Below are positions 1 to 64,000 of a DNA stretch of 64,000 nucleotides, one piece after another. Source of the stretch: an uncultured Weeksellaceae bacterium (lineage in GTDB: Bacteria; Bacteroidota; Bacteroidia; Flavobacteriales_D; UBA2798). The stretch lies in NCBI GenBank assembly GCA_964460845.1, contig CAYWRZ010000001.1, positions 131,533 to 195,532 of the forward strand, in the 5' to 3' direction. A program made the position numbers and the translations under genes. Positions within the stretch are counted from its first letter, which is position 1. Every line of letters starts with the position of its first letter. The notes beneath the pieces were generated by a model, which made no database searches, was not told the DNA's origin, and saw only the letters and a list, made by a program, of their open reading frames with translations.

Positions 1-1618
1 CGCTCTTCCATCCTTCGGGAAGCTGTAAACGTACCCGCGCTTCCGTTGCGGTACCGAAATTTTTGACCTGCACTTTCAACGTACGGGCCACACCGGGGAA
101 AAATACTAGCGCTTCGCCTTCGGCACGAGCCGCCACAGGTGGAGCGACCACTACCGGCTGATATACTTCTCCGCGCGAAGGATCGACATACTTGTAAGCC
201 AGCGGACGGGTATAACGAAACGTTTCTCCGGCAATCTTTACGCTAAAATGAACCTTCGTTTCTTCACGGTATTCGGGATACGCGTGCAAAGGTGCCTCCG
301 CATTTTCTCTAAATCCGAGTGCTTCCGGATCAAGGCTTCCATACGGCATGGATACGGGCGTAGCCACAGGAAGCAAAAAGGGCAACTTCTTTTGCAAAAG
401 CACATTAGATGCTGCCGGCCTTACCGTATTTTCGGCAAATTCGCCAAAATCGGTTTGTGTCCATTCTACCGTCAATCCGCTGCGGTTAATCAGCGAAAGC
501 TGTAGCACGGTCGAATCGCCGGGTGTAAGATAAGGCAAGGGTGAAAGGGCTTCTATGTAAAGTCCGGCACATTGCGCCACCAGCTCGCGGATAGCTTCCA
601 GCTTTAAGCTTTTCCATGTCGAAAAACCGGGTTCGGGCGAAGTCGTTTTCTGTAAGCTGCGGTACAGCTTTATCAACGCAGGCACCGATTGGGAAGGGTT
701 TTCGTCGCTGAATGCAGCCTGTATTTTTTCTATTTCTTTCCCTACAAAAGCGCTTTGTGAAAAACGTGTCCAACCGGTACGGATGCCGTCGGTAAGCTGA
801 TGTACAGGTGCTTTACCTTCGAGTGTGGTAAAATATTCGAGCTGCGATCCGCGACGGCGTTCGGTGCCGAATGCCTGACTACGGTGTTGCGAACGACTTT
901 CGGCTGCCGTTTCTCCATAACTTTTTCCGCTAAGCGGATCGTAACCGCCTACGTCTATTTTGAACTGATCTTCGGAGATGGTGTTGGCCGAACCGAAATT
1001 AAACGTATTCCACAGCAAACGCTCCGTTTTCCAAAGAGGCACCCATTGCAACTGATCCGGATATTTTGCCGGATCGGCCGCCGCATGAAAAGCCTCACGA
1101 GCCAATATGGCCGAAGCGGTATGATGCCCGTGTCCCCCTTCGCCGGTAGTGGGGAAACGGCAGATAATAATATCGGGCTGAAACTTACGAATCACCCACA
1201 CCACGTCGCGCAGCACCTCTTCTTTGTTCCATTCGCGAAACGTTTCGGCAGGATTTTTGGAATAGCCGAAGTCGAAGGCCCGGGTAAAAAATTGTTCGGC
1301 CCCGTCGATACGACGCGCCGCTAACAGTTCCTGCGTGCGGATAATGCCCAGGTCGCGTCCCTGTTCTTCACCGATAAGGTTCTGTCCGCCGTCGCCGCGG
1401 GTCAGCGAAAGGTAGCCCGTGCGGTAATGCAGCGCTCCGGTAAGATAGCTGATAAGCCTTGTGTTCTCGTCGTCGGGATGCGCGGCAATGTACAGCACAC
1501 TGCCTACGGTGTTCAGCTTTTTGAGGCCGTTGCGAATATCGGCCGCGCTATATGTACGGGGTTGGGCCTGAACTTGTGTAAACAGCAGCAAAAAGAAAAG
1601 CAGCGCAATTTTTTTCAT
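1..1618 (-). CDS. PIG-L/LmbE family deacetylase, C-terminal part lies outside the window
   Basis: Absent from the supplied ORF track because there is no stop in the window. Reverse translation from ATG at 1618-1616 gives MKKIALLFFLLLFTQVQAQ (signal peptide), then VLYIAAHPDDENTRLISYL and CRFPTTGEGGHGHHTASA. These are the AHPDDE and HxxH zinc-site motifs of LmbE/PIG-L enzymes. Frame checked by hand at 841 (LEYFT) and open down to position 2. Confidence 0.8.
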   Translation of the reverse strand, partial: MKKIALLFFLLLFTQVQAQPRTYSAADIRNGLKKLNTVGSVLYIAAHPDDENTRLISYLTGALHYRTGYLSLTRGDGGQNLIGEEQGRDLGIIRTQELLAARRIDGAEQFFTRAFDFGYSKNPAETFREWNKEEVLRDVVWVIRKFQPDIIICRFPTTGEGGHGHHTASAILAREAFHAAADPAKYPDQLQWVPLWKTERLLWNTFNFGSANTISEDQFKIDVGGYDPLSGKSYGETAAESRSQHRSQAFGTERRRGSQLEYFTTLEGKAPVHQLTDGIRTGWTRFSQSAFVGKEIEKIQAAFSDENPSQSVPALIKLYRSLQKTTSPEPGFSTWKSLKLEAIRELVAQCAGLYIEALSPLPYLTPGDSTVLQLSLINRSGLTVEWTQTDFGEFAENTVRPAASNVLLQKKLPFLLPVATPVSMPYGSLDPEALGFRENAEAPLHAYPEYREETKVHFSVKIAGETFRYTRPLAYKYVDPSRGEVYQPVVVAPPVAARAEGEALVFFPGVARTLKVQVKNFGTATEARVRLQLPEGWKS

Positions 1619-1637
1619 GGGCAGACGGTGTATCGTT

Positions 1638-1645
1638 CAAAAATA
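1638..1645 (-). promoter_or_regulatory. Bacteroidota -7 box TATTTTTG (TAnnTTTG) upstream of the PIG-L gene
   Basis: Plus strand reads caaaaata. The motif ends 20 nt upstream of the ATG at 1618. Confidence 0.4.
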
Positions 1646-1791
1646 AGGATTATGCCGAATAATTGTAGGTACAATTAACAAGCGGTAAACAGAGCGGGTC
1701 ATCGGTGAACAGACGCAGAAAACGCTGGAAATTTTTCTTTTCCTTTGTAGAACAAGAAATGGATATAAAAAACTTCTTAATACGGCTTAGT

Positions 1792-2688
1792 ATGAAACGA
1801 TATTGGATACTACCGCTCTTGCTGCTTTGCGCCTACGGGTGTCGCTCAAAAGCGCCTACGATAGCAGAAACGGAGCCTACGGTGCAGGAAGAAAAAGCGC
1901 CTCCCCTGTTTTCAGCAAAGGGCACACAGCACGAACTGAGCACAGAACAGGAAACCGAATCGGAGATCGACCCCAAAAATCAAATCACATTGGATAAAGT
2001 AATCGTCTCTTCTTCTTTTTGTTTTGGGAACTGCCCGGTGCACGACATACTGCTTACCCGACAGGGAGAACTGCTGTTTTACGGCGAACAACACAATACA
2101 CACAACGGTTATCGGCACCTGAAACTGTCTGCCGAACTATGGGAAAAAATAGAAGCACTGTTTTTGGCGGCAAATTACGCCACGCTCGACGATAACTATA
2201 CGGCCGACATCAGCGATAACCAAACCATTACCGTTACATTCGTTCAGGGAACTAAAATCGTGAAAACCATTACTGATTATGCGAGTCGGTCGCCGAAAAG
2301 CTTTCAGGATGCCTACACGGCTGTGCGCCATATTCCCGAACAGCAGGCCACCGACACACTCGCTGCTTTACCGTTTTACCTCAACCTGCATCATATTGCT
2401 ATAAAGCAGGAATCAGACATTTGTGATCTGACCCGCTCCGAAAGTTTTTACCTCTGGAGTCTCTTACGCGATGCGAAAAAAACCACGCAGACCCACGAAG
2501 GGAAATACTTACTGCGTTATTCCGGAGCACCCGAAGTAGCAGCGATCAAAAGTGATGGGCGATATTTCACTTTTCGTTTCAAGAAAGGAACGCCCGAAAC
2601 CCTTACGCTGGATATAGGATTCAATTTTATGGAATCGAATGCCGAGCTGCTGCAAAAAAGATGGCGCGAAAAGACCCAATATGAATAG
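1792..2688 (+). CDS. Hypothetical lipoprotein with CxGxCP motif
   Basis: ORF 1705-2688 starts at a GTG. The internal ATG at 1792 gives MKRYWILPLLLLCAYGC, a lipobox signal. It contains SSSFCFGNCPVHD, which I associate from memory with DUF6438-type proteins (unverified). Confidence 0.7.
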   Translation: MKRYWILPLLLLCAYGCRSKAPTIAETEPTVQEEKAPPLFSAKGTQHELSTEQETESEIDPKNQITLDKVIVSSSFCFGNCPVHDILLTRQGELLFYGEQHNTHNGYRHLKLSAELWEKIEALFLAANYATLDDNYTADISDNQTITVTFVQGTKIVKTITDYASRSPKSFQDAYTAVRHIPEQQATDTLAALPFYLNLHHIAIKQESDICDLTRSESFYLWSLLRDAKKTTQTHEGKYLLRYSGAPEVAAIKSDGRYFTFRFKKGTPETLTLDIGFNFMESNAELLQKRWREKTQYE

Positions 2689-2695
2689 CACTGAC

Positions 2696-2732
2696 AAAAA
2701 GAGGCTGCTCCTTCCGGGCAGCCTCTTTTTTT
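2696..2732. terminator. Bidirectional rho-independent terminator between convergent genes
   Basis: aaaaa-GAGGCTGC-tccttccgg-GCAGCCTC-ttttttt. Perfect 8-bp GC-rich stem flanked by an A-run and a T-run. Confidence 0.85.
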
Positions 2733-2756
2733 ACAACTAATAATAGCGTAACCGAT

Positions 2757-3635
2757 TTATACCGCACTTTTCGCTTCTACTTCGGGTGCGATTTTCTTCA
2801 CTAATCCCTGCAATACTTTACCGGGTCCTGCTTCTATAAATACGCTGGCTCCGTCGGCCACCATCTGCCTGACCGATTGTGTCCATTTCACCGGCGCGGT
2901 AAGCTGTGCCACCAGATTGGTCTGAATGCGTTCCGGGTCACTCACTGCCGCAGCCGTCACGTTTTGGTACACCGGACAAAGCGGTTTTTCAAAACGGGCC
3001 GCACGAATAGCGGCTTCGAGCTCGACACGTGCGGGCTCCATCAGCGGCGAATGAAAAGCTCCCCCCACCGGCAATACCAGCGCGCGTTTGGCACCTGCCG
3101 CTTTTAAGGCTTCGCAGGCTTTGTTCACCGCCTCGACCGAACCGGAAATAACCAGTTGCCCCGGGCAATTGTAATTGGCCGGCACTACTACACCTTCTAT
3201 CCCGGCGCATATTTCTTCCACTTTCGCATCGTCGAGTCCCAGCACTGCTGCCATGGTCGAAGGGGTAGCCTCGCAGGCTTTCTGCATGGCCAGCGCTCGT
3301 TTAGAGACCAGCGTAAGTCCTTCCTGGAATGAAAGCGCACCATTAGCCACCAGCGCCGAAAATTCACCCAACGAATGACCGGCCACCATGTCGGGACGAA
3401 ACTGATCGCCCAGGGTTTTGACCAGCACCACCGAATGCAGAAAAATAGCGGGTTGGGTTACTTTGGTTTGTTTGAGTTCTTCGTCGCTACCGGTAAACAT
3501 CACATCGGTGATGCGAAAACCGAGTATCTCGTTTGCCTGTTCAAAAAGTGACTTGGCCAGCGCCGATCCTTCATAAAGATCTTTTCCCATTCCGGAAAAT
3601 TGCGAACCCTGACCGGGGAATACGTATGCGTTCAT
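2757..3635 (-). CDS. fabD: Malonyl CoA-acyl carrier protein transacylase
   Basis: ORF 2757-3749. The internal ATG at 3635 gives MNAYVFPGQGSQFSGMGKDLY, the typical FabD N-terminus. The GHSLGE active-site motif is present. Confidence 0.95.
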   Translation of the reverse strand: MNAYVFPGQGSQFSGMGKDLYEGSALAKSLFEQANEILGFRITDVMFTGSDEELKQTKVTQPAIFLHSVVLVKTLGDQFRPDMVAGHSLGEFSALVANGALSFQEGLTLVSKRALAMQKACEATPSTMAAVLGLDDAKVEEICAGIEGVVVPANYNCPGQLVISGSVEAVNKACEALKAAGAKRALVLPVGGAFHSPLMEPARVELEAAIRAARFEKPLCPVYQNVTAAAVSDPERIQTNLVAQLTAPVKWTQSVRQMVADGASVFIEAGPGKVLQGLVKKIAPEVEAKSAV

Positions 3636-3712
3636 GTATCGGATGTTTTTTGATATTCCGAATTTACACAAAAACCCACCGGAACAGCTTTTCCGGAAAA
3701 AAAATTCGGCAT

Positions 3713-3746
3713 AAAAAAACGCCCTGCCGGTAAAGACAGAGCGTTT
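3713..3746 (-). terminator. Rho-independent terminator downstream of the Bax inhibitor-1 family gene
   Basis: Minus strand reads AAACGCTCTG-loop-CAGGGCGTTT followed by TTTT. The stem is 10 bp with one G-U pair. Confidence 0.7.
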
Positions 3747-3765
3747 CAAATTCAGTTTCGTTCGC

Positions 3766-4488
3766 TTATTCGCGGTTACCCATAAAGCGCAGGATAGACA
3801 GGAAAAGGTTGATGAACAGAATGTAAAGCTTCAGTCCGCCGATGAGCGCGAGCTTGGAACGCGAAGCGCCGTCGAGCTCAGGGTCGTTAGAAATGTGCTT
3901 CAGGCGTTGCATTTCGTAAGCAGTCAATCCGGTAAATACGAACAGACCGAGGAAAGAAATGATATAGCCCATCGTATCGCTGCCGATAAAGAAGTTCACC
4001 ATGCTGGCAATAAACATTCCGATAAACACCATGTAAAGCAGGCTTCCGAATTTGGTCAGGTCGGTTTTGGTGAAGTAGCCCAGTAGTGCCATGGCACCGA
4101 ATGCACCGGCTGTAGTGAAGAAAGTAGCGACAATCGAGCCCATGCTGTACACAAGGAAAATAAAGCTAAGGCTCATGCCAAGCAGCACCGAATAGGCGAG
4201 GAACAGCAATACCAGCGCTATCATGGGTAAGCGTTGGAAACCGGCCTGAATGATCAGCACCAGCACCAGCGGAGCAAACATAATGACGTAACCCAGCGGC
4301 GACATTCCGGTTTCTGTAAACATAGAATAGATGAACGCTTCATTCTGAGAAAGCACATAAGCTACCAATCCGGTAATGGTGAGCGCGGCAAACATGTACG
4401 AATACACGTTGGCGAAAAATTCTTTGGTAGCGGTACCGGTGCTACCTTTTTGCTGTTGACGGTCAAGAATCTGATCGAACATGGACAT
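3766..4488 (-). CDS. Bax inhibitor-1/YccA family membrane protein
   Basis: 240 aa and polytopic. N-terminal FFANVYSYMFAALTITGLVAY and C-terminal LALIGGLKLYILFINLFLSIL are typical of the BI-1/YccA family. Confidence 0.85.
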   Translation of the reverse strand: MSMFDQILDRQQQKGSTGTATKEFFANVYSYMFAALTITGLVAYVLSQNEAFIYSMFTETGMSPLGYVIMFAPLVLVLIIQAGFQRLPMIALVLLFLAYSVLLGMSLSFIFLVYSMGSIVATFFTTAGAFGAMALLGYFTKTDLTKFGSLLYMVFIGMFIASMVNFFIGSDTMGYIISFLGLFVFTGLTAYEMQRLKHISNDPELDGASRSKLALIGGLKLYILFINLFLSILRFMGNRE

Positions 4489-4572
4489 ATCTTTAGTTAT
4501 TTTGGTTTTTAAACGTGGGGGGACAAAAATTCAACTTCAAATATACGATTTTTAGCGCGCTGCGCCAAGCTC

Positions 4573-5292
4573 TCAATTACGATTGCGGTTGAGTAACGAA
4601 ATATAATACAACAAAGTTACAAGCGAAGCCATAGCCGCTACCACATAGGTCATTGCCGCCCAAAACAGGGCCTCGCGAGAGCGGGTATATTCGGCTTTGG
4701 AAGCTACTCCCGAAGCGGTAATCCAGTTAAGCGCCCTGCGGCTGGCGTCAAATTCGACCGGAAGCGTAACCAGGCTGAAAAGCGTCATGATACCGTAAGC
4801 GATAATGATCACCCAAAGCACGCTTTCCATCGGGAAGGCATCATAAAGCACGGCGCCACCGATAAAAGCCGCAAGAAACACAAAGTTCAGAATGGTTCCG
4901 CTGATGTGCTGCAAAGGCACTAAGGCCGAACGAAACTGCAGCATCGAATAGCCTTTGGCATGCTGTACGGCGTGACCACATTCGTGCGCCGCCACTGCTG
5001 CTGCAGCCGCATTGCGACCGTTATACACATCGCGGCTCAGGTTCACGGTGCGGTTGGCAGGATTGTAATGATCGGTCAGCTCACCCTCGACACTCATCAC
5101 CCTTACGTTCGAAACGCCGTTGTCACGCAGCATTTTTTCCGCTATCTCCTTACCCGAAAGGTTAGAAGAAATAGGTGTCTGAGAATACGCCGCAAACTTG
5201 GAACGCAACACCATTCCTACCAGCGTGCCTATTGCCATAAACACCAGTCCGATAATCATCACCGGACCGAAGTACAAGTCACTTATATTCAT
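4573..5292 (-). CDS. Membrane zinc metallopeptidase, YugP-like
   Basis: HECGHAVQH (HExxH) motif lies between an N-terminal TM helix and C-terminal TM helices. The architecture matches the Zn_peptidase_2 family (from memory). Confidence 0.8.
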   Translation of the reverse strand: MNISDLYFGPVMIIGLVFMAIGTLVGMVLRSKFAAYSQTPISSNLSGKEIAEKMLRDNGVSNVRVMSVEGELTDHYNPANRTVNLSRDVYNGRNAAAAAVAAHECGHAVQHAKGYSMLQFRSALVPLQHISGTILNFVFLAAFIGGAVLYDAFPMESVLWVIIIAYGIMTLFSLVTLPVEFDASRRALNWITASGVASKAEYTRSREALFWAAMTYVVAAMASLVTLLYYISLLNRNRN

Positions 5293-5293
5293 A

Positions 5294-5926
5294 TCAGCTC
5301 AGTTTTGCACCAATAAGGGAGATAAACTCCGAGCGCGTAGTATCTTTCAAAAACTCGCCGGTAAATGCCGAAGTGGTCGTTACCGAATTTTGTTTTTGCA
5401 CACCACGCATCTGCATGCACATGTGACTGGCCTCTATCACTACGGCTACTCCGAGCGGTTGTAAAGTGCGCTGAATACAGTCGCGGATATCGGTGGTCAG
5501 TCTCTCCTGCACCTGCAATCTCCGTGCAAAAGTCTCTACCACACGCGGAATCTTGCTGAGTCCGACAATATGTCCGTTTGGGATATAAGCCACATGCGCC
5601 TTACCGAAAAAGGGCAGCAGGTGATGTTCGCAGAGCGAATACACTTCTATATCCTTCACTATCACCATCTGGCTATAGTCTTCGGCAAACATGGCCGAAC
5701 GCAGAATCGCCTCCGGATCGAGCGTATAGCCGTGGGTAAGGAAATGCAGAGCTTTGGCTACACGCTCAGGCGTTTTTACCAATCCCTCGCGCGAAGGATC
5801 CTCACCAATGGCCTCTAATACTTTGTGGTAAATATCGCTGATGGCTTTAATTCCGGCAGCCGAATCGGGTGTCAGCTTATCCTCATTCCCGGCCGGATCT
5901 TCTGAATTTATGTCAGGTTTGCTCAT
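5294..5926 (-). CDS. folE: GTP cyclohydrolase I
   Basis: 210 aa. Contains [20 protein letters not shown] and [15 protein letters not shown], the canonical FolE blocks. Confidence 0.95.
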
Positions 5927-6348
5927 GCGCTTTCTCCGTAGTATTCTGCAAAATTATTTTCGGTTTCCCACAGCTTAACACTGTGCAAACGACAGCCCAG
6001 CGCGTTCACATGCGATTCGATCTGCTCCCAAATTACAATGGCCAGGTTCTCGGTCGAAGGCTTTATACCCTTCATAAAATCGACATCCAAGTTAAGGTTG
6101 CGATGATCCATTTTTTCGGTGATATGCTCGCGAATAAGCTGGCTGAGCAGCTTCAAATCGACCACAAAGCCGGTAAGCGGATCGGGCGAACCCTTGACGG
6201 TCACGTATAAGGTATAGTTATGCCCATGCCAGTTAGGATTGGAGCATTTGCCAAATACTTCATAATTCTTCTCTTCGCTCCACTGTTCGTTCCAAAGCTT
6301 ATGGGCGGCATTAAAATGCTCTCGGCGGGTAATATAAACGGTCTTCAT
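5923..6348 (-). CDS. 6-pyruvoyl-tetrahydropterin synthase family protein (PTPS/QueD superfamily)
   Basis: ATG at 6348 is preferred over the TTG at 6366. Contains FNAAHKL and [14 protein letters not shown], i.e. Cys-x5-HGH as in animal-type PTPS rather than Cys-x3-HGH of E. coli QueD. Its stop overlaps the folE start (ATGA). Confidence 0.85.
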
Positions 6349-6396
6349 TTGGTAAATCTGTTGCAAATATACAAGGAAAGCACGAGGTGCGGAAAC

Positions 6397-7653
6397 CTAA
6401 TCCCCGTATTCGATGCCAAAGCCGGCAGCCTGTAAGTCACGCCAAAAGGAGGGATAGGATTTGCGCACTACGTTCGGATCTTCGATCGACAGGGGAATGC
6501 CTTTACACGCAAATACGGAAAATGCCATCGCCATTCGGTGATCGTGATAGGTTCGCACAGGCCGTTCAGGTATAAGCAGATCTAAAGTCGGGTAAATTTC
6601 AAGGGTATCGGGCGTAGCTACTGTTTTTACGCCAAAAAGATCCAGCTCGCGGCAAAGCGCCGCTATACGGTCGGTTTCTTTGATGCGCAGGGTCGCCAAT
6701 CCGGTCAACTGCGCCGGTATTCCGCCAGCGGCGCACACACAGGCCAGGGTTTGTGCCAAATCGGGGCAATTGGTAAAATCGAAGGTAAAATGCGAGGGAA
6801 ATAATTCCCCTTCAAGCCTGCGAAGGCAAACGCCATCGGGAGTAAACTCGGTTTCGACACCGAACGCACTGAAAATCTGCGCCACCACCGCATCGCCCTG
6901 TAAGCTGTGCCGACGAAGTCCCTGAAGCCACACCTCACTACCGGGGGCAGAAAAAGCGACCAAAGCATACCAATACGAAGCCGCGCTCCAATCGGCCTCT
7001 ACCTCAAAGGGCTGCTCAAACGAATAAGGAACGGGCTTTACCGCTATAAAAAGCGGATCGGAATCCTGTACCCCTGCGCCAAAATGCCGCATAATTTCTA
7101 CCGTCATGGCAATATAGGGCGCCGACACCGGGGGACTGGAAAACCGAATCTTCAATCCGTTTTCGAGACAAGGCGCTATCAACAGCAAAGCCGACACAAA
7201 CTGGCTGCTCACTCCGGCATCGAGTATAAGTTCGCCGCCTTTGAGCGTTCCACCCCTGATCTGAAGCGGAGGGTAACCTTCTTTTTCGAGGTAAGTAATG
7301 GAAGCGCCCATGCTACGTAAAGCCTCGACCAGTATCCCTATCGGGCGCTCTTTCATCCGGGCGCTGCCTGTTAGTATCCAATCACCTTCGTAAAAAGCCA
7401 GCAGCGCTGTCAGAAAACGAAACGAGGTTCCCGCCGCACCCACGTCGATCAAAGTCTGTGTGGCCTGAGCAGCACGGATTTGCTTCAGCGCAGCCGTCAG
7501 GGCAAGGGTATCGTCCGAATCGGAAAGGTTATGCAGCGAAAAGGCATTCCCCGAAAGGGCCTGAATGATCAAAGCCCGGTTGCTCTCGCTTTTGGAAGCC
7601 GAAAGCCGGCTGCGGTAATACAGCTTACAGGAAGAAGTAAGGGTAAGTTTCAT
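6397..7653 (-). CDS. aroA: 3-phosphoshikimate 1-carboxyvinyltransferase (EPSP synthase)
   Basis: 418 aa. Contains SKSESNRALI, GAAGTSFRFL and RIKETDRI blocks typical of AroA. Confidence 0.9.
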   Translation of the reverse strand: MKLTLTSSCKLYYRSRLSASKSESNRALIIQALSGNAFSLHNLSDSDDTLALTAALKQIRAAQATQTLIDVGAAGTSFRFLTALLAFYEGDWILTGSARMKERPIGILVEALRSMGASITYLEKEGYPPLQIRGGTLKGGELILDAGVSSQFVSALLLIAPCLENGLKIRFSSPPVSAPYIAMTVEIMRHFGAGVQDSDPLFIAVKPVPYSFEQPFEVEADWSAASYWYALVAFSAPGSEVWLQGLRRHSLQGDAVVAQIFSAFGVETEFTPDGVCLRRLEGELFPSHFTFDFTNCPDLAQTLACVCAAGGIPAQLTGLATLRIKETDRIAALCRELDLFGVKTVATPDTLEIYPTLDLLIPERPVRTYHDHRMAMAFSVFACKGIPLSIEDPNVVRKSYPSFWRDLQAAGFGIEYGD

Positions 7654-8732
7654 CAGCGGCTCAGGGAAAGGTAAAAGCGTAATGCCTCACGTATCTCATC
7701 GGCCGTACAATCACAGTCGGTACGCGGACTACCGGGATCATCCAGCAACGTAAAGCGAATGCTTCCGTCGCGGTTCTTTTTATCGTGCCGCATAATTTCG
7801 AGCAGACGGTGAAAATCAATATCATCAAACCTCCAAAAGGGGTAATGCCGGGTCAGGAAGCCGCTTATTTCTTCCAAACGGGACGAAGAAAGTTTTCCTT
7901 TTCGTTGCGAAAGCCAGCTCTCGCAGATAATACCAATCACTATCGCTTCTCCGTGCGTTAAAGGCTTGCGTCCACCTTCAAAAGACAGGCTCTCGACGGC
8001 ATGACCTATAGTATGCCCCAGGTTGAGAATTTTACGGCGATCACGCTCAAAGGGATCTTCCAGCACAATCGTATTCTTAAAATTGACCGAGCGGTAAATC
8101 AGGTCTTCCAGCTTATCCGGACGACTCAGATCGACCGATTGCACCTGCTGCCATTCTTCCACACCGGCCAGCAGCGCGTGTTTGATCACTTCTGCAAAAC
8201 CCGACATGACCTCGCGTTTGCTAAGCGTAAGCAAAAATGCCGGATCGATAAACACCGCACGCGGGTAGCTGAAAAGTCCGACCATGTTTTTGAGTCCGCC
8301 GAGATCAACTCCTACCTTACCGCCTACCGAAGCATCGACCTGCGCAAGCAAGGTGGTTGGAATATGAATATAAGGTATCCCTCTTTTATAGGTAGCGGCA
8401 ATAAACCCTCCCATATCCGAAATCACCCCCCCGCCGAGGTTCACAAAAAGGCTGTGGCGATCGGCTCCCAGTTCAGCCAGCGCTTCCCAGATACGGGTGC
8501 AGATATCTATCGTTTTACTTTGCTCACCGCTCTCTATTTCAATAAGTTCGGCCTGCTGAAATGCTTCAAACGTTTCGACCAAACGCGGAAAGCAGCTTTG
8601 CAGTGAATTTTCATCCACCAGCACAAACTTCTTCGCTTTACTGAATTCGGTGCCGCTCACTAAATCCCGGAGCGGGGAGTCGGCCAATGGGCCTATATAA
8701 ACCGGGTATCCGTCAGAGTGTAGGGTGTACAT
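7653..8732 (-). CDS. aroB: 3-dehydroquinate synthase
   Basis: ORF 7653-8783; ATG at 8732 preferred. Contains GGGVISDMGGFIAATYKRGI and LNLGHTIGHAVE, the DHQS metal and NAD motifs. Its stop overlaps the aroA start by 1 nt. Confidence 0.9.
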   Translation of the reverse strand: MYTLHSDGYPVYIGPLADSPLRDLVSGTEFSKAKKFVLVDENSLQSCFPRLVETFEAFQQAELIEIESGEQSKTIDICTRIWEALAELGADRHSLFVNLGGGVISDMGGFIAATYKRGIPYIHIPTTLLAQVDASVGGKVGVDLGGLKNMVGLFSYPRAVFIDPAFLLTLSKREVMSGFAEVIKHALLAGVEEWQQVQSVDLSRPDKLEDLIYRSVNFKNTIVLEDPFERDRRKILNLGHTIGHAVESLSFEGGRKPLTHGEAIVIGIICESWLSQRKGKLSSSRLEEISGFLTRHYPFWRFDDIDFHRLLEIMRHDKKNRDGSIRFTLLDDPGSPRTDCDCTADEIREALRFYLSLSR

Positions 8733-8811
8733 ACCTATGCTTGGTACTACAAGATACGGAAAATAAAAAAACAGGAGCCTCAAGGCATAGCATGAAATAA
8801 AAGCGGGTATG

Positions 8812-8819
8812 TATCTTTG
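8812..8819 (+). promoter_or_regulatory. -7 box TATCTTTG upstream of the proline dehydrogenase gene
   Basis: Exact TAnnTTTG ending 17 nt before the ATG at 8837. Confidence 0.5.
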
Positions 8820-8836
8820 CAGCCGATTCGTACTTC

Positions 8837-10009
8837 ATGATCGCATTCGACAATACCGAAGTTGCTTTTGAAGGCAAAAGCAATAAAGACCTTCGCAGGG
8901 CTTACTGGCTCTTCAGGATTATGGCGCGACCGGCCATCGTAAAGGCAGGGAAACTCCTGACTATGCTGGCATTTAAGCTGCGTCTTCCTGTCAGGGGACT
9001 CATTAAGCGCACTATTTTCCGCCAGTTTTGCGGCGGAGAAACCATTGCTGAATGCGAGACCCGTATCGGCGATTTATCGCGTTATCACATCGGCACCATT
9101 CTCGATTATTCGGTCGAAGGGCAGCACGACGAATCGGGACTGGATCATACCGCCCAGGAAATTATCGCCACTACGCAGGTAGCACGGGGCAACAAGGCTA
9201 TTCCGTTCTGCGTGTTTAAACTAACGGGAGTAGCCCGTTTTGCGCTGTTGGAAAAAGTAAGCGTCGATGCCGAGCTGAGCGGCGAAGAGAAGCAAGAGTA
9301 TCTTCGGGTTATCCAACGGGTGGACACTATCTGCCGGCATGCCGCCGAAGCAGACACGCCTGTATTTATCGATGCCGAAGAAAGCTGGATTCAACCCGCC
9401 ATCGACAGCCTGGCCCACTCCATGATGGGACGATACAATCGCGAAAAGGCCATTGTTTATAATACCATACAACTTTACCGTCACGACCGGATGGAGTTCT
9501 TCCGCGATGCTTTACAAAAAGCCAGACAGGGCGGTTACAAGCTGGGCGTAAAGCTGGTAAGGGGCGCATACATGGAAAAAGAGCGCCGCCGGGCCGAAAC
9601 GCTGGCTTACCCTTCTCCCATACAGCCCGACAAGGCCGCTACCGACCGTGACTATGACCTGTCGCTCCGTTTTGCGGTAGAAAACCTCAACGATATTGCC
9701 TTGTGTGCAGGGACGCACAACGAAGCCAGCACCCTATACCTGACCGAGCTTATGCACACACACCAAATCGCACCTTCCGATCCGCGTGTGTTTTTTTCGC
9801 AATTATTAGGCATGAGCGATCACATCAGCTACAACCTGGCCAAAGAAGGCTACCTTGTAGCCAAATACGTTCCCTACGGGCCTGTGAGAGAAGTACTCCC
9901 TTACCTGTTCCGCAGGGCCGAAGAAAATACTTCCGTAAAAGGCCAGACCGGCCGGGAGCTTAGCCTGATCATTAAAGAACGGCAAAGAAGAAAGCGGGTA
10001 AGCAACTGA
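8837..10009 (+). CDS. Proline dehydrogenase (monofunctional)
   Basis: 390 aa. Contains GVKLVRGAYMEKER and a C-terminal YLFRRAEENTS block typical of the proline dehydrogenase family. Confidence 0.8.
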   Translation: MIAFDNTEVAFEGKSNKDLRRAYWLFRIMARPAIVKAGKLLTMLAFKLRLPVRGLIKRTIFRQFCGGETIAECETRIGDLSRYHIGTILDYSVEGQHDESGLDHTAQEIIATTQVARGNKAIPFCVFKLTGVARFALLEKVSVDAELSGEEKQEYLRVIQRVDTICRHAAEADTPVFIDAEESWIQPAIDSLAHSMMGRYNREKAIVYNTIQLYRHDRMEFFRDALQKARQGGYKLGVKLVRGAYMEKERRRAETLAYPSPIQPDKAATDRDYDLSLRFAVENLNDIALCAGTHNEASTLYLTELMHTHQIAPSDPRVFFSQLLGMSDHISYNLAKEGYLVAKYVPYGPVREVLPYLFRRAEENTSVKGQTGRELSLIIKERQRRKRVSN

Positions 10010-10100
10010 TTTTTGTCTTTTTATGACCCGTTTAAAATTCGGTAAAACGGGACGATATGCTTACTTTTAGCCTTTACAGTCAGTTGGCTGAACCTGAGTG

Positions 10101-12056
10101 ATGAAACTGCCCCTGATTCTTTTTCTGCTTTTCCCCTTATTCGCCTTTTCACAGGCCGACAGCTCTTTCAGAATACTGGAAAGAGAAGTAAGACTGTATT
10201 CCCATTATGATTCGTTGGCTACTTTCCGGAAAGGTGAAAAAGCCATTCAATTAGCTCAACAGCAAAATTATCCTACCGGCGAAGCACGTATAAGACTGCT
10301 TTACGGCAACTATTACTATTACCGCAACCAGCTTTCGCTGGCTAAGGAGCAATACTCGCTAGCACACCAGATAGCGCAGCAGGCGGGAGACATCAGCCTC
10401 CGCAACCTTTGTAGGATCAGGCTTACCTTTATCCTGGCCGACGAAGAAAGTCCGGAAGAAGCCATCGCTCTGTTTGCAGCTATCCTGCGCGAATCAAGGC
10501 AGTTGAACGACCCCATTAACAGTATCGAATGCCTCAACGCATTGGGGATCCTGTACGAAATGCAGAGGCAGTACGAAAAGTCCCTGCAATTGTATTTCGA
10601 CGCATTGCGCATTGCCGAAGCGAGCAATAACGAACATTACGAAGCCATTATTCTCAATAATCTCGGGCTGCTTTGTGTAGAAAGCGGAGATATCGATGAG
10701 GCGGTAAAAGATTTTGCCCGGGCGCTTCCCTTAGCCGAAAAGACTTCTAATCCGAGGCTGGCCAGTAACATCTATAACAACCTTGGTACGGTGTACCTCA
10801 GTCAAGGGAACTTTGAAGAGGCCGTTGCCCACTTTACCCGAAACCTTGACTACGCCAAACGCATCGGCCAGCCACGTGAAATGGGCGCCGCCTACGTCAA
10901 TATGGCAAGCGCTTATACCCTGGCGGGCGAACCTAAGCAGGCCCTGGCGTATTACGACTCGGCCATCCACGTGTTCGACAGCAAAGGACTTGTTTTCGGG
11001 CTCAGCGATGCCCTGGCGGGAAAAGCCGAAATCCTTATCCGCGAAGGACGTACCGGTCAGGCAGAAGCTCTGCTCGAAAGGGTACAGCTTGTTGCTGAAC
11101 GCCAAAACGACTCGGAAATGTTGCTGCTCCACCAGCGTTTACATTCGGAACTGTTCGAGAAGCAGGGGCGGTATCACGACGCGTTACAGGCACACCGCAC
11201 ATTCGATCGGATGAGAGACAGCCTTTCGGAGGCCAGCAGCCGTGAAGCGATCATCGGTCTCCGGAAAAACATACAAACCGAAAAAGAAAAAAACGAACTG
11301 ACACGCGCGCTCAACCGGGAGCTTATCCTCAAGCAGGAAGCGGAGCTAAACCGTATCCATCAGGGCATCTTGCTGGTTTCGATCATCGCCATTATTCTCG
11401 CTACCGGAGTTTTTTTGTATATTCGTTACATCGGCCGGATGCGGAAACAGCAGGAGTTTTTCTCTCGGCAGCTCATCGATAGAACCGAAGAAGAAAGAAG
11501 CCGAATTGCCCGCGATCTGCATGATGATTTGGGGCAGGCACTACTGGTCACCAAAGCAAAAATAGAACGCAGCCCGCAGTCTGAAGTACTGACGCAAAAC
11601 CTGGTGGAAGAGATGGGACTGCTCATTGAAAAAACGCGCAACCTGTCGCGACAGCTTTATCCCTCGTACCTCGAAAAGATCGGTTTTATCCGTTCAGTAG
11701 CCCGTATGCTCGAACAGTTGCAAGAAAGCAGCTTCATTGAATGCAGCTATGAGATTGACAAAGATGCGGATGCGCTCCCGATTTCCTTTCAGACACATCT
11801 TTTCCGCATCACGCAGGAATGTGTGAACAACACGCTGCGCCATGCCGGTGCCACCGCATTAAAAGTAAGTCTGGAAAAAACAGGACAGGACTTTACTTTC
11901 ACCTACCTCGACAATGGCCGGGGGCTGTCCAAAGCATCCTCTACCACGCGGGGAATGGGATTTCTCAGCATCCGTGAGCGCGCCAAAATGCTGGGAGGCG
12001 ACCTCAGCATACAGGACTCTGGAGGCAAAGGTTTTAAACTGCTTATTAAATTTTGA
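10101..12056 (+). CDS. TPR-repeat sensor histidine kinase (HisKA_3/NarX-type)
   Basis: Signal peptide, about 330 aa of TPR-like repeats (LNALGILYEMQRQYEKSLQLY and others), one TM helix, an H-box ARDLHDDLGQ, then an HATPase region (DNGRGL, GMGFLSIRERA). Confidence 0.85.
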   Translation: MKLPLILFLLFPLFAFSQADSSFRILEREVRLYSHYDSLATFRKGEKAIQLAQQQNYPTGEARIRLLYGNYYYYRNQLSLAKEQYSLAHQIAQQAGDISLRNLCRIRLTFILADEESPEEAIALFAAILRESRQLNDPINSIECLNALGILYEMQRQYEKSLQLYFDALRIAEASNNEHYEAIILNNLGLLCVESGDIDEAVKDFARALPLAEKTSNPRLASNIYNNLGTVYLSQGNFEEAVAHFTRNLDYAKRIGQPREMGAAYVNMASAYTLAGEPKQALAYYDSAIHVFDSKGLVFGLSDALAGKAEILIREGRTGQAEALLERVQLVAERQNDSEMLLLHQRLHSELFEKQGRYHDALQAHRTFDRMRDSLSEASSREAIIGLRKNIQTEKEKNELTRALNRELILKQEAELNRIHQGILLVSIIAIILATGVFLYIRYIGRMRKQQEFFSRQLIDRTEEERSRIARDLHDDLGQALLVTKAKIERSPQSEVLTQNLVEEMGLLIEKTRNLSRQLYPSYLEKIGFIRSVARMLEQLQESSFIECSYEIDKDADALPISFQTHLFRITQECVNNTLRHAGATALKVSLEKTGQDFTFTYLDNGRGLSKASSTTRGMGFLSIRERAKMLGGDLSIQDSGGKGFKLLIKF

Positions 12057-12065
12057 CACCATACC

Positions 12066-12728
12066 ATGAAATTTCTGGTAGCAGACGATCATCCCATATT
12101 CAGACGCGGACTCTGTGACATCCTTGCAGGTCGTTATGCCCATGCCGAATTTATCGAATGCGAAACCGGGCAGGAAGCCTTGCATATTCTGCGTAAAGAA
12201 AAACCCGAAATAGCGGTGCTGGATATTGATATGCCCCTGCTCAATGGGCTGGAAGTATGCCAAACGGCTTATCGCGAGAACCTTCCCTCGAAAATCATCA
12301 TACTGACCATGCACAAAGACGCCGAAATGTTTAACAAAGCATTTTTATCGGGTGCACTCGGTTATGTGGTAAAAGACAATTCGGTAAGAAATCTGCTCGA
12401 CTGTGTCGCTCAGGTATTACTCAATAAAAAATACATTGACCCCGTATTACAAGACTTTGCAGCACAATACACCGAAACCGATAAACGTAAAGCCGAATTG
12501 CGCGCGCTGCTACAATCTTTAACGCAGTCTGAGCTGAAAACCCTGCGCCTGGTAGCCAGCAACCACTCGTGCAGAGAAATTGCCGAATTACTTTTTGTCT
12601 CCGTAAAGACTGCCGAAAACTATCGATCAAGGGTTTGCAAAAAACTACAGCTCGACCCACGCAACAACAGCTTACTTCATTGGGTAATGGAGCACCGGGA
12701 TTTACTGCGCACCATACGCGAATTCTAA
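12066..12728 (+). CDS. Response regulator, NarL/LuxR family
   Basis: Receiver domain (MKFLVADDHPIF, VLDIDMP) plus a C-terminal LuxR HTH (LTQSELKTLRLVASNHSCREIAELLFVSVKTAENYRSRVCKKL). Starts 9 nt after the kinase gene. Confidence 0.9.
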   Translation: MKFLVADDHPIFRRGLCDILAGRYAHAEFIECETGQEALHILRKEKPEIAVLDIDMPLLNGLEVCQTAYRENLPSKIIILTMHKDAEMFNKAFLSGALGYVVKDNSVRNLLDCVAQVLLNKKYIDPVLQDFAAQYTETDKRKAELRALLQSLTQSELKTLRLVASNHSCREIAELLFVSVKTAENYRSRVCKKLQLDPRNNSLLHWVMEHRDLLRTIREF

Positions 12729-13046
12729 GTGTTTCTCTGCGCTTAATCAACCAAGCCTACCGCTCCTACAACAATAGGGCTTTGAGGGGCTACCTCTCTT
12801 TTTGCCTGCTCAGAACACAGGTATATTTGTTTTAAAGCAAACCCCTGAATCCTGAAAGGCTGACCCCCTATGAAAAAAATCATTATCGAGCCCATCTTCT
12901 GTCATCAGAAATAAAGGCATTTCCAATTGCTTGCTGCTGGAATAAAAGCTTCGCTCTTTTTTCCTTTTAAAGAAACCCGTAACGAATCCCCAGTTTTTTT
13001 ACACGATTTTCGTGTTTGCTGTGTGATTTTTAACGTAAGCTCGCGT

Positions 13047-13760
13047 TTATTTCTCTTCACAGGCACAATCTTCCTCTTGCGCTTCCTGCAATTTGCTTAC
13101 GTTCAAAATGCGACTTTTCTTTTCTGCCGCTTCCACCATAAACCGGTATTCTCCATTGACTATCGCATATAAAGGATGTGGGAGATTTCGCGGAAAACTT
13201 TCCTCAGGCAGGGCTTTTCCTTCTTGCACCAATTTACGCACCTGATCGTCGGTTAAGCCGTAACAATCAAGCTGGCACTTCGCTTTCCGTACCATGCTGA
13301 GTTCCCGATCAAGAAATAATTTCCGGATCATTTCATCGGGCATGCTCACCACCCGGGGATTGTCGTGATTTAATCCTGCGCAGGCACATACTTCGGAAGA
13401 AAGTACGGCATCTACCTCCGCAAGGCTGTCGCGCAGTACGAAAGCAAGCTTGAACTCGGAACGGTCGGCTGCCCGTTGGCCTTTTATCACGTAAATCTTT
13501 GGTGTGGTATTAGGCTGACTTTCCGCAAACATCACTTCTCCTTCGCGGGTAGCGGTATAAAGATCCGTATCCGTAATCCGATGGCAATCCATCACGCATT
13601 GCAACGAATCGCTACGCATAAGAATGGAGGATGTAAGCTGATTAAGCACCCGGTTACCGGGCAACCAGCCACAGCCGCGTCCCTGAAAAAGGAAAAAGGA
13701 AAGTAGCGTACCCAAACCTACACCTACCAGATAATAGCGTAACCGCTTCCAAAATTTCAT
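13047..13760 (-). CDS. Hypothetical membrane-anchored protein with two internal repeats
   Basis: ORF 13047-13871. ATG at 13760 gives MKFWKRLRYYLVGVGLGTLLSFFLF (TM anchor) and avoids overlap with ald. Two modules each start C-x2-DC-x-[IL]TD (CVMDCHRITDTD and CQLDCYGLTDDQ). Confidence 0.6.
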   Translation of the reverse strand: MKFWKRLRYYLVGVGLGTLLSFFLFQGRGCGWLPGNRVLNQLTSSILMRSDSLQCVMDCHRITDTDLYTATREGEVMFAESQPNTTPKIYVIKGQRAADRSEFKLAFVLRDSLAEVDAVLSSEVCACAGLNHDNPRVVSMPDEMIRKLFLDRELSMVRKAKCQLDCYGLTDDQVRKLVQEGKALPEESFPRNLPHPLYAIVNGEYRFMVEAAEKKSRILNVSKLQEAQEEDCACEEK

Positions 13761-13770
13761 GGGCGCAAAG

Positions 13771-14991
13771 TTACAGCGCAGCCGATAATAAATCAATGTC
13801 TTTGTAGGGAAGCCCAAAAGCCTCGCCCAGCACCGGATGCGTGAGTGTTCCGTTGAGAATATAAACGCCATTGCGAAAGCCGAGGTCGGATTTTATAAGC
13901 CGATCGCAGCCTCCCGCCTCACCAATGTTGATCAGCAGGGGACCAAAAATATTACTCAGGGCGAAAGAAGCGGTACGCGGTACGCGCGAAGCGATATTAG
14001 GCACACAATAATGAATCACACCGTACTTGACAAACACAGGATTAGTATGTGTGGTCACTCTCGACGTTTCAAAACATCCGCCCTGATCGATGCTTACGTC
14101 GATCAGCACGGAGCCTTCTTTAAGCTGTTGTATCATTCCTTCAGAAACCACACAGGGTGTGCGACCGGTCTTGGAACGGATAGCACCTATCACCACATCG
14201 GCCGTACGCATTGCTTTTTCAATAACCCGGGGCTGAATAATGGAAGTGTGCAAACGCACGCCTAAATCGTTCTGCAAACGACGCAGACGGTATTGCGAAT
14301 TGTCGAATACTTTTACGGTAGCGCCCAGCCCTATAGCCGAACGCGTTGCGTATTCACCTACCGTACCGGCACCGAGAATCAGCACTTCGGTGGGCGTAAT
14401 TCCCGATACGCCTCCCATAATCATTCCTTTGCCGTTATTGCTTTTGCTGAGGTATTCGGCAGCAATCAAAATTGCAGTAGTGCCGGCTATCTCACCCATA
14501 GAGCGAATAACGGGAAATATGCCTTCCTCATCACGCACATGCTCCCAGGCAATGGCAGTGATTTTTTTCTGCATCAATCGCTTCAGGGTATCTTTAGGCT
14601 GTACGTTCAGTTGCAGTGCCGAAAAAAGGGTCTGCCTCGGCTGCATCATACTGATCTCTTCGGCCGAAGGAGGTGCCACCTTCATCAGAATGTCGGCCTT
14701 ATATACTTCAGACGCATCATAAGCAATCTGCGCGCCTGCTTCGCTGTATTCGTTGTCGGTAAAATTGGCCATCTTCCCGGCCTGCGTTTCCACGATTACG
14801 CGGTGTCCGTTACTGACCAGCAGCGCCACGGCATCGGGCACCAGCGCTACGCGGTTTTCCTGAAAAGACGATTCACGCGGAATTCCGATGTAAAGACTTT
14901 TCTTGCAACGCCCTGTTTCAAGCATTTCTTCCTGTGGAACCCTTACGGCTTCCAGAGCCAGCGACTTGAGCGCCTCATGGGAAATTTTCAT
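13771..14991 (-). CDS. Alanine dehydrogenase family (AlaDH/PNT) protein
   Basis: ORF 13771-15054; ATG at 14991 preferred. Contains IGIPRESSFQENRVALVPDAV and the Rossmann motif VLILGAGTVGEYA. Confidence 0.8.
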   Translation of the reverse strand: MKISHEALKSLALEAVRVPQEEMLETGRCKKSLYIGIPRESSFQENRVALVPDAVALLVSNGHRVIVETQAGKMANFTDNEYSEAGAQIAYDASEVYKADILMKVAPPSAEEISMMQPRQTLFSALQLNVQPKDTLKRLMQKKITAIAWEHVRDEEGIFPVIRSMGEIAGTTAILIAAEYLSKSNNGKGMIMGGVSGITPTEVLILGAGTVGEYATRSAIGLGATVKVFDNSQYRLRRLQNDLGVRLHTSIIQPRVIEKAMRTADVVIGAIRSKTGRTPCVVSEGMIQQLKEGSVLIDVSIDQGGCFETSRVTTHTNPVFVKYGVIHYCVPNIASRVPRTASFALSNIFGPLLINIGEAGGCDRLIKSDLGFRNGVYILNGTLTHPVLGEAFGLPYKDIDLLSAAL

Positions 14992-15419
14992 CGGGGAAGG
15001 GTAATTATTCGTGCAATAGTAGATGGGATAACTTCGATCGTGACCTGTACGCAACCGGGTGGCAAAAGGTTATAAATTTTTTGCGGCCACTCGATGAAAC
15101 AGTAGTGTCCGCTGTAAAAATACTCCTCGCAACCCATCGCCAATGCTTCTTCTTCCTGCTGAATGCGGTAAAAATCGAAATGATATACCGGCTCGCCGCT
15201 GTCGCTGCGATACTCGTTGACCAGGGCAAACGTAGGACTGGAAGTCTGCTCACGCACCCCCAACTGCTTACACAAGGCCGCAATAAAAGTAGTCTTACCG
15301 GCACCCATTTCTCCCTGAAAAGCAAATACCCGTGCCTCTTGGGCCGATTGCAACAAGCGGGCAGCCGCTTCTTCAAGCTGTGTAAGATTTTCTACAGTAA
15401 AAGCGTGTGGCTCCGGCAT
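14988..15419 (-). CDS. tsaE: tRNA t6A37 biosynthesis ATPase TsaE
   Basis: ORF 14988-15476; ATG at 15419 preferred. Contains P-loop GEMGAGKTTF and the YHFDFYR motif. Its stop overlaps the ald start (ATGA). Confidence 0.85.
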   Translation of the reverse strand: MPEPHAFTVENLTQLEEAAARLLQSAQEARVFAFQGEMGAGKTTFIAALCKQLGVREQTSSPTFALVNEYRSDSGEPVYHFDFYRIQQEEEALAMGCEEYFYSGHYCFIEWPQKIYNLLPPGCVQVTIEVIPSTIARIITLPR

Positions 15420-15472
15420 AAGCGCAAAAATACGGGTTTTTGGCACATCCCGGCACGCCGAAAAAAGAGGAA

Positions 15473-16492
15473 TCACTTCGCTGTTGGCCTACGCTGCCGA
15501 TAGAAATTACAGGCGTGAAGAATCGATTCGTGAATAGGAATAAAAGGTTGCGGGGCAAATGCCTGCGCTTTGCGGTTATTGTAAGCAAACTGCTGGTATG
15601 CGCTACGCGCCGTTTCGCGGGTGATAAGCGGTGCGCCACCGAAAAAAAACCGACGGAGCTTTTCTATACGCCAGGCCAAACCACTCCATACCGGAGCTAC
15701 TGAAACAGAGGGTTTGTTCCGATCGAGCGCCACCGCAATGGAGTCGAATACCTCACGAAAAGGAAGGTTTTGAGCCACCAGCAGGTAACGCTGACCCGAA
15801 ATGCCGCTTTTCATCAGTTCCGTCATCAGCCTGACTACATCACGCACATCGACAAAACCGGTAGAACCCGAAGTGTAATAGCGCAAGCCTTCGGCCACCT
15901 GACGAAACATGGCCGGACTGCCTCCGCTGCGCGAAGAAGGGCCAATGATGATCCCGGGATTGACAATCACGGCATTCAGTCCTTCTTCTATACCACGCCA
16001 TACTTCGCGTTCGGCATTGTATTTCGTAATGGCGTAATGTGAATTTTCGGGCGAATTTTTCCAAAGCGTACGCTCGTCGATAAGCGATTTATCGATGGTT
16101 TTACCCACAGCCGCCGTAGAGCTCACGTGGCAAAGCTTTTTAATGCCTGCATCTAGACAGGCGTTCACCACATTGGCCGTGCCTTCTTCGTTAATCCGTT
16201 GCATCAATCGACGGTCGCGCGGATCAAAAGACACCAGTGCCGCACAGTGATACACATATTCTACACCTTCGAGCGCATCTTCGAGCGAAAAAAGATCGGT
16301 TACATCACCCTCTACCCATTCTATGCGCTGAAAAAGCGCCTCGTTGACATCGCCGTAATAAGCAAAAACGGCTTTTACTTCCGACAGGTCGGCCGTTGCA
16401 CGACGGATAGCACGCACATTTTCGCCCGCCGCAGCGAGCGTATAAAGCAGGTGCGTACCCACCAGTCCTGTACCTCCGGTAACCAAAATCAT
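15473..16492 (-). CDS. NAD-dependent epimerase/dehydratase family (extended SDR)
   Basis: MILVTGGTGLVGTHL Rossmann motif and YAITKYNAE (YxxxK). Confidence 0.8.
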   Translation of the reverse strand: MILVTGGTGLVGTHLLYTLAAAGENVRAIRRATADLSEVKAVFAYYGDVNEALFQRIEWVEGDVTDLFSLEDALEGVEYVYHCAALVSFDPRDRRLMQRINEEGTANVVNACLDAGIKKLCHVSSTAAVGKTIDKSLIDERTLWKNSPENSHYAITKYNAEREVWRGIEEGLNAVIVNPGIIIGPSSRSGGSPAMFRQVAEGLRYYTSGSTGFVDVRDVVRLMTELMKSGISGQRYLLVAQNLPFREVFDSIAVALDRNKPSVSVAPVWSGLAWRIEKLRRFFFGGAPLITRETARSAYQQFAYNNRKAQAFAPQPFIPIHESILHACNFYRQRRPTAK

Positions 16493-16559
16493 GGCGTTAA
16501 AAGTACATAAAAAGCGTCTTGAAAAACGGGAACGGCTACGGTATGCGGGGCAAAAAATT

Positions 16560-16567
16560 TATCTTTG
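16560..16567 (+). promoter_or_regulatory. -7 box TATCTTTG upstream of tyrS
   Basis: Exact TAnnTTTG ending 21 nt before the ATG at 16589. Confidence 0.5.
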
Positions 16568-16588
16568 ACGCCAAACAGAGTCCACACC

Positions 16589-17866
16589 ATGAATTTTATA
16601 GAAGAGCTTCGCTGGAGAGGAATGTTGCACGACATTATGCCCGGTACCGAAGAACTGCTTTCTTCCGGAGAAACGGTAAGCGGATATATCGGCTTTGACC
16701 CCACCGCCGATTCGCTCGGCGTAGGCAACCTTGTGCAGGTAATGACCCTCGTTCATTTTCAGCGGGCAGGCCATAAACCCATCGCGCTGGTAGGCGGTGC
16801 TACGGGCATTGTGGGCGATCCTTCGGGACGGAGTCAGGAACGTAATATGCTGAACGAAGAGAGCCTGCGTCATAATTTGGCCTGTCAACGCGCCCAACTG
16901 GAAAAGTTTCTGAATTTCGACTGCGGTGAAAATTCGGCCGAAATCGTCAACAACTACGACTGGTTCAGCCGGTTCAATTTCCTTGATTTTATCAGTCAGG
17001 TAGGCCGTCACATCAGCATCAACTATATGCTGGCAAAAGATTCGGTAAAAAGCAGGCTCGAAAACGGAATGTCGTTTACCGAATTTACCTATCAGCTTAT
17101 ACAGGGTTACGATTTTTACCACCTCTGGAAAGAAAAAGGCGCGAAGCTGCAAATGGGCGGCTCCGATCAGTGGGGCAACATCACCACCGGCACGGAGCTT
17201 ATCCGCCGGATAGATGCGGGCGAGGCTTTTGCACTCACTACTCCACTTATCCGCAAGGCCGACGGCACCAAGTTCGGCAAGTCGGAAGGAGGCAATATCT
17301 GGCTCGACAAAAAACGTACTTCGGCTTATAAATTTTACCAGTTTTGGCTCAACGCTTCCGATTCGGACGTAGAAAATTACATCCGTATTTTTTCGATTCG
17401 CTCGCGTGAAGAGCTGGAAAGCTTAATTACGGCACACCGCGCAGCACCGCACGAAAGAGTGTTGCAAAAAGAGCTGGCCAAAGAAATTACCGTGCGGGTA
17501 CATTCGACCGAAGATTACGAAGCCGCGCTCGAGGCTTCGCAGATTCTTTTTGGAAAGGCCACTTCCGAAAATTTGAAAAAGCTGAGTGAAGAAGATTTTT
17601 TGGCTGTGTTTGAAGGCGTGCCGCAGGGACGTATTTCGCGCAGCGAGCTTCAGGAAGGCATTTCACTTATCGACTTACTTTCAGACAAATCGGGTTTTTT
17701 GAAGTCGAAAGGAGAAGCACGCCGGGCTTTAGAAGAAAACTCAATCAGCCTCAATAAAGACAAAGTAAATCCCGAACAGAAAGTGGAAGTCTCCGATCTG
17801 ATCAGCGGCAAGTACCTGCTGCTTCAACGCGGGAAGAAGAATTATTTTGTGGTGGTGGTGGAGTAA
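16589..17866 (+). CDS. tyrS: Tyrosine--tRNA ligase
   Basis: ORF 16565-17866; ATG at 16589 gives [15 protein letters not shown]. Contains a class I HIGH-like [20 protein letters not shown] (KMSKS-like) and a C-terminal S4 domain. Confidence 0.95.
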
Positions 17867-18095
17867 ACCTGTACTATTTATTACGTTCCAGCACCCTTCT
17901 TTTTTTGCGAAAAAGCGTTTTGCTATAGGAAACCCCCCTTCTTTATTCCCTTGTAAATGAGCAGGTTAACCCGTCTTTCGGGCTAAATATCGCTATCAAA
18001 AATCGGGCATACTTACACTTCGAAAAAAGTAATCTTGTTTGCTTGTAATTTCGTAATAAATCCGTGTAAGGTCTCATTTCCGGGTTTAAACTTGC
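17827..18095 (+). repeat. Direct repeat copy 1: tyrS 3' end plus downstream spacer
   Basis: The 41-nt core ACGCGGGAAGAAGAATTATTTTGTGGTGGTGGTGGAGTAAA recurs at 18807 with one substitution. The following ~230 nt align more loosely (shared CACCCTTCTTTTT, ATCAAAA, ACTTCGAAAAAAG, TCATTTC). The 3' boundary is approximate. Confidence 0.8.
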
Positions 18096-18183
18096 CACAC
18101 ACGATTGGGTGAAGCGCCGATTTCCGGTAACTCGACACCTCCACTTAATGCGTCGGTTTAAAAACTTGGAAATTCGCTATTTA

Positions 18184-18204
18184 TGTAATTACTTTGTAAT
18201 CACA
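18184..18204 (+). promoter_or_regulatory. Inverted repeat TGTAATTAC-ttt-GTAATCACA, candidate antitoxin operator
   Basis: 8 of 9 positions are complementary. It ends 11 nt upstream of the antitoxin ATG. Type II TA operons are usually autoregulated at such palindromes. Confidence 0.35.
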
Positions 18205-18215
18205 TAAACGAAGCT

Positions 18216-18464
18216 ATGGAACTTTCAGTAATTAACATCGGTAACTCAAAGGGAATACGGCTTTCCAAGACTATTCTCGAAAAATACCACATCAGTGACA
18301 AAATTGAACTGATTTTTGAGAAAGGCTATATTATTTTGAAACCAAAGACCGAAGCGAGAAAAGGCTGGGAAAAAGCTTTTAAGAAAATGCATGAAAACGG
18401 CGACGATCAGCTTTTGATAGACGATGTGTTTGAAGACGAAAGCTTTGAAGAATGGAGCAGATAA
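18216..18464 (+). CDS. mazE: AbrB/MazE/SpoVT-type antitoxin
   Basis: 82 aa. MELSVINIGNSKGIRLSKTILEKYHISDKIELIFEKGYIILKP is a swapped-hairpin AbrB-like DNA-binding domain. The tail is acidic, and the gene overlaps the toxin gene by 13 nt. Confidence 0.85.
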   Translation: MELSVINIGNSKGIRLSKTILEKYHISDKIELIFEKGYIILKPKTEARKGWEKAFKKMHENGDDQLLIDDVFEDESFEEWSR

Positions 18465-18778
18465 CGCAATATGACATTGTATTGGTAAACCTGGATCCCA
18501 CAATAGGTAGCGAAATAAACAAGACGAGACCTTGTGTGGTGTTATCTCCAAATGAAATGAACAGGCACTTACAAACAATAATTGTAGCGCCTATCACGAG
18601 CAACTTGAAATCTTACCCCACTCGGGTAGAGATTCGACACAAAAACACAAAAGGCCGTATAGCGATTGATCAGATTCGAACCATAGACCGGGCAAGAATC
18701 GTAAAGCGTTTTGAAACTTTGACGGCGAAAGAAGTAGAAAAAGTGAAGAACGTTCTGCGTGAAACGTTTGTAGATTAA
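18452..18778 (+). CDS. mazF: PemK/MazF family toxin (mRNA interferase)
   Basis: 108 aa. DIVLVNLDPTIGSEINKTRPCVVLSP aligns with E. coli MazF DLIWVDFDPTKGSEQAGHRPAVVLSP. Confidence 0.9.
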   Translation: MEQITQYDIVLVNLDPTIGSEINKTRPCVVLSPNEMNRHLQTIIVAPITSNLKSYPTRVEIRHKNTKGRIAIDQIRTIDRARIVKRFETLTAKEVEKVKNVLRETFVD

Positions 18779-18806
18779 GAAAAAATCCCGGAAAGATCAC
18801 GTAACC

Positions 18807-18846
18807 ACGCGGGAAGCAGAATTATTTTGTGGTGGTGGTGGAGTAA
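18807..18846 (+). pseudogene. Orphan fragment duplicating the last 12 codons and stop of tyrS
   Basis: Reads [12 protein letters not shown]-stop versus [12 protein letters not shown]-stop at the true tyrS end. There is no upstream tyrS coding sequence. Confidence 0.75.
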
Positions 18847-19023
18847 AGCCGGTACAGTTTATTCCGCGCAACACCCTTCTTTTTCGAGAAAAACAGTCTT
18901 CCTGTTCGATACATCCCTCTATAAAACATCGCTAATTAGCGTGTTACACCCACCTGAAAGATGGCTATTGTGATCAAAAGTAGCGTATAATTAAACTTCG
19001 AAAAAAGCTATTCCCTTCTCGTT

Positions 19024-19031
19024 TAACTTTG
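19024..19031 (+). promoter_or_regulatory. -7 box TAACTTTG upstream of the 77-aa ORF
   Basis: Exact TAnnTTTG inside repeat copy 2, 41 nt before the ATG at 19073. Confidence 0.4.
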
Positions 19032-19072
19032 CAGCTATCAAAAGTTTCATTTCTGATTTTAAGCTGTAAAAA

Positions 19073-19306
19073 ATGAAAAAGCAAAAGTTAAGCATCACTG
19101 TCCGGTATCTGCTACCGTCTTTTTTTTCGGGAGCGGCTACCACACTCAATCTGGCGGGGAATTTTTATACGCATCGTCTTTTGCGCATCGAGGAGGGCTG
19201 GCTGGAAGACCGAATAGCCCTGAGGAACGACTTCGAAGCCATAGGACAGGATTTCGGCTTTATGCCGGACAAACAGTCTAGTTCCCCTGCCAATCCTCCC
19301 TTGTAA
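19073..19306 (+). CDS. Small hypothetical protein (77 aa)
   Basis: ATG-initiated ORF with a promoter box upstream. The LNLAGNF ... DRIALRNDFEAIGQDF segment resembles a small-protein pattern (D-x-x-A-L-x-x-D-[WF]-x-x-[VI]-G-x-D) that I recall only vaguely. No family name is claimed. Confidence 0.5.
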   Translation: MKKQKLSITVRYLLPSFFSGAATTLNLAGNFYTHRLLRIEEGWLEDRIALRNDFEAIGQDFGFMPDKQSSSPANPPL

Positions 19307-19468
19307 CTTACAAAAGTAACACAAAGGCTGAACGTACACCGTCAATCGGAACATTCCCCAACTATGCCGGGCGAAATCAACCGCATTAGTTTGAAAGGGA
19401 TTTCTGTGCCACATAAAAAAACAGCTTTTACCACCACTCCTAATGTCCCTTTCTCCCTTCTCCCAAAA

Positions 19469-19819
19469 ATGACTTCTCTACCCGATCCTGAAACCTTAGC
19501 TGCATACAATGCAGTTATTTCCAACGGAGCGGAAAGAATTATGCAGATGGCTGAAAAGCAACAGCTCCACCGAATACAAACCGAATGGAAAATCGTAGCC
19601 GGACAAATGCGCCAAAGCGCCATCGGTCAACTGTTGGCTTTTCTTATCGGCCTTGCCGCTTTACTCGCTTCTACCTACTGCATAATCAGTGGCTATGAAT
19701 GGGCAGGCAGTCTTCTCGGTTTAGGAGGCTTAACAGGACTCGTCACCGCTTTCCTCAAAGGCAAAGAACAGGAACAACAAACAGGAAAAAAGTGGCCACA
19801 ACAAGAAAAGGAAAAATAA
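19469..19819 (+). CDS. DUF2335-type membrane protein
   Basis: ORF 19364-19819; ATG at 19469 preferred. LPDPETLAAYNAVISNGAERIMQMAEKQQLHR followed by two TM helices matches the DUF2335 pattern recalled from memory. Confidence 0.75.
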   Translation: MTSLPDPETLAAYNAVISNGAERIMQMAEKQQLHRIQTEWKIVAGQMRQSAIGQLLAFLIGLAALLASTYCIISGYEWAGSLLGLGGLTGLVTAFLKGKEQEQQTGKKWPQQEKEK

Positions 19820-19885
19820 AAACTACCTCCTACTGCCATCTTCATAACCTAAAAAGAGAAGGAGAAAGCCGTAAAGCACTCTCTG

Positions 19886-19912
19886 CAAAAAGCCGGAGTG
19901 CCTGTCTCCCGG
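19886..19912 (-). terminator. Candidate rho-independent terminator (minus-strand orientation)
   Basis: Minus strand reads CCGGGAG-acaggca-CTCCGG-CTTTTTG. It could end a long lysS 3' UTR, or act as a hairpin after the DUF2335 gene. Confidence 0.35.
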
Positions 19913-20136
19913 ATAATACCTGATAATACACGCTATAGGCCCATTTTGATATTGCGCCATAGCTCACTTCTACATTACCTTCTGCTAAAAAACAGTATCC
20001 AACAACACAGGGTAGGCGTTCCTGTCAGGGGGGGTACATTATTTTCGCCTGAATATATTCGAGGAAGGGTAATCCGGGCGCAGTTACCCCCACTCAGATC
20101 ACGTTTACCTATGCATCCGTAAATGCACCTGGACAA

Positions 20137-21651
20137 TTACCGCTGCTCCGGCCGCATTTGCGGGAAGAACAGCACTTCCTGAATAGAAGGCTGGTTGGTC
20201 ATCAGCATGGCCAGCCGATCGATACCGATACCGATACCGGCAGTAGGAGGCATTCCATACTCCAGCGCGCGGATAAAATCATGATCAATCTGCATAGCTT
20301 CGTCGTCGCCTCTTTCCGAAAGTTTCGACTGCTCTAAAAAACGCTCGTACTGATCGATCGGGTCGTTGAGCTCCGAATAGGCATTGGCTATTTCCTTTCC
20401 GTTTATCATCAGCTCAAAACGCTCTACCAGCCCCTCTTTTTCGCGGTGCTTTTTGGTAAGGGGGCTCATCTCTACCGGATAATCGGTAATAAACGTAGGC
20501 TGGATGTAATGCGCTTCGCATTTCTCCGAAAAAATTTCGTCTATCAGCTTTCCTTTGCCCATAGAACCGTCCACTTCGATATGCAGTTTTTTACACACTT
20601 CGCGCAGGGCTTCTTCATCCATCTCCGACACATCGATACCGGTATGTTCCCGTATGGCTTCGAAAATACTGATGCGGCGGAAAGGCGCTTTGAACGAAAT
20701 CACATTCTCGCCCACCTGCAATTCGGTGGTAGCGTTGGTCGCCAGAGCCACCTTTTCGAGCAGTTGCTCGGTGGTCTGCATCATCCAAAAATAATCGCGG
20801 TAAGCCACGTAAAATTCAAGTATGGTAAATTCGGGGTTATGCGTGCGGTCCATGCCTTCGTTGCGGAAGTTTCTCGAAAACTCATACACCCAATCGAAGC
20901 CACCTACAATAAGGCGTTTGAGGTAAAGTTCGTTGGCAATACGCAGGTAAAAAGGCACATCGAGCGCATTATGATGCGTCACAAAAGGACGAGCTGCCGC
21001 GCCGCCGGGAATATTTTGCAATACGGGCGTATCCACTTCGAGCGCACCTTCGGCATTGAGGTATTCGCGAATGGCGTTGATCATTTTGGTGCGCTTCAGA
21101 AAAACTTCTTTCACCTCCTCATTCACCACCAAATCCACATAGCGCATACGATAACGTTTTTCCGGATCGGTAAACGCATCGTGTATATTGCCTTCTTCGT
21201 CTTTTTTGACCACGGGCAATGGGCGCAGCGATTTGGCCAACAGCACAAACTCCTGCACGTGGATCGAAGTTTCACCTACACGGGTTTTAAACACAAAACC
21301 TTTGATCCCGATATAGTCTCCGATATCTACCAGTTTTTTAAAAAGCTGATCGTAAAGCGATTTGTCTTCGCCCGGACAAATATCATCGCGGCGTACGTAA
21401 ATCTGAATACGACCGCTGCTGTCCATCAGCTCGGCAAAACAGGCCTTCCCCATGTCGCGCACACTCATCAATCGACCGGCAAGCTGCACGTTTTCGAAGC
21501 CGGGTTTTTCGGCCTCGTACGTAGCATGAATTTCGCGCGCAAAGGCATTCACCGGAAAAGACGGCGCCGGATAAGGGTCAATGCCCAGCTTACGGATTTC
21601 GTCTAATTTCTGGCGGCGGATAAGTTCCTGTTCGGTCAGCTCCTGAATCAT
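20137..21651 (-). CDS. lysS: Lysine--tRNA ligase (class II)
   Basis: 504 aa. Has an N-terminal OB fold and class II motifs (FRNEGMDRTHNPEFT, GIGIGIDRLAMLMT). Confidence 0.95.
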   Translation of the reverse strand: MIQELTEQELIRRQKLDEIRKLGIDPYPAPSFPVNAFAREIHATYEAEKPGFENVQLAGRLMSVRDMGKACFAELMDSSGRIQIYVRRDDICPGEDKSLYDQLFKKLVDIGDYIGIKGFVFKTRVGETSIHVQEFVLLAKSLRPLPVVKKDEEGNIHDAFTDPEKRYRMRYVDLVVNEEVKEVFLKRTKMINAIREYLNAEGALEVDTPVLQNIPGGAAARPFVTHHNALDVPFYLRIANELYLKRLIVGGFDWVYEFSRNFRNEGMDRTHNPEFTILEFYVAYRDYFWMMQTTEQLLEKVALATNATTELQVGENVISFKAPFRRISIFEAIREHTGIDVSEMDEEALREVCKKLHIEVDGSMGKGKLIDEIFSEKCEAHYIQPTFITDYPVEMSPLTKKHREKEGLVERFELMINGKEIANAYSELNDPIDQYERFLEQSKLSERGDDEAMQIDHDFIRALEYGMPPTAGIGIGIDRLAMLMTNQPSIQEVLFFPQMRPEQR

Positions 21652-21672
21652 GGAAAGAGATTAATTTTCCGA

Positions 21673-21680
21673 CAAAGATA
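21673..21680 (-). promoter_or_regulatory. -7 box TATCTTTG upstream of lysS
   Basis: Plus strand reads caaagata. The motif ends 21 nt before the ATG at 21651. Confidence 0.5.
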
Positions 21681-22044
21681 ACAGTTGATAAAAAACGGGC
21701 GGCTTTTCGCCTTATCAATCTGCGACATTTATTTGTCCGGTTTGTCAGCGCTTTTATCCTTTTACGCCTTTAAACCGGGCACTAAGTCTCTTTTCAGCGT
21801 AAATAAAATGCACGAAAACACCCTTATTTCGTTCGACTTTTCACAGTTTAGGCAAGAAAAAACAGGCTTCTTTTTTCAGAAACAACACATACACCACTGA
21901 CAATCAATACAAAAACAAACCTTCATTCTTCCTTTATCGCCTTTCTGTCGCCGTAAGCCAAAAGCCTGAATACCGGGACTGCTTTCGTGAACAATAGAAG
22001 AAAACCGGGGCTTTTTGCTATTTTTACGCCCTTATTTACGAGGA

Positions 22045-23028
22045 ATGAAACTCCTTATCGAACAATTTCCCGACCAGATACGGGATGCGATTGAAATTGC
22101 GGAACAAACCCGGCTTCGTGCACACGATCAGCCTATTCGCAATGTGGTGATTACCGGGCTGGGCGGATCGGGTATCGGTGGTACCATCAGTTCGGAACTG
22201 GCTATCAAAGAATCTCCGCTGCCTATACAGGTAAGCAAAGGCTATTTTATTCCCGGCTGGGTCGATGCCCATACCCTGGTTATCGTGTCTTCCTATTCCG
22301 GAAATACCGAAGAGACCATTCATGCGATGGAGCTGGCACAAGCCCGCAAAGCCAAGCTGGTATGTATTACTTCGGGTGGAAAAATTGCGGAAAAAGCACG
22401 TGCCGAAAACCTCGATCTGGTATTGCTTCCGGGCGGCAATCCGCCGCGTGCCTGCCTCGGCTACTCGCTTATACAGCAGCTCTATACCTTACATCATTTC
22501 GGTGCCTTGCCCCGTTCCCCGCGTGAAGCGCTCGTCGAAGCCGCCGCGTTGATCGAAGCCGAACAGGCGGCCATCGTTGCCGAAGCCCAACGCCTTAGCG
22601 CATTTCTCGCAGGAAAAATACCGGTGATCTACGCTACGACCTATCTCGAAGGATTGGCCATACGCCTGCGTCAGCAAATCAACGAAAACGCGAAAATGCT
22701 CTGCTGGCACCACGTCATTCCCGAAATGAACCACAACGAGCTGGTAGGCTGGCGTATCCCCAACGATAACCTTGCCGTGCTTTTCCTCCGCGATCCGGAC
22801 GATTACCCGCGCAATGCGAAACGCATCGAAATCAACAGCCACATCATTTCCAACTATACCCCTCACCTCAGCGAAACCTTTGCCAAAGGCCAAAGCGCCA
22901 TTGCCAAAGCCATGTACCTCATTCACCTGGGCGATTGGATCTCCTGGTTTCTTGCCGAAAAACGCGCCGTAGATGCCACCGAGGTAAATGTGATCGACTA
23001 CCTGAAAGGGGAACTGAGTAAACTCTGA
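22045..23028 (+). CDS. Bifunctional phosphoglucose/phosphomannose isomerase (SIS domain)
   Basis: ORF 22015-23028; ATG at 22045 preferred. Contains ITGLGGSGIGG and VSSYSGNTEET, which are SIS motifs. Size and C-terminal domain fit the PGI/PMI family. Confidence 0.75.
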   Translation: MKLLIEQFPDQIRDAIEIAEQTRLRAHDQPIRNVVITGLGGSGIGGTISSELAIKESPLPIQVSKGYFIPGWVDAHTLVIVSSYSGNTEETIHAMELAQARKAKLVCITSGGKIAEKARAENLDLVLLPGGNPPRACLGYSLIQQLYTLHHFGALPRSPREALVEAAALIEAEQAAIVAEAQRLSAFLAGKIPVIYATTYLEGLAIRLRQQINENAKMLCWHHVIPEMNHNELVGWRIPNDNLAVLFLRDPDDYPRNAKRIEINSHIISNYTPHLSETFAKGQSAIAKAMYLIHLGDWISWFLAEKRAVDATEVNVIDYLKGELSKL

Positions 23029-23030
23029 TC

Positions 23031-23738
23031 ATGCGACGTGTCGTTACTGAAGATTTGGGTCTGATAGATTACAAGCAAGCTTGGGACTATCAGGAACAAC
23101 GTTTTAACGAGCTTATTGAACGCAAGCTTGCTAACCGCGAGAAGCCCGAAGCTGAAAAAGAAACGGTACGGCATTACCTGCTTTGCTGCGAACACCCGCA
23201 CGTCTATACACTGGGAAAAAGCGGTTCGGAAGCGAACCTGCTCATTAACGAAACCGGCCTGGAAGAGGCATCGGCCTCTTTTTACCGTATCAATCGGGGA
23301 GGCGATATTACCTATCACGGCCCCGGGCAACTGGTGGTGTACCCGATTTTTGATCTCGATGATTTTTTTACCGATATCCACCGTTACCTGCGTTGTCTCG
23401 AAGAGGCGGTTATCCTGACGCTGCGCGAATACGGCGTGGAAGCGGGGCGCTACGAAGGCTATACGGGTGTGTGGCTGGAGGCCGACAATCCGCTGAAAGC
23501 ACGTAAAATCTGCGCGATGGGTGTCAAATGCAGCCGCTGGGTCACCATGCACGGCATCGGGTTTAACATCAATACTAATCTCGATTATTTTTCGCACATC
23601 GTGCCTTGCGGGATCGACGACAAACAGGTTACTTCCCTGGCTCGTGAGCTCGGTCGCGAAGTGGATATCGAAGAAGTGAAAGAAAAATTAAAGACCAACC
23701 TGGCGAACATTTTCGACTACGATTACGTTGTAGTATAA
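23031..23738 (+). CDS. lipB: Lipoyl(octanoyl) transferase
   Basis: Contains RGGDITYHGPGQLVVYPI and KICAMGVKCSRWVTMHG, the LipB catalytic Cys/Lys blocks. Confidence 0.9.
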   Translation: MRRVVTEDLGLIDYKQAWDYQEQRFNELIERKLANREKPEAEKETVRHYLLCCEHPHVYTLGKSGSEANLLINETGLEEASASFYRINRGGDITYHGPGQLVVYPIFDLDDFFTDIHRYLRCLEEAVILTLREYGVEAGRYEGYTGVWLEADNPLKARKICAMGVKCSRWVTMHGIGFNINTNLDYFSHIVPCGIDDKQVTSLARELGREVDIEEVKEKLKTNLANIFDYDYVVV

Positions 23739-23762
23739 GTTATTCCTACCTCTGCCCGGTAT

Positions 23763-24953
23763 ATGAAAGTTTTTTTCCGTGTGCTCCGCAAATTTATCAA
23801 ATGGACGCTGATCAGCGTATTGCTCTTGCTGGTGCTGGTCAATGCGTATATTTTGCTCAGCGGACGTACTTACCTCTACAAAGGCATTGCCTGTACGTAC
23901 CTGGCCGGACAAAGCGGCCCCGGAATTCTCGATCGCGATTATTTTGAAAGTCGCGATATCCGCAACGGCGAACCCCAACCCTGGCCTTTATCTTCGCAAT
24001 ACGGGAAATTGCAGCTTAGCGCTTCACAGTCGAAAGCACTCGAAACCTACCGCAGCACTTCTTTCCTTGTGTTTCACCGCGACAGTTTGCTCTTTGAAAA
24101 ATACTGGGAAAATTTCGACGAAAGCAGCGTTTCCAATTCTTTTTCGATGGCCAAATCGGTGGTGAGTATCCTTGTGGGCATTGCGCTTGAAGAAGGAAAG
24201 CTGAAAAGTCTGGATCAGCCCGTCAGTGATTTTATTCCTGCTTACCGTCGCGATAATCGCGCCAGACTTACATTTCGCCACCTACTTACCATGAGCGCCG
24301 CCTTGCAGTGGAACGAGAGCGGCAGCAACCCGCTTTCGGAAAATGCCGAAGCCTATTACGGTTCCGATTTGGAGAAAATGGTACTTCGTACGCAACTGGA
24401 TGGCGAACCGGGACGTACATTTTTGTACCAAAGCGGGGCTACGCTCATCGCAGGTTATGCGCTCGAAAAAGCCATCGGCACTACATTGAGTGAATATGCC
24501 TCTGAGAAATTATGGAGCCGTATCGGCGCCGAAAATAAAGCGGAATGGAACTTAGATCGGAAAGACGGACTCGAAAAATCGTACTGCTGCATCTACGCCA
24601 CCTCGCGCGATTTTGCCCGCATTGGGAAACTTTACCTGCATCAGGGACGATGGGACGGAAAACAAATCGTGCCCGAAGCCTACGTAACCGAATCACTGCA
24701 AGCAGCGCCACTTCTTACGCCCTCCGGACAAGCCAATACCGCTTACGGTCTCTCGTGGTGGCTAACCGAAGTACAGGGGCTGTCCTTTTTCTACGCACGC
24801 GGTATCCTCGGACAATATATTTTGGTATGCCCCGAAAAAGAGCTGATCATTGTACGCACCGGTCATAAAAGAGGAGAGAAAATCAACTCGGAACATCCGT
24901 CGGACGTGGATCTATACATTGATATCGCCTTGAATCTACTTTCTCAGCAATGA
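23763..24953 (+). CDS. Serine hydrolase, beta-lactamase/transpeptidase-like
   Basis: N-terminal TM anchor and an S-x-x-K motif (SMAKSV). Confidence 0.7.
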   Translation: MKVFFRVLRKFIKWTLISVLLLLVLVNAYILLSGRTYLYKGIACTYLAGQSGPGILDRDYFESRDIRNGEPQPWPLSSQYGKLQLSASQSKALETYRSTSFLVFHRDSLLFEKYWENFDESSVSNSFSMAKSVVSILVGIALEEGKLKSLDQPVSDFIPAYRRDNRARLTFRHLLTMSAALQWNESGSNPLSENAEAYYGSDLEKMVLRTQLDGEPGRTFLYQSGATLIAGYALEKAIGTTLSEYASEKLWSRIGAENKAEWNLDRKDGLEKSYCCIYATSRDFARIGKLYLHQGRWDGKQIVPEAYVTESLQAAPLLTPSGQANTAYGLSWWLTEVQGLSFFYARGILGQYILVCPEKELIIVRTGHKRGEKINSEHPSDVDLYIDIALNLLSQQ

Positions 24954-25354
24954 AAAAAGACATCGAAATACCCGTCGTGAAAGACGTAGCAATAGCTGTA
25001 GTGAAAGAGCAAAATGAGCTGATGCAGGACGAATGGAACGTGTACCTCATCAATTTACAGGACAAGCCTTTGCAAAATGTGCTGGTTTCTTCACGCGGCT
25101 ATGGGTCGATAAATAAAGAAGCACGTAAAACTTCCGACCTCCGCCATTTCCTCGAAGAGGTGGAAGCGCGCAGCTATCAAAAAATAGAGCCTATCATAGA
25201 AGAGGTATTCGGGCTGAACAACGAATACTGGGTCAGCTTTTACCAGGACAACCTGATGTACGATAAAAAGTTTATTTTTCTGCCCGAGACCATTTCGGCC
25301 GAAAACTTAGTGAATGTTCCGCTGCTGCATAAAAAAGGCGTAGTGATTGGCTAA
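24950..25354 (+). CDS. Hypothetical protein (134 aa)
   Basis: ATG overlaps the upstream stop (ATGA). No motif recognised. Confidence 0.6.
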   Translation: MKKDIEIPVVKDVAIAVVKEQNELMQDEWNVYLINLQDKPLQNVLVSSRGYGSINKEARKTSDLRHFLEEVEARSYQKIEPIIEEVFGLNNEYWVSFYQDNLMYDKKFIFLPETISAENLVNVPLLHKKGVVIG

Positions 25355-25487
25355 AATCTCTTTCTTTTTAGCGGTATTTCGTGGCCCGCAGAAGGGCCTT
25401 CTTTTCAGGAGTCCAACTCTTGTACACCTTCTTTAGCCCAAAAGAACAGCCTTATTTCACGCTGCATTTCTGTTTTTTTCGACAGGT

Positions 25488-25519
25488 GCTGTAACATTCA
25501 GTGTACCCCGGCGTCACAC
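25488..25519 (+). promoter_or_regulatory. ECF-type promoter GCTGTAAC-N16-CGTCACAC
   Basis: Both 8-mers and the 16-nt spacing are identical to the site at 57293-57324 in front of the ECF sigma gene. It ends 20 nt before the ATG at 25540. Confidence 0.7.
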
Positions 25520-25539
25520 TATCAAAACAACACGACGCC

Positions 25540-25869
25540 ATGAAAAAATTACTTATAATCTGTGCCGGCCTGCTACTCTCACTGAGTGTTTCGGCACATA
25601 CTTCCGATGTGCTTAAAAGAAAAATAAGCCGGAAATTTTCTGACATTTCCAATGTACTTCGTCCCCACGAACAATTAGAAGTTACGGTTGTATTTGCCGT
25701 AAATCAATCGGGTAAGCTGGAAGTACTGGAAAGCAGCAGTCCCGACGAACAGGTAAACCAGTATCTGCGCCAGAAGCTGGAAAGCATTTCGCTTAGTCCG
25801 ACAGCCGCAGGAGAGGTGTTCCAGTATCATTTTGTCTTCAAAAAAGAAAAAAATAACGCTCGCCTGTAA
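25540..25869 (+). CDS. Small secreted protein (109 aa), beta-alpha-beta rich
   Basis: ORF 25501-25869. ATG at 25540 gives MKKLLIICAGLLLSLSVSAHT, a signal peptide. EVTVVFAVNQSGKLEVLE ... VFQYHFVF loosely resembles a TonB-C-like fold (weak inference). Confidence 0.65.
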   Translation: MKKLLIICAGLLLSLSVSAHTSDVLKRKISRKFSDISNVLRPHEQLEVTVVFAVNQSGKLEVLESSSPDEQVNQYLRQKLESISLSPTAAGEVFQYHFVFKKEKNNARL

Positions 25870-25895
25870 CAAACCCGAATAAGAGTGCGTCACAC
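25863..25895 (+). promoter_or_regulatory. ECF-type promoter CCTGTAAC-N17-CGTCACAC
   Basis: Third copy of the motif. The -35 element overlaps the stop codon of the upstream gene. It ends 19 nt before the ATG at 25915. Confidence 0.65.
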
Positions 25896-25914
25896 GTTCA
25901 AGATACCGCAAGCT

Positions 25915-26850
25915 ATGAAAACAATTACCTCGTTTATTCTTTTTGCCGGGCTACTGATGGCTCTACCTAAAGCGCAGGCCCAGGTCACTCCCGAACCACC
26001 TCAACTGGAAGAATTAGAGCCGCTTCCTCCGCTTCCTACTCCTCCTCCTTCGGCTATAGAAGTACCGATTGCGCCTCCCCCGCCGCCGCCTGTTCCTGTA
26101 GCCGATACGACCCGTCTTAAGCTGGGCAGCACACGCGTAATCATTATCGAAGAAAAAAATCGCACTACTATCGTGGAGGGCGACACCATTCAAGCACCGA
26201 AAAAAAAGAAAAAAAACCGGGGTGATTTCGGACACTGGGCCGGTTTCGACATCGGTGTAAACGGTTTCCTTACCTACGACAACCAGCTTGACCTGCCTAC
26301 CGAGGCGCGTTTTTTAGAACTGGATTACTCACGATCCCTGACTTTCAGACTGAATTTTTTGGAAAAACGCATCCGTATCATCGGTGATTTCGTGGCACTG
26401 ACTACCGGTATGGGTGTACAGTGGAACCGCTACGGACTGAAAAACAACTACGATGTTTCTTTCAACAAAGACTCCATTTTCGGGGTCGAAAATACCAGCG
26501 TTAACTACACCAAGAACCTGCTCAAAGCCACATATTTGCAGATCCCGCTGATGCTCGACCTCAATACCTCCCACAATGCGAAACGCTCTTTCCACCTCTC
26601 GGCAGGCGTTATCGGGGGCTATAAAATCACTTCACGCCTGAAAACCCGCTTCGAAGACGAAGGGAGAACCTACAAAAACAAAACCAAAGGCCATTACCAG
26701 TTTAACCCCTTTCAGGCTTATGCCACAGTGCAGGTTGGTTACGGAAAATTCACGCTTTTTGCTAACTACGGACTCACCCGGATATTTGAAAAAAACAAAG
26801 GTCCTCAGCTCTACCCTTTCACTATCGGGGTAAAAGTGATCGACTTTTAA
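25915..26850 (+). CDS. Outer-membrane beta-barrel protein with proline-rich N-terminal region
   Basis: ORF 25885-26850. ATG at 25915 gives MKTITSFILFAGLLMALPKAQAQ. It is followed by a PEPPQLEELEPLPPLPTPPPS..APPPPPPVP tract, then alternating beta-strand-like sequence ending in a C-terminal F. Confidence 0.7.
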   Translation: MKTITSFILFAGLLMALPKAQAQVTPEPPQLEELEPLPPLPTPPPSAIEVPIAPPPPPPVPVADTTRLKLGSTRVIIIEEKNRTTIVEGDTIQAPKKKKKNRGDFGHWAGFDIGVNGFLTYDNQLDLPTEARFLELDYSRSLTFRLNFLEKRIRIIGDFVALTTGMGVQWNRYGLKNNYDVSFNKDSIFGVENTSVNYTKNLLKATYLQIPLMLDLNTSHNAKRSFHLSAGVIGGYKITSRLKTRFEDEGRTYKNKTKGHYQFNPFQAYATVQVGYGKFTLFANYGLTRIFEKNKGPQLYPFTIGVKVIDF

Positions 26851-26893
26851 ACGCGCAAGTTCAGTTCTTTTCATTTGCAACAAAGTAGAGAGC

Positions 26894-26934
26894 GGGAGCC
26901 TCCGGCCGAAAGGCCGGGGGCTCCTGTATTTTAC
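26894..26934 (+). terminator. Rho-independent terminator after the outer-membrane gene
   Basis: GGGAGCCTCCGGCC-gaaa-GGCCGGGGGCTCC followed by tgtatttt. The stem is 13 bp with one G-U pair and a GNRA loop. Confidence 0.7.
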
Positions 26935-27007
26935 AGCTACCAGACATTCTTCCGCAAATAATAAAGTTAGGCCATGCGCAAAGAAAAATATAGCGAACTT
27001 TCAGCGT

Positions 27008-27625
27008 ATGAAAATTTTGGTTCTCTTTTCTTTACTGCTCTTTCCGGGGCTGCTATTGCAAAGTGCCTGTACCGAAGAAGCAGCCTCTGCACCTTCACTT
27101 ACCCTTGCCCCCGATACTACCGTCGTTACGGCTATTCCCTTTTCTTCCGGTTTCGACTATCCTGTAGGCGCACAAACCGAACCGAAGGGGTATTACCTGG
27201 CACAGCAGTTCGGAGATAATTTTCACCTGGGCGAAGACTGGAACGGCACCGGCGGGGGCAATACCGATTTAGGTGATCCGGTGTATGCCGTGTCGGAAGG
27301 GCAAGTCAGCTTTGCCGCTGATCTGCGGGGTGGATGGGGCAAAGTAGTACGTATTGTACACCTTACGGGAAGCGCTTCCGCCCCTGTATGGGTCGAATCG
27401 GTGTATGCGCACCTCGATACGATGTATGTAAAAGAAGGAGATATCGTACAACGCCGCCAGGAAGTAGGTACCATCGGTACGGCACACGGACAATACCTTG
27501 CACACCTGCATTTCGAATTACGCACCGTAAGCGGTATGCCCATAGGACCGGGATACGCAAAAGACACTACCGGCTATACCGATCCTTCGGCGTTTATACG
27601 CCGCAACCGCAAGCTTTCTCCCTGA
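27008..27625 (+). CDS. M23 family metallopeptidase lipoprotein
   Basis: MKILVLFSLLLFPGLLLQSAC lipobox. Contains HLGEDW, VYAVSEG and AHLHFE, the M23 zinc-site motifs. Confidence 0.85.
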   Translation: MKILVLFSLLLFPGLLLQSACTEEAASAPSLTLAPDTTVVTAIPFSSGFDYPVGAQTEPKGYYLAQQFGDNFHLGEDWNGTGGGNTDLGDPVYAVSEGQVSFAADLRGGWGKVVRIVHLTGSASAPVWVESVYAHLDTMYVKEGDIVQRRQEVGTIGTAHGQYLAHLHFELRTVSGMPIGPGYAKDTTGYTDPSAFIRRNRKLSP

Positions 27626-27683
27626 AAAAGAAAAAGCCCATGCTTCGTAAAGAGCACAGGCTTTTCACTAAAAAAGAATTTTT

Positions 27684-28247
27684 TTATACCGTGAGAATAT
27701 CACGCTCTTTGGATTCGATGAGCGTATCCACCTTGGCAATATGCTGATTGGTAATCTCCTGCACCTTGGCTTCGGCATCTTTGGCTGCGTCTTCGGCCAG
27801 CCCGTCTTTCTGTAAAGACTTGATCATTTCATTGGCTTCGCGACGGTGGTTGCGAATGGTCACCTTGGCATTTTCTCCTTCGGTTTTGGCTTTTTTCACC
27901 AGCTCTTTCCGACGTTCTTCGGTAAGAGGCGGCAGGGTAATCAGCAGCACATCTCCGTTATTTTGCGGGTTAAGGCTCAAATTGGAATTGAGAATCGCCT
28001 CGGCTATACCTTGTATAATATTTTTTTCCCAGGGTTGAATCTTAATGGTACGGGCATCGGTGGTAGTGATGTTACTCACCTGACCGATCGGTGTAAGCGA
28101 ACCGTAATAATCGACCATTATACCCTCAAACATAGAAGGAGAGGCTTTACCTGCGCGTATTCTCGCCAGTTCGGTTTCGAGGTGTGTCAACGACACGCCC
28201 ATAGCGGATTTGGCCTCGTCGAGTATCATTTTAACTTCTTCGCTCAT
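27684..28247 (-). CDS. frr: Ribosome recycling factor
   Basis: 187 aa. Contains LTHLETELARIRAGKASPSMFEGIMVDYYG and LPPLTEERRKELVK. Confidence 0.95.
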   Translation of the reverse strand: MSEEVKMILDEAKSAMGVSLTHLETELARIRAGKASPSMFEGIMVDYYGSLTPIGQVSNITTTDARTIKIQPWEKNIIQGIAEAILNSNLSLNPQNNGDVLLITLPPLTEERRKELVKKAKTEGENAKVTIRNHRREANEMIKSLQKDGLAEDAAKDAEAKVQEITNQHIAKVDTLIESKERDILTV

Positions 28248-28294
28248 AAAAGTGGAGGGCTTTTGATAAATGCAGGCTAAAAGTAAAAAATAAA

Positions 28295-29059
<765 letters not shown>

Positions 29060-29066
29060 TCGGATA

Positions 29067-29897
29067 TTAACTTAATGAGATCCGTTTGAGTGCGGTAGCA
29101 GTAAGTTCTTTATCGGTATCTGCCAAAAACTGCTTGATGGTTTTTTTCGGGTCACGAATATATTCCTGATTCAGCAGCGTAGATTCTTTGTAGAATTTTT
29201 GGAGACGACCTTGCGCAATTTTCTCGGCCATGTCGGCAGGCTTACCTTCCTGAATGGCGAGCTCCTTACCTACTTCGATTTCGCGCTGGATAACCTCCTG
29301 CGAAACCGATTTTTCATCTACGGCGATGGGAGCCATAGCAGCTACCTGCATAGCCACCTGCTTGGCGGTTTCTGCATCGACGGTTTTGTTAAAACCCACC
29401 AGCGTTGCCAAACGGTTACCTGCGTGAATATAAGAGCCTACGTACTCGGCTTCGAGCACTTCGTAAGCACCGATTTCAATTTTCTCACCGATCACACCGG
29501 TTTGCTCAATCAACTTTTCGGATACGGAAATACCCTGATAGTTGAGCGCTTTGAGCGCATCGGCGGTGGTGGTTTTGTGTTCGAGTGCGAGTGCGGCAAA
29601 ACCTTCGGCCAAAGCGATAAAACCTTCGTTCTTCGCTACAAAGTCGGTTTCGCAATTCAACGAAAATACTACACCGAATTTACCGTCGGTGCTTACCCGG
29701 GCCAGTACGCAACCTTCGGCCGCATCACGATCGGCGCGGTTGGCAGCTACTTTCTGACCTTTTTTGCGGAGGATATCGACAGCGGCTTCAAAATCACCGT
29801 TGGCTTCAATCAGTGCTTTTTTACAGTCCATCATACCGGCGCCGGTCTGCTGGCGCAGCTTGTTCACATCGGCTGCAGTAATCGCTACGGTTGACAT
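29067..29897 (-). CDS. tsf: Elongation factor Ts
   Basis: N-terminus reads VNKLRQQTGAGMMDCKKALIEANGDFEAAVDILRKKG, the UBA-like domain of EF-Ts. Confidence 0.95.
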   Translation of the reverse strand: MSTVAITAADVNKLRQQTGAGMMDCKKALIEANGDFEAAVDILRKKGQKVAANRADRDAAEGCVLARVSTDGKFGVVFSLNCETDFVAKNEGFIALAEGFAALALEHKTTTADALKALNYQGISVSEKLIEQTGVIGEKIEIGAYEVLEAEYVGSYIHAGNRLATLVGFNKTVDAETAKQVAMQVAAMAPIAVDEKSVSQEVIQREIEVGKELAIQEGKPADMAEKIAQGRLQKFYKESTLLNQEYIRDPKKTIKQFLADTDKELTATALKRISLS

Positions 29898-29925
29898 AAT
29901 TTTTATCCTTTCTTAAAGTTGAACC

Positions 29926-30789
29926 TTATGATCTTTTACGGGGAGCCGTGCGTGGCGCAGGCTTTTTGGCAGCAGCCGCAGGCGCTTTTTTACCTGCATC
30001 GGTACCGCGTTCTTCCTCTTCGGCAGCCAGTAGCTCCAAACGGCGGTTTTCAGCCGCATCGTCACCCTCATCCTCTTTCTTATCGGAAAGTGTTTTATCC
30101 GCTTTTCTTTCTTCAAGCCCTTCGGTAATGGCGTTTACCATTACTTCCACGATTTTAGAAATAGACTTGGAGGCATCGTCGTTGGAGGGGATAGCGAAAT
30201 CGACCGAGTTGGGATCGGAGTTGGTATCTACCATTGCAAATACCGGAATGTTAAGACGCTTGGCTTCGGCTACGGCGATGTGTTCTTTGTTGATGTCCAC
30301 CACGAAAAGCGCTGCCGGGAGGCGGGTCATTTCGGAGATGGAACCGAGGTTTTTCTCAAGCTTGGCACGTGAGCGTGAAATCTGCAGACGCTCGCGTTTC
30401 GACATGGTTTCGAGTGTTCCGTCGCTACCCATTTTGTCGATCGAGCTCATTTTGCGAACCGATTTACGAATGGTGGCGAAGTTGGTCAGCATTCCGCCGG
30501 GCCAGCGCTCGGTCACGAAAGGCATATTCACGTTTTTGAGGCGCTCGGCTACTACTTCTTTGGCCTGCTTTTTAGTGGCTACGAAGAGTACTTTTTTACC
30601 CGATTTGGCAATCTGCCGGATAGCGGCCGATGCTTCGTCAAGCTTTACGATAGTTTTGTTCAGGTCGATGATGTGGATCCCTTTTTTATCGTTGAAGATG
30701 TAGGGAGCCATGTGTGGATTCCACTTTCTTTTCAAGTGTCCGAAATGCACACCTGCGTCGAGCAGTTCTTTGAAGGTTACTTTTGACAT
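29926..30789 (-). CDS. rpsB: 30S ribosomal protein S2, with Ala/Lys/Glu-rich C-terminal extension
   Basis: Contains LLDAGVHFGHLKRKWNPHMAPYIF and ERWPGGMLTNF. Confidence 0.95.
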   Translation of the reverse strand: MSKVTFKELLDAGVHFGHLKRKWNPHMAPYIFNDKKGIHIIDLNKTIVKLDEASAAIRQIAKSGKKVLFVATKKQAKEVVAERLKNVNMPFVTERWPGGMLTNFATIRKSVRKMSSIDKMGSDGTLETMSKRERLQISRSRAKLEKNLGSISEMTRLPAALFVVDINKEHIAVAEAKRLNIPVFAMVDTNSDPNSVDFAIPSNDDASKSISKIVEVMVNAITEGLEERKADKTLSDKKEDEGDDAAENRRLELLAAEEEERGTDAGKKAPAAAAKKPAPRTAPRKRS

Positions 30790-30916
30790 GTGTTAAATTT
30801 GTCGGTTTACGTTCCTTTTTACTTATCTGTTTATAAGCAACCCGCCGGTGGTTCCGCATAATGCGAAAGCCCGGCAGATTTGGATGCTAAACAGCTTATT
30901 CGTAACAGTCTCCCGA

Positions 30917-31303
30917 TTAACGTTTGGAGAACTGGTAGCGTTTTCTTGCTTTTTTCTGACCTGGTTTCTTTCTTTCCACCATACGTGGGTCGCGGGTCAT
31001 CAGGCCACGCTCTTTGAGCGCAGGCTTGAGCGCCGGATCGAGCTTCACCAGGGCACGGGCAATACCGAGGCGAATGGCCTCAGCCTGTCCGTTTACGCCG
31101 CCACCGTCCACATTGACGGTTACATTGTATTTACCTTCGGTGCCGGTCAGGGCAAATGCCTGATTCACTTTGTACTGCAGGGTCGGCAGGGGGAAGTATT
31201 GTTTAAAATCTACCTTGTTTACCGTTACATCACCTTGTCCGTCAGACAGGTACACACGAGCTACAGAGGCTTTTCTTCTACCGATAGCGTTGATTACTTC
31301 CAT
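30917..31303 (-). CDS. rpsI: 30S ribosomal protein S9
   Basis: Contains [12 protein letters not shown] and a C-terminal [19 protein letters not shown]. Confidence 0.95.
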
Positions 31304-31308
31304 TTTTC

Positions 31309-31764
31309 TCAGAATATGTCGTTAAGATTGACAGCTTTGGGTTGTTGTGCTTCGTAAGTATGCGCCGTTCCGGCCACTACATGCAGGTTGCGGAACACGG
31401 CACGTCCGAGGCGGTTCTTGGGCAACATACCTCTTACGGCGGCTTCGATCACACGGCCGGGAAACTTACCGAGCACCTCTTCGGGGGTCGAAAAACGCTG
31501 ACCGCCGGGATAGCCCGTATAGCGCACGTATTGCTTGTCTGTAAGCTTGTTACCGGTGAATTTCACTTTTTCGGCATTGATCACAATCACATGATCCCCG
31601 CAGTCCACATGAGGGGTGAAGCTGGGTTTGTGTTTTCCACGCAGAAGCTTGGCTACCTGGCTGGTCAGGCGACCAAGAGGCTGATTTTCTGCATCTACGA
31701 TCAGCCACTGCTTTTCGACAGTTTGCTTATTGGCCGATACGGTCTTATAGCTTAGTGAGTCCAC
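31309..31764 (-). CDS. rplM: 50S ribosomal protein L13 (GTG start)
   Basis: Contains [46 protein letters not shown]. The start codon at 31764-31762 is GTG. Confidence 0.95.
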
Positions 31765-31808
31765 TGTAAAAAATTTTAAAAACGTTTATTTCCCTGAAAT
31801 TGGGGCTG

Positions 31809-31816
31809 CAAATTTA
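31809..31816 (-). promoter_or_regulatory. -7 box TAAATTTG upstream of rplM
   Basis: Plus strand reads caaattta, 44 nt upstream of the rplM GTG. Confidence 0.5.
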
Positions 31817-31869
31817 CAACTATTTTTTATTCAGCCAAATTTATCAACACAGTATTGTGAAAGCTTCGG

Positions 31870-32772
31870 TCAGGGCGTAAAACTGCCGGGGGCCAACCAG
31901 CCGTTTACTGTTCCGCTTACCCTGACCCATTCGCCACAGCAACCCGTTACGGTAAGCCGGGTACCAGCTTTTGCCCGACCCGTTACCTCAGCCTCCACAT
32001 AGGGCTTGTCATACAAATCAACCTCCTGACTTCCAGAAGAGGAAGCCACCTTTACCGAAGCAAAATGTGTTTTAATCCAGGTGGACCGATAGGCATTCTC
32101 CCTGCCATAGAGCTCACCCCCGCCATAGGGTTTTCCGTTGCCATGTACCGCTCCCAACTGAATCCAGTCTTCGTACCAGTCAAGAATTTCCAAGCGCAGA
32201 ACTTCTCCGCTTTTTGCTTCCAGCACCCGCAGCATTTCGCCCTCGGGTGCATCCCTTACGTTTGTACCAATCCGCTCCGGATCGGAAAACGAGGCCTCTA
32301 TTTTACAACCGCCACAACCCCATCCGTCTTCGAAATACTGCGGCTCCCAGCGGCGGAAAATATACACCTGATCCGAATCGATCAGGTGCAGTTCCAGTTC
32401 ATCCGCATCCAGTTTAAGTATCTCGAACAGGTAGTATTTCTCAAAGTTACCCCCCTCTTCGACACGCATAAACCGCCCGGTAGGTGAAGGCTTCGCCCCC
32501 TTGCGCGGGTATTCGTCATAAAAAGTCAGCGGGTTGCCCGAACCGCCTTTGCCTTTGTAATACTCTATCCATATATCGTTCTCAAACACAACCTTGTGAT
32601 GTCTGTCGCGCCGGTCTTCCCAGATGCCCTGAAGTTTGGACACAGTGCTTTCCTTTTTTTCTTCCGTAACCCCGGTATTATTTCCCGCAGGCTCATTTCC
32701 GCAGGAAAAAAGTCCAGTTAGCAGAAAAAAGCACATGAAAAGAAGGAAATCAAACGGCCGTTTCATACGCAT
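31870..32772 (-). CDS. Lipoprotein with two SH3b-like C-terminal modules, paralog A
   Basis: MRMKRPFDFLLFMCFFLLTGLFSC lipobox. IGTNVRDAPEGEMLRVLEAKSGEVLRLEILDWYEDWIQL and RLTVTGCCGEWVRVSGTVNGWLAPGSF resemble bacterial SH3 domains. Confidence 0.75.
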   Translation of the reverse strand: MRMKRPFDFLLFMCFFLLTGLFSCGNEPAGNNTGVTEEKKESTVSKLQGIWEDRRDRHHKVVFENDIWIEYYKGKGGSGNPLTFYDEYPRKGAKPSPTGRFMRVEEGGNFEKYYLFEILKLDADELELHLIDSDQVYIFRRWEPQYFEDGWGCGGCKIEASFSDPERIGTNVRDAPEGEMLRVLEAKSGEVLRLEILDWYEDWIQLGAVHGNGKPYGGGELYGRENAYRSTWIKTHFASVKVASSSGSQEVDLYDKPYVEAEVTGRAKAGTRLTVTGCCGEWVRVSGTVNGWLAPGSFTP

Positions 32773-32813
32773 CTTACTTAATTACAACGTTTATTGCCCT
32801 GAAATTGGGGCTG

Positions 32814-32821
32814 CAAATTTA
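32814..32821 (-). promoter_or_regulatory. Duplicated copy of the rplM-type -7 box TAAATTTG, now upstream of lipoprotein paralog A
   Basis: Sequence context is identical to 31809-31816. It lies 41 nt upstream of the ATG at 32772. Confidence 0.45.
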
Positions 32822-32873
32822 CAACTATTTTTATTCAGCCAAATTTATCAACACAGTATTGTAAAAGCTTCGG

Positions 32874-33767
32874 TCAGGGCGTAAAACTGCCGGGAGCCAA
32901 CCAACCACTTACCACCCCGCTTACCCGCACCCATTCGCCACAGCAACCCGTTACGGTAAGCCGGGTACCGGGCTTGACCCGATCCACCACCGCAGCGTCT
33001 CTGTCGGGCTCATTATACACTGCCACCTCCTGATTTCCGGAAGCCAAAACCACTTTTACCGAAGCGAAATGGGCTTTGATCCAGGTGAACCGGTACTTTT
33101 CGACTTTATCTTCTTTCTCCTTACCGATTACATTTTCCAGTTGAACCCAGTCTTCGTACCAACCGCGGATTTGTAAGGTCAACTGTTCGCCCTCTTTGGC
33201 TTCGAGCGTAAACAGCATTTCTCCGTCGGTTCCGGGCCAATCCCTCACATTGGTACCTATCCCTTCGGCATCCGAGAACAGCGCAGTGATGTCGCAGCCC
33301 CCGCAGTAACCTGAGTAGCGAGGCGAATCAGAAGCTTGCCAACGCCGAAAGAGGTATATCTGATCTGAACCGATCAGTTGTAATTCCAGCTTATCCGCCT
33401 CCAGCTTTAGTATCTCGAACACGAAATAATTACCTGGGTTTTCTCCCTCTTCAAGACGTATAAACCGTCCGCCGGACGAAGGCTTCACTCCGGGACGCGG
33501 ATATTCTGCATAAAATTCGAGCGGGTTGCGCGAAACGAGCTGCTCGTTATACTGATCTATCCATGTATTGTCTTCAAAAACAACCGTATGACTCATGTCG
33601 CGACGGTTTTCCCATTTGCCCTGAAGCTTTGCGGCGGTAGTTTCTTCTTTTTCCTTTTCGGCTGTTGTAGAAGACTGCGCAGCCGGCTCATTTCCACAAG
33701 AAAAAAGGCCTGTCAGCAGAAAAAAACACACCAAAGCAAGAACACCAAAGGGCCGTTTCGTACGCAT
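32874..33767 (-). CDS. Lipoprotein with two SH3b-like C-terminal modules, paralog B
   Basis: MRTKRPFGVLALVCFFLLTGLFSC lipobox. About 55-60 percent identical to paralog A by eye, with the same C-terminus VTGCCGEWVRVSGVVSGWLAPGSFTP. The start lies 1 nt after the kbl stop. Confidence 0.75.
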   Translation of the reverse strand: MRTKRPFGVLALVCFFLLTGLFSCGNEPAAQSSTTAEKEKEETTAAKLQGKWENRRDMSHTVVFEDNTWIDQYNEQLVSRNPLEFYAEYPRPGVKPSSGGRFIRLEEGENPGNYFVFEILKLEADKLELQLIGSDQIYLFRRWQASDSPRYSGYCGGCDITALFSDAEGIGTNVRDWPGTDGEMLFTLEAKEGEQLTLQIRGWYEDWVQLENVIGKEKEDKVEKYRFTWIKAHFASVKVVLASGNQEVAVYNEPDRDAAVVDRVKPGTRLTVTGCCGEWVRVSGVVSGWLAPGSFTP

Positions 33768-33768
33768 C

Positions 33769-34956
33769 TTACTTAATCACACCGAGCTCGCGCCCTACTT
33801 TGGTAAAGGCCGCTATGGCCCGGTCGAGGTGTTCTTTTTCGTGTCCGGCCGAGAGCTGCACGCGAATACGCGCCTGCCCTTTGGGCACTACGGGGAAGAA
33901 AAATCCGGTTACGTAAATGCCTTCTTCCAGCAGCTTGTCGGCAAAAACCTGCGAAAGCTTGGCATCGTACAGCATGATTGGTACAATGGCCGAATCGCCG
34001 TCTTTGATGTCGAATCCTGCGGTTTTAATGGCCGTTTTGAAATAGCGTATGTTCTCTTCGAGCTTATCGCGCAGATCGGTGGTTTCGCTCAGCATATCGA
34101 ATACGGCTATCGAAGCGCCGGTGATATGCGGAGCCAATGAGTTAGAAAACAGGTAGGGCCTCGAACGCTGACGCAACATTTCGATAATCTCTTTGCGCCC
34201 GGTGGTAAACCCGCCCATCGCACCGCCCAAGGCTTTGCCGAGTGTCCCGGTAATCAGATCGACACGTCCCATCACGTTGCGCAATTCGACGCTGCCACGC
34301 CCCGTTTTTCCAATGAAACCGGTGGCATGACTCTCGTCAACCATTACGAGCGCATCGTATTTATCGGCCAAATCACAGATTTTATCCAACGGCGCCACAA
34401 ATCCGTCCATTGAAAAGACCCCATCGGTCACTATCAGCCTGAAGCGTTGTGCCTGTGCTTTTTTGAGCTGCTCTTCGAGATCGGCCATATCACAGTTCTT
34501 GTAGCGGTAACGCTGTGCTTTACAAAGCCTTACCCCGTCTATGATGGAAGCGTGGTTCAGCTCGTCCGAAATGATGGCATCCTGTTCGCCGAGCAGGGGC
34601 TCAAAAACACCGCCGTTGGCATCGAAGCAGGCCGCATAGAGAATGGTATCTTCGGTGCCGAGAAAAGCGGCTATTTTCTGTTCAAGTTCTTTGTGAATAT
34701 CCTGCGTACCGCAGATAAAACGTACGGAAGAAACGCCGTATCCCCGACTGTCGAGCGAACGGTGGGCGGCTTCAATCACCCGCGGGTGAGAAGAAAGACC
34801 GAGGTAATTGTTGGCACAAAAAATAAGCACTTCTTTGCCGTTTACCGTAACGGCAGCACCTTGTGGCGAGGTGATCACACGTTCGCGCTTAAAAAGTCCC
34901 GACTCTTCTATCTGTTGCAGCTCCTGCTGCAGGTGTTCCTGAAATTTTCCGTACAT
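33769..34956 (-). CDS. kbl: Glycine C-acetyltransferase (2-amino-3-ketobutyrate CoA ligase)
   Basis: Collinear with E. coli Kbl as recalled: FCANNYLGL, SVRFICGTQDIHKELE, DELNHASIIDGVRLCKA, TLGKALGG, GIYVTGFFFPVVPKGQARIRVQ. Confidence 0.9.
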   Translation of the reverse strand: MYGKFQEHLQQELQQIEESGLFKRERVITSPQGAAVTVNGKEVLIFCANNYLGLSSHPRVIEAAHRSLDSRGYGVSSVRFICGTQDIHKELEQKIAAFLGTEDTILYAACFDANGGVFEPLLGEQDAIISDELNHASIIDGVRLCKAQRYRYKNCDMADLEEQLKKAQAQRFRLIVTDGVFSMDGFVAPLDKICDLADKYDALVMVDESHATGFIGKTGRGSVELRNVMGRVDLITGTLGKALGGAMGGFTTGRKEIIEMLRQRSRPYLFSNSLAPHITGASIAVFDMLSETTDLRDKLEENIRYFKTAIKTAGFDIKDGDSAIVPIMLYDAKLSQVFADKLLEEGIYVTGFFFPVVPKGQARIRVQLSAGHEKEHLDRAIAAFTKVGRELGVIK

Positions 34957-35043
34957 GACAATAAATTAAGCTTGTGTGGTAAAAGTAAACATTAGCCTGT
35001 GAAAAGCGGAATGCGGGAGCTGAAAAAAGAGATTCGCGCGTGT

Positions 35044-36066
35044 TTACTGCGCTTTTACCAGCTCTTCGAGGGTTTTTATCCAAAGCGGGCTGTCGTTGAG
35101 GCTTTCGACTAATTGCAAATGCGTACCGCCGTGCGCTTCGAACAGATCTTTGTATTCGTAGCCGATTTCTACGGTAGTTTCGAGGCAATCGGCCACAAAA
35201 GCGGGCGAAAAAACGAGCAGGCGTTTTACACCTTTGGCAGCCAGCTCTTCGATTACTTTATCGGAATAAGGCTGAATCCAGGGATCGCGCCCCAACCTCG
35301 ACTGGAAAGCAACGGTATAACGTTCGGTGGGAATGCCCAGCTCGGCCGCCAAAAGGCGTGTCGTAGCATAACATTCAGCCTTATAGCAATAGCGGTTTTC
35401 TTCATTGATTTCGTGACGGCAGGGGTGTGCTTCGCAGGGTTTACCGTCGCGGTGCGCCTTATCGACCTGACGCTCGGGCAAGCCGTGGTAGCTGAAAAGA
35501 ATATGGTCGAACGAATCGGGGTTATGGATCTTTGCTTTTTCGGCAAATGCCCGGATATAGCCGGGGTTATCGAAATAAGGCCCTACTATGCTGATTTCGG
35601 GGATCACCCACCAGCGACGGATAATCCGCATGGCTTTTTCGAGCGCTGATCCGGTGCTGGAAGAGGCGTATTGGGGGAAAAGAGGAAGAAGGATGATTTT
35701 ATGATAACCGGCTTTCTGCATACGTCCCAGCACTTCGTCGAGCGAGGGATTCTGGTAGCGCATGGCCAGTTCAACGGTATAATTTTCGGGCAGCGCCTGT
35801 TGCAGCAATTGCTGCACTTTACGACCGTATATCAGCAATGGCGAGCCTTCGGGTGTCCAAAGCATCCTGTAAATTTTCGCCGACTTAGGCGCACGAAAGG
35901 GCACGATAATGCCATTCACCAGCAGCATTCGCGCCAGCGGCGCAATGTCAATTACACGCGGGTCGTTGAGAAACTCAGACAGGTAACGCCGTACGTCTTT
36001 TACCGAAGGACTGTCGGGCGTGCCCAGGTTAATGAGCAATACTCCTGTTTTTACTGGCTGACCCAC
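35044..36066 (-). CDS. hemH: Ferrochelatase
   Basis: Contains GVLLINLGTPDSPS, LPLFPQYASSSTGS and FSYHGLPE. Confidence 0.9.
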   Translation of the reverse strand: MGQPVKTGVLLINLGTPDSPSVKDVRRYLSEFLNDPRVIDIAPLARMLLVNGIIVPFRAPKSAKIYRMLWTPEGSPLLIYGRKVQQLLQQALPENYTVELAMRYQNPSLDEVLGRMQKAGYHKIILLPLFPQYASSSTGSALEKAMRIIRRWWVIPEISIVGPYFDNPGYIRAFAEKAKIHNPDSFDHILFSYHGLPERQVDKAHRDGKPCEAHPCRHEINEENRYCYKAECYATTRLLAAELGIPTERYTVAFQSRLGRDPWIQPYSDKVIEELAAKGVKRLLVFSPAFVADCLETTVEIGYEYKDLFEAHGGTHLQLVESLNDSPLWIKTLEELVKAQ

Positions 36067-36084
36067 GTCGTAAAACGGTGAAGA

Positions 36085-37488
36085 TTAAAGGTTCAGCGCG
36101 CGTTTTCCGGTAGCATCGAGCGCCGCTTCTTTGATGCCTTCGGCATAAGTGGGGTGTGCATGGCAAATGCGGGCAATGTCTTCGGCCGAAGCACGGTATT
36201 CCATCGCCACTACGGCTTCCATGATCATGTCGGCGGCACGGGGCCCGATAATATGTACGCCCAGCACTTCATCGGTTTCTTTGTCGGCTAATACTTTTAC
36301 CAGTCCGTCGATATCCATGCTTGCACGGGCGCGGGCACTGGCTTTAAAGGGGAATTGCCCCACTTTATAGGCACGACCCTCTTTTTTAAGGGTTTCTTCG
36401 GTAGCGCCTACGGCCGCCACTTCGGGCCAGGTATAGACTACTCCGGGAATAAGATTATAATCGAGATGCGGTTTCTGACCGGCAATCGCTTCGGCTACAA
36501 ACACGCCTTCTTCTTCGGCTTTATGCGCCAGCATGGGACCCCGCACTACATCGCCGATGGCGTAGATACCGGGCACATTGGTGCGCAGGTGGTCATCGAC
36601 TAGCACACGACCGCGATCGTCGAGCTGCACGCCGGCTTTGTCAAGACCGAGGTTTTCGGTATAAGGCTTGCGACCTACGGCTACGAGGCAATAATCCCCT
36701 TTCAGCTCCAATTTTTCTCCTTTTGCACTTTCGGCGCTGACGGTCACCTCTTTGGCAGCCGCTTTCACACCACTTACCTTATGATTGAGGTAAAATTCAA
36801 AGCCCAGCTTTTTGAGCGATTTCTGCAATTCTTTGCCCATGCTGCCGTCCATCGTGGCAATGAGGGAAGAAGCGTATTCTACCACCGACACTTTCGCGCC
36901 CAAACGGGCATAGACGGAGCCCAGCTCAAGGCCGATCACACCGGCACCTATGATGACCAGGTGCTTCGGAATTTCGGTGAGACTCAGCGCTTCGGTCGAT
37001 GTGATGACTCTTTTTTTATCGATCGTTACACCGGGCAGCGAAGCGGGCTTGGAACCGGTAGCGATAATGGTATTGGTGGTTTCGAGCGTTACGATTTTAT
37101 CTTTATCGTCTTTCACATCAATACGGGTCTTGGAAAGAAAAGAGGCATGACCGTGAAACACGTCGATTTTATTTTTTTTCATGAGGTAATCGATACCACC
37201 TGAGGTTTGCGCCACTACGTCGTTTTTGCGCTTGATCATTTGGCCGAGATCCACTTTCAGTCCTTTCACCTCAATACCATGCTCGCTAAATGTATGGCCT
37301 GCATTGTGGAAATGTTCGGATGAATCGAGCAGTGCTTTCGAGGGGATACAGCCCACATTGAGACAGGTGCCGCCAAGCGATTTGTAACGCTCTACCAACG
37401 CCGTTTTCATGCCAAGCTGCGCACAGCGGATTGCCGAGATGTATCCGCCGGGACCGGAGCCTATCACCACTACATCGTATTTACTCAT
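36085..37488 (-). CDS. lpdA: Dihydrolipoyl dehydrogenase
   Basis: ORF 36085-37524. ATG at 37488 gives MSKYDVVVIGSGPGGY. Contains the redox disulfide GGTCLNVGCIPSK and C-terminal HAHPTYAE. Confidence 0.95.
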   Translation of the reverse strand: MSKYDVVVIGSGPGGYISAIRCAQLGMKTALVERYKSLGGTCLNVGCIPSKALLDSSEHFHNAGHTFSEHGIEVKGLKVDLGQMIKRKNDVVAQTSGGIDYLMKKNKIDVFHGHASFLSKTRIDVKDDKDKIVTLETTNTIIATGSKPASLPGVTIDKKRVITSTEALSLTEIPKHLVIIGAGVIGLELGSVYARLGAKVSVVEYASSLIATMDGSMGKELQKSLKKLGFEFYLNHKVSGVKAAAKEVTVSAESAKGEKLELKGDYCLVAVGRKPYTENLGLDKAGVQLDDRGRVLVDDHLRTNVPGIYAIGDVVRGPMLAHKAEEEGVFVAEAIAGQKPHLDYNLIPGVVYTWPEVAAVGATEETLKKEGRAYKVGQFPFKASARARASMDIDGLVKVLADKETDEVLGVHIIGPRAADMIMEAVVAMEYRASAEDIARICHAHPTYAEGIKEAALDATGKRALNL

Positions 37489-37596
37489 GGAAATGGATTT
37501 AAAATTGTGCGTACGAAGGTACAAATTATGTTGAAAGTTGGAGCCTATTTGACAGGAAGGAAACGCGGCTGTACAGCCGTTTGGTCTGTTCCCGGC

Positions 37597-38448
37597 TTAT
37601 TGCAGCGACTTAAAAACCGTGGGCAAGTGCAATTGAAAACCCAGCGAAGCATATTGTTCTAAAAAGAAGAAATGCTGCACCGCTTTGTATCCGCTGCGAC
37701 GGTAGGTAAGCACGTCGTTCATATCCATAAAGCCACCTTTGAGGCTGAGCTGGAAAAAGAAATACCGGCCCATATCGAGCCTGATTCCACCATGCGCATC
37801 GACGCCCCAGCCTGCCACGTGAAAAACATTGGCTCCAGGCTCTCCGAAGGCCGACACGTCGCTCCTGGGCACCAGCAAACCGGCACCGAACCCGAGCTGA
37901 CCGCTGAGCACAAATTTACCGCGAGACGAGGCCCACCAACGTTCGTAATAATCGAGCTCAGCGCTAAGGTAATTTAACCCGTCGGTATGTTCGTACATGA
38001 GAAAGTCAGGATTGATCAGTATCGGATCGCCCTCGTATTCACCTTCATAATTGGGTGAAGCCTGCGCCTCAATCACACCGGTAATGCGCACCTGCTGATA
38101 TTGCCTGACTACATATTTCATGTGGTCATACCCCATCGTTAAGGCCCATTTGTCTTTAAAAAAATACCCAGCCCTGATGTTAAACTGCGGAATAGATAAT
38201 TGCTTCGGATTAAAATATATGTCGGGGCTAAAAGAACTTGGCCGATCGGTAGCGCTAACGCCATGAAGGGTATAATCATATCCCGTACCCACCATACGGA
38301 TATCGCTGTGGGTATATTGACTGCGGTTGTATCCCCAACTGAGGTATGTTAGCCCTTTACGTGTACCGACGGTTTCAGGTAAAACGGATTGTGCACCGGC
38401 AAACGACATTCCGGCAAAGCAGGCAAACACAAGAAGTGTACGTTTCAT
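37597..38448 (-). CDS. Hypothetical secreted, beta-strand-rich protein (probable outer membrane)
   Basis: Signal peptide MKRTLLVFACFAGMSFAGAQS. Aromatic-rich with an alternating pattern. No family recognised. Confidence 0.6.
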   Translation of the reverse strand: MKRTLLVFACFAGMSFAGAQSVLPETVGTRKGLTYLSWGYNRSQYTHSDIRMVGTGYDYTLHGVSATDRPSSFSPDIYFNPKQLSIPQFNIRAGYFFKDKWALTMGYDHMKYVVRQYQQVRITGVIEAQASPNYEGEYEGDPILINPDFLMYEHTDGLNYLSAELDYYERWWASSRGKFVLSGQLGFGAGLLVPRSDVSAFGEPGANVFHVAGWGVDAHGGIRLDMGRYFFFQLSLKGGFMDMNDVLTYRRSGYKAVQHFFFLEQYASLGFQLHLPTVFKSLQ

Positions 38449-38548
38449 GTAGGAAAAATGTGAGACAAAGGTATAAGTTCACAGAATATACAGCGAATGA
38501 AAAAAAAATGTATATTGTAAGAGGTAGATATATAACTCACAACGTCCT

Positions 38549-38758
38549 ATGCTTACAGGAACAGTGAAATTTTATAACAGGAAAAACAAGTTCGGCTTTA
38601 TCCGGGTGGATGAGTCGGGGCTGGAAATTTATGTTAAGTCCAACGGTCTTTTGGATGAAATTGCCGACGGGGATCGGGTCGAATTTGAAATGAAAGAGCA
38701 CCCCAAAGGACCCGTAGCCGTGGATGTGAAGCTGCTGAAAACCCCGCCCGAAGCCTGA
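38549..38758 (+). CDS. Cold-shock domain protein
   Basis: 69 aa. GTVKFYNRKNKFGFI matches the RNP1-like core of CSD proteins. Confidence 0.8.
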   Translation: MLTGTVKFYNRKNKFGFIRVDESGLEIYVKSNGLLDEIADGDRVEFEMKEHPKGPVAVDVKLLKTPPEA

Positions 38759-38805
38759 TTTTTCATTCTTCGCGTCTTGGATATCCATTGTTTGGTTATG
38801 CTTGT

Positions 38806-38813
38806 TAATTTTG
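38806..38813 (+). promoter_or_regulatory. -7 box TAATTTTG upstream of the glycosyltransferase gene
   Basis: Exact TAnnTTTG ending 22 nt before the TTG start at 38836. Confidence 0.45.
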
Positions 38814-38835
38814 CAGTCAAAACAAACAACGCATT

Positions 38836-39921
38836 TTGCCACGGATACTCTTTATAGCGGCTCATCGTCCCGATCGGTCACCCAGCCAACGCTTCAGGTT
38901 TGAGCAATACCTCGATTTTCTGCGATCCAGCGGATACGACTGTGATTTCTCCTGGTTATTGGACGAGGCCGACGACAAATTATTTTACCGCCCCGGCCAC
39001 TACTGGCAGAAGCTCGATTTGCTTCGCCGAACCTGGCGTAAACGCCGTAACGATGTCAGAAAAGCCGGAGCGTACGATATTATTTTCGTACAGCGCGAAG
39101 CCTTTATGACCGGTTCCACCCGTTTTGAAAAAGCTTTCAAAGCCTCTGGAGCCAAGCTCGTATTCGATTTCGACGACGCGATATGGAACCTCGACATTTC
39201 GGAGGCTAACAAAAAGTTCAGTTTCCTGAAAAACCCGGCTAAAACTTCTAAAATCATCGAAATGGCCGATTTGGTCATTGCCGGTAACGCCTATTTAGCC
39301 GATTACGCACGGCCTTACAATTCGCAGATAAAAATTATTCCTACCACGATAGATACCGAATCGTACCGGCGCATTCCGCGTACTGCCGACCCTGATCGGT
39401 TTACCATTGGCTGGAGCGGGAGCCTCACCACGATCAAACATTTTGAATACGCCCTTCCTTTTCTGAAAATACTGCGGGAAAAATACGGCGAGCGGATGCA
39501 GGTAAAAGTAATCGGCGATCCCGATTATTCGAACGAAGCGTTGGGCATACGCGGCATTGGCTGGAATAAGCACAGCGAATTGGAAGAATTATCCTCGTTC
39601 GATATCGGTATTATGCCCCTGCCTGACGATGAATGGACAAAAGGCAAATGCGGACTCAAAGGTCTTCAGTATATGGCACTCGAAATTCCCACGGTGATGT
39701 CGCCCGTAGGCGTTAATTCTGATATCATTACACAAGGTAAAGACGGCTTTCTGACCCGTGAAACCGGCGAATGGGTAGAATACATCACGCGCCTGATCGA
39801 AAATCCTGAGCTGCGTGAGCGCATGGGAAAAGCGGCACGGCAAACCGTAATCGAACGCTACTCAGTGCTTTCACAGCAGGAGGTTTACCTCCAAAGCTTC
39901 AATACCTTGCTTAACCGATGA
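38836..39921 (+). CDS. Glycosyltransferase, GT-B fold (family 4-like), TTG start
   Basis: 361 aa. C-terminal half has [41 protein letters not shown], typical of GT1/GT4 nucleotide-sugar binding. There is no in-frame ATG near the 5' end. Confidence 0.7.
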
Positions 39922-39927
39922 AAATTA

Positions 39928-39935
39928 TACATTTG
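39928..39935 (+). promoter_or_regulatory. -7 box TACATTTG upstream of gcvT
   Basis: Exact TAnnTTTG 38 nt before the ATG at 39974. Confidence 0.45.
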
Positions 39936-39973
39936 TACTTACAGTAAGTTTTTCTTTTTTATTCTTTTACCAA

Positions 39974-41074
39974 ATGGATACCACCGTTACGCTCAAACAC
40001 ACCGCGCTTAGCGATACACATATTGCCCTCGGCGCCAAAATGGTGCCTTTTGCAGGCTACCTGATGCCCGTTTCTTATTCGGGCCTCAACGACGAACACC
40101 AAACCGTGCGCGATGCCGCCGGTATCTTCGACGTGTCGCACATGGGCGAATTTATCGTGGAAGGCCCGGGAGCGCTCGATCTTATCCAGCGTGTCACATC
40201 CAACGACGCTTCTACACTGAGCGACGGGAAAGCCCAATATTCTTACCTGCCCAACGAAGAGGGCGGCATTGTGGATGATTTGCTGATTTACCGCCTGCAG
40301 GAAGAGAAATACCTGCTCGTGGTGAACGCTTCCAACATCGAAAAAGACTGGAACTGGATTCAGCGTTTCAACACCGGAAACGTAACGATGAAAAACATTT
40401 CTGACGACACTTCACTGCTGGCTATCCAAGGCCCCAAGGCCACGGCTATCCTGCAAAAGCTGACCGACACCGACCTTTCTTCCATTCCCTATTACGCCTT
40501 CCGTACAGGCCGTTTTAACGGGGTGGACGAGGTCATAATTTCCAATACCGGCTATACCGGATCAGGCGGATTTGAACTCTATTTCCCCAATGCACACGCC
40601 GTTTCTTTCTGGAACGCCATCCTCGAAGCCGGAAGCGAAGAAGGCATCAAGCCCGCAGGATTAGGGGCACGCGACACCTTGCGTCTTGAAATGGGATTCT
40701 GCCTCTACGGCAACGATATCGACGATACCACCTCTCCCTTCGAAGCCGGATTAGGCTGGATCACCAAGTTCAGCAAAGAATTTACACACAGCGCCGCTTT
40801 GGCCGAAGAGAAAGCCAAAGGAGTAAGCCGTAAATTAGCCGGGTTTGAGATGATCGATCGCGGCATACCGCGTCATGGCTACGAAATCACGAACGAGGCC
40901 GGAGACGTTATAGGTATCGTCACCTCAGGCACACAAGCGCCTACCCTGCAAAAAGGGATCGGACTGGGTTATGTACCGACCGCCCTTGCGCAACCCGGAA
41001 GCGAGATCTATATCCGCGTGCGTGACAAAGCGCTCAAAGCGGTGATCGTAAAACTGCCTTTCCTGAAAAAGTAA
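39974..41074 (+). CDS. gcvT: Glycine cleavage system aminomethyltransferase T
   Basis: Contains [32 protein letters not shown] and [17 protein letters not shown]. Confidence 0.95.
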
Positions 41075-41096
41075 ATCGGGAATTTAATTCCGTCGT

Positions 41097-41867
41097 ATGT
41101 CAAAACCCGTAATAGAAGCGTGCTTTTCGCCGTACCTCTACCCCGTGTACCGCGATGAAGAAAGTATTGTGGTAGTAATCGACATCCTGCGTGCCACTTC
41201 GGCCATGTGTACAGCCTTTATGTATGGGGTCGAAAAAATTATTCCGGTAGCTACCGTCGAAGAGGCCTGGGATTATAAGCAACGTGGTTTTATCGCCGGA
41301 GCCGAGCGCGATGCAGTGCCGGTCGAAGGATTTGATTTCGGAAACTCGCCCTTCAGCTACATGAACGAGCACATAAAAGGGCAAACCATTGTCATTACCA
41401 CTACCAACGGCACACAGGCCATCGAAGCTGCGCGCGACGCCTACAAAGTGGTGATCGGTTCCTTTCTCAACCTAAGCGCGCTCTGCGATTTTCTGCTTAG
41501 CGAAAAACGAAATGTGCTGTTGCTTTGTTCGGGATGGAAAAATAAATTCAATCTCGAAGATGCGCTTTTTGCCGGTGCGGTTACCGAAGCGCTTTCGGTG
41601 CAGCACGAAGTCTTTCAACCGGGCGATGGCGCACTCGCGTTAAAATACCTTTACCAACGGGCGAGGCAGGATCCGTACAAATTTCTACACAATGCTTCGC
41701 ACAAAGAAAGGCTGGCCAAATTGGGCTTGAAAGACGATATCAAATACTGTCTGCAGCCCGATACTACCCGCATTATTCCGATACTTAAAGGTCACTCGCT
41801 CGAAAAAATGAGCTGGGAAGATGCATACGCGACGCTTCCCGGAAACGGGGCTTTTAAGGTGAAATAA
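41097..41867 (+). CDS. 2-phosphosulfolactate phosphatase family (ComB-like)
   Basis: Contains VVIDILRATSAMCTAF, GFDFGNSP and TTTNGTQAI, as in the ComB family (from memory). Confidence 0.7.
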   Translation: MSKPVIEACFSPYLYPVYRDEESIVVVIDILRATSAMCTAFMYGVEKIIPVATVEEAWDYKQRGFIAGAERDAVPVEGFDFGNSPFSYMNEHIKGQTIVITTTNGTQAIEAARDAYKVVIGSFLNLSALCDFLLSEKRNVLLLCSGWKNKFNLEDALFAGAVTEALSVQHEVFQPGDGALALKYLYQRARQDPYKFLHNASHKERLAKLGLKDDIKYCLQPDTTRIIPILKGHSLEKMSWEDAYATLPGNGAFKVK

Positions 41868-41933
41868 GTCCGAAGTTTCATTTTGAGTTTTTTTTGGAAA
41901 TGAAGGTAGTGCAGGCACACTTACCTTTACGGC

Positions 41934-42905
41934 ATGACTTGTTTTCGCCGTTTTCCTCTTTTCTTGCTGTTGCCGCTTTTCCTTATTTCTACCGAGGCTC
42001 GGAGCTGGGGCTTTTTCGCGCATCGGCAAATCAATCGCATTGCGGTATTTACACTGCCTCCGGAGCTTTTCGAGTTCTATAAAACCCACCTCGAATTTAT
42101 CACCGCGCATGCCGTAGATCCCGATAAGCGCAGGTATGCCAGCGAGCATGAAGCACCGCGTCATTATATCGATATCGATCGATATACCCCATTGGGCGAT
42201 CCTTTCAGCGCAATTCCCATGCACTACGAAGCGGCAGCGGCGCGCTTTACCGAAGATACGCTGCTGGCAAACGGTATCGTAGCCTGGCATATTCCACGGG
42301 TAACCCTACAGCTCAGCCGTGCCATGCAGGAAAAAGACACCGAACGTATTCTCCGCCTCAGTGCCGATCTAGGGCATTATGTCGCCGATGCACATGTGCC
42401 GCTGCACACCACCGAAAATTACAACGGGCAGTTGACCGGACAACGCGGTATTCACGGCTTATGGGAGTCACGGCTGCCCGAACTCTTCGCAGAAGATTAC
42501 GACTATTTTACCGGACTGGCAGTGCATATCGAAAATCCGCTTCTTTTTTCCTGGCAGATTGTAAAAGAAAGTCACGCGTTGGTAGATTCGGTGCTAAAGC
42601 TGGAAAAACAGCTCACGCTTAGCTTTCCTACCGATCGCAAATACAGCTATGAAACACGTGGAAGAAATACCGTAAAAGTCTATTCGGCCGAGTTTTCCGA
42701 AGCTTATCACCTTTTGTTAAACGGTATGGTAGAGCGCCGCATGAGGGCTTCGATCGTAGCAGTGGGCAGCCTGTGGTACAGCGCCTGGGTCACCGCCGGA
42801 AAACCCGATCTGAAATCAACGCTTCATTCGCCACTCCCTTTGGCAATCACAGAAGAAGATGCGCTGCCACCGGCGGATCAGGCAAAGGGGAGAAGCTGCG
42901 AATAA
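41934..42905 (+). CDS. Secreted zinc-dependent phospholipase C / S1-P1 nuclease superfamily protein
   Basis: A signal peptide is followed by WGFFAHRQI. The mature N-terminal Trp plus His is typical of this zinc-site superfamily. Also contains HYVADAHVPLHTTENYNG. Confidence 0.6.
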   Translation: MTCFRRFPLFLLLPLFLISTEARSWGFFAHRQINRIAVFTLPPELFEFYKTHLEFITAHAVDPDKRRYASEHEAPRHYIDIDRYTPLGDPFSAIPMHYEAAAARFTEDTLLANGIVAWHIPRVTLQLSRAMQEKDTERILRLSADLGHYVADAHVPLHTTENYNGQLTGQRGIHGLWESRLPELFAEDYDYFTGLAVHIENPLLFSWQIVKESHALVDSVLKLEKQLTLSFPTDRKYSYETRGRNTVKVYSAEFSEAYHLLLNGMVERRMRASIVAVGSLWYSAWVTAGKPDLKSTLHSPLPLAITEEDALPPADQAKGRSCE

Positions 42906-42974
42906 ACGATCTGTGAAAAGAAGCGAAAAATTTTCGGGGATGAAATTTTCGGAAAGTGCGGTGAACTAATCGGC

Positions 42975-44141
42975 CTACTTTCTACCGAGCCATTCTTCCG
43001 CTTTACGCCGGGTTTCTGTATCGGTATCTACCAGCGCTTCGTAAGCGGGTTTCACCACAAAAGACACCTGCTGCAGACAAAACTCGACCAAATCGCTCAT
43101 TTCCAAAAAGCCAATACGGTCTTTCAAAAAGGCTTCGACGGCTACTTCATTGGCCGCATTCAGCACGCAGGGCCTGTTTGCCCCCTGCCCGAGCGCTTCG
43201 TAGGCCAGCGACAGGTTACGAAACGTGTCGGTATCGGGTTTTTCGAAGGTAAGCTGAGGGTAATCCATAAAACGAAAACGCTCGAATGCGGCCGGCAGAC
43301 GATGGGGATACGACAGCGCATATTGGATCGGCAAGCGCATATCGGGCAGTCCGAGCTGCGCTTTGAGCGACCCGTCTTCGAACTGTACCAGCGAATGAAT
43401 AATCGACTGCGGATGCACAATCACTTCAATCTGTTGGGGGTTCAGGGCAAAAAGCCACTGGGCTTCGATCACCTCCAGCCCTTTGTTCATCAGCGAAGCC
43501 GAATCGATAGTGATTTTAGCTCCCATGCTCCAGTTGGGATGTTTCAATGCCTGTGCCGGGGTTACCTGTCTTAACGCCTCGCGTTTCCAGCCTCGAAACG
43601 GGCCGCCAGAAGCCGTGAGGTAAATTTTTTCGATACGATTGTGGAACTCTCCTACAAGACACTGAAAAATGGCAGAATGTTCCGAATCGACCGGATAAAT
43701 GTTTACGCCTTTTTGCTTTGCCAATGCGGTAATTAGCTCACCTGCCACGACCAGCGTTTCTTTATTGGCCAGCGCAATATCTTTCCCGGCCTCGATAGCC
43801 GCTATAGTTGGTTGCAGCCCCGCATATCCTACCATCGCCGTAAGCACCGTATGTATGCTGCTCATCTGAACCGCCTGTGTAACCGCTTCAGGTCCTGCAA
43901 ACACCTTGACATCGGTATCGGCCAGCGCATCGCTTACCTGCGCGTAAAGACCGGCATCGGTAATCACGACCGTATTAGGCTGATACCGTTTTGCCTGCGC
44001 AATAAGCAAGTCTGCATTGCGGTGTGCAGTAAGCAGTTCCAGCGAAAAACGATCAGGATGCTGTTCGAGCACCTCGAGCGCCTGCGTACCGATAGAGCCG
44101 GTAGAACCTAAAATGGCAATGCCACGCGAAGAAGAATTCAA
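42975..44141 (-). CDS. dxr: 1-deoxy-D-xylulose 5-phosphate reductoisomerase
   Basis: Contains IAILGSTGSIGTQAL, LANKETLV, PVDSEHSAIFQC and NAANEVAV. Confidence 0.95.
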   Translation of the reverse strand: MNSSSRGIAILGSTGSIGTQALEVLEQHPDRFSLELLTAHRNADLLIAQAKRYQPNTVVITDAGLYAQVSDALADTDVKVFAGPEAVTQAVQMSSIHTVLTAMVGYAGLQPTIAAIEAGKDIALANKETLVVAGELITALAKQKGVNIYPVDSEHSAIFQCLVGEFHNRIEKIYLTASGGPFRGWKREALRQVTPAQALKHPNWSMGAKITIDSASLMNKGLEVIEAQWLFALNPQQIEVIVHPQSIIHSLVQFEDGSLKAQLGLPDMRLPIQYALSYPHRLPAAFERFRFMDYPQLTFEKPDTDTFRNLSLAYEALGQGANRPCVLNAANEVAVEAFLKDRIGFLEMSDLVEFCLQQVSFVVKPAYEALVDTDTETRRKAEEWLGRK

Positions 44142-44219
44142 AAGATATACGGTTTAAACGCTGTAAAGATCATGAATTTGGAGCAAACACAGGGCATTAT
44201 CAAGCCCGAAAAAATGCGC

Positions 44220-45038
44220 TTAGCGGCAGGAGGACAAGAAAAATTTCAGGACCGGTTCGGAACAGCTTTCCCAAAATTCGTAGGTATGTCCGGCTTTTTC
44301 GTCGATATACAATTCGGTTCGTACCGTATTGATGCGTAGAATTTCCTTATAAAAATCTCGGGTTTGGCTCACCGGACAGATATCGTCTTTTCCGCCGTGT
44401 GCCAGAAAAAGCGGCACTTTAAACTCGGCCGCGCGTTTGTGCATATTATCGCGTCCGTTCCACCGTTCGGCAAAGCGCCTGTAAGGGCCGTAATAGCCGT
44501 TGTAAATCGGATCGTCGGTCAGTTTGGACTGATCAAAATCGGCCGAAAGACAGGCGGCGGCACGAAATACTTTCGGCAATTCGAGCGCCAGCAATGCGGC
44601 ACCCCGGCCTCCGGTAGAAATTCCGGCTACGAAATTATTTTGACCAGGCAGCAACAATTTGAGGTTCCGCTGCAAGTGGACTATGGCCGTATCCATTATC
44701 CAGCGCCGGGTAGGATAAGGCATATAGTGGGCTTTTGTTTCGGGATAACGCTGAAAATGATAGGTCGTTTTCCCTAAATCGGGGATGATCAGCACGAAGC
44801 CTTCCTGTAAAGCGCGGGTACAAAACGTGGTTTTCTCACACCATTCGGAAGGCGGCAAATTCCAGCCGTGTAAGAGCAACAGGGCTCCTTTGGGTTTGGC
44901 AGCTTCCGGATAACGCAGCGTAATCTGCACTTTTTCTTTTCCCTGCGGCAAATAAAGCACCGTGTCGCGCAGCGATGCCGAAGCGGAAAACACATTCAAC
45001 ACCATAAGCAAAAGACCCAAGCCTATATTCTTCTTCAT
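44220..45038 (-). CDS. Alpha/beta hydrolase (esterase)
   Basis: Signal peptide, LLLHGW, a nucleophile elbow GISTGG (GxSxG) and a late HGGKDD. Confidence 0.7.
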   Translation of the reverse strand: MKKNIGLGLLLMVLNVFSASASLRDTVLYLPQGKEKVQITLRYPEAAKPKGALLLLHGWNLPPSEWCEKTTFCTRALQEGFVLIIPDLGKTTYHFQRYPETKAHYMPYPTRRWIMDTAIVHLQRNLKLLLPGQNNFVAGISTGGRGAALLALELPKVFRAAACLSADFDQSKLTDDPIYNGYYGPYRRFAERWNGRDNMHKRAAEFKVPLFLAHGGKDDICPVSQTRDFYKEILRINTVRTELYIDEKAGHTYEFWESCSEPVLKFFLSSCR

Positions 45039-45147
45039 TTCAAGAAAGTTAAATTTCTGACGGGTGAAAATAGGGACAATATTTAGTAATTGCGTTGCAA
45101 AAATTGTAATTTACCGGCTCGTTTACTACAACTCAACTCTTCTTGTT

Positions 45148-47838
45148 ATGATTCGTTTTTACCGGTTTGCCGCAGCGATAACTTTCATCGCCTCGCTGGT
45201 TACTCCCAATGCCTTATCCGGCCAATCGCACGAAGCTTCCGAAACACCTTACGTACCGGGGCAGGTCATGATCCAGCTTAATGAAGGCTATAACATTGAG
45301 CATGTTACTTCAGCCTTTCCGCTTTACCTGCAGGTGAAACCGATCGAAGAGCTTTCTTCGCACATGCGCATTTGGCATCTTTCGTTTAACCATCATGCCG
45401 TGTCGCATGCAGAGCTGATTCGGATGCTGAGCAGCCATCGTGCGGTAAGTGCGGCGCAAAACAACCACTACGTCAAAGAACGGGCCACAGTACCCAACGA
45501 CCCAAATTTCACCAGCCAGTGGCAGCACCGAAACACAGGTCAGAATGGAGGTACCGCCGATGCCGACATTGACTCGGACGAAGCCTGGGACATTACCACC
45601 GGCGGGCTCACCAACCTGGGTGATACCATCGTGGTATGTATTCTTGAAGGCGGCGGTGGCAACTACAATCACCCCGATCTTATCGGCAATTTTTGGCGCA
45701 ATACCCAGGAAATACCGGGTAATGGTATCGATGATGATGGTAACGGCTATATCGACGATGTAAGAGGCTGGAGAGTACAGGCCAACAACGATAACCACGC
45801 CAGCGGCAACCACGGTACGCAGGTAATGGGTATGATCGGCGCTACGGGCAATAATTCGGTAGGCGTGGTAGGTGCCAACTGGAATGTGAAAATGATGCTG
45901 GTTTCGGGATTCACCACACAGGAATCGTCCGTTATTCAGGCTTACACTTATCCGCTGGCCATGCGTAAGCTCTACAACCAAACAAATGGTGCCAAGGGTG
46001 CTTTTGTAGTAGCGACCAACGCTTCCTGGGGCATCGATCAGGCCAATCCGAACAACTATCCGCTTTGGTGTGCCATGTACGATACCTTGGGCCGTTACGG
46101 GGTGCTGAACTGCGGCTCTACCACCAACTCCAATTACAATGTGGATGTAGTAGGCGATATGCCTACGGCCTGTAGCAGCGACTATATGATAAGCGTGACA
46201 GCCACCAATAACCGCGATGTACGCACTTTTTCGGGCTATGGACAAACCACTATCGATGTGGGCGCTCCCGGAGAAAGTATTTACACCACTTCGGGCACCA
46301 ACAGTTACGGTAGCACTTCGGGTACTTCGTTTGCCGGACCGCTTACCGCCGGGGTTATTGCGCTGATGTATTCAGCCCCTTGTAATTCGCTGGCGCTGTT
46401 AGCCAAAAACAATCCGCAGGCAGCAGCCGATCTGGTCCGACAAGCCTTGTTCGATGGGGTGGATCCCAAGTCGAACCTGCTTACAGAAACGGTTACAGGT
46501 GGCCGCATCAACGCCTTTAACTCGCTTACCCTCCTCATGAACGATTGTTCTACTTCCGACTGTATCGCTCCGTTTAATCTCAGTGCCGACAGCCTCACCA
46601 CCAATTCAGCCAATTTGGCCTGGGTTTCGGCCAATACCAGTAACACGTATCTCATCCGATACCGCGAAACGGGCAGCTCCACCTGGCTCGACTCTACCTC
46701 TTCAAGCGTCGATTCGCTGTTTCTCGACGGACTGGAAGAATGTACAGAATATGAGTTTCAGGTGAAAGCCGACTGTGGTGGCGGAGAAGAAAGCAATTAT
46801 TCCGTGTTATACACTTTCAAAACCGACGGCTGCTGTGAGCCTCCCACTTCACTTACGGTAACGCTCAGCGATAACACCAGCGGTTCCGCCACATGGAGTT
46901 CGGTACTGGCCGCTCAGTCGTACAACCTGCGTTACAAATCCCTGTCCTCGGGCACGTGGATTACGGTGAATAACGCCACCTCTCCCTATGCGCTCAGCGA
47001 CCTCGATGAATGTACCGCTTACGAAATACAAGTGCAGAGTGTCTGCGTATCGGGGCCTACCGCATTCAGCGCAAGCAGCACGTTTAATACGGCAGGCTGT
47101 GGCAACTGCGTTGATCTTTCTTACTGCAACTCAAAAGGCAATAATGTAAGCGACGAATGGATCCAAGCGGTCGAATTCGGCACGATCAATAATGTAAGCG
47201 GTTCCGACGGCGGATATGCCGATTATACCGCTATGAGCACACAAGTGATCAAAGAAAACTCTTACAACCTGAAAATCACCCCGGGTTATTCCGGCTCCAC
47301 CTATTCGGAATATTACAAGGTTTGGATAGACTATAATCAGGATGGCGTTTTTGACGAAGCTACCGAGCTCGCTTATACCTCGGGTTCAGGTGTAACCACC
47401 GGTGTAAATGCTCAGATACTTATCCCCGCCACTGCGAATACGGGTAGCACCCGGATGCGGGTTTCTATGAAATACGTCGGTCCGCTCGACAACGGCGCTC
47501 CCACAGCCTGTATGTCTTTTGCCTACGGCGAAGTGGAAGACTACTGCCTCTTCATTGAACAGAACACATCGGTCGAAGAGTGGAATGAGGTAAAGCTGAT
47601 GATCTATCCTAACCCTGCCTCGGATGTAATTGTAATAGAAGGTTATGATACGGATAAAGCGCAGGGGGTCTTGCAGATAAAACTTATCAATGCAACCGGA
47701 ATGCTGGTCTCTTCAACGCCGATGAACGGCAAGCGCACCCAGCTCGATGTATCGGAGCTTGCTTCGGGAATCTATTTCCTTCAGGTTTCGGACGACTCGC
47801 GTCAGCTCCGTTCCGAACGAATCATCATTAACCGCTGA
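45148..47838 (+). CDS. S8 subtilisin-family peptidase with Fn3-like repeats, GEVED domain and T9SS C-terminal sorting domain
   Basis: ORF 45064-47838. ATG at 45148 gives MIRFYRFAAAITFIASLV, a signal. Contains GNHGTQVMGMIGA (His block), GTSFAGPLTAG (Ser block), DDDGNGYIDDVRGW, two ~90-aa CxxP..L..C..YEFQV repeats, YGEVEDYC, and a C-terminal IYPNPASD...GIYFLQV tail. Confidence 0.9.
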   Translation: MIRFYRFAAAITFIASLVTPNALSGQSHEASETPYVPGQVMIQLNEGYNIEHVTSAFPLYLQVKPIEELSSHMRIWHLSFNHHAVSHAELIRMLSSHRAVSAAQNNHYVKERATVPNDPNFTSQWQHRNTGQNGGTADADIDSDEAWDITTGGLTNLGDTIVVCILEGGGGNYNHPDLIGNFWRNTQEIPGNGIDDDGNGYIDDVRGWRVQANNDNHASGNHGTQVMGMIGATGNNSVGVVGANWNVKMMLVSGFTTQESSVIQAYTYPLAMRKLYNQTNGAKGAFVVATNASWGIDQANPNNYPLWCAMYDTLGRYGVLNCGSTTNSNYNVDVVGDMPTACSSDYMISVTATNNRDVRTFSGYGQTTIDVGAPGESIYTTSGTNSYGSTSGTSFAGPLTAGVIALMYSAPCNSLALLAKNNPQAAADLVRQALFDGVDPKSNLLTETVTGGRINAFNSLTLLMNDCSTSDCIAPFNLSADSLTTNSANLAWVSANTSNTYLIRYRETGSSTWLDSTSSSVDSLFLDGLEECTEYEFQVKADCGGGEESNYSVLYTFKTDGCCEPPTSLTVTLSDNTSGSATWSSVLAAQSYNLRYKSLSSGTWITVNNATSPYALSDLDECTAYEIQVQSVCVSGPTAFSASSTFNTAGCGNCVDLSYCNSKGNNVSDEWIQAVEFGTINNVSGSDGGYADYTAMSTQVIKENSYNLKITPGYSGSTYSEYYKVWIDYNQDGVFDEATELAYTSGSGVTTGVNAQILIPATANTGSTRMRVSMKYVGPLDNGAPTACMSFAYGEVEDYCLFIEQNTSVEEWNEVKLMIYPNPASDVIVIEGYDTDKAQGVLQIKLINATGMLVSSTPMNGKRTQLDVSELASGIYFLQVSDDSRQLRSERIIINR

Positions 47839-47860
47839 GTAAAACACCTTTTCTTTCGCG

Positions 47861-47892
47861 AAACCGGGTAGCTTAAGCTACCCGGTTTTTTT
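47861..47892 (+). terminator. Rho-independent terminator after the S8 peptidase gene
   Basis: AAACCGGGTAGC-ttaa-GCTACCCGGTTT followed by a T-run. Perfect 12-bp stem. Confidence 0.9.
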
Positions 47893-47910
47893 ATATAACC
47901 GGCTTTGATG

Positions 47911-47918
47911 TACCTTTG
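47911..47918 (+). promoter_or_regulatory. -7 box TACCTTTG, only 6 nt before the ATG at 47925
   Basis: Exact TAnnTTTG. The spacing implies a very short or absent 5' leader. Confidence 0.4.
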
Positions 47919-47924
47919 CAGCGT

Positions 47925-48266
47925 ATGGATTTTGAGCTCGAAGAAAAATGGAGGAAGGTACAAGGCCGGTTAAAAGAAGATTTGGGCGAAGACCCTGATC
48001 TCACCAGCGTGATCTTTCTGATAGGTGTACAGGAACTCGGTATGGGTTACCTCAAATTCACCAAGCGGCAAAAGCTGGAAGTGATGCACATTGCGGTATG
48101 TCGCCTGTTAGAACCTTACGGATACTATACTTTCGCCGGAGTGGATGCCGAAGGATGGCCACACTATGAAAACACAAAAAAATTGCCGCCCCTGGATGGG
48201 CGGCAACAGCAACACCTGTTAAAACAGGCTGTTATAGAATATTTTGAAGCGATTACTGAAGGGTAA
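47925..48266 (+). CDS. Hypothetical protein (113 aa)
   Basis: ORF 47916-48266 starts at a TTG; ATG at 47925 preferred. No motif recognised. Confidence 0.6.
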   Translation: MDFELEEKWRKVQGRLKEDLGEDPDLTSVIFLIGVQELGMGYLKFTKRQKLEVMHIAVCRLLEPYGYYTFAGVDAEGWPHYENTKKLPPLDGRQQQHLLKQAVIEYFEAITEG

Positions 48267-48627
48267 TCTGCGCTTCGTTTTTCTTTTCTTCCTCTACTTT
48301 AATGATTCCTTCTCCGATAAGGGTATCCTTGCTGGCTCTTACTTCAAGCACAGCAAACCCTGCCTGCCCGCGCTTATAGAGATCGTTAAAATTGAAAGTA
48401 GCATTGCCGTTGGCATCGGTAGTGCTGGTATGATCGATACGACCACCATTATTACCGTACGAATCAACGCCTATCACGTGTACCGTAGCACCCGAAACAG
48501 GAGCCCCGCCACGGGTTATCACTTTCACTACCGCAGTAGTATCGGCCGGTTTTCCACAAGAAACCACTAACATTACCGAAGCGGCAAGTATTCCGAAAAG
48601 ATAGGGGAAGCGTTTTTTCATCTGCAT
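48253..48627 (-). CDS. Lipoprotein with carboxypeptidase-regulatory-like beta-sandwich features
   Basis: ORF 48253-48675. ATG at 48627 or 48621 gives M(Q)MKKRFPYLFGILAASVMLVVSC, a lipobox. GAPVSGATVHV...TTDANGNATF resembles the CarboxypepD_reg fold. Its 3' end overlaps the convergent gene by 14 nt. Confidence 0.6.
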   Translation of the reverse strand: MQMKKRFPYLFGILAASVMLVVSCGKPADTTAVVKVITRGGAPVSGATVHVIGVDSYGNNGGRIDHTSTTDANGNATFNFNDLYKRGQAGFAVLEVRASKDTLIGEGIIKVEEEKKNEAQITLQ

Positions 48628-48749
48628 AAAAAATTCTTTAAAACAGGAATGTCCGCTTTCACTTCCACTCCGCATTTCATAGACGTAATTTTAGTATTTT
48701 CGTTGCCTGTAGGCCACAACAAGTCAGCCAAATTTACAAATTCTCCCGA

Positions 48750-49589
48750 ATGAAACAAGTTTTCCACACCTGTTTATTGCTGTTAACGCTTCTGTTGAGC
48801 GCTTTTGCTTTTCCAAACCAGAATGAGCCGAAAGATACCCGTATCCGGATTGAGACTCCTTACGGCACCATTGTAGCCCGCCTCTATAACGATACGCCGC
48901 TTCACCGCGATAATTTTATCAGCCTTATCAAAGACGGGTATTACGACAGCCTGCTTTTTCACCGGGTCATCAAAGACTTTATGATTCAGGGTGGCGATCC
49001 CGATTCGAGGCAGGCTCAGGCCGGCGAAATATTGGGCAACGGCGGACCCGACTATACCCTGCCTGCCGAAATCCGCCCCGGGCATTACCATAAAAAAGGA
49101 GCGTTAGCCGCCGCACGGATGGGCGACGACGTAAATCCCGAAAAAGCCTCTTCGGGCAGCCAGTTTTACATTGTACAAGGCGCTGTATATGAAGAAAATG
49201 TGCTCGATATGCTCGAAAACCGGATCAACGACAACCGCCGTCGCGAAATCGGTACACGTTTGCTACAGGACGAAAGATTTGCCAATATAGAAGCAAAAAT
49301 CACACAGGCTCGCGACAAGAACGACCAAAAAACCCTCCAGCAAATCACCTTAGACATTCAGACGGCTATCGAGCAGGAAATGGAAAAAGAGGGACTTTTC
49401 CGCTTTACAGAAGAACAACGCCGCACCTACACCACTGTGGGCGGAGCGCCACACCTCGACGCGACTTATACCGTATTCGGCGAAGTGGAAGAAGGACTGG
49501 AAATCATCGAAAAAATTGCCGCCGAAGCGGTGGATGGATACGCCCGCCCGCTGAAAGATATACGCATGAAAATCACCCTGTCGGAATAA
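48750..49589 (+). CDS. Peptidylprolyl isomerase, cyclophilin type, secreted
   Basis: Signal peptide, FHRVIKDFMIQGGDP and SQFYIV motifs, and an internal ~70-aa insertion. Confidence 0.85.
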   Translation: MKQVFHTCLLLLTLLLSAFAFPNQNEPKDTRIRIETPYGTIVARLYNDTPLHRDNFISLIKDGYYDSLLFHRVIKDFMIQGGDPDSRQAQAGEILGNGGPDYTLPAEIRPGHYHKKGALAAARMGDDVNPEKASSGSQFYIVQGAVYEENVLDMLENRINDNRRREIGTRLLQDERFANIEAKITQARDKNDQKTLQQITLDIQTAIEQEMEKEGLFRFTEEQRRTYTTVGGAPHLDATYTVFGEVEEGLEIIEKIAAEAVDGYARPLKDIRMKITLSE

Positions 49590-49597
49590 GCCTTTGC

Positions 49598-50620
49598 ATG
49601 AAAGAAAAAATTGAACAACTGCTGGAAGAAATTGCCGGATTAAGCGCCGCTAACGCCGCCGAAGCCGAACAGCACCGCATACGCCTGCTGGGCAAAAAAG
49701 GGAGCATTACCGAACTGTTCGACACCTTCAAAACCATTCCGGGCGAACAGAAAAAAGAATTCGGAAAGCGACTCAACGAGCTCAAGCAAAAAGCACAGGA
49801 AAAAATTGAAGCGCTCAAAGAAACGACCGGAAATACCGGTCCGGCACGTGATGAGCTGGACCTTTCCCGTCCGGCCGAACCCTTAGACTACGGTGCCCGG
49901 CATCCGCTTTCGCTGGTGCGCAACGAGATAAGCGCCATCTTTTCGCGCATAGGATTTGTCACCGCCGATGGCCCCGAAATAGAAGACGACTGGCACAACT
50001 TCGGCGCGCTTAATTTTGCCGAAAACCACCCTGCACGCGATATGCAGGATACATTTTTTATTACGGTCGGTGAGCAGCCCCTGGCATTACGCACGCATAC
50101 CTCGTCGGTACAGGTTCGCATGATGGAAAACAACCGCCCGCCGCTGCGCATGATTATGCCCGGACGTGTATATCGCAACGAAGCCATTTCGGCCCGCGCG
50201 CATTGTTTTTTCCACCAAATCGAAGGACTGTATATCGACGAAAACGTGTCTTTTGCCGATCTCAAGCAAACGCTGCTGTACTTTGTGCACGAACTCTTCG
50301 GTGAAAAAGCCCGTATCCGGCTCCGCCCTTCTTATTTTCCCTTTACCGAACCCAGCGCCGAAGTGGACGTGTCGTGTACCCTCTGCAATGGCGAAGGCTG
50401 CAACGTATGCAAGCACAGCGGCTGGCTCGAAATTATGGGTTGCGGCATGGTCGATCCGCAGGTGCTCGAAAACTGTGGTATCGACAGCGAAAAATACAGC
50501 GGCTATGCTTTCGGGATGGGCGTAGAACGCATTGCACAGCTCAAGTACCAGGTAAAAGATTTAAGGCTTTATTCCGAAAACGACGTCCGTTTTCTGAAGC
50601 AGTTCCGCAGCTTGTGGTAA
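49598..50620 (+). CDS. pheS: Phenylalanine--tRNA ligase alpha subunit
   Basis: Contains HPARDMQDTFF, LRTHTSSVQVR, FHQIEGL and GFAFGMGVERIA-like (GYAFGMGVERIA). Confidence 0.95.
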   Translation: MKEKIEQLLEEIAGLSAANAAEAEQHRIRLLGKKGSITELFDTFKTIPGEQKKEFGKRLNELKQKAQEKIEALKETTGNTGPARDELDLSRPAEPLDYGARHPLSLVRNEISAIFSRIGFVTADGPEIEDDWHNFGALNFAENHPARDMQDTFFITVGEQPLALRTHTSSVQVRMMENNRPPLRMIMPGRVYRNEAISARAHCFFHQIEGLYIDENVSFADLKQTLLYFVHELFGEKARIRLRPSYFPFTEPSAEVDVSCTLCNGEGCNVCKHSGWLEIMGCGMVDPQVLENCGIDSEKYSGYAFGMGVERIAQLKYQVKDLRLYSENDVRFLKQFRSLW

Positions 50621-50672
50621 AAAATCGAACCCCTTTTTAATTTCCCTTCGGAAATGAAAAATCAGGTTTCAT

Positions 50673-52829
50673 TTACTTGTCCAGTAGCTCAAAATCGATC
50701 TGGCGCCGCATCAGATCGGCCGCTTTGACCTTGATCCGCAATTCGGTTCCAAGCCTGAAGGTCCGTTTTTTGTTGACACCTCGTACGCAAAACGCTTTTT
50801 CGTCAAACACATACACATCGCCGCTGATAGCACGCAGGCTAATCATGCCTTCGCATTTGTTTTCAACAAGCTCCACGTAAATGCCCCATTCGGTAACGCC
50901 CGATACGACACCGTCAAACTCCTCTCCTACACGGTCTTTGAGAAATTCTACCTGCTTGTATTTGATAGAAGCACGCTCAGCATCAGATGCTTTTTTCTCC
51001 ATGGCCGACGAATGACGGCACCAATGTTCCAAATCGGATTTCCCGAAAGAAGATTGCTGAGAAAGAAAATTCTGCAAAATCCGGTGTACGATCAAGTCGG
51101 GATACCTTCGGATAGGCGAAGTAAAATGGGTGTAATAATCAAACCCGAGTCCGTAGTGACCTACGTTATGTATATCGTAAATGGCCTTGGCCATCGAGCG
51201 AATCGTGTATTGCTGCACCACCTCAGCCACCCGTTTATCCTTAATCTCCCCCATCAGCTTATTCACCGCAGCAGGTAAGGTTTTGGGATTGGTAGTCTGT
51301 AGCTTGTAGCCCAACATTTTGACAAACTCGTGCAGCTCTTTCAGCTTCTCCGGACTGGGTTCATCGTGCACACGGTACACCATAGGCAAAAGCTTCTTTT
51401 TCCCATCGGGCAGCCCTACCACCTTGGCCACCGCTTTGTTGGCCATCAGCATAAACTCTTCGATCAGCTTGTGCGCGTCTTTCGACACTTTGGTATATAC
51501 GCCTATGGGTTTGCCTTTTTCGTCGAGCTTAAATTTGACCTCTACACTTTCTATGTTAAGCGCGCCATGGGCGAGTCTTTCTTTGCGTAAAATTTTAGCC
51601 AGGCCGTCGAGGGTCAGAATTTCGTCTTTAAAATCGCCTTCGCCGGTTTCGATAATTTCCTGCGCTTCTTCGTAGGTAAAACGGCGGTCGGAATAAATAA
51701 CCGTACGACCGAACCATTCATTGTGCACCTTGGCGTTTTCGTCCATTTCGAGCACCACCGAAAAGCAGTATTTTTCTTCGTGCGGACGAAGGGAACATAT
51801 CTGATTGGATAAAATTTCGGGCAGCATAGGCACCACGCGATCCACCAGGTACACGGAAGTAGCTCTTTCGAGCGCTTCGCGGTCGATGGTCGAGCCGGGC
51901 GTTACGTAATGCGACACGTCGGCAATATGGATGCCGATTTCGTATATTTTTTTCCCTTCTTCTTCGCGGAGCAAGCGGATAGAAAGCGCATCGTCGAAAT
52001 CTTTCGCATCGACGGGGTCTATCGTAAAAGTGGTTATTTCTCTGAAATCGCGGCGGCGTTTCAATTCGGAAGCCGAAATTTCGGGATCGAGCCGGTTGGC
52101 GGCTTCGTCCACTTCTTTGGGATAATGGTAAGGTAATCCGAACTCGGCCAAAATAGCGTGCATTTCGGTTTCGTTCTCGCCCGATTTTCCGAGCACTTCG
52201 ATCACTTTCCCGAAAGGATTGGAAGCCTGCTTGGGCCAGTCGGCCAGTTGTGCAATTACTTTATCGTTCTGCCGGGCGCCGTTGAGCTTTTCGAGCGGAA
52301 TGTATATATCGACATACATCCGCGGACTATCGGTGATTAGGAAGGCAAAATTTTTGCTCATTTCTATACGTCCCACGAAGGTATCCTGCTTACGGTTCAC
52401 GATGGCGGTCACTTCGCCTTCGGGTTTGCCGTCGCGATCTTTGCCGCGTAGCTTTACCGTTACCGTATCGCCATGCAGGGCGCGGTTCAGGTTTTTGCGG
52501 TGAATAAACACATCGTCTTCACCTTCGGGAGTGAGCAGGTACCCCGATCCGCGGGCGGTGATTTCGATTTCGCCGCTAAGCTCAGTGCGGGGCAGGTTGG
52601 CGAGGTAACGTCCGGGTTCGGTTTCGCTCAGCTTGCCATCGGCCAACAGCTCGTCGAGCAGTTCCTGCAGCAGGAGCCGATCTTCGCCGGGAGCAATGCC
52701 CAACGCTGCGGCTATTTGCTTATAGTTATAGGGCTTAACCGAATTTTCGCTAAAAAACTCAAGCACATCTTTCCGCAGAAACTGTCTTTGTTTTTTAAGG
52801 TTTTTGGAGGGTTTCTTTTTTTTCGTCAT
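50673..52829 (-). CDS. rnr: Ribonuclease R
   Basis: 718 aa. RNB domain blocks (TIDPVDAKDFDDALS, HYGLGFDYYTHFTSPIRRYPDL) and a C-terminal S1 domain. Confidence 0.95.
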   Translation of the reverse strand: MTKKKKPSKNLKKQRQFLRKDVLEFFSENSVKPYNYKQIAAALGIAPGEDRLLLQELLDELLADGKLSETEPGRYLANLPRTELSGEIEITARGSGYLLTPEGEDDVFIHRKNLNRALHGDTVTVKLRGKDRDGKPEGEVTAIVNRKQDTFVGRIEMSKNFAFLITDSPRMYVDIYIPLEKLNGARQNDKVIAQLADWPKQASNPFGKVIEVLGKSGENETEMHAILAEFGLPYHYPKEVDEAANRLDPEISASELKRRRDFREITTFTIDPVDAKDFDDALSIRLLREEEGKKIYEIGIHIADVSHYVTPGSTIDREALERATSVYLVDRVVPMLPEILSNQICSLRPHEEKYCFSVVLEMDENAKVHNEWFGRTVIYSDRRFTYEEAQEIIETGEGDFKDEILTLDGLAKILRKERLAHGALNIESVEVKFKLDEKGKPIGVYTKVSKDAHKLIEEFMLMANKAVAKVVGLPDGKKKLLPMVYRVHDEPSPEKLKELHEFVKMLGYKLQTTNPKTLPAAVNKLMGEIKDKRVAEVVQQYTIRSMAKAIYDIHNVGHYGLGFDYYTHFTSPIRRYPDLIVHRILQNFLSQQSSFGKSDLEHWCRHSSAMEKKASDAERASIKYKQVEFLKDRVGEEFDGVVSGVTEWGIYVELVENKCEGMISLRAISGDVYVFDEKAFCVRGVNKKRTFRLGTELRIKVKAADLMRRQIDFELLDK

Positions 52830-52924
52830 TCGTGGATTTATACCTTTTCTAAAGGTACCAAATTAAATGTGCAGACTCGCATAACCGGAATGCGAACTGC
52901 TAAAAAACAGGAGACTAAAAATAC

Positions 52925-52948
52925 AAAAGGGGGCGATTGCCCCCTTTT
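52925..52948 (-). terminator. Rho-independent terminator (palindromic, usable on both strands)
   Basis: AAAAGGGGGC-gatt-GCCCCCTTTT. Perfect 10-bp stem, 16 nt downstream of the stop at 52964. Confidence 0.85.
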
Positions 52949-52963
52949 GTCTCTACCTGAAAA

Positions 52964-53290
52964 TCAGGCTTCGATAAGCTTGTCTCTGTATTCCTGCAGC
53001 TCTTCGCGGTTATAGGGATTATCATAGGCCGCTGCCAGTTGCATCAGGTATTCGAAAGAAGACATTCCGGCTTCTTCTTCGTTAAAATCTTCGAGCAGAA
53101 TGTCAAATTCGCCGTTGCTTTCGAGGTATTCGTAGGTAAGCCTGAGAATCCGGGTCAGCGTAGGGTCTTTTATTTCGATGAAATAGTTACGCAGGGCTTT
53201 CAGATCTTCGACTACCTTGGCGCTGGCTCCGTTTTTCAGGTATTCCTGGCTAATGTTGTCGGCCAGCCGTTCGGCTTCTTTTCTCTCCAT
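52964..53290 (-). CDS. Hypothetical acidic protein (108 aa)
   Basis: ATG start with a strong terminator downstream. No motif recognised. Confidence 0.6.
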   Translation of the reverse strand: MERKEAERLADNISQEYLKNGASAKVVEDLKALRNYFIEIKDPTLTRILRLTYEYLESNGEFDILLEDFNEEEAGMSSFEYLMQLAAAYDNPYNREELQEYRDKLIEA

Positions 53291-53307
53291 GTGTCTGGGA
53301 TAATTTG

Positions 53308-54861
53308 TTAAATATCGAATTTGATTCCTTGCGCCAAAGGTAATTCATTTCCATAATTTATGGTATTGGTCTGGCGACGCATATAAATTTTCCAGGCATC
53401 GGAACCCGATTCGCGACCACCGCCCGTTTCTTTCTCGCCACCAAAAGCGCCTCCAATTTCGGCACCCGAAGTACCGATATTCACGTTGGCTATCCCGCAA
53501 TCGGAACCTTCGGCCGAAAGAAATTTCTCGGCTTCGCGCAGGTTGGTCGTCATAATAGACGAAGAAAGCCCCTGAACTACGCCGTTTTGCAACGCGATAG
53601 CCTCATCAAGGGTTTTGTAGGGCATCACATATAAAATGGGAGCGAATGTTTCTTCCTGTACAATTTTAAAGGTATTGCGTGCTTCGATAATGGCCGGTTT
53701 TACATAGCAGCCCGATTCGTAGCCTTCGCCGCTAAGCACACCGCCTTCTACCAATACCTTGCCGCCTTCTTCGACCGCTTTTTGCAGGGCGTTTTCGTAC
53801 AGCGCCACCGCTTGTTTGTCGATAAGCGGACCCACATGATTATTTTGATCGAGCGGATTGCCGATGCGCAATTGCCCGTAGGCCGAAACCAGCTTTTCTT
53901 TCACGCTTTCGTACACCGATTCGTGAATAATCAACCTGCGGGTGGTTGTACAACGCTGCCCGGCCGTACCGACGGCACCAAATACAACGGCCAGCAGAGC
54001 GATATTGAGATCAGCGTGTTCGGTAATAATAATGGCATTGTTGCCACCCAGCTCGAGCAGCGAACGTCCGAGGCGTGCACCTACGGCAGCACCTACCGAT
54101 TTACCCATGCGCGTAGAGCCTGTAGCCGATACCAGCGGTACACGCTTATCTGCAGCCATAAGCTCTCCGAGTTTGGCATCGCCTATCACGAGACAGCAGA
54201 CCCCTTCGGGTACGCCGTTTTCTTTGAGTACTTTAGAGATAATTTGCTGGCAGGCAATGGCACAGAGCGGGGTTTTTTCGGAGGGTTTCCAAATACATAC
54301 GTCGCCGCATATCCAGGCCAGCATCGTGTTCCAGGACCATACGGCTACCGGGAAATTAAACGCGGAAATAATACCCACGATTCCGAGCGGATGGTACTGG
54401 TCGTACATACGGTGACGGGCTCTTTCACTTTGCAGGGTAGAACCGTCGAGCTGACGGGAAAGCCCTACGGCAAAATCGCAGATGTCGATCATCTCCTGTA
54501 CTTCGCCCAGTCCTTCCTGATACGATTTTCCCATTTCGTAAGAAACGAGGCTACCCAATGCTTCTTTGTGGGCTCTGAGCGCTTCACCTATCTGACGCAC
54601 CACTTCGCCTCTTTTGGGAGCGGGCACATTACGCCATTCTTTAAACGCTTCGCCGGCTTTGAGAATGCAGGCCTCGTATTCAGTTTCTGTAGCGGCATTG
54701 ACAGAAGCGATCTTCTGCCCATCTACCGGCGACCATGAAGTAATTTCTTCTCCACGCGTGGTAAACCAATAGGCGCCGGTCGAGGCTCCGCTGTTTTTTT
54801 CTTTAATGCCCAGGGTGCGGAGTGTTTCCGCAATACTGAATCCGGTATGCACTTCTGCCAT
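53308..54861 (-). CDS. Aldehyde dehydrogenase, ALDH7/antiquitin-like (probable aminoadipate-semialdehyde dehydrogenase)
   Basis: Contains [17 protein letters not shown] and [20 protein letters not shown], closely matching the ALDH7A1 blocks as recalled. The general ALDH call is firm, the substrate call is inferred. Confidence 0.8.
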
Positions 54862-54906
54862 TGTGAACGGTTTTAGGTTTGCAAAAATAAGCCTTTTGCC
54901 CGATAA

Positions 54907-55701
54907 TCAGGGTTTGGAAAGCGTTTTTAACGACAACTTTATTTTTTCGCCGACTTCGCGGGCAAGCGGCATAAGTCCTTCGTTTTTAAGCACCGACAAA
55001 TCGGAAATACGCGAAGAAATAGAGTGTATAGCCGCACCTCCTGTGCGGATATTGCCCTGACTATCGAGGCAGGTATAGTGCAATTTGAGCCTGAACCGCG
55101 AGGGGTCATCGGGCGCATAGAGAATATCGAGCTGGTTCAGGAACACGAAATACGCCACATTTCGGAAAGACAGCTCCTCAGTCAGATTCGCATTCAACAG
55201 CACGGTAGCCATGTATTGCTCGCGGGAATCGCCTTCGGCGACAAGCTGCCCCTGTTGTATGCCCGAACTTTTTCCGGGCGGCGTCTCTTTTTTGTCGGGC
55301 GAATTTCTGCGCGAGAAAAGCCGTGTTTCTTTCGGATCTCCCTGCAAGGCTTCTCCCTCTTCGAGCAGAAGATATTCGTATTCGATCGAAGAATATACGT
55401 AGTGCAGCTCACGACGAAGGCTGTCGTTGCGCGGGTAGAGCGTATAAGCATCGGTCTCGTCGTCGAGCTCGAAGGCCAATGCTTCGACAAGGCTTTCCCT
55501 TACTTTTTCGACAATTTCGGAAAAGGAGACATGTTCATGCGCTGCCACCTGCCTGTCGATCTGCGACATATACATACGCGACTCAAAAGGAATAACCAGT
55601 AAGCGCGGACGTGCAGACAAAGCCGTATCCGGTTCGGTCAGTGTTTGACCCGCACCTGCAAAAGTGAACAGGCAAAAGCAGAAAAAGAATACATAACGCA
55701 T
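54907..55701 (-). CDS. Hypothetical secreted protein (264 aa)
   Basis: Signal peptide MRYVFFFCFCLFTFAGAGQ. No motif recognised. Confidence 0.6.
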   Translation of the reverse strand: MRYVFFFCFCLFTFAGAGQTLTEPDTALSARPRLLVIPFESRMYMSQIDRQVAAHEHVSFSEIVEKVRESLVEALAFELDDETDAYTLYPRNDSLRRELHYVYSSIEYEYLLLEEGEALQGDPKETRLFSRRNSPDKKETPPGKSSGIQQGQLVAEGDSREQYMATVLLNANLTEELSFRNVAYFVFLNQLDILYAPDDPSRFRLKLHYTCLDSQGNIRTGGAAIHSISSRISDLSVLKNEGLMPLAREVGEKIKLSLKTLSKP

Positions 55702-55750
55702 AAGCCGGGAACTTAGCTATTATCATGCCAGCCGTTGCACGGGCAGGAAT

Positions 55751-57076
55751 TTACCGGAACAGCTTCACGATGTCGTTGCCGTTGGCAAACAGCATGAGTC
55801 CGAGCAACAAGACCATACCGGTTACCTGAGCGATTTCCATGAAACGCTCGCCAGGTGCTTTTCCGCTGATCATCTCATAAATAAGGAACATCACATGGCC
55901 TCCGTCGAGTGCCGGAATGGGCAGCAGGTTCATAAAGGCCAAAATGATCGACAGAAAAGCGGTCATGTTCCAAAAAATTTCCCAATTCCAACTGGAAGAG
56001 AAGAGTCCGCCGATAGATCCGAATCCACCGATCTGCTTGGCACCGGCCGGAGTAAATACCAGCGCAAGCGATTTCACGTAACCGGTAAGCTTATCGTTTC
56101 CTTCGGCAATACCGGCCGGGATAGACTCCCAAAATCCAAAGGTCTCTTTACGGGTTTCAAAAAAGCGGCTGTATTCGCCCACAGGATTGGCGCCCATCTT
56201 TCCGTCGTTGTCTATTTCAATTTGCAGCGTAAGCGGTTTACCCTCGCGCACCACGTGCATAGCCACCGTTTGAGATTTGTGTTGCGCCAGTATAGGACCT
56301 ACGTCCTGAAAGAAAACACCCTGTACTTCGTTGATTCCCACAATGCTGTCGTTGGGCAGGAGTCCGCCTTTTTCGGCACCGCCACCACCGGCCACGCGCG
56401 ACACTACAAAGGGAATACGCGTATCAAACAGGTTGCGTGCATCTTTATGGAGCATTTGCTGCTCAATATCGGAGGGCAGGGTCACTTTCACAGTAGCGCC
56501 GTCGCGCAGCACTTCCATATCGCGATGCCCGTCGATCACAATCAGTCTGTTCGCCTGCTCAAGGGTTTGAGGCTTTACGCCGCCCACAGTAAGAATATGA
56601 TCGCCGTTATGCAGCAGCTCGCCCGGCTTGAGCACCTCGTGGTTTACCGCAATGCCGTATTTCGCATTTTCGACCGGCAGGTATTCGCGCCCCCAGGTCC
56701 AGAGGATAAAAATGAAGATGATATAGCCGAGAATCAGGTTGACCGTTACACCGCCCAGCATAATGATAAGTCGCTGCCAGGCCGGTTTGGAACGAAACTC
56801 CCAGGGTTGCGGAGCCTGCTTCATCTGGTTTTTGTCCATGCTTTCATCGACCATTCCGGCAATTTTCACATAGCCTCCAAGCGGCAGCCAGCCCACACCG
56901 TACTCGGTATCTCCGCGTTTTATTTTAAACAGCGAAAACCAGGGGTTAAAAAAAAGATAAAATTTTTCGACACGGGTTTTGAAAAGACGGGCAGGGACAA
57001 AGTGTCCGAGCTCGTGCAGCACCACGAGTATGGAAAGGCTCAGAATGAGCTGACCTGCTTTAACGAGAATATCCAT
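55751..57076 (-). CDS. rseP: RIP metalloprotease RseP (site-2 protease)
   Basis: Contains LHELGHFVPARLF (HExxH), a PDZ region and NLLPIPALDGGH. Confidence 0.9.
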   Translation of the reverse strand: MDILVKAGQLILSLSILVVLHELGHFVPARLFKTRVEKFYLFFNPWFSLFKIKRGDTEYGVGWLPLGGYVKIAGMVDESMDKNQMKQAPQPWEFRSKPAWQRLIIMLGGVTVNLILGYIIFIFILWTWGREYLPVENAKYGIAVNHEVLKPGELLHNGDHILTVGGVKPQTLEQANRLIVIDGHRDMEVLRDGATVKVTLPSDIEQQMLHKDARNLFDTRIPFVVSRVAGGGGAEKGGLLPNDSIVGINEVQGVFFQDVGPILAQHKSQTVAMHVVREGKPLTLQIEIDNDGKMGANPVGEYSRFFETRKETFGFWESIPAGIAEGNDKLTGYVKSLALVFTPAGAKQIGGFGSIGGLFSSSWNWEIFWNMTAFLSIILAFMNLLPIPALDGGHVMFLIYEMISGKAPGERFMEIAQVTGMVLLLGLMLFANGNDIVKLFR

Positions 57077-57292
57077 CGGTCAGAATAAGTTTTTAGGACG
57101 GGCAAATGTACGACAAATAACCGCTTCCGGGCACAGAATTCCGGCGAGGGGATTTAGCACCCTGCCACCGCAGACAGCGACGGCGTATCGCGGTGCATAC
57201 CGTGCCGCCCCGGGTGATGAAAGCGGAAGCAAGTTTCTCAAAAAAAGAAAAACAGACTGATAACCAATTTGATAAAAAATGTTAAAAGAATC

Positions 57293-57324
57293 GCTGTAAC
57301 TTTAAGGTCGGTTCTTCGTCACAC
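57293..57324 (+). promoter_or_regulatory. ECF-type promoter GCTGTAAC-N16-CGTCACAC, probable autoregulated promoter of the sigma/anti-sigma operon
   Basis: TGTAAC-N16-CGTC matches the general ECF -35/-10 architecture. It ends 27 nt before the ATG at 57352, and the same motif occurs at 25488 and 25863. Confidence 0.7.
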
Positions 57325-57351
57325 GCAAAAAGGCAGGAAAACCGCTCTCGA

Positions 57352-57837
57352 ATGACCGCTGACCAATACAATGAAAGTGTAGATACCTACGCAGACCGGC
57401 TGTATCGTTTCGCCCTTAAAAACATGAAGGACGAGGAGTTGGCTAAGGATATTGTGCAGGACACCTTCGAGCGCCTGTGGATAAAAGTGCAGGAAGTGAC
57501 TTACGAAAAAGTGCGGTCTTACCTGTTTACCACCGCTTATCATGCCATGGTCGATCAGGCCCGGAGACAGAAAAAGCAGGGGCTGTATAACGAAGCGAAA
57601 GTGGCTCGCATAGGTCAGCATTCGCAGTACAGCGACCTGAAAGAAATATTGCAGGAAGCCGTGGACAAGCTGCCCGATATACAGCGTTCGGTGATTTTGC
57701 TACGCGATTACGAAGGGTATTCGTACGAAGAAATAGGTGAAATTACCGGGCTGAACGAATCGCAGGTGAAAGTGTATATCTTCAGGGCACGGAAATTTTT
57801 AAAAGAATACATCGGCAGCATGGAGGCCGTATTGTAA
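57352..57837 (+). CDS. ECF (group 4) sigma-70 factor
   Basis: 161 aa. Region 2 (DRLYRFALKNMKDEELAKDIVQDTFERLW) and region 4 (ILLRDYEGYSYEEIGEITGLNESQVKVYIFRARKFL). Confidence 0.9.
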   Translation: MTADQYNESVDTYADRLYRFALKNMKDEELAKDIVQDTFERLWIKVQEVTYEKVRSYLFTTAYHAMVDQARRQKKQGLYNEAKVARIGQHSQYSDLKEILQEAVDKLPDIQRSVILLRDYEGYSYEEIGEITGLNESQVKVYIFRARKFLKEYIGSMEAVL

Positions 57838-57843
57838 AAGACA

Positions 57844-59127
57844 ATGATGAACCTTAATCGGGATAACTACGAAAGCTTTTTCCTCGACTATATCGAGGGG
57901 CGGCTCAGCGCGCAGGAGCGGGCCGAGCTGGAAGCTTTTTTAGCGGAAAATCCCGATTTGGCGGCCACGCTCGAAGGGTTCGAAATGATTACCCTGCCTG
58001 CGCCCGACAGCAAAGCTTCGTTCGACCGAAAAGATCAGCTTAAAAAGCAAGCGGTCTTATGCCTGAACGAAGAAAACCGGGAAGACTATTACATCGCTTA
58101 CCTAGAAGATCGGCTTACTGCAGACGAACGGCTTGCCGTAGAAGCCGATGCCGCCTCGCAGCCGACTTATACGCAACTGCTGGATACTTACCGCAAAACC
58201 CAGCTCATTGCCGGCGATGAAGCTTCTGACGAGCATTTTTTCCTTTATCGCAAGCGTACACTTACTGCCCTTACACCTCAGCTACAATCGGCTGTAATGG
58301 TGGCCTACCTCGAAGGCTGGCTCAACGCCGAAGAGCGGAGCACCGTAGAAAAAGCGCTGAGCGGCAATGCGGCATTGCAAAAAGAGCTACAGGCTTACCA
58401 ACGTGCGGTAGTACCGACCGAAACCGCTGTTTTTCCCGATAAAAAGAGACTTTATCGCAAAGAAGGGCGTATCGTTCCGCTTTACTGGCTGCGTTACGGC
58501 GCGGGAGCCGTAGCGGCAGGGTTGGCGCTGTTTTTTATGCTTAACCTGCAGGGCGAAGGAGAAATTCAACACGCAGAGCAGCCGCTTCACAAACCGGTAC
58601 ATCGCAGCGACAGCCTTATTGGAATCGCTCCCGAACCCTTAGTGGCCGAACGCGAAACCTCGCAACCCGAACCTCTTATCGAACAGGCAGCCCTGAAAAA
58701 CGCCGTACCGCCACACAAAGCTGCGGGCACTCCCGCCACAGGGCCTGAAACCGTACCCTCGCAAGCCCAGCTTGCCGTACAGGAACCCACCATTCCGGAG
58801 CCGACACCTGAAGTCCCTACCCCCTCGCGAAGAAGCGACGTACCCCCCCTGCCCGGGCAGGCGATCACACAGCCCCAAACCGAAGATTTGGCCTCTAATA
58901 CCTTGAGCGACGAAAAATACCTTACTCCGAAAGAGTTCGTTACCGGTAAAATCGTAAAATCGGAAGGGCCGAACGAAGCGAAAAAATCGCTTTCGCCGGG
59001 GCTTGGTGAAAAAATTTCGGGCTTGTTCGGTCAGAAAGTGCAGGTATCGTCCGAAACGGAAGAAGACTACTCTACCTACACCGTCAGCATAGGCGGCTTC
59101 GAGTTTTCGCGAAAAAAACAGCGCTAA
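57844..59127 (+). CDS. Putative anti-sigma factor, single-pass membrane protein
   Basis: Starts 6 nt after the sigma gene. N-terminal FLDYIEGRLSAQERAELEAFLAENPDL is typical of Bacteroidota anti-sigma N-termini. One TM helix (YGAGAVAAGLALFFMLNL) and a Pro-rich extracytoplasmic part. Confidence 0.7.
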   Translation: MMNLNRDNYESFFLDYIEGRLSAQERAELEAFLAENPDLAATLEGFEMITLPAPDSKASFDRKDQLKKQAVLCLNEENREDYYIAYLEDRLTADERLAVEADAASQPTYTQLLDTYRKTQLIAGDEASDEHFFLYRKRTLTALTPQLQSAVMVAYLEGWLNAEERSTVEKALSGNAALQKELQAYQRAVVPTETAVFPDKKRLYRKEGRIVPLYWLRYGAGAVAAGLALFFMLNLQGEGEIQHAEQPLHKPVHRSDSLIGIAPEPLVAERETSQPEPLIEQAALKNAVPPHKAAGTPATGPETVPSQAQLAVQEPTIPEPTPEVPTPSRRSDVPPLPGQAITQPQTEDLASNTLSDEKYLTPKEFVTGKIVKSEGPNEAKKSLSPGLGEKISGLFGQKVQVSSETEEDYSTYTVSIGGFEFSRKKQR

Positions 59128-59195
59128 TCTGCTCCTGTTTACGTTTTTTATTACCGTCATTTTTACCTTTTTCACCAATGTTGCCTGCCGCTTCG

Positions 59196-59203
59196 TACTT
59201 TTG
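59196..59203 (+). promoter_or_regulatory. -7 box TACTTTTG, only 5 nt before the ATG at 59209
   Basis: Exact TAnnTTTG. The spacing implies a leaderless or near-leaderless mRNA. Confidence 0.4.
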
Positions 59204-59208
59204 GGGCA

Positions 59209-60417
59209 ATGAAATTCCATTTTGCTTTAGTTGATACGGTGGCGCAGGGACTCACCGAAATTTTTACCGGCTCGCGTTACGCCGATAGAGTGGTCGAGCA
59301 ATTGCTGCGTTCCAACCCTAATATGGGTGCCCGCGATCGGGCTTTTGTAGCCGAAACCACTTACGACATTGTGCGTTGGTGGAGACTGCTTCAGGAGGTA
59401 AGCGGTCATGAAAACAGCACCGAACGGCGTGCCGTATTGGATGTGATTTCGGCTTATTTCTTCATTTTTCATGGAGAAAGACCGCAATGGAAAGAAAACT
59501 ACGGAGTAAATTTTGAGTCCATTTCTGAAAAGTTTGAAGCGGCCAAAAGTCAACGTGCGCTGCGCGAATCAATTCCCGACTGGCTCGACGAGTTGTGTTA
59601 CCGGGAGCTGGGCGAAAAATGGGAAGCTATACTTCCTTCTTTGAATCGCACGGCCGAAGTAATACTGCGGGTCAACACCTTGCGCAGCGATAAGGCCACC
59701 GTACAGCAGGCACTCAAACAAGAGGGCACAGCAACACTTGAAGTAGAAGGCGCTCCCGATGCGTTGGTGCTGGAAAAACGCCAAAACGTGTTTCGCACCG
59801 AAGCTTTTAAAAACGGGCTTTTCGAAGTACAGGATGCCGGTTCGCAGGCTATTGCGCCCTTTTTAGAAGTGAAACCCGGCATGCGGGTAATCGATTCCTG
59901 TGCCGGAGCGGGAGGTAAAACCCTTCACCTTGCGGCACTGATGCAGAACAAAGGCCGTATCGTCGCGCTCGACGTAGAGCCGCGCAAGCTCGAAGAGCTG
60001 CGTCGCAGGGCCCGACGAGCCGGTGTTGCCATAATAGAAACCAAAGCCATTGAATCGGCCAAAACCATTAAACGCCTGCAAGGCTCGGCCGACAGACTGT
60101 TGCTCGACGTACCCTGTTCGGGACTCGGCACCTTACGGCGCAACCCCGATGCCAAGTGGAAGCTCGATGCCGAATTTATCGAACGGGTAAAAAAAATTCA
60201 GGCCGAAATTTTGGTTTCGCACAGCCGGATGCTAAAGCCGGGCGGGCGTATGGTCTATGCGACGTGCAGCATATTGCCTTCCGAAAACGAGCAGCAGGTG
60301 CAGGCATTTCTTGCTTCGCATCCCGGATTCGCGCTGATCAGGGAACAAAAAATATCGCCCGAGTCGCCTTTTCACGACGGATTCTACATGGCACTGATCG
60401 AGAAACAGGCCGAATAA
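59209..60417 (+). CDS. RsmB/NOP-family SAM-dependent RNA (cytosine-C5) methyltransferase
   Basis: Contains VIDSCAGAGGKTLHLA (SAM motif), LLDVPCSGLGTLRRNPD and YATCSILPSENE, with the two catalytic Cys. Confidence 0.85.
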   Translation: MKFHFALVDTVAQGLTEIFTGSRYADRVVEQLLRSNPNMGARDRAFVAETTYDIVRWWRLLQEVSGHENSTERRAVLDVISAYFFIFHGERPQWKENYGVNFESISEKFEAAKSQRALRESIPDWLDELCYRELGEKWEAILPSLNRTAEVILRVNTLRSDKATVQQALKQEGTATLEVEGAPDALVLEKRQNVFRTEAFKNGLFEVQDAGSQAIAPFLEVKPGMRVIDSCAGAGGKTLHLAALMQNKGRIVALDVEPRKLEELRRRARRAGVAIIETKAIESAKTIKRLQGSADRLLLDVPCSGLGTLRRNPDAKWKLDAEFIERVKKIQAEILVSHSRMLKPGGRMVYATCSILPSENEQQVQAFLASHPGFALIREQKISPESPFHDGFYMALIEKQAE

Positions 60418-60462
60418 TCGGAAATCGGGTGCCGGTATGCTATTTCGACTAACTTCGCTAAC

Positions 60463-61470
60463 GTGATTGTCTCTTTATACAGAACCAACCAGGGTACGAT
60501 ACTGCTCTCTTTACCGGTAGCGGGAGCCTTGCTTTGGACCCTGTTTTTTTTGAGCGATGCTTCGTTTTTCAGTCCGCCCGACAGCGCCTGGTCGGTACCG
60601 CTTATCCCTTTACCCTGGGAGGAAACGGCGAATATCCTTGCGTTAAAAATAGCGGGCTTATTGCTCAGCATAGGACAGGGCATTTTTTTCACGCTGCTGC
60701 TCCAGCGGGCCGAGCTTTTTGATCGGCAAACTTACGTACCCGCATTCTGCTGGGTATTTTTCTCGGCTGTATTTTTCCCTTCGGGAATGCTGAATCCGAC
60801 AGGAATAGCCTTGTTTTTCGTACTGGGGATGTTGTATTATTTGCTGAAAGTGTACCGACAGACCCATTCCAAAAGTGAAATTTTCAATGCCGGTTTTTGC
60901 ATGGGAATGGCGGTCCTCTTCTGCTGGCCGCTGATTGGCTTGCTGGCTTTTTCCTGGATTGCTATCACCATTCAGAAAGCGTTTTACCTGCGCGAGCGTG
61001 TGCTGGGCTTTATAGCCATGCTGATTCCGCTGCTGTTTGCCGAAACCTGGTATTTTGTACGCGACGGCGAATGGTTCGTACCTTCTTTCCCCGACTGGGA
61101 GAATGCCGTTTCGCCGCTGAAATGGCTGCCCGGATCCCGTTTGCAGCTTTTGGCGCTGGGGCTGCTGCTGTTGCTTATGTTGCTTTCGGCGGTGGTATTT
61201 CTGATGCGTTTGCGAGGTACCGTGATTAAGGTGAGGCGGCAAAGGCAATTGCTTTTCCTGCTTACCCTGATTAGTCTGGTTATATTCGCTGCCACGGCCT
61301 GTTATTACCCCGAAGCGGCGCTGCCTATACTGGTGCTGCCCTGTTCAATTTTCATTTCCTTTTGCCTGACGCATTGTAGCTTCAGGTGGTTAAGCGACCT
61401 TCTTTTCCATGTGCTGATCATACTTTGCATACTGGTTTGGCTGCAATCTTCTTCGCTGATTAATTTGTAA
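60463..61470 (+). CDS. Polytopic membrane protein of unknown function (GTG start)
   Basis: 335 aa with about 9 hydrophobic segments. There is no in-frame ATG upstream. Confidence 0.6.
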   Translation: MIVSLYRTNQGTILLSLPVAGALLWTLFFLSDASFFSPPDSAWSVPLIPLPWEETANILALKIAGLLLSIGQGIFFTLLLQRAELFDRQTYVPAFCWVFFSAVFFPSGMLNPTGIALFFVLGMLYYLLKVYRQTHSKSEIFNAGFCMGMAVLFCWPLIGLLAFSWIAITIQKAFYLRERVLGFIAMLIPLLFAETWYFVRDGEWFVPSFPDWENAVSPLKWLPGSRLQLLALGLLLLLMLLSAVVFLMRLRGTVIKVRRQRQLLFLLTLISLVIFAATACYYPEAALPILVLPCSIFISFCLTHCSFRWLSDLLFHVLIILCILVWLQSSSLINL

Positions 61471-61498
61471 AACGCCGTCTTTTTTAGCCCGAAATAAG

Positions 61499-61506
61499 TA
61501 CATTTG
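61499..61506 (+). promoter_or_regulatory. -7 box TACATTTG upstream of purQ
   Basis: Exact TAnnTTTG ending 22 nt before the ATG at 61529. Confidence 0.45.
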
Positions 61507-61528
61507 TGGTATTAAAATTTGGCTGCTC

Positions 61529-62221
61529 ATGAAATTCGGAGTTGTTGTTTTCCCGGGGTCGAATTGTGACGAAGACATGGTCTATGTGCTGCAAACTGTT
61601 ATGGGCCAGCAGGTAGAACGTCTTTGGCATAAAGATCGTGATCTGAAGGGTTGCGATTTTATCGTGCTGCCGGGTGGTTTTTCGTATGGAGATTACCTCC
61701 GTTCGGGCGCTATCGCCCGTTTTTCTCCGATCATGGACAAAGTAATTGCGCACGCTGAAAACGGCGGCTACCTGCTGGGTGTATGCAATGGCTTTCAGGT
61801 GCTTTGTGAGGCCAATTTGGTACCGGGTGCATTACTGCACAATACCGAGCGTCGCTTTATCTGCCGCAACGTATTTATCCGGCCGCAAACCACCGACACC
61901 CTGCTTACCTCGGGTCTCGAGCTTGAAAAAGCCTATAAAATCCCCATTGCGCACGGAGAAGGTAATTACTACGCCGATGCCGAAACGCTGGCTTCGCTCA
62001 ACCGTAACGGGCAGGTACTTTTCCGTTATTGCCATGCCGACGCTTCGGTAAACGAAGCGGCCAATCCCAATGGCTCGGCCGAAAACATTGCCGGAGTATG
62101 TAACGCCCGCAAAAACGTATTCGGTATGATGCCCCACCCCGAAAGAGCGGCTGATCCCGAGTTGGGCAACACCGACGGACGGGCGATTTTCAGTTCCATT
62201 GTCAATCTTGTACTGCAGTAA
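61529..62221 (+). CDS. purQ: Phosphoribosylformylglycinamidine synthase subunit PurQ
   Basis: Contains MKFGVVVFPGSNCD, LPGGFSYGDYLR, GVCNGFQVL (catalytic Cys) and MPHPER. Confidence 0.95.
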   Translation: MKFGVVVFPGSNCDEDMVYVLQTVMGQQVERLWHKDRDLKGCDFIVLPGGFSYGDYLRSGAIARFSPIMDKVIAHAENGGYLLGVCNGFQVLCEANLVPGALLHNTERRFICRNVFIRPQTTDTLLTSGLELEKAYKIPIAHGEGNYYADAETLASLNRNGQVLFRYCHADASVNEAANPNGSAENIAGVCNARKNVFGMMPHPERAADPELGNTDGRAIFSSIVNLVLQ

Positions 62222-62254
62222 CCCCACTGTATAAACTACAAAACACATACTATT

Positions 62255-62866
62255 ATGAAAACTCTTTTTACCAAAAGCATAGTCCTGTGCCTCGTAGCAC
62301 TGACCATTTTCGGCTGCGGAACTTCGCGTTTTGCAAGTCCCAAGCACAGCCACCTCAATTTGATAAAAGTAGATCCTACACAGCCCGAGAGCGATAAGAA
62401 ATTTGCTTCGCAAAAGGCGGGCAAACCCGCTGAAGAAAAAGAGCTGGCAGCCTTTACTCCGGCTCAGGAACAGACAGAAGCCGTATCTCCTGCCGCTCCT
62501 TCAACCGCGCAACCCGTACAAACAAAGCCTGCCGTTTCTTCGGCAGAAACCACAAAGGCCGAAAACCCGGTACATACCGATACCCCCCGCGTAGAAACGG
62601 CTACTGAAGAAACCGCCACTCCTGCCGGCGATATTCAGGGCACGCAAGACACTACCGACGACGATCGCATGATCTTGCTTGTGATCCTGGCCATCTTACT
62701 GCCTCCTTTGGCGGTGTACCTCGCACAAGGCGTAGGTACCTGGTTTTGGGTTACCTTGCTGCTTTGCCTCTTCGGCGGTGGATTTTTGTGGGTTGGCGCC
62801 TATTTCGGCGGACTTTGGCTCGTAGCCATCATTCTGGCACTGCTGGTGGTCTTTGGGGAGCTATAA
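62255..62866 (+). CDS. Lipoprotein-like protein with C-terminal YqaE/Pmp3 proteolipid domain
   Basis: MKTLFTKSIVLCLVALTIFGC lipobox, a ~110-aa Ala/Pro/Thr/Glu-rich linker, then ILAILLPPLAVYLAQGVGTWFWVTLLLCLFGG, which matches the Pmp3 core. Confidence 0.7.
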   Translation: MKTLFTKSIVLCLVALTIFGCGTSRFASPKHSHLNLIKVDPTQPESDKKFASQKAGKPAEEKELAAFTPAQEQTEAVSPAAPSTAQPVQTKPAVSSAETTKAENPVHTDTPRVETATEETATPAGDIQGTQDTTDDDRMILLVILAILLPPLAVYLAQGVGTWFWVTLLLCLFGGGFLWVGAYFGGLWLVAIILALLVVFGEL

Positions 62867-62898
62867 CCTCATTCTGAAAAACGTAATATCTATTGCAT

Positions 62899-62936
62899 AA
62901 AAAAGTCCCGGCGAAAATGTCGGGACTTTTTATTTT
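62899..62936. terminator. Bidirectional rho-independent terminator between convergent genes
   Basis: AAAAGTCCCG-gcgaaaatgt-CGGGACTTTT. Perfect 10-bp stem with a T-run downstream on either strand. Confidence 0.8.
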
Positions 62937-62952
62937 ATCGAAAAAACCTCAT

Positions 62953-63561
62953 TTACTTCTCGTAAAAGTGCATATCGCGGATATAACGATACACCGGATC
63001 GGTCACTAAATAACGTACATCTTTCCCGTCGCGGATAGCTTTACGGATAAAGCTCGACGATACTTTCATGACCGGTGCGTCGCATACCTCTATCCCGGGA
63101 TGAGCCGCATAAGGGCTTTCGGGATTGTATTCTTTAAGCTCTTCCGATTCCTGCTCCGTAAGCACACGCGGATACACGTACAGCTTGTGATTTTGCAAAA
63201 TCTGCTCGTGGTGTTTCCATTTGTGCAAAGTGCGCAAGTTGTCTTCGCCCATAATCAGCGAAAAACGATGTTGCGGATATTTCTCGCGCAGGTACGCCAG
63301 CGTATGAATCGTGTACGAGGGTTTGGGCAAATGAAATTCTATATCGCAGGCTTCGAGCTTGAGATTATCTTCTATTGCCGTTTTTACAAGCGCTAAGCGA
63401 TGGTAGTCGGCTAATAAAGAGTTTTTTTCCTTGAGCGGATTCTGCGGACTCACCACCAGCCATACCCTATCGAGACCGGTATATTCGGCCATATAATTGG
63501 CGATAATCAGATGTCCGACGTGGATCGGATTAAACGTACCGAAGTAAAGTCCGATATTCAT
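62953..63561 (-). CDS. nadD: Nicotinate-nucleotide adenylyltransferase
   Basis: Contains GLYFGTFNPIHVGHL (HxGH) and a C-terminal VSSSFIR motif. Confidence 0.9.
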   Translation of the reverse strand: MNIGLYFGTFNPIHVGHLIIANYMAEYTGLDRVWLVVSPQNPLKEKNSLLADYHRLALVKTAIEDNLKLEACDIEFHLPKPSYTIHTLAYLREKYPQHRFSLIMGEDNLRTLHKWKHHEQILQNHKLYVYPRVLTEQESEELKEYNPESPYAAHPGIEVCDAPVMKVSSSFIRKAIRDGKDVRYLVTDPVYRYIRDMHFYEK

Positions 63562-64000
63562 GGCCTGGCTAAAAATTCCCTTACCCGCGCTGCGGCTTCT
63601 GCACAGGCGGCTTCAAGGTTTTCGTTGAGCAGCATATAATCAAAATGCGGGGCATGATCCATTTCCTTTTCGGCTTTGGCCATACGGCGCGCAATGCTTT
63701 CGGGTGTTTCGGTATCTCGTCTGCGAAGGCGCTGTTCGAGGTGCGCGATGCTGGGCGCTTTCACGAAAACGGCTAATGCGCGTTCGCCAAAAATCTCTTT
63801 CAGGCGCAATCCGCCTACCACATCCACATCAAAAATGACGTGCTTACCGGCCGACCAGATACGTTCAATTTCACTGCGCAGCGTACCGTAAAAATGATCC
63901 GGATAAACTTCTTCCCATTCGAGGAAATCGCCGGCGGCTATTTTTTGCTTGAATTCGGCTACACTCAGGAAATAATAATCTTTTCCGTGCACTTCGCCGG
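63558..64000 (-). CDS. gmk: Guanylate kinase, N-terminus outside the window
   Basis: GKDYYFLSVAEFKQKIAAGDFLEWEEVYPDHFYGT is the central GMK block. The P-loop region is missing, so the M at 63992 in the ORF track is an internal GTG. Its stop overlaps the nadD start (ATGA). Confidence 0.85.
   Translation of the reverse strand, partial: GEVHGKDYYFLSVAEFKQKIAAGDFLEWEEVYPDHFYGTLRSEIERIWSAGKHVIFDVDVVGGLRLKEIFGERALAVFVKAPSIAHLEQRLRRRDTETPESIARRMAKAEKEMDHAPHFDYMLLNENLEAACAEAAARVREFLARP

Follow-up and report, generated by a model that had tools for sequence, protein, structure and literature searches.

Do two adjacent envelope genes and an ECF sigma factor operon 31 kb away from them belong to one regulon, and how far can this be read from the short motif that all three carry upstream? 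The initial annotation had read TGTAAC-N16/17-CGTC as an ECF promoter that unites these genes in a compact, physically split regulon. Within the window, which here means the whole 64-kb stretch of DNA that was analysed, the pattern (G/C)CTGTAAC-N16/17-CGTCACAC occurs in three copies and no others, termed P1, P2 and P3. The features on which the argument turns are as follows.

25383-25398, + strand, terminator-like hairpin, GGCCCGCAGAAGGGCC then TTCTTTT, behind the upstream gene
25488-25519, + strand, P1: GCTGTAAC (25488-25495), 16-nt spacer, CGTCACAC (25512-25519); -35 box TGTAAC at 25490-25495, -10 box CGTC at 25512-25515, extended as CGTCACAC
25540-25869, + strand, small secreted protein gene, 109 aa, signal peptide
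25863-25895, + strand, P2: CCTGTAAC (25863-25870), 17-nt spacer, CGTCACAC (25888-25895); -35 box TGTAAC at 25865-25870, -10 box CGTC at 25888-25891, extended as CGTCACAC
25915-26850, + strand, outer-membrane barrel gene, 311 aa, signal peptide, PF13568
26885-26934, + strand, GC-rich hairpin ending in a U-run; -42.3 kcal/mol, z = -8.9
57293-57324, + strand, P3: GCTGTAAC (57293-57300), 16-nt spacer, CGTCACAC (57317-57324); -35 box TGTAAC at 57295-57300, -10 box CGTC at 57317-57320, extended as CGTCACAC
57352-57837, + strand, ECF sigma factor gene, 161 aa, sigma regions 2 and 4 only
57844-59127, + strand, putative anti-sigma gene, 427 aa, starting 6 nt past the sigma stop codon

Putative promoter copies in the window

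The coordinates, spacings and distances to start codons first given for the three sites proved correct to the base. All three copies lie on the coding strand, 19-27 nt ahead of a start codon: P1 ends 20 nt before the ATG of the small secreted protein gene (25540), P2 ends 19 nt before the ATG of the barrel gene (25915), and P3 ends 27 nt before the ATG of the sigma gene (57352). They hold 15-16 bases in common, including the variable -10 extension ACAC. The second promoter does overlap the end of the first target gene, as had been noticed, with the TAA stop codon of the small gene (25867-25869) contained in the P2 -35 hexamer (25865-25870). The earlier impression, gained by eye, that the window holds no further copies was borne out by a two-strand search, which confined CGTCACAC to P1, P2 and P3, and by the bipartite scan. 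Relaxing the -35 box to GTAAC gave zero extra sites in the window, and allowing one mismatch gave a single extra site, at 4595-4621 on the reverse strand, with CGTT. That site, TGTAACTTT-N-CGTT, sits within the 3' end of a zinc-peptidase-like gene and about 100 nt before a BAX-inhibitor/YccA-type gene; carrying CGTT, intragenic and within chance expectation, it was rejected as a further regulon member.

Whether such a recurrence could be coincidental depends on which part of the pattern is counted. Taken alone, CGTCACAC is weakly over-represented in the window (3 observed against 1.08 expected, with 10 of 100 shuffles reaching 3), and the full 15-base pattern does arise by chance in very large collections. 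The bipartite pattern, in contrast, is well beyond this: TGTAAC-N15-18-CGTC is observed 3 times where 0.41 would be expected, a count that none of 100 shuffles attained. The spacer is always 16 or 17 nt long although its sequence varies, and strand and position relative to the start codon are constant. The two boxes are alike in P1, P2 and P3 but the spacers and flanks are unrelated, and the copies therefore do not belong to a dispersed repeat element; no inverted repeats were found, and an Rfam scan of the window returned no family matches.

Conservation of the motif in related Bacteroidota

To place the three sites in a broader context, we used a comparative set of 80 genome loci (1.28 Mb) anchored on barrel homologs alone. 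The records are nearly all Bacteroidota metagenome-assembled genomes, with three titled under other taxon names, and the exact window proteins are also present on metagenome-derived contigs. Across the 80 loci, TGTAAC-N16/17-CGTC was observed 108 times, whereas half-site counts predict about 3.7. On the coding strand and just ahead of sigma, barrel, GIN-barrel or small-protein genes lie 106 of these 108 sites, the same placement just upstream of genes that had been remarked on in the window. When the first downstream ORFs were clustered, with the three window sites included, only three families emerged and two sites were left unexplained; the barrel family, including GIN forms, accounts for 71, the sigma family for 24 (by ATG starts) or 30 (by blastx), and the small-protein family for 7-8. 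The motif thus stands ahead of 29 sigma orthologs in other loci and of about 70 barrel-family genes in other genomes, and it is kept before orthologous genes whose proteins are just 35-77% identical.

The 106 sites yield the consensus cTGTAAC-WWWT...CGTC-n-Y-A-Y-nnnn-AAA, with a spacer of 17 nt in 79 and 16 nt in 27. Conservation extends outside the search pattern, to the C before TGTAAC, to Y at +5 and +7, to A at +6 (99%) and to AAA at +12 to +14 (80-93%), and these extra positions are present, in full or in part, in all three window sites. Phylogenetic footprinting across the 80 barrel-anchored loci therefore supports the ECF promoter reading of the motif, and comparative genomics likewise supports a shared promoter linking the sigma operon with the two envelope genes.

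The same loci show how the genes are arranged elsewhere. In 33 of the 80 loci, the strand of the barrel gene also carries, 1.5-3 kb upstream of it, a sigma ortholog (53-77% identity), and a contiguous sigma/anti-sigma/barrel arrangement, in which the barrel gene has its own promoter copy, is likewise seen in 33 of 80. ORF maps show the sigma gene (always 161 aa) first, then the anti-sigma gene and then the barrel gene; Vicingaceae-type loci have a GIN/DUF2807 gene between the last two, and elsewhere GIN and barrel are fused. The small protein is encoded beside the barrel gene in a minority of loci only. Its homologs are preceded by the motif in L085, which shows the tandem layout of the window (promoter, small gene, promoter, barrel) with a small protein 39% identical and the second promoter in the short intergenic gap, and in L086-L088, L011, L013, L020, L021, L068, L074 and L078, where the small and barrel genes are divergent and have a motif each. 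The L086-L088 contigs also carry the gene neighbourhood of the window, with PGI, lipB, a beta-lactamase and the 134-aa gene. Judged by these gene orders, the window carries a conserved sigma/anti-sigma/barrel module in split form. The split itself, over 31 kb, is not peculiar to this genome and represents one of several recurrent layouts; compactness can be stated for the 64-kb window alone.

Several further sites illustrate variation around this theme. In L005, the closest contiguous relative, two tandem promoter copies 71 nt apart precede the barrel gene (8263-8365). In L137 (5261, reverse-complement) the motif stands before a 76-aa Cys-containing secreted ORF with the sigma gene 373 nt downstream, a further layout variant. 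In the closely related contigs L174 (10558) and L147 (1519), both reverse-complement, the full motif follows a LytTR-like response-regulator gene and lies about 134 nt before a gene for an 820-aa outer-membrane-type protein; this site may be a chance occurrence or mark a further target family. A scan of metagenomes with CTGTAAC-N16/17-CGTCACAC gave about 10 sites before sigma, barrel or GIN genes among the at least 121 listed. About 111 of the 121 matches listed are not ahead of these families, show no placement upstream of genes, lie on contigs of widely varied G+C and look like chance. The 15-base pattern therefore carries information only in the right lineage and at the right position, and the metagenome scan is silent on regulon size.

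Products of the sigma operon and of the predicted target genes

The 57352 product scores 46.2 bits against Sigma70_r2, for which the cut-off is 24, and 68.4 bits against Sigma70_r4_2, with a cut-off of 25.7. It contains no sigma-70 regions other than 2 and 4, which makes it an ECF type, as initially annotated, and it is the one ECF sigma gene detectable within the window. Ahead of it, TGTAAC-N16-CGTC presents the ECF (group 4) self-promoter layout of AAC and CGT 16-17 nt apart. Its best NCBIfam model is NF058625 (GFO_1088 / PG0214 family), whose cut-off of 130 bits it misses with a score of 127.1; six sigma orthologs score 112-129 bits, also below the cut-off.

The gene that follows encodes a protein with one transmembrane helix (residues ~215-233) and a Pro-rich periplasmic part beyond it. 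Its HMM match to zf-HC2 is sub-threshold (18.4 bits against a cut-off of 22.2), and its match to PRK13920 has E = 1e-7 yet falls far below the cut-off. From position, topology and these sub-threshold matches, we regard it as a putative anti-sigma factor. Position is conserved: orthologs lie directly behind the sigma ortholog in all six of the related loci in which ORFs were read, and in 32 of the 33 sigma-holding loci tblastn detects an anti-sigma match behind the one for sigma. The cytoplasmic N-terminus (residues 1-205) comprises three tandem repeats of 60-70 aa each with the motif NYExxFLDYxEGxLS...EL..FL..NPDL, related to one another in pairwise BLAST at E = 1.6e-10, 3.4e-8 and 1.8e-5; the orthologs have two or three copies each. 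Such a triple sigma-binding-like module would be unusual for an anti-sigma factor. At the opposite end (59040-59127), ortholog alignment reveals a conserved TxxFS(V/I)GxFGFSR motif followed by a K/R-rich stretch and preceded by a long, variable, Pro-rich periplasmic linker, and this C-terminal motif is a possible docking strand for a partner in the envelope. Next to the operon, a gene for a site-2 protease (Peptidase_M50, RseP-like; 55751-57076, reverse strand) is divergent and 275 nt upstream. An RseP-like gene was not found in any of the 80 related loci; a role as conserved anti-sigma protease partner was therefore rejected (0/80), and the adjacency is treated as coincidental.

The first of the two envelope genes fits its description as encoding a small secreted protein, with a 109-aa product and a signal peptide, and this product is probably periplasmic. 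Its structure model (pLDDT 84.8) finds TonB C-terminal domains as its top PDB matches, weakly (E = 0.014-0.2, TM ~0.45-0.55). A profile comparison with PDB sequences gives another weak match (E = 0.07), and some members of the small-protein family match Pfam TonB_C, TonB_2 and DUF4891 below threshold. These data suggest that the fold is probably TonB/TolA C-terminal-like. A word-indexed homolog search with the protein returned itself alone, and an exhaustive HMMER search of 1.8 billion proteins returned 16 representatives, a small divergent family. The family is not always associated with the promoter. In L089 (1259-2501) and L090, three tandem small-protein paralogs (108, 116 and 119 aa) occur and no GTAAC...CGTC motif was found at them, so that control by this sigma factor does not extend to the whole family.

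The second envelope gene was described as encoding a proline-rich outer-membrane beta-barrel protein, and both parts of this description hold. The product matches PF13568 (OMP_b-brl_2) at 36.3 bits against a threshold of 27, and AlphaFold2 predicts a small beta-barrel from residues ~105-311 with pLDDT mostly above 90, for which OmpA, Ail and OmpX are the nearest solved folds. Residues ~17-102 form a flexible, Pro-rich arm modelled at low confidence. On this arm lies a DTT motif (DTTRLKLG....VIII) that is universal in the barrel family, with D64 and T66 invariant and T65 and G71 nearly so, modelled as a short beta-hairpin with pLDDT below 50. The TonB box has the form DTxxVTA, which the DTT arm loosely resembles. 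In the public gene call (P0001, 321 aa) the barrel gene starts at GTG 25885, 3 bases before the P2 -10 box and overlapping it; this codon precedes the -10 box, and a P2-initiated transcript would therefore lack it. Homolog alignment and promoter position agree in favouring ATG 25915 (311 aa) as the better start.

The two genes appear to form a unit with its own boundaries. The terminator-like hairpin at 25383-25398 would insulate it from the upstream gene, and the hairpin at 26885-26934 is a likely intrinsic terminator closing it, missed by a consensus terminator scan because its U-run is interrupted. Directly past this terminator, a Peptidase_M23 lipoprotein gene (27008-27625, + strand) lacks the motif and probably lies outside the regulon.

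A probable small envelope regulon and its alternatives

Taken together, these data suggest that the sigma operon and the two envelope genes 31 kb away form one regulon governed by a three-promoter ECF switch, a reading to which we assign a probability of roughly 85%. The putative single-pass anti-sigma factor, whose gene follows the sigma gene by 6 nt, would hold the sigma factor inactive at the inner membrane until an envelope signal inactivates it, freeing sigma for RNA polymerase. The holoenzyme would then start at cTGTAAC(W3T)-N16/17-CGTCnYAY promoters; both the reading of the motif by the 57352 sigma factor and the positions of transcription starts are inferred from sequence. P3 would drive the operon of the sigma factor itself, giving positive autoregulation. 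P1 would drive the small TonB-C-like protein and probably read through into the barrel gene, since the gap separating the two leaves no room for a terminator, while P2 would be the barrel gene's own start, so that the barrel would have two inputs (P1 and P2). The leaders would be short, about 12-20 nt, as is usual in Bacteroidota. The predicted output is a small outer-membrane barrel with a flexible periplasmic N-terminal arm together with a free periplasmic TonB-C-like domain. On this evidence the system is a real yet fairly ordinary small stress-type regulon.

Among described ECF groups, ECF120 is the candidate home group, since promoter and context match its published description. ECF120 is restricted to Bacteroidetes, with a predicted self-promoter TGTAACAAA-Xn-TCGTCAT, a one-helix anti-sigma at +1, GIN/DUF2807 and DUF4252 neighbours, and a barrel at +2 in two subgroups; its only studied member is P. 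gingivalis PG0985 (10.1101/2019.12.11.873521). The relatives of our system are likewise nearly all Bacteroidota, P2 reads TGTAACAAA...GCGTCAC, and the barrel-after-anti-sigma context recurs in 33 of the 80 related loci. Unlike ECF120, the window has its barrel gene 31 kb away and an RsmB-type methyltransferase gene after the anti-sigma gene, and DUF4252, which is the most frequent neighbour in ECF120, was not encountered. The ECF120 description covers the promoter before the sigma gene and the neighbourhood only, and does not report a copy belonging to the barrel gene (10.1101/2019.12.11.873521).

The P. gingivalis cluster PG0214-PG0218 offers a second point of comparison, comprising an ECF sigma factor, hypothetical exported proteins and two paralogous barrels, which are co-regulated in RNA-seq (PMC11018363, PMC13227078). 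For the window protein and six orthologs, no sigma family scores higher than NF058625, the family of PG0214; all of the scores (112-129 bits) fall just under the cut-off of 130, and these proteins are therefore better placed in a sister clade than as certified members. The cluster is one operon, whereas the targets in the window are split off from the sigma operon, and a small TonB-C-like member is not described for it. ECF03 and ECF21 were rejected as home groups, their predicted promoters (TTAAACC-Xn-TC and GCAACC-Xn-CGTCT, respectively) not fitting (10.1101/2019.12.11.873521). ECF21 resembles our system as a Bacteroidetes ECF system that links a one-helix anti-sigma with an outer-membrane barrel, the two being separate, at +1 and +2, in some subgroups (10.1101/2019.12.11.873521). 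It differs from ours, which has a TGTAAC promoter, an anti-sigma and barrel that are always separate, and a barrel gene with its own promoter.

At the level of general design, the predicted system, with an autoregulated ECF sigma factor, a single-pass anti-sigma and envelope targets, recalls more distant examples. Autoregulated ECF sigma factors with single-pass anti-sigma factors and envelope-protein targets are familiar from the E. coli sigmaE-RseA and FecI-FecR-FecA systems, and in Fec the outer-membrane protein, with its periplasmic N-terminal extension, is both sensor and target. Unlike these systems, ours has no RseB/RseC, no FecR domain and no TonB-dependent transducer, and its barrel, unlike that of Fec, has a small OmpA/OmpX-like fold. 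ECF21 and FecIRA are functional analogies only.

A rival reading makes the barrel, and perhaps the small protein too, part of the sensor and not an output alone, with feedback across the envelope. In such an arrangement the periplasmic N-terminal beta-hairpin of the barrel protein would contact either the C-terminal motif of the anti-sigma factor or the TonB-C-like protein. The conserved sigma/anti-sigma/barrel linkage is compatible with this, although a barrel that is purely a target accounts for the linkage equally well. Also in its favour are the invariant or near-invariant residues on a disordered Pro-rich arm of the barrel protein, and the long Pro-rich periplasmic linker of the anti-sigma factor that ends in a conserved FS(V/I)GxFGFSR-type motif; the hairpin, however, is a low-confidence part of the model. 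Strand addition is how TonB C-terminal domains bind partner strands, and such domains are the best fold matches of the small protein, but this protein accompanies the barrel gene in a minority of loci, while every member of the barrel family has the DTT motif. ECF21, a related group, has its anti-sigma fused to an outer-membrane barrel (10.1101/2019.12.11.873521). On balance, we consider a sensory role of the barrel unlikely. Its fullest form would be a trans-envelope device in which the DTT hairpin, bound by strand addition, couples the state of the outer membrane to sigma release; here the partner of the hairpin may be the anti-sigma C-terminal motif or the free TonB-C-like protein, and the three anti-sigma repeats may set the stoichiometry of sigma capture. 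This device is a speculative proposal that we hold to be quite unlikely.

A different challenge to a single regulon is that P1 and P2 might be read by an ECF paralog encoded outside the window, their identity with P3 reflecting family-wide specificity and not a private regulon. Paralogs are plentiful, with about 22 ECF sigma factors per genome on average in Bacteroidetes (PMC7826278), and at least two classified groups, ECF120 and ECF275, have promoters of the TGxAAC...GTC type (10.1101/2019.12.11.873521). At least two such candidates, PG0214 and PG0985, exist in P. gingivalis, and in 47 of the 80 loci the sequence around the barrel gene holds no sigma gene. Against this, the barrel genes of the other 33 loci stand immediately behind orthologs of exactly the 57352 sigma factor, with the same motif; the window sites are alike over their full 15-16 bases, down to the variable -10 extension; and no second sigma-like gene was found in the window. 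We therefore regard control by a paralog as improbable. Chance, a dispersed repeat or a regulator-binding site unrelated to sigma recognition is barely credible as the origin of the shared sequence, and is effectively refuted by the comparative data.

One regulon read by the 57352 sigma factor thus remains our preferred reading. It overturns no expectation, an autoregulated ECF sigma factor with a few envelope targets being the textbook pattern, and its novelty is modest: the barrel gene would be a direct target through its own promoter copy, the TonB-C-like small protein an occasional regulon member, and the promoter would have an extended consensus deployed in several recurrent layouts, the 31-kb split of the window among them. 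One gene start is corrected, from GTG 25885 to ATG 25915 for the barrel gene. For one uncharacterised Bacteroidota ECF sigma factor, these data define a regulon with an extended consensus, three or four target families and their layouts. They also tie an uncultured lineage to the PG0214-PG0218 cluster of P. gingivalis, which suggests that the barrel proteins of that cluster are direct sigma targets. Only a sensory role of the barrel would make the system of greater interest.

Follow-up and report, generated by a model that had tools for sequence, protein, structure and literature searches.

A tandem lipoprotein gene duplication that carries a copy of the rplM promoter, with a probable gene-converted 3' end, in an uncultured Weeksellaceae bacterium

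Within a 64,000-nt stretch of DNA from an uncultured Weeksellaceae bacterium (hereafter the window), two head-to-tail units lie between the genes kbl and rplM, at positions 31781-32785 (1005 nt) and 32786-33784 (999 nt). The best explanation for this arrangement, and in our judgment a probable one from the sequence comparisons, is that an old duplication which included a copy of the rplM promoter was followed by divergence of the two gene bodies and then by gene conversion at the 3' end. An initial annotation had proposed two tandem units of about 1 kb, each with a gene for a lipoprotein of about 300 aa, and a dedicated pairwise alignment finds them as described, with 70% identity overall and with direct-repeat families spaced 992-1005 nt from start to start. 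The same annotation held that one illegitimate-recombination event suffices to account for the locus, and this part does not stand, given the near-saturated divergence of the gene bodies against the near-identity of the spacers.

All of the genes concerned are read on the minus strand. The most upstream, kbl (33769..34956), encodes a glycine C-acetyltransferase of 395 aa, with a score of 697 bits against NCBIfam TIGR01822 (cut-off 493) and a match to Pfam Aminotran_1_2. It is followed by the ORF of lipoprotein paralog B (32874..33767, 297 aa), whose ATG lies 1 nt past the kbl stop codon, so that paralog B has kept the ancestral kbl-coupled position. Then come the duplicated rplM promoter region (spacer copy 2, 32786..32873, recognized by repeat alignment and motif), the kbl-tail remnant with the duplication junction directly upstream of the ATG of paralog A (32773..32789, from alignment), and the ORF of paralog A itself (31870..32772, 300 aa). 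The original rplM promoter and 5' UTR (spacer copy 1, 31765..31869, of which 31781-31869 is the duplicated part), identified by conservation and pattern search, separates paralog A from rplM (31309..31764; Pfam Ribosomal_L13), which encodes L13 from a GTG start and, by gene order, opens the cluster rplM-rpsI-rpsB-tsf-pyrH-frr.

The duplicated unit extends from the last ~15 nt of kbl, whose end forms the upstream boundary, to 17 nt before the rplM start, and thus takes in the lipoprotein gene in its entirety, along with the -33/-7 promoter and ~25 nt from the start of the rplM transcript. At the novel junction (32773-32789; cttacttaattacaacg), the end of the spacer (AATAAACG) is fused to the kbl-tail remnant, and 15 of 17 positions match the kbl stop region at 33768-33784 (cttacttaatcacaccg), in agreement with the earlier description of the junction as a copy of that region. 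The breakpoint had also been assigned to a short microhomology. The CG or ACG common to both parental sequences does fit the junction, but the exact breakpoint cannot be placed because later substitutions have blurred it. In an ancestral genome of this Bacteroidota lineage, which is poorly sampled, illegitimate recombination copied about 1 kb head-to-tail; paralog A thereby gained the kbl-tail remnant as its translation-initiation region and, ~40 nt before its ATG, a copy of the entire rplM promoter.

Informative relatives came from a search for L13 homologs, a DNA-motif scan and the matches of exhaustive protein searches. Seven related loci have one lipoprotein gene immediately behind kbl, and in six of these rplM lies downstream; the order is kbl-lipoprotein-rplM in L085, L087, L088, L089 and L090, and likewise in L086, which has an insertion. 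The single-copy gene of these relatives abuts or overlaps the kbl stop codon, its N-domain is homologous to those of the paralogs (E 1e-13 to 1e-25), and in L090 it has the full-length architecture. With single-copy loci placed after kbl and rplM downstream, the ancestral order kbl, lipoprotein, rplM had been correctly reconstructed in the initial annotation. The ancestral locus would have held one lipoprotein gene, with a lipocalin-like N-domain and C-terminal SH3b domains, whose start abutted the kbl stop codon and which had the rplM promoter immediately downstream. When contigs were scanned with kbl, the lipoprotein was absent from all 80 loci returned, and L067 was the single one of them where kbl adjoins rplM, across an unrelated, GC-rich spacer. 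Exact-protein look-ups found no contigs with the two paralogs, and searches of 5.8 billion or 1.84 billion database proteins found no genome with orthologs of both.

Of 87 positions, 84 are the same in the two spacers (31781-31869 and 32786-32873), and the rest are two substitutions and a 1-nt deletion, which makes the earlier count of about three differences in 90 nt right. Each contains the previously reported -7 box TAAATTTG, at 31809-31816 in copy 1 and at 32814-32821 in copy 2 (minus strand), with a -33 TTTG at 31836-31839 and 32840-32843, respectively, 19 nt upstream of the box in copy 1 and 18 nt upstream in copy 2. The Bacteroidetes promoter consensus of -33 TTTG and -7 TAnnTTTG is documented (PMC6847099, PMC9723704), and we took as a promoter a -7 TAnnTTTG with a -33 TTTG at ~17-21 nt, upstream of a gene start; both spacers have this arrangement. 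By the G(-5) convention of PMC6847099, transcription is predicted to start at ~31804 in copy 1 and at ~32809 in copy 2. A pattern search found TTTG-N18/19-TAAATTTG four times in the 64 kb, two of these being the spacers, and TAnnTTTG is ~4.5-fold enriched in the intergenic DNA of the window, mostly 17-71 nt upstream of gene starts.

Five relatives have the element ahead of their rplM; 39 alignment columns are invariant, all 39 of them matched by copy 1, and the -33/-7 boxes and their flanking sequence are conserved there where L13 identity is only 77-80%. L085, L087 and L089 keep both GTTGTAAATTTGCAGCCCCA and the upstream TTTGG; the -7 box reads TATTTTTG in L086, and L090 has GCGACCCCA. Judged by motif and conservation, the copied spacer is a real, clade-conserved and presumably active rplM promoter, TTTG-N19-TAAATTTG with a conserved initial transcribed sequence, and paralog A does sit behind a copy of it, as had been claimed. 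All three differences between the spacers are derived in the copy next to paralog A, the 18-nt instead of 19-nt spacing among them, and they hit positions that do not otherwise vary in the clade; the copy next to rplM is ancestral throughout. The three are C>T at 32859, the 1-nt deletion within a run at ~32828-32832, and A>C at 32796. These changes would have been gained after homogenization of the two copies and are consistent with relaxed or retuned constraint on the copy that bears them. Transcripts of paralog A are expected from two sources, its own copy of the ribosomal-type promoter and read-through from kbl and paralog B, and no intrinsic terminator was found in either spacer.

Two other identities for the spacer were considered and rejected. 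A structured leader or riboswitch finds no support in Rfam, where no leader element matched even at E<=1, in folding stability (z-scores of 0.15 and -0.16 for the spacers) or in covariation, with 0 compensatory pairs in five genomes and an alifold energy of -3 kcal/mol. A dispersed repeat or mobile element was dismissed because there is no further copy of the spacer in the 64 kb.

Paralogs A and B share 61% protein identity (E 4e-127), and both have C-terminal SH3b domains and an N-domain that may be lipocalin-like. They match Pfam SH3_3 (PF08239) at 29.5 and 36.6 bits (gathering cut-off 27), and structure comparison of paralog A reveals two SH3b-like domains resembling tandem SH3b modules. 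No Pfam or NCBIfam family matched the N-domain, for which Foldseek returned weak matches to 4qrl (E 9e-3, TM 0.59) and Blc (TM 0.40-0.44). The structure model reached a pLDDT of 84.8 (>90 in the N-domain) from a 58-sequence alignment and of 37 from the two paralogs alone. Paralog A has a putative signal peptide with a lipobox-like LFSC; the signal region MR.KRPF..L..CFFLLTGLFS-C-GNEP, read from sequence alone, has an F at -2 that is atypical for a lipobox, and Cys24 is almost invariant across the 58-sequence family alignment.

The gene bodies are anciently diverged (pS 0.64, dS 1.46, dN 0.31), which points to an old duplication. Whole-gene pS between the paralogs is 0.585, compared with saturated values of 0.81-0.88 for kbl, rplM and rpsI against L090. 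A dN/dS of ~0.2 combined with near-saturated synonymous divergence argues for purifying rather than positive selection on the gene bodies, and both genes have remained intact under such selection while diverging to their present protein identity. The GC content and codon usage of both copies are native, and a foreign origin for one copy was rejected for lack of a compositional signal. A point that sits less easily with the favored explanation is that the 5' end of the unit is also closer than the body, in the kbl remnant (15/17) as well as in the signal-peptide region (pS 0.48).

Identity between the units is 83% in the 5' block, 60-75% in the body and 93-97% in the 3' block. Over the last 18 nt of the CDS, the stop codon and the spacer (31781-31890), only 3 of 110 positions differ, and not one of 20,000 permutations reached a 110-column window with so few differences at the overall difference of 30%. 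Spacer divergence is ~0.03 per site, as against the dS of 1.46 in the gene body. The copies agree at 47 of the 48 spacer columns that vary freely among five relatives, and across those columns the identity of copy 1 to the relatives is no more than 66-78%. The longest exact run, of 41 nt (31925-31965), lies inside the CDS, in a region that is not alignable with L090 at the nucleotide level. Taken at its full 185 nt, the block of copy 1 (31781..31965) is 93% identical to its partner in copy 2 (32786..32969, from repeat comparison; no strand is assigned to either), and it is patchy, with 9 differences within 25 nt at ~31891-31924, so that two conversion tracts or patchy repair are needed. Taken together, anciently diverged bodies, 3 differences in 110 positions at the end and agreement at 47 of 48 variable columns require a later homogenization of the 3' 110-185 nt. 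The divergence pattern suggests that this happened much later than the duplication, by non-reciprocal recombination (gene conversion) between the units, and the converted tract would run from the end of the CDS through the stop codon and across the promoter spacer, as far as the homology reaches.

The same pattern could in principle arise if a recent duplication of the whole unit had been followed by homologous recombination that replaced the body of one copy with a diverged ortholog from a sister lineage. Both ends of the unit are indeed closer than its middle, and since the lipoprotein evolves very fast between lineages (33% identity to L090, whereas kbl has 88%), diverged alleles should exist. 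We nevertheless consider this unlikely, as no donor-like sequence turned up among the 5.8 billion or 1.84 billion database proteins, GC and codon usage are native in both bodies, and the copies have lineage-specific features in common that L090 and L091 lack; two events and an external donor would be needed, whereas intragenomic conversion needs no donor. If one old duplication were instead combined with very strong purifying selection on both promoters, holding the spacer and the 3' end in place, the strong conservation of the rplM element across genera, with its 39 invariant columns, would be accommodated. What makes selection of this kind very unlikely is that the agreement at freely varying columns includes a stretch after the stop codon which is fully diverged in L090, and that synonymous sites are identical over the 41-nt CDS run, outside the element conserved in relatives.

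Less probable again is one recent duplication whose gene bodies diverged quickly under diversifying selection: the family does evolve fast at the protein level, yet the synonymous divergence of the bodies is near saturation and their dN/dS indicates purifying selection. The faintest of the alternatives is an assembly artifact in which the alleles of a single gene from two strains were joined in tandem. The source looks metagenome-type, and short-read contigs break at repeats; three separate short-read (Logan) assemblies, which are independent as assemblies but not necessarily as populations given that the runs may be from the same samples as the genome source, are 100% identical to the window and break at 31821 and 32940. 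These are the last unique 31-mers ahead of the exact shared runs 31792-31827 and 32929-32969, and the Logan contig L084 ends at 32940, inside copy 2 of the 3' block. Two alleles, however, would yield a bubble and not a tandem arrangement, and the junction, where a privately mutated kbl tail (2 substitutions) meets a privately mutated spacer copy (3 changes), is novel sequence that an assembler cannot invent.

Read as an old duplication with late gene conversion, the locus is a clean, fully reconstructable case of bacterial regulatory rewiring, in which the junction is defined, the outgroup state is single-copy and conservation authenticates the copied promoter. The type of event is already known and belongs to ordinary genome evolution; current understanding is unchallenged, and the locus is a new example. 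It suggests that an essential ribosomal-protein promoter can turn into the gene-conversion partner of its own duplicate, it offers in the two spacers a natural pair of promoter variants (19- versus 18-nt spacing and two substitutions at conserved positions), and it delineates, for a Bacteroidota clade that has hardly been sampled, a conserved element upstream of rplM and a family of kbl-coupled lipocalin-like/SH3b lipoproteins. A more speculative reading, which we consider unlikely, is that the ~100-nt element upstream of rplM is a regulatory module of the L13-S9 operon that is specific to the clade and has not been described before. Such a module may comprise CACA..TGTTGA, then TTTG-N19-TAAATTTG, then the initial transcribed sequence GCAGCCCCAATTTCnGGGAA, which is invariant, ahead of the conserved GTG start; with its leader largely unstructured, it could be what growth-rate control or autogenous control by L13 acts on. 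If this were true, the duplication would have brought an envelope lipoprotein under ribosomal-protein regulation, with the two modules kept in step by recurrent gene conversion.

Conversion between tufA and tufB in Salmonella is an example of concerted evolution between bacterial paralogs. The present locus resembles cases of tandem duplication with promoter capture and concerted evolution in its head-to-tail units, its novel junction with short or no homology, the placement of one copy behind a different promoter, and its mosaic of old and recently homogenized segments. It differs from known paralog conversion in that the putative converted tract is confined to the 3' 110-185 nt, with the remaining gene diverged, and spans the essential rplM promoter, so that the promoter and its copy would exchange sequence. 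Among ribosomal-protein leader RNAs, the L13_leader of Firmicutes in Rfam is, like the element described here, a conserved non-coding element directly upstream of rplM, but the present element has no Rfam match, stable fold (z ~0) or covarying pairs. The small beta-barrel N-domain of the paralogs is similar to that of the Bacteroides lipocalin-like lipoprotein 4qrl (TM 0.59), and their two SH3b-like domains recall the tandem SH3b cell-wall-binding modules of NlpC/P60 enzymes and endolysins (6biq, 4krt, 6ilu), from which they differ in having no catalytic domain, the structural matches being weak (E ~1e-2). The rplM promoter is like the sigma-A promoters of Bacteroidota (PMC6847099, PMC9723704) in that its -7 box is exactly TAAATTTG, has TTTG 19 nt before it and lies ~45 nt from the start codon, the A/T-rich leader that follows having no Shine-Dalgarno sequence. 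Unlike in a generic promoter of that class, conservation here extends to the upstream CACA...TGTTGA and to the initial transcribed sequence GCAGCCCCAATTTCnGGGAA, which is more than such a promoter needs.

Two lipoprotein genes stand in tandem between kbl and rplM, in a minus-strand order that runs hemH (35044-36066), kbl (33769-34956; glycine C-acetyltransferase, TIGR01822, 697 bits versus a cut-off of 493), paralog B (32874-33767, 297 aa), paralog A (31870-32772, 300 aa), rplM (31309-31764) and rpsI (30917-31303), followed by rpsB and tsf on the same strand. The two lipoprotein units of about 1 kb described in the initial annotation were borne out by repeat finding and alignment as two head-to-tail units at 31781-32785 and 32786-33784. 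The paralogs share 61% protein identity (E 4e-127), and both match the Pfam family SH3_3 above its curated threshold. The near-identity claimed for the spacers likewise held, with the spacer 3' of paralog B (32786-32873) matching that 5' of rplM (31781-31869) at 84 of 87 positions, as did the claimed kbl-tail remnant: the 17 nt at 32773-32789, immediately ahead of paralog A, match the kbl stop region (33768-33784) at 15 of 17 positions. No further spacer copies were found in the rest of the 64-kb window, where the only two tandem repeats are short (24956-25008 and 55360-55401); tRNA genes and Rfam matches at the gathering threshold were absent across 1-64000.

The duplication is real. At its junction a kbl-tail copy and a spacer copy meet, the first with two private substitutions and the second with three private changes; such private changes on both sides rule out a junction made by the assembler. 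The short-read (Logan) assemblies SRR16798010, SRR16797976 and SRR16797981 match the window at 100% identity across 3-8.5 kb; these runs may be the source samples of the genome, so while the assemblies are independent, the populations need not be. Logan contigs end at 31821 and 32940, the final unique 31-mers ahead of stretches shared exactly between the units (31792-31827 and 32929-32969); if these blocks are present twice, branching of a k=31 assembly graph is forced at these points.

Sampling of the lineage is very sparse. In a search of 5.8 billion clustered proteins, the only full-length lipoprotein matches were paralogs A and B themselves; the closest L13 listed by the protein-database search has 79% identity, and that of the motif-scan locus L088 has 80%. 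Scanning species-representative genomes with kbl yielded 80 loci with essentially no synteny and the lipoprotein in none; the decisive loci were reached through L13 homologues, a scan for a DNA motif and matches of the exhaustive protein search. In L085, L087, L088 and L089, kbl is followed by a single small gene (135-162 aa) and rplM-rpsI, and in L090 by a single 259-aa gene and rplM-rpsI; this single gene between kbl and rplM makes the previously proposed ancestral order kbl, lipoprotein, rplM correct. L086 has kbl, a small lipoprotein gene and then two inserted genes before rplM-rpsI; both (2700-4270) are unannotated and on the opposite strand, and the conserved promoter element is still attached to rplM. 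The small genes encode homologues of the paralogs' N-domain (E 1e-13 to 1e-25), and the L090 and L091 proteins align full-length, C-terminal CC...GW motif included. Across relatives, short (N-domain only) and long (N-domain plus SH3b) forms alternate at the same locus.

Where the junction could be read in relatives, overlap or close succession of kbl and the lipoprotein gene is usual: the start overlaps the kbl stop in L085 (4435-4441) and L090 (2836-2842), the corresponding window site being 33765-33771, and the gap is 10 nt in L087, about 30 nt in L091 and L092 (L091 3971-4001) and much longer in L086. Paralog B thus retains the ancestral kbl-coupled position. Since L091 and L092 keep the kbl-lipoprotein pair with rplM located elsewhere, the pairing suggests a functional link between threonine/glycine metabolism and a lipocalin-like lipoprotein. 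In a Flavobacteriales genome (L067, 7189-7371), kbl likewise lies directly upstream of rplM-rpsI-rpsB, across a GC-rich 184-nt spacer; as this spacer lacks a lipoprotein gene and does not resemble the rplM element of the window, the adjacency probably arose independently.

Divergence between A and B is very uneven along the unit. The gene body (codons 30-265) has pS 0.64, dS 1.46, dN 0.31 and dN/dS of about 0.2, values that point to an old duplication and to purifying selection on both copies. Over the last 35 codons dS falls to 0.35-0.47, a run of 41 nt is identical (31925-31965 and 32929-32969), and the final 18 nt of coding sequence, the stop codon and the 88-nt spacer together hold 3 differences in 110 columns; when the differences were permuted 20,000 times, a window this clean arose in none. 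Comparison with L090 shows synonymous saturation for kbl, rplM and rpsI (pS 0.81-0.88), versus a pS of 0.585 for the A/B pair; the duplication is therefore younger than the split from L090 yet old, with a young 3' block.

Selection on the promoter is ruled out as the cause of the spacer identity, as 48 spacer columns vary among five relatives and the two copies in the window are alike at 47 of them. Over the same stretch, identity of the rplM-proximal copy to the relatives reaches only 66-78%, and L090 is fully diverged directly after the stop codon. The body of one copy could instead have been swapped for a diverged outside allele, but this seems improbable, given that protein database searches yielded no candidate donor and a compositional signal is absent. 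Gene conversion between the tandem units is the most economical explanation of the young 3' block: an old tandem duplication would later have undergone conversion up to the homology limit at the duplication boundary. The single-event duplication proposed initially keeps nearly all of its reconstruction under this reading, except that the near-identical spacer would reflect later homogenisation over an old duplication, not a relic of that event. Within the block, 31891-31924 and 32895-32928 carry 9 differences within about 25 nt, flanked by near-identical homogenised stretches; this patch could be the boundary of two conversion tracts or patchy mismatch repair.

The Bacteroidota promoter consensus is -33 TTTG / -7 TAnnTTTG, with G at -5 (PMC6847099, PMC9723704). 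TTTG-N18/19-TAAATTTG has four matches in 64 kb, two of them the spacers. One of only four such promoter-like matches in the window, TTTG-N21-TAAATTTG on the plus strand at 30769-30801, overlaps the rpsB start and points antisense into the rpsI-rpsB spacer. By count alone, TAnnTTTG shows no enrichment in the window (47 matches versus 43 expected), though 21 of the 47 fall in the intergenic 10% of the window, mostly 17-71 nt 5' of gene starts, so the motif's placement is informative in this genome. The rplM upstream region is conserved in L085, L086, L087, L089 and L090, with 39 invariant columns comprising CACA..TGTTGA, TTTGG, a fixed 19-nt spacing, GTTGTAAATTTG, the initial transcribed sequence CAGCCCCAATTTCnGGGAA and the GTG start. 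The spacer thus reads as a genuine conserved rplM promoter, with predicted transcription starts at about 31804 (rplM) and 32809 (paralog A). A structured leader RNA is ruled out by Rfam (no matches even at E<=1), spacer folding z-scores of about 0 and a five-genome consensus fold of -3 kcal/mol with 0 compensatory pairs. Neither spacer contains a terminator, and transcription running on from kbl and paralog B is therefore expected as well. The GTG start of rplM (31762-31764) recurs in all six relatives examined (L085-L090), in the context A-GTG-GAC (GAT in L090); a non-ATG start kept beside a conserved leader may point to control at translation.

The rplM-proximal copy is ancestral at 39/39 invariant columns and the paralog A-proximal copy at 37/39, the latter having a C>T change in the upstream CACA box and an A>C change in GGGAAA. 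Its third difference is a 1-nt deletion that gives a -33/-7 spacing of 18 versus the otherwise constant 19. With only three differences, the pattern is suggestive but not significant of relaxed or retuned constraint on a copy no longer driving rplM.

The lipoprotein (31870-33767 versus L090 2839-3618) evolves far faster than its neighbours, with 33% identity to the L090 orthologue versus 88% for kbl and 79% for L13. Its N-terminus can be read as a signal peptide carrying a lipobox-like LFS-C; Cys24 hardly varies across the family. An AlphaFold model built with a 58-sequence alignment is confident (mean pLDDT 84.8). Its all-beta N-domain, which has no Pfam family, is closest to small lipocalin-like barrels (4qrl of Bacteroides uniformis, TM 0.59; E. 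coli Blc), and its C-terminal half is similar to the tandem SH3b modules that bind the wall in NlpC/P60 enzymes and endolysins, both with weak matches (E ~1e-2); NCBIfam gave no meaningful match for the full-length protein. A reasonable guess is that the protein is a lipoprotein at the cell surface or facing the periplasm, its small barrel binding a ligand and its other domains binding wall or glycan. The locus as a whole would be a new, well-resolved case of known processes, namely tandem duplication, promoter capture and gene conversion.
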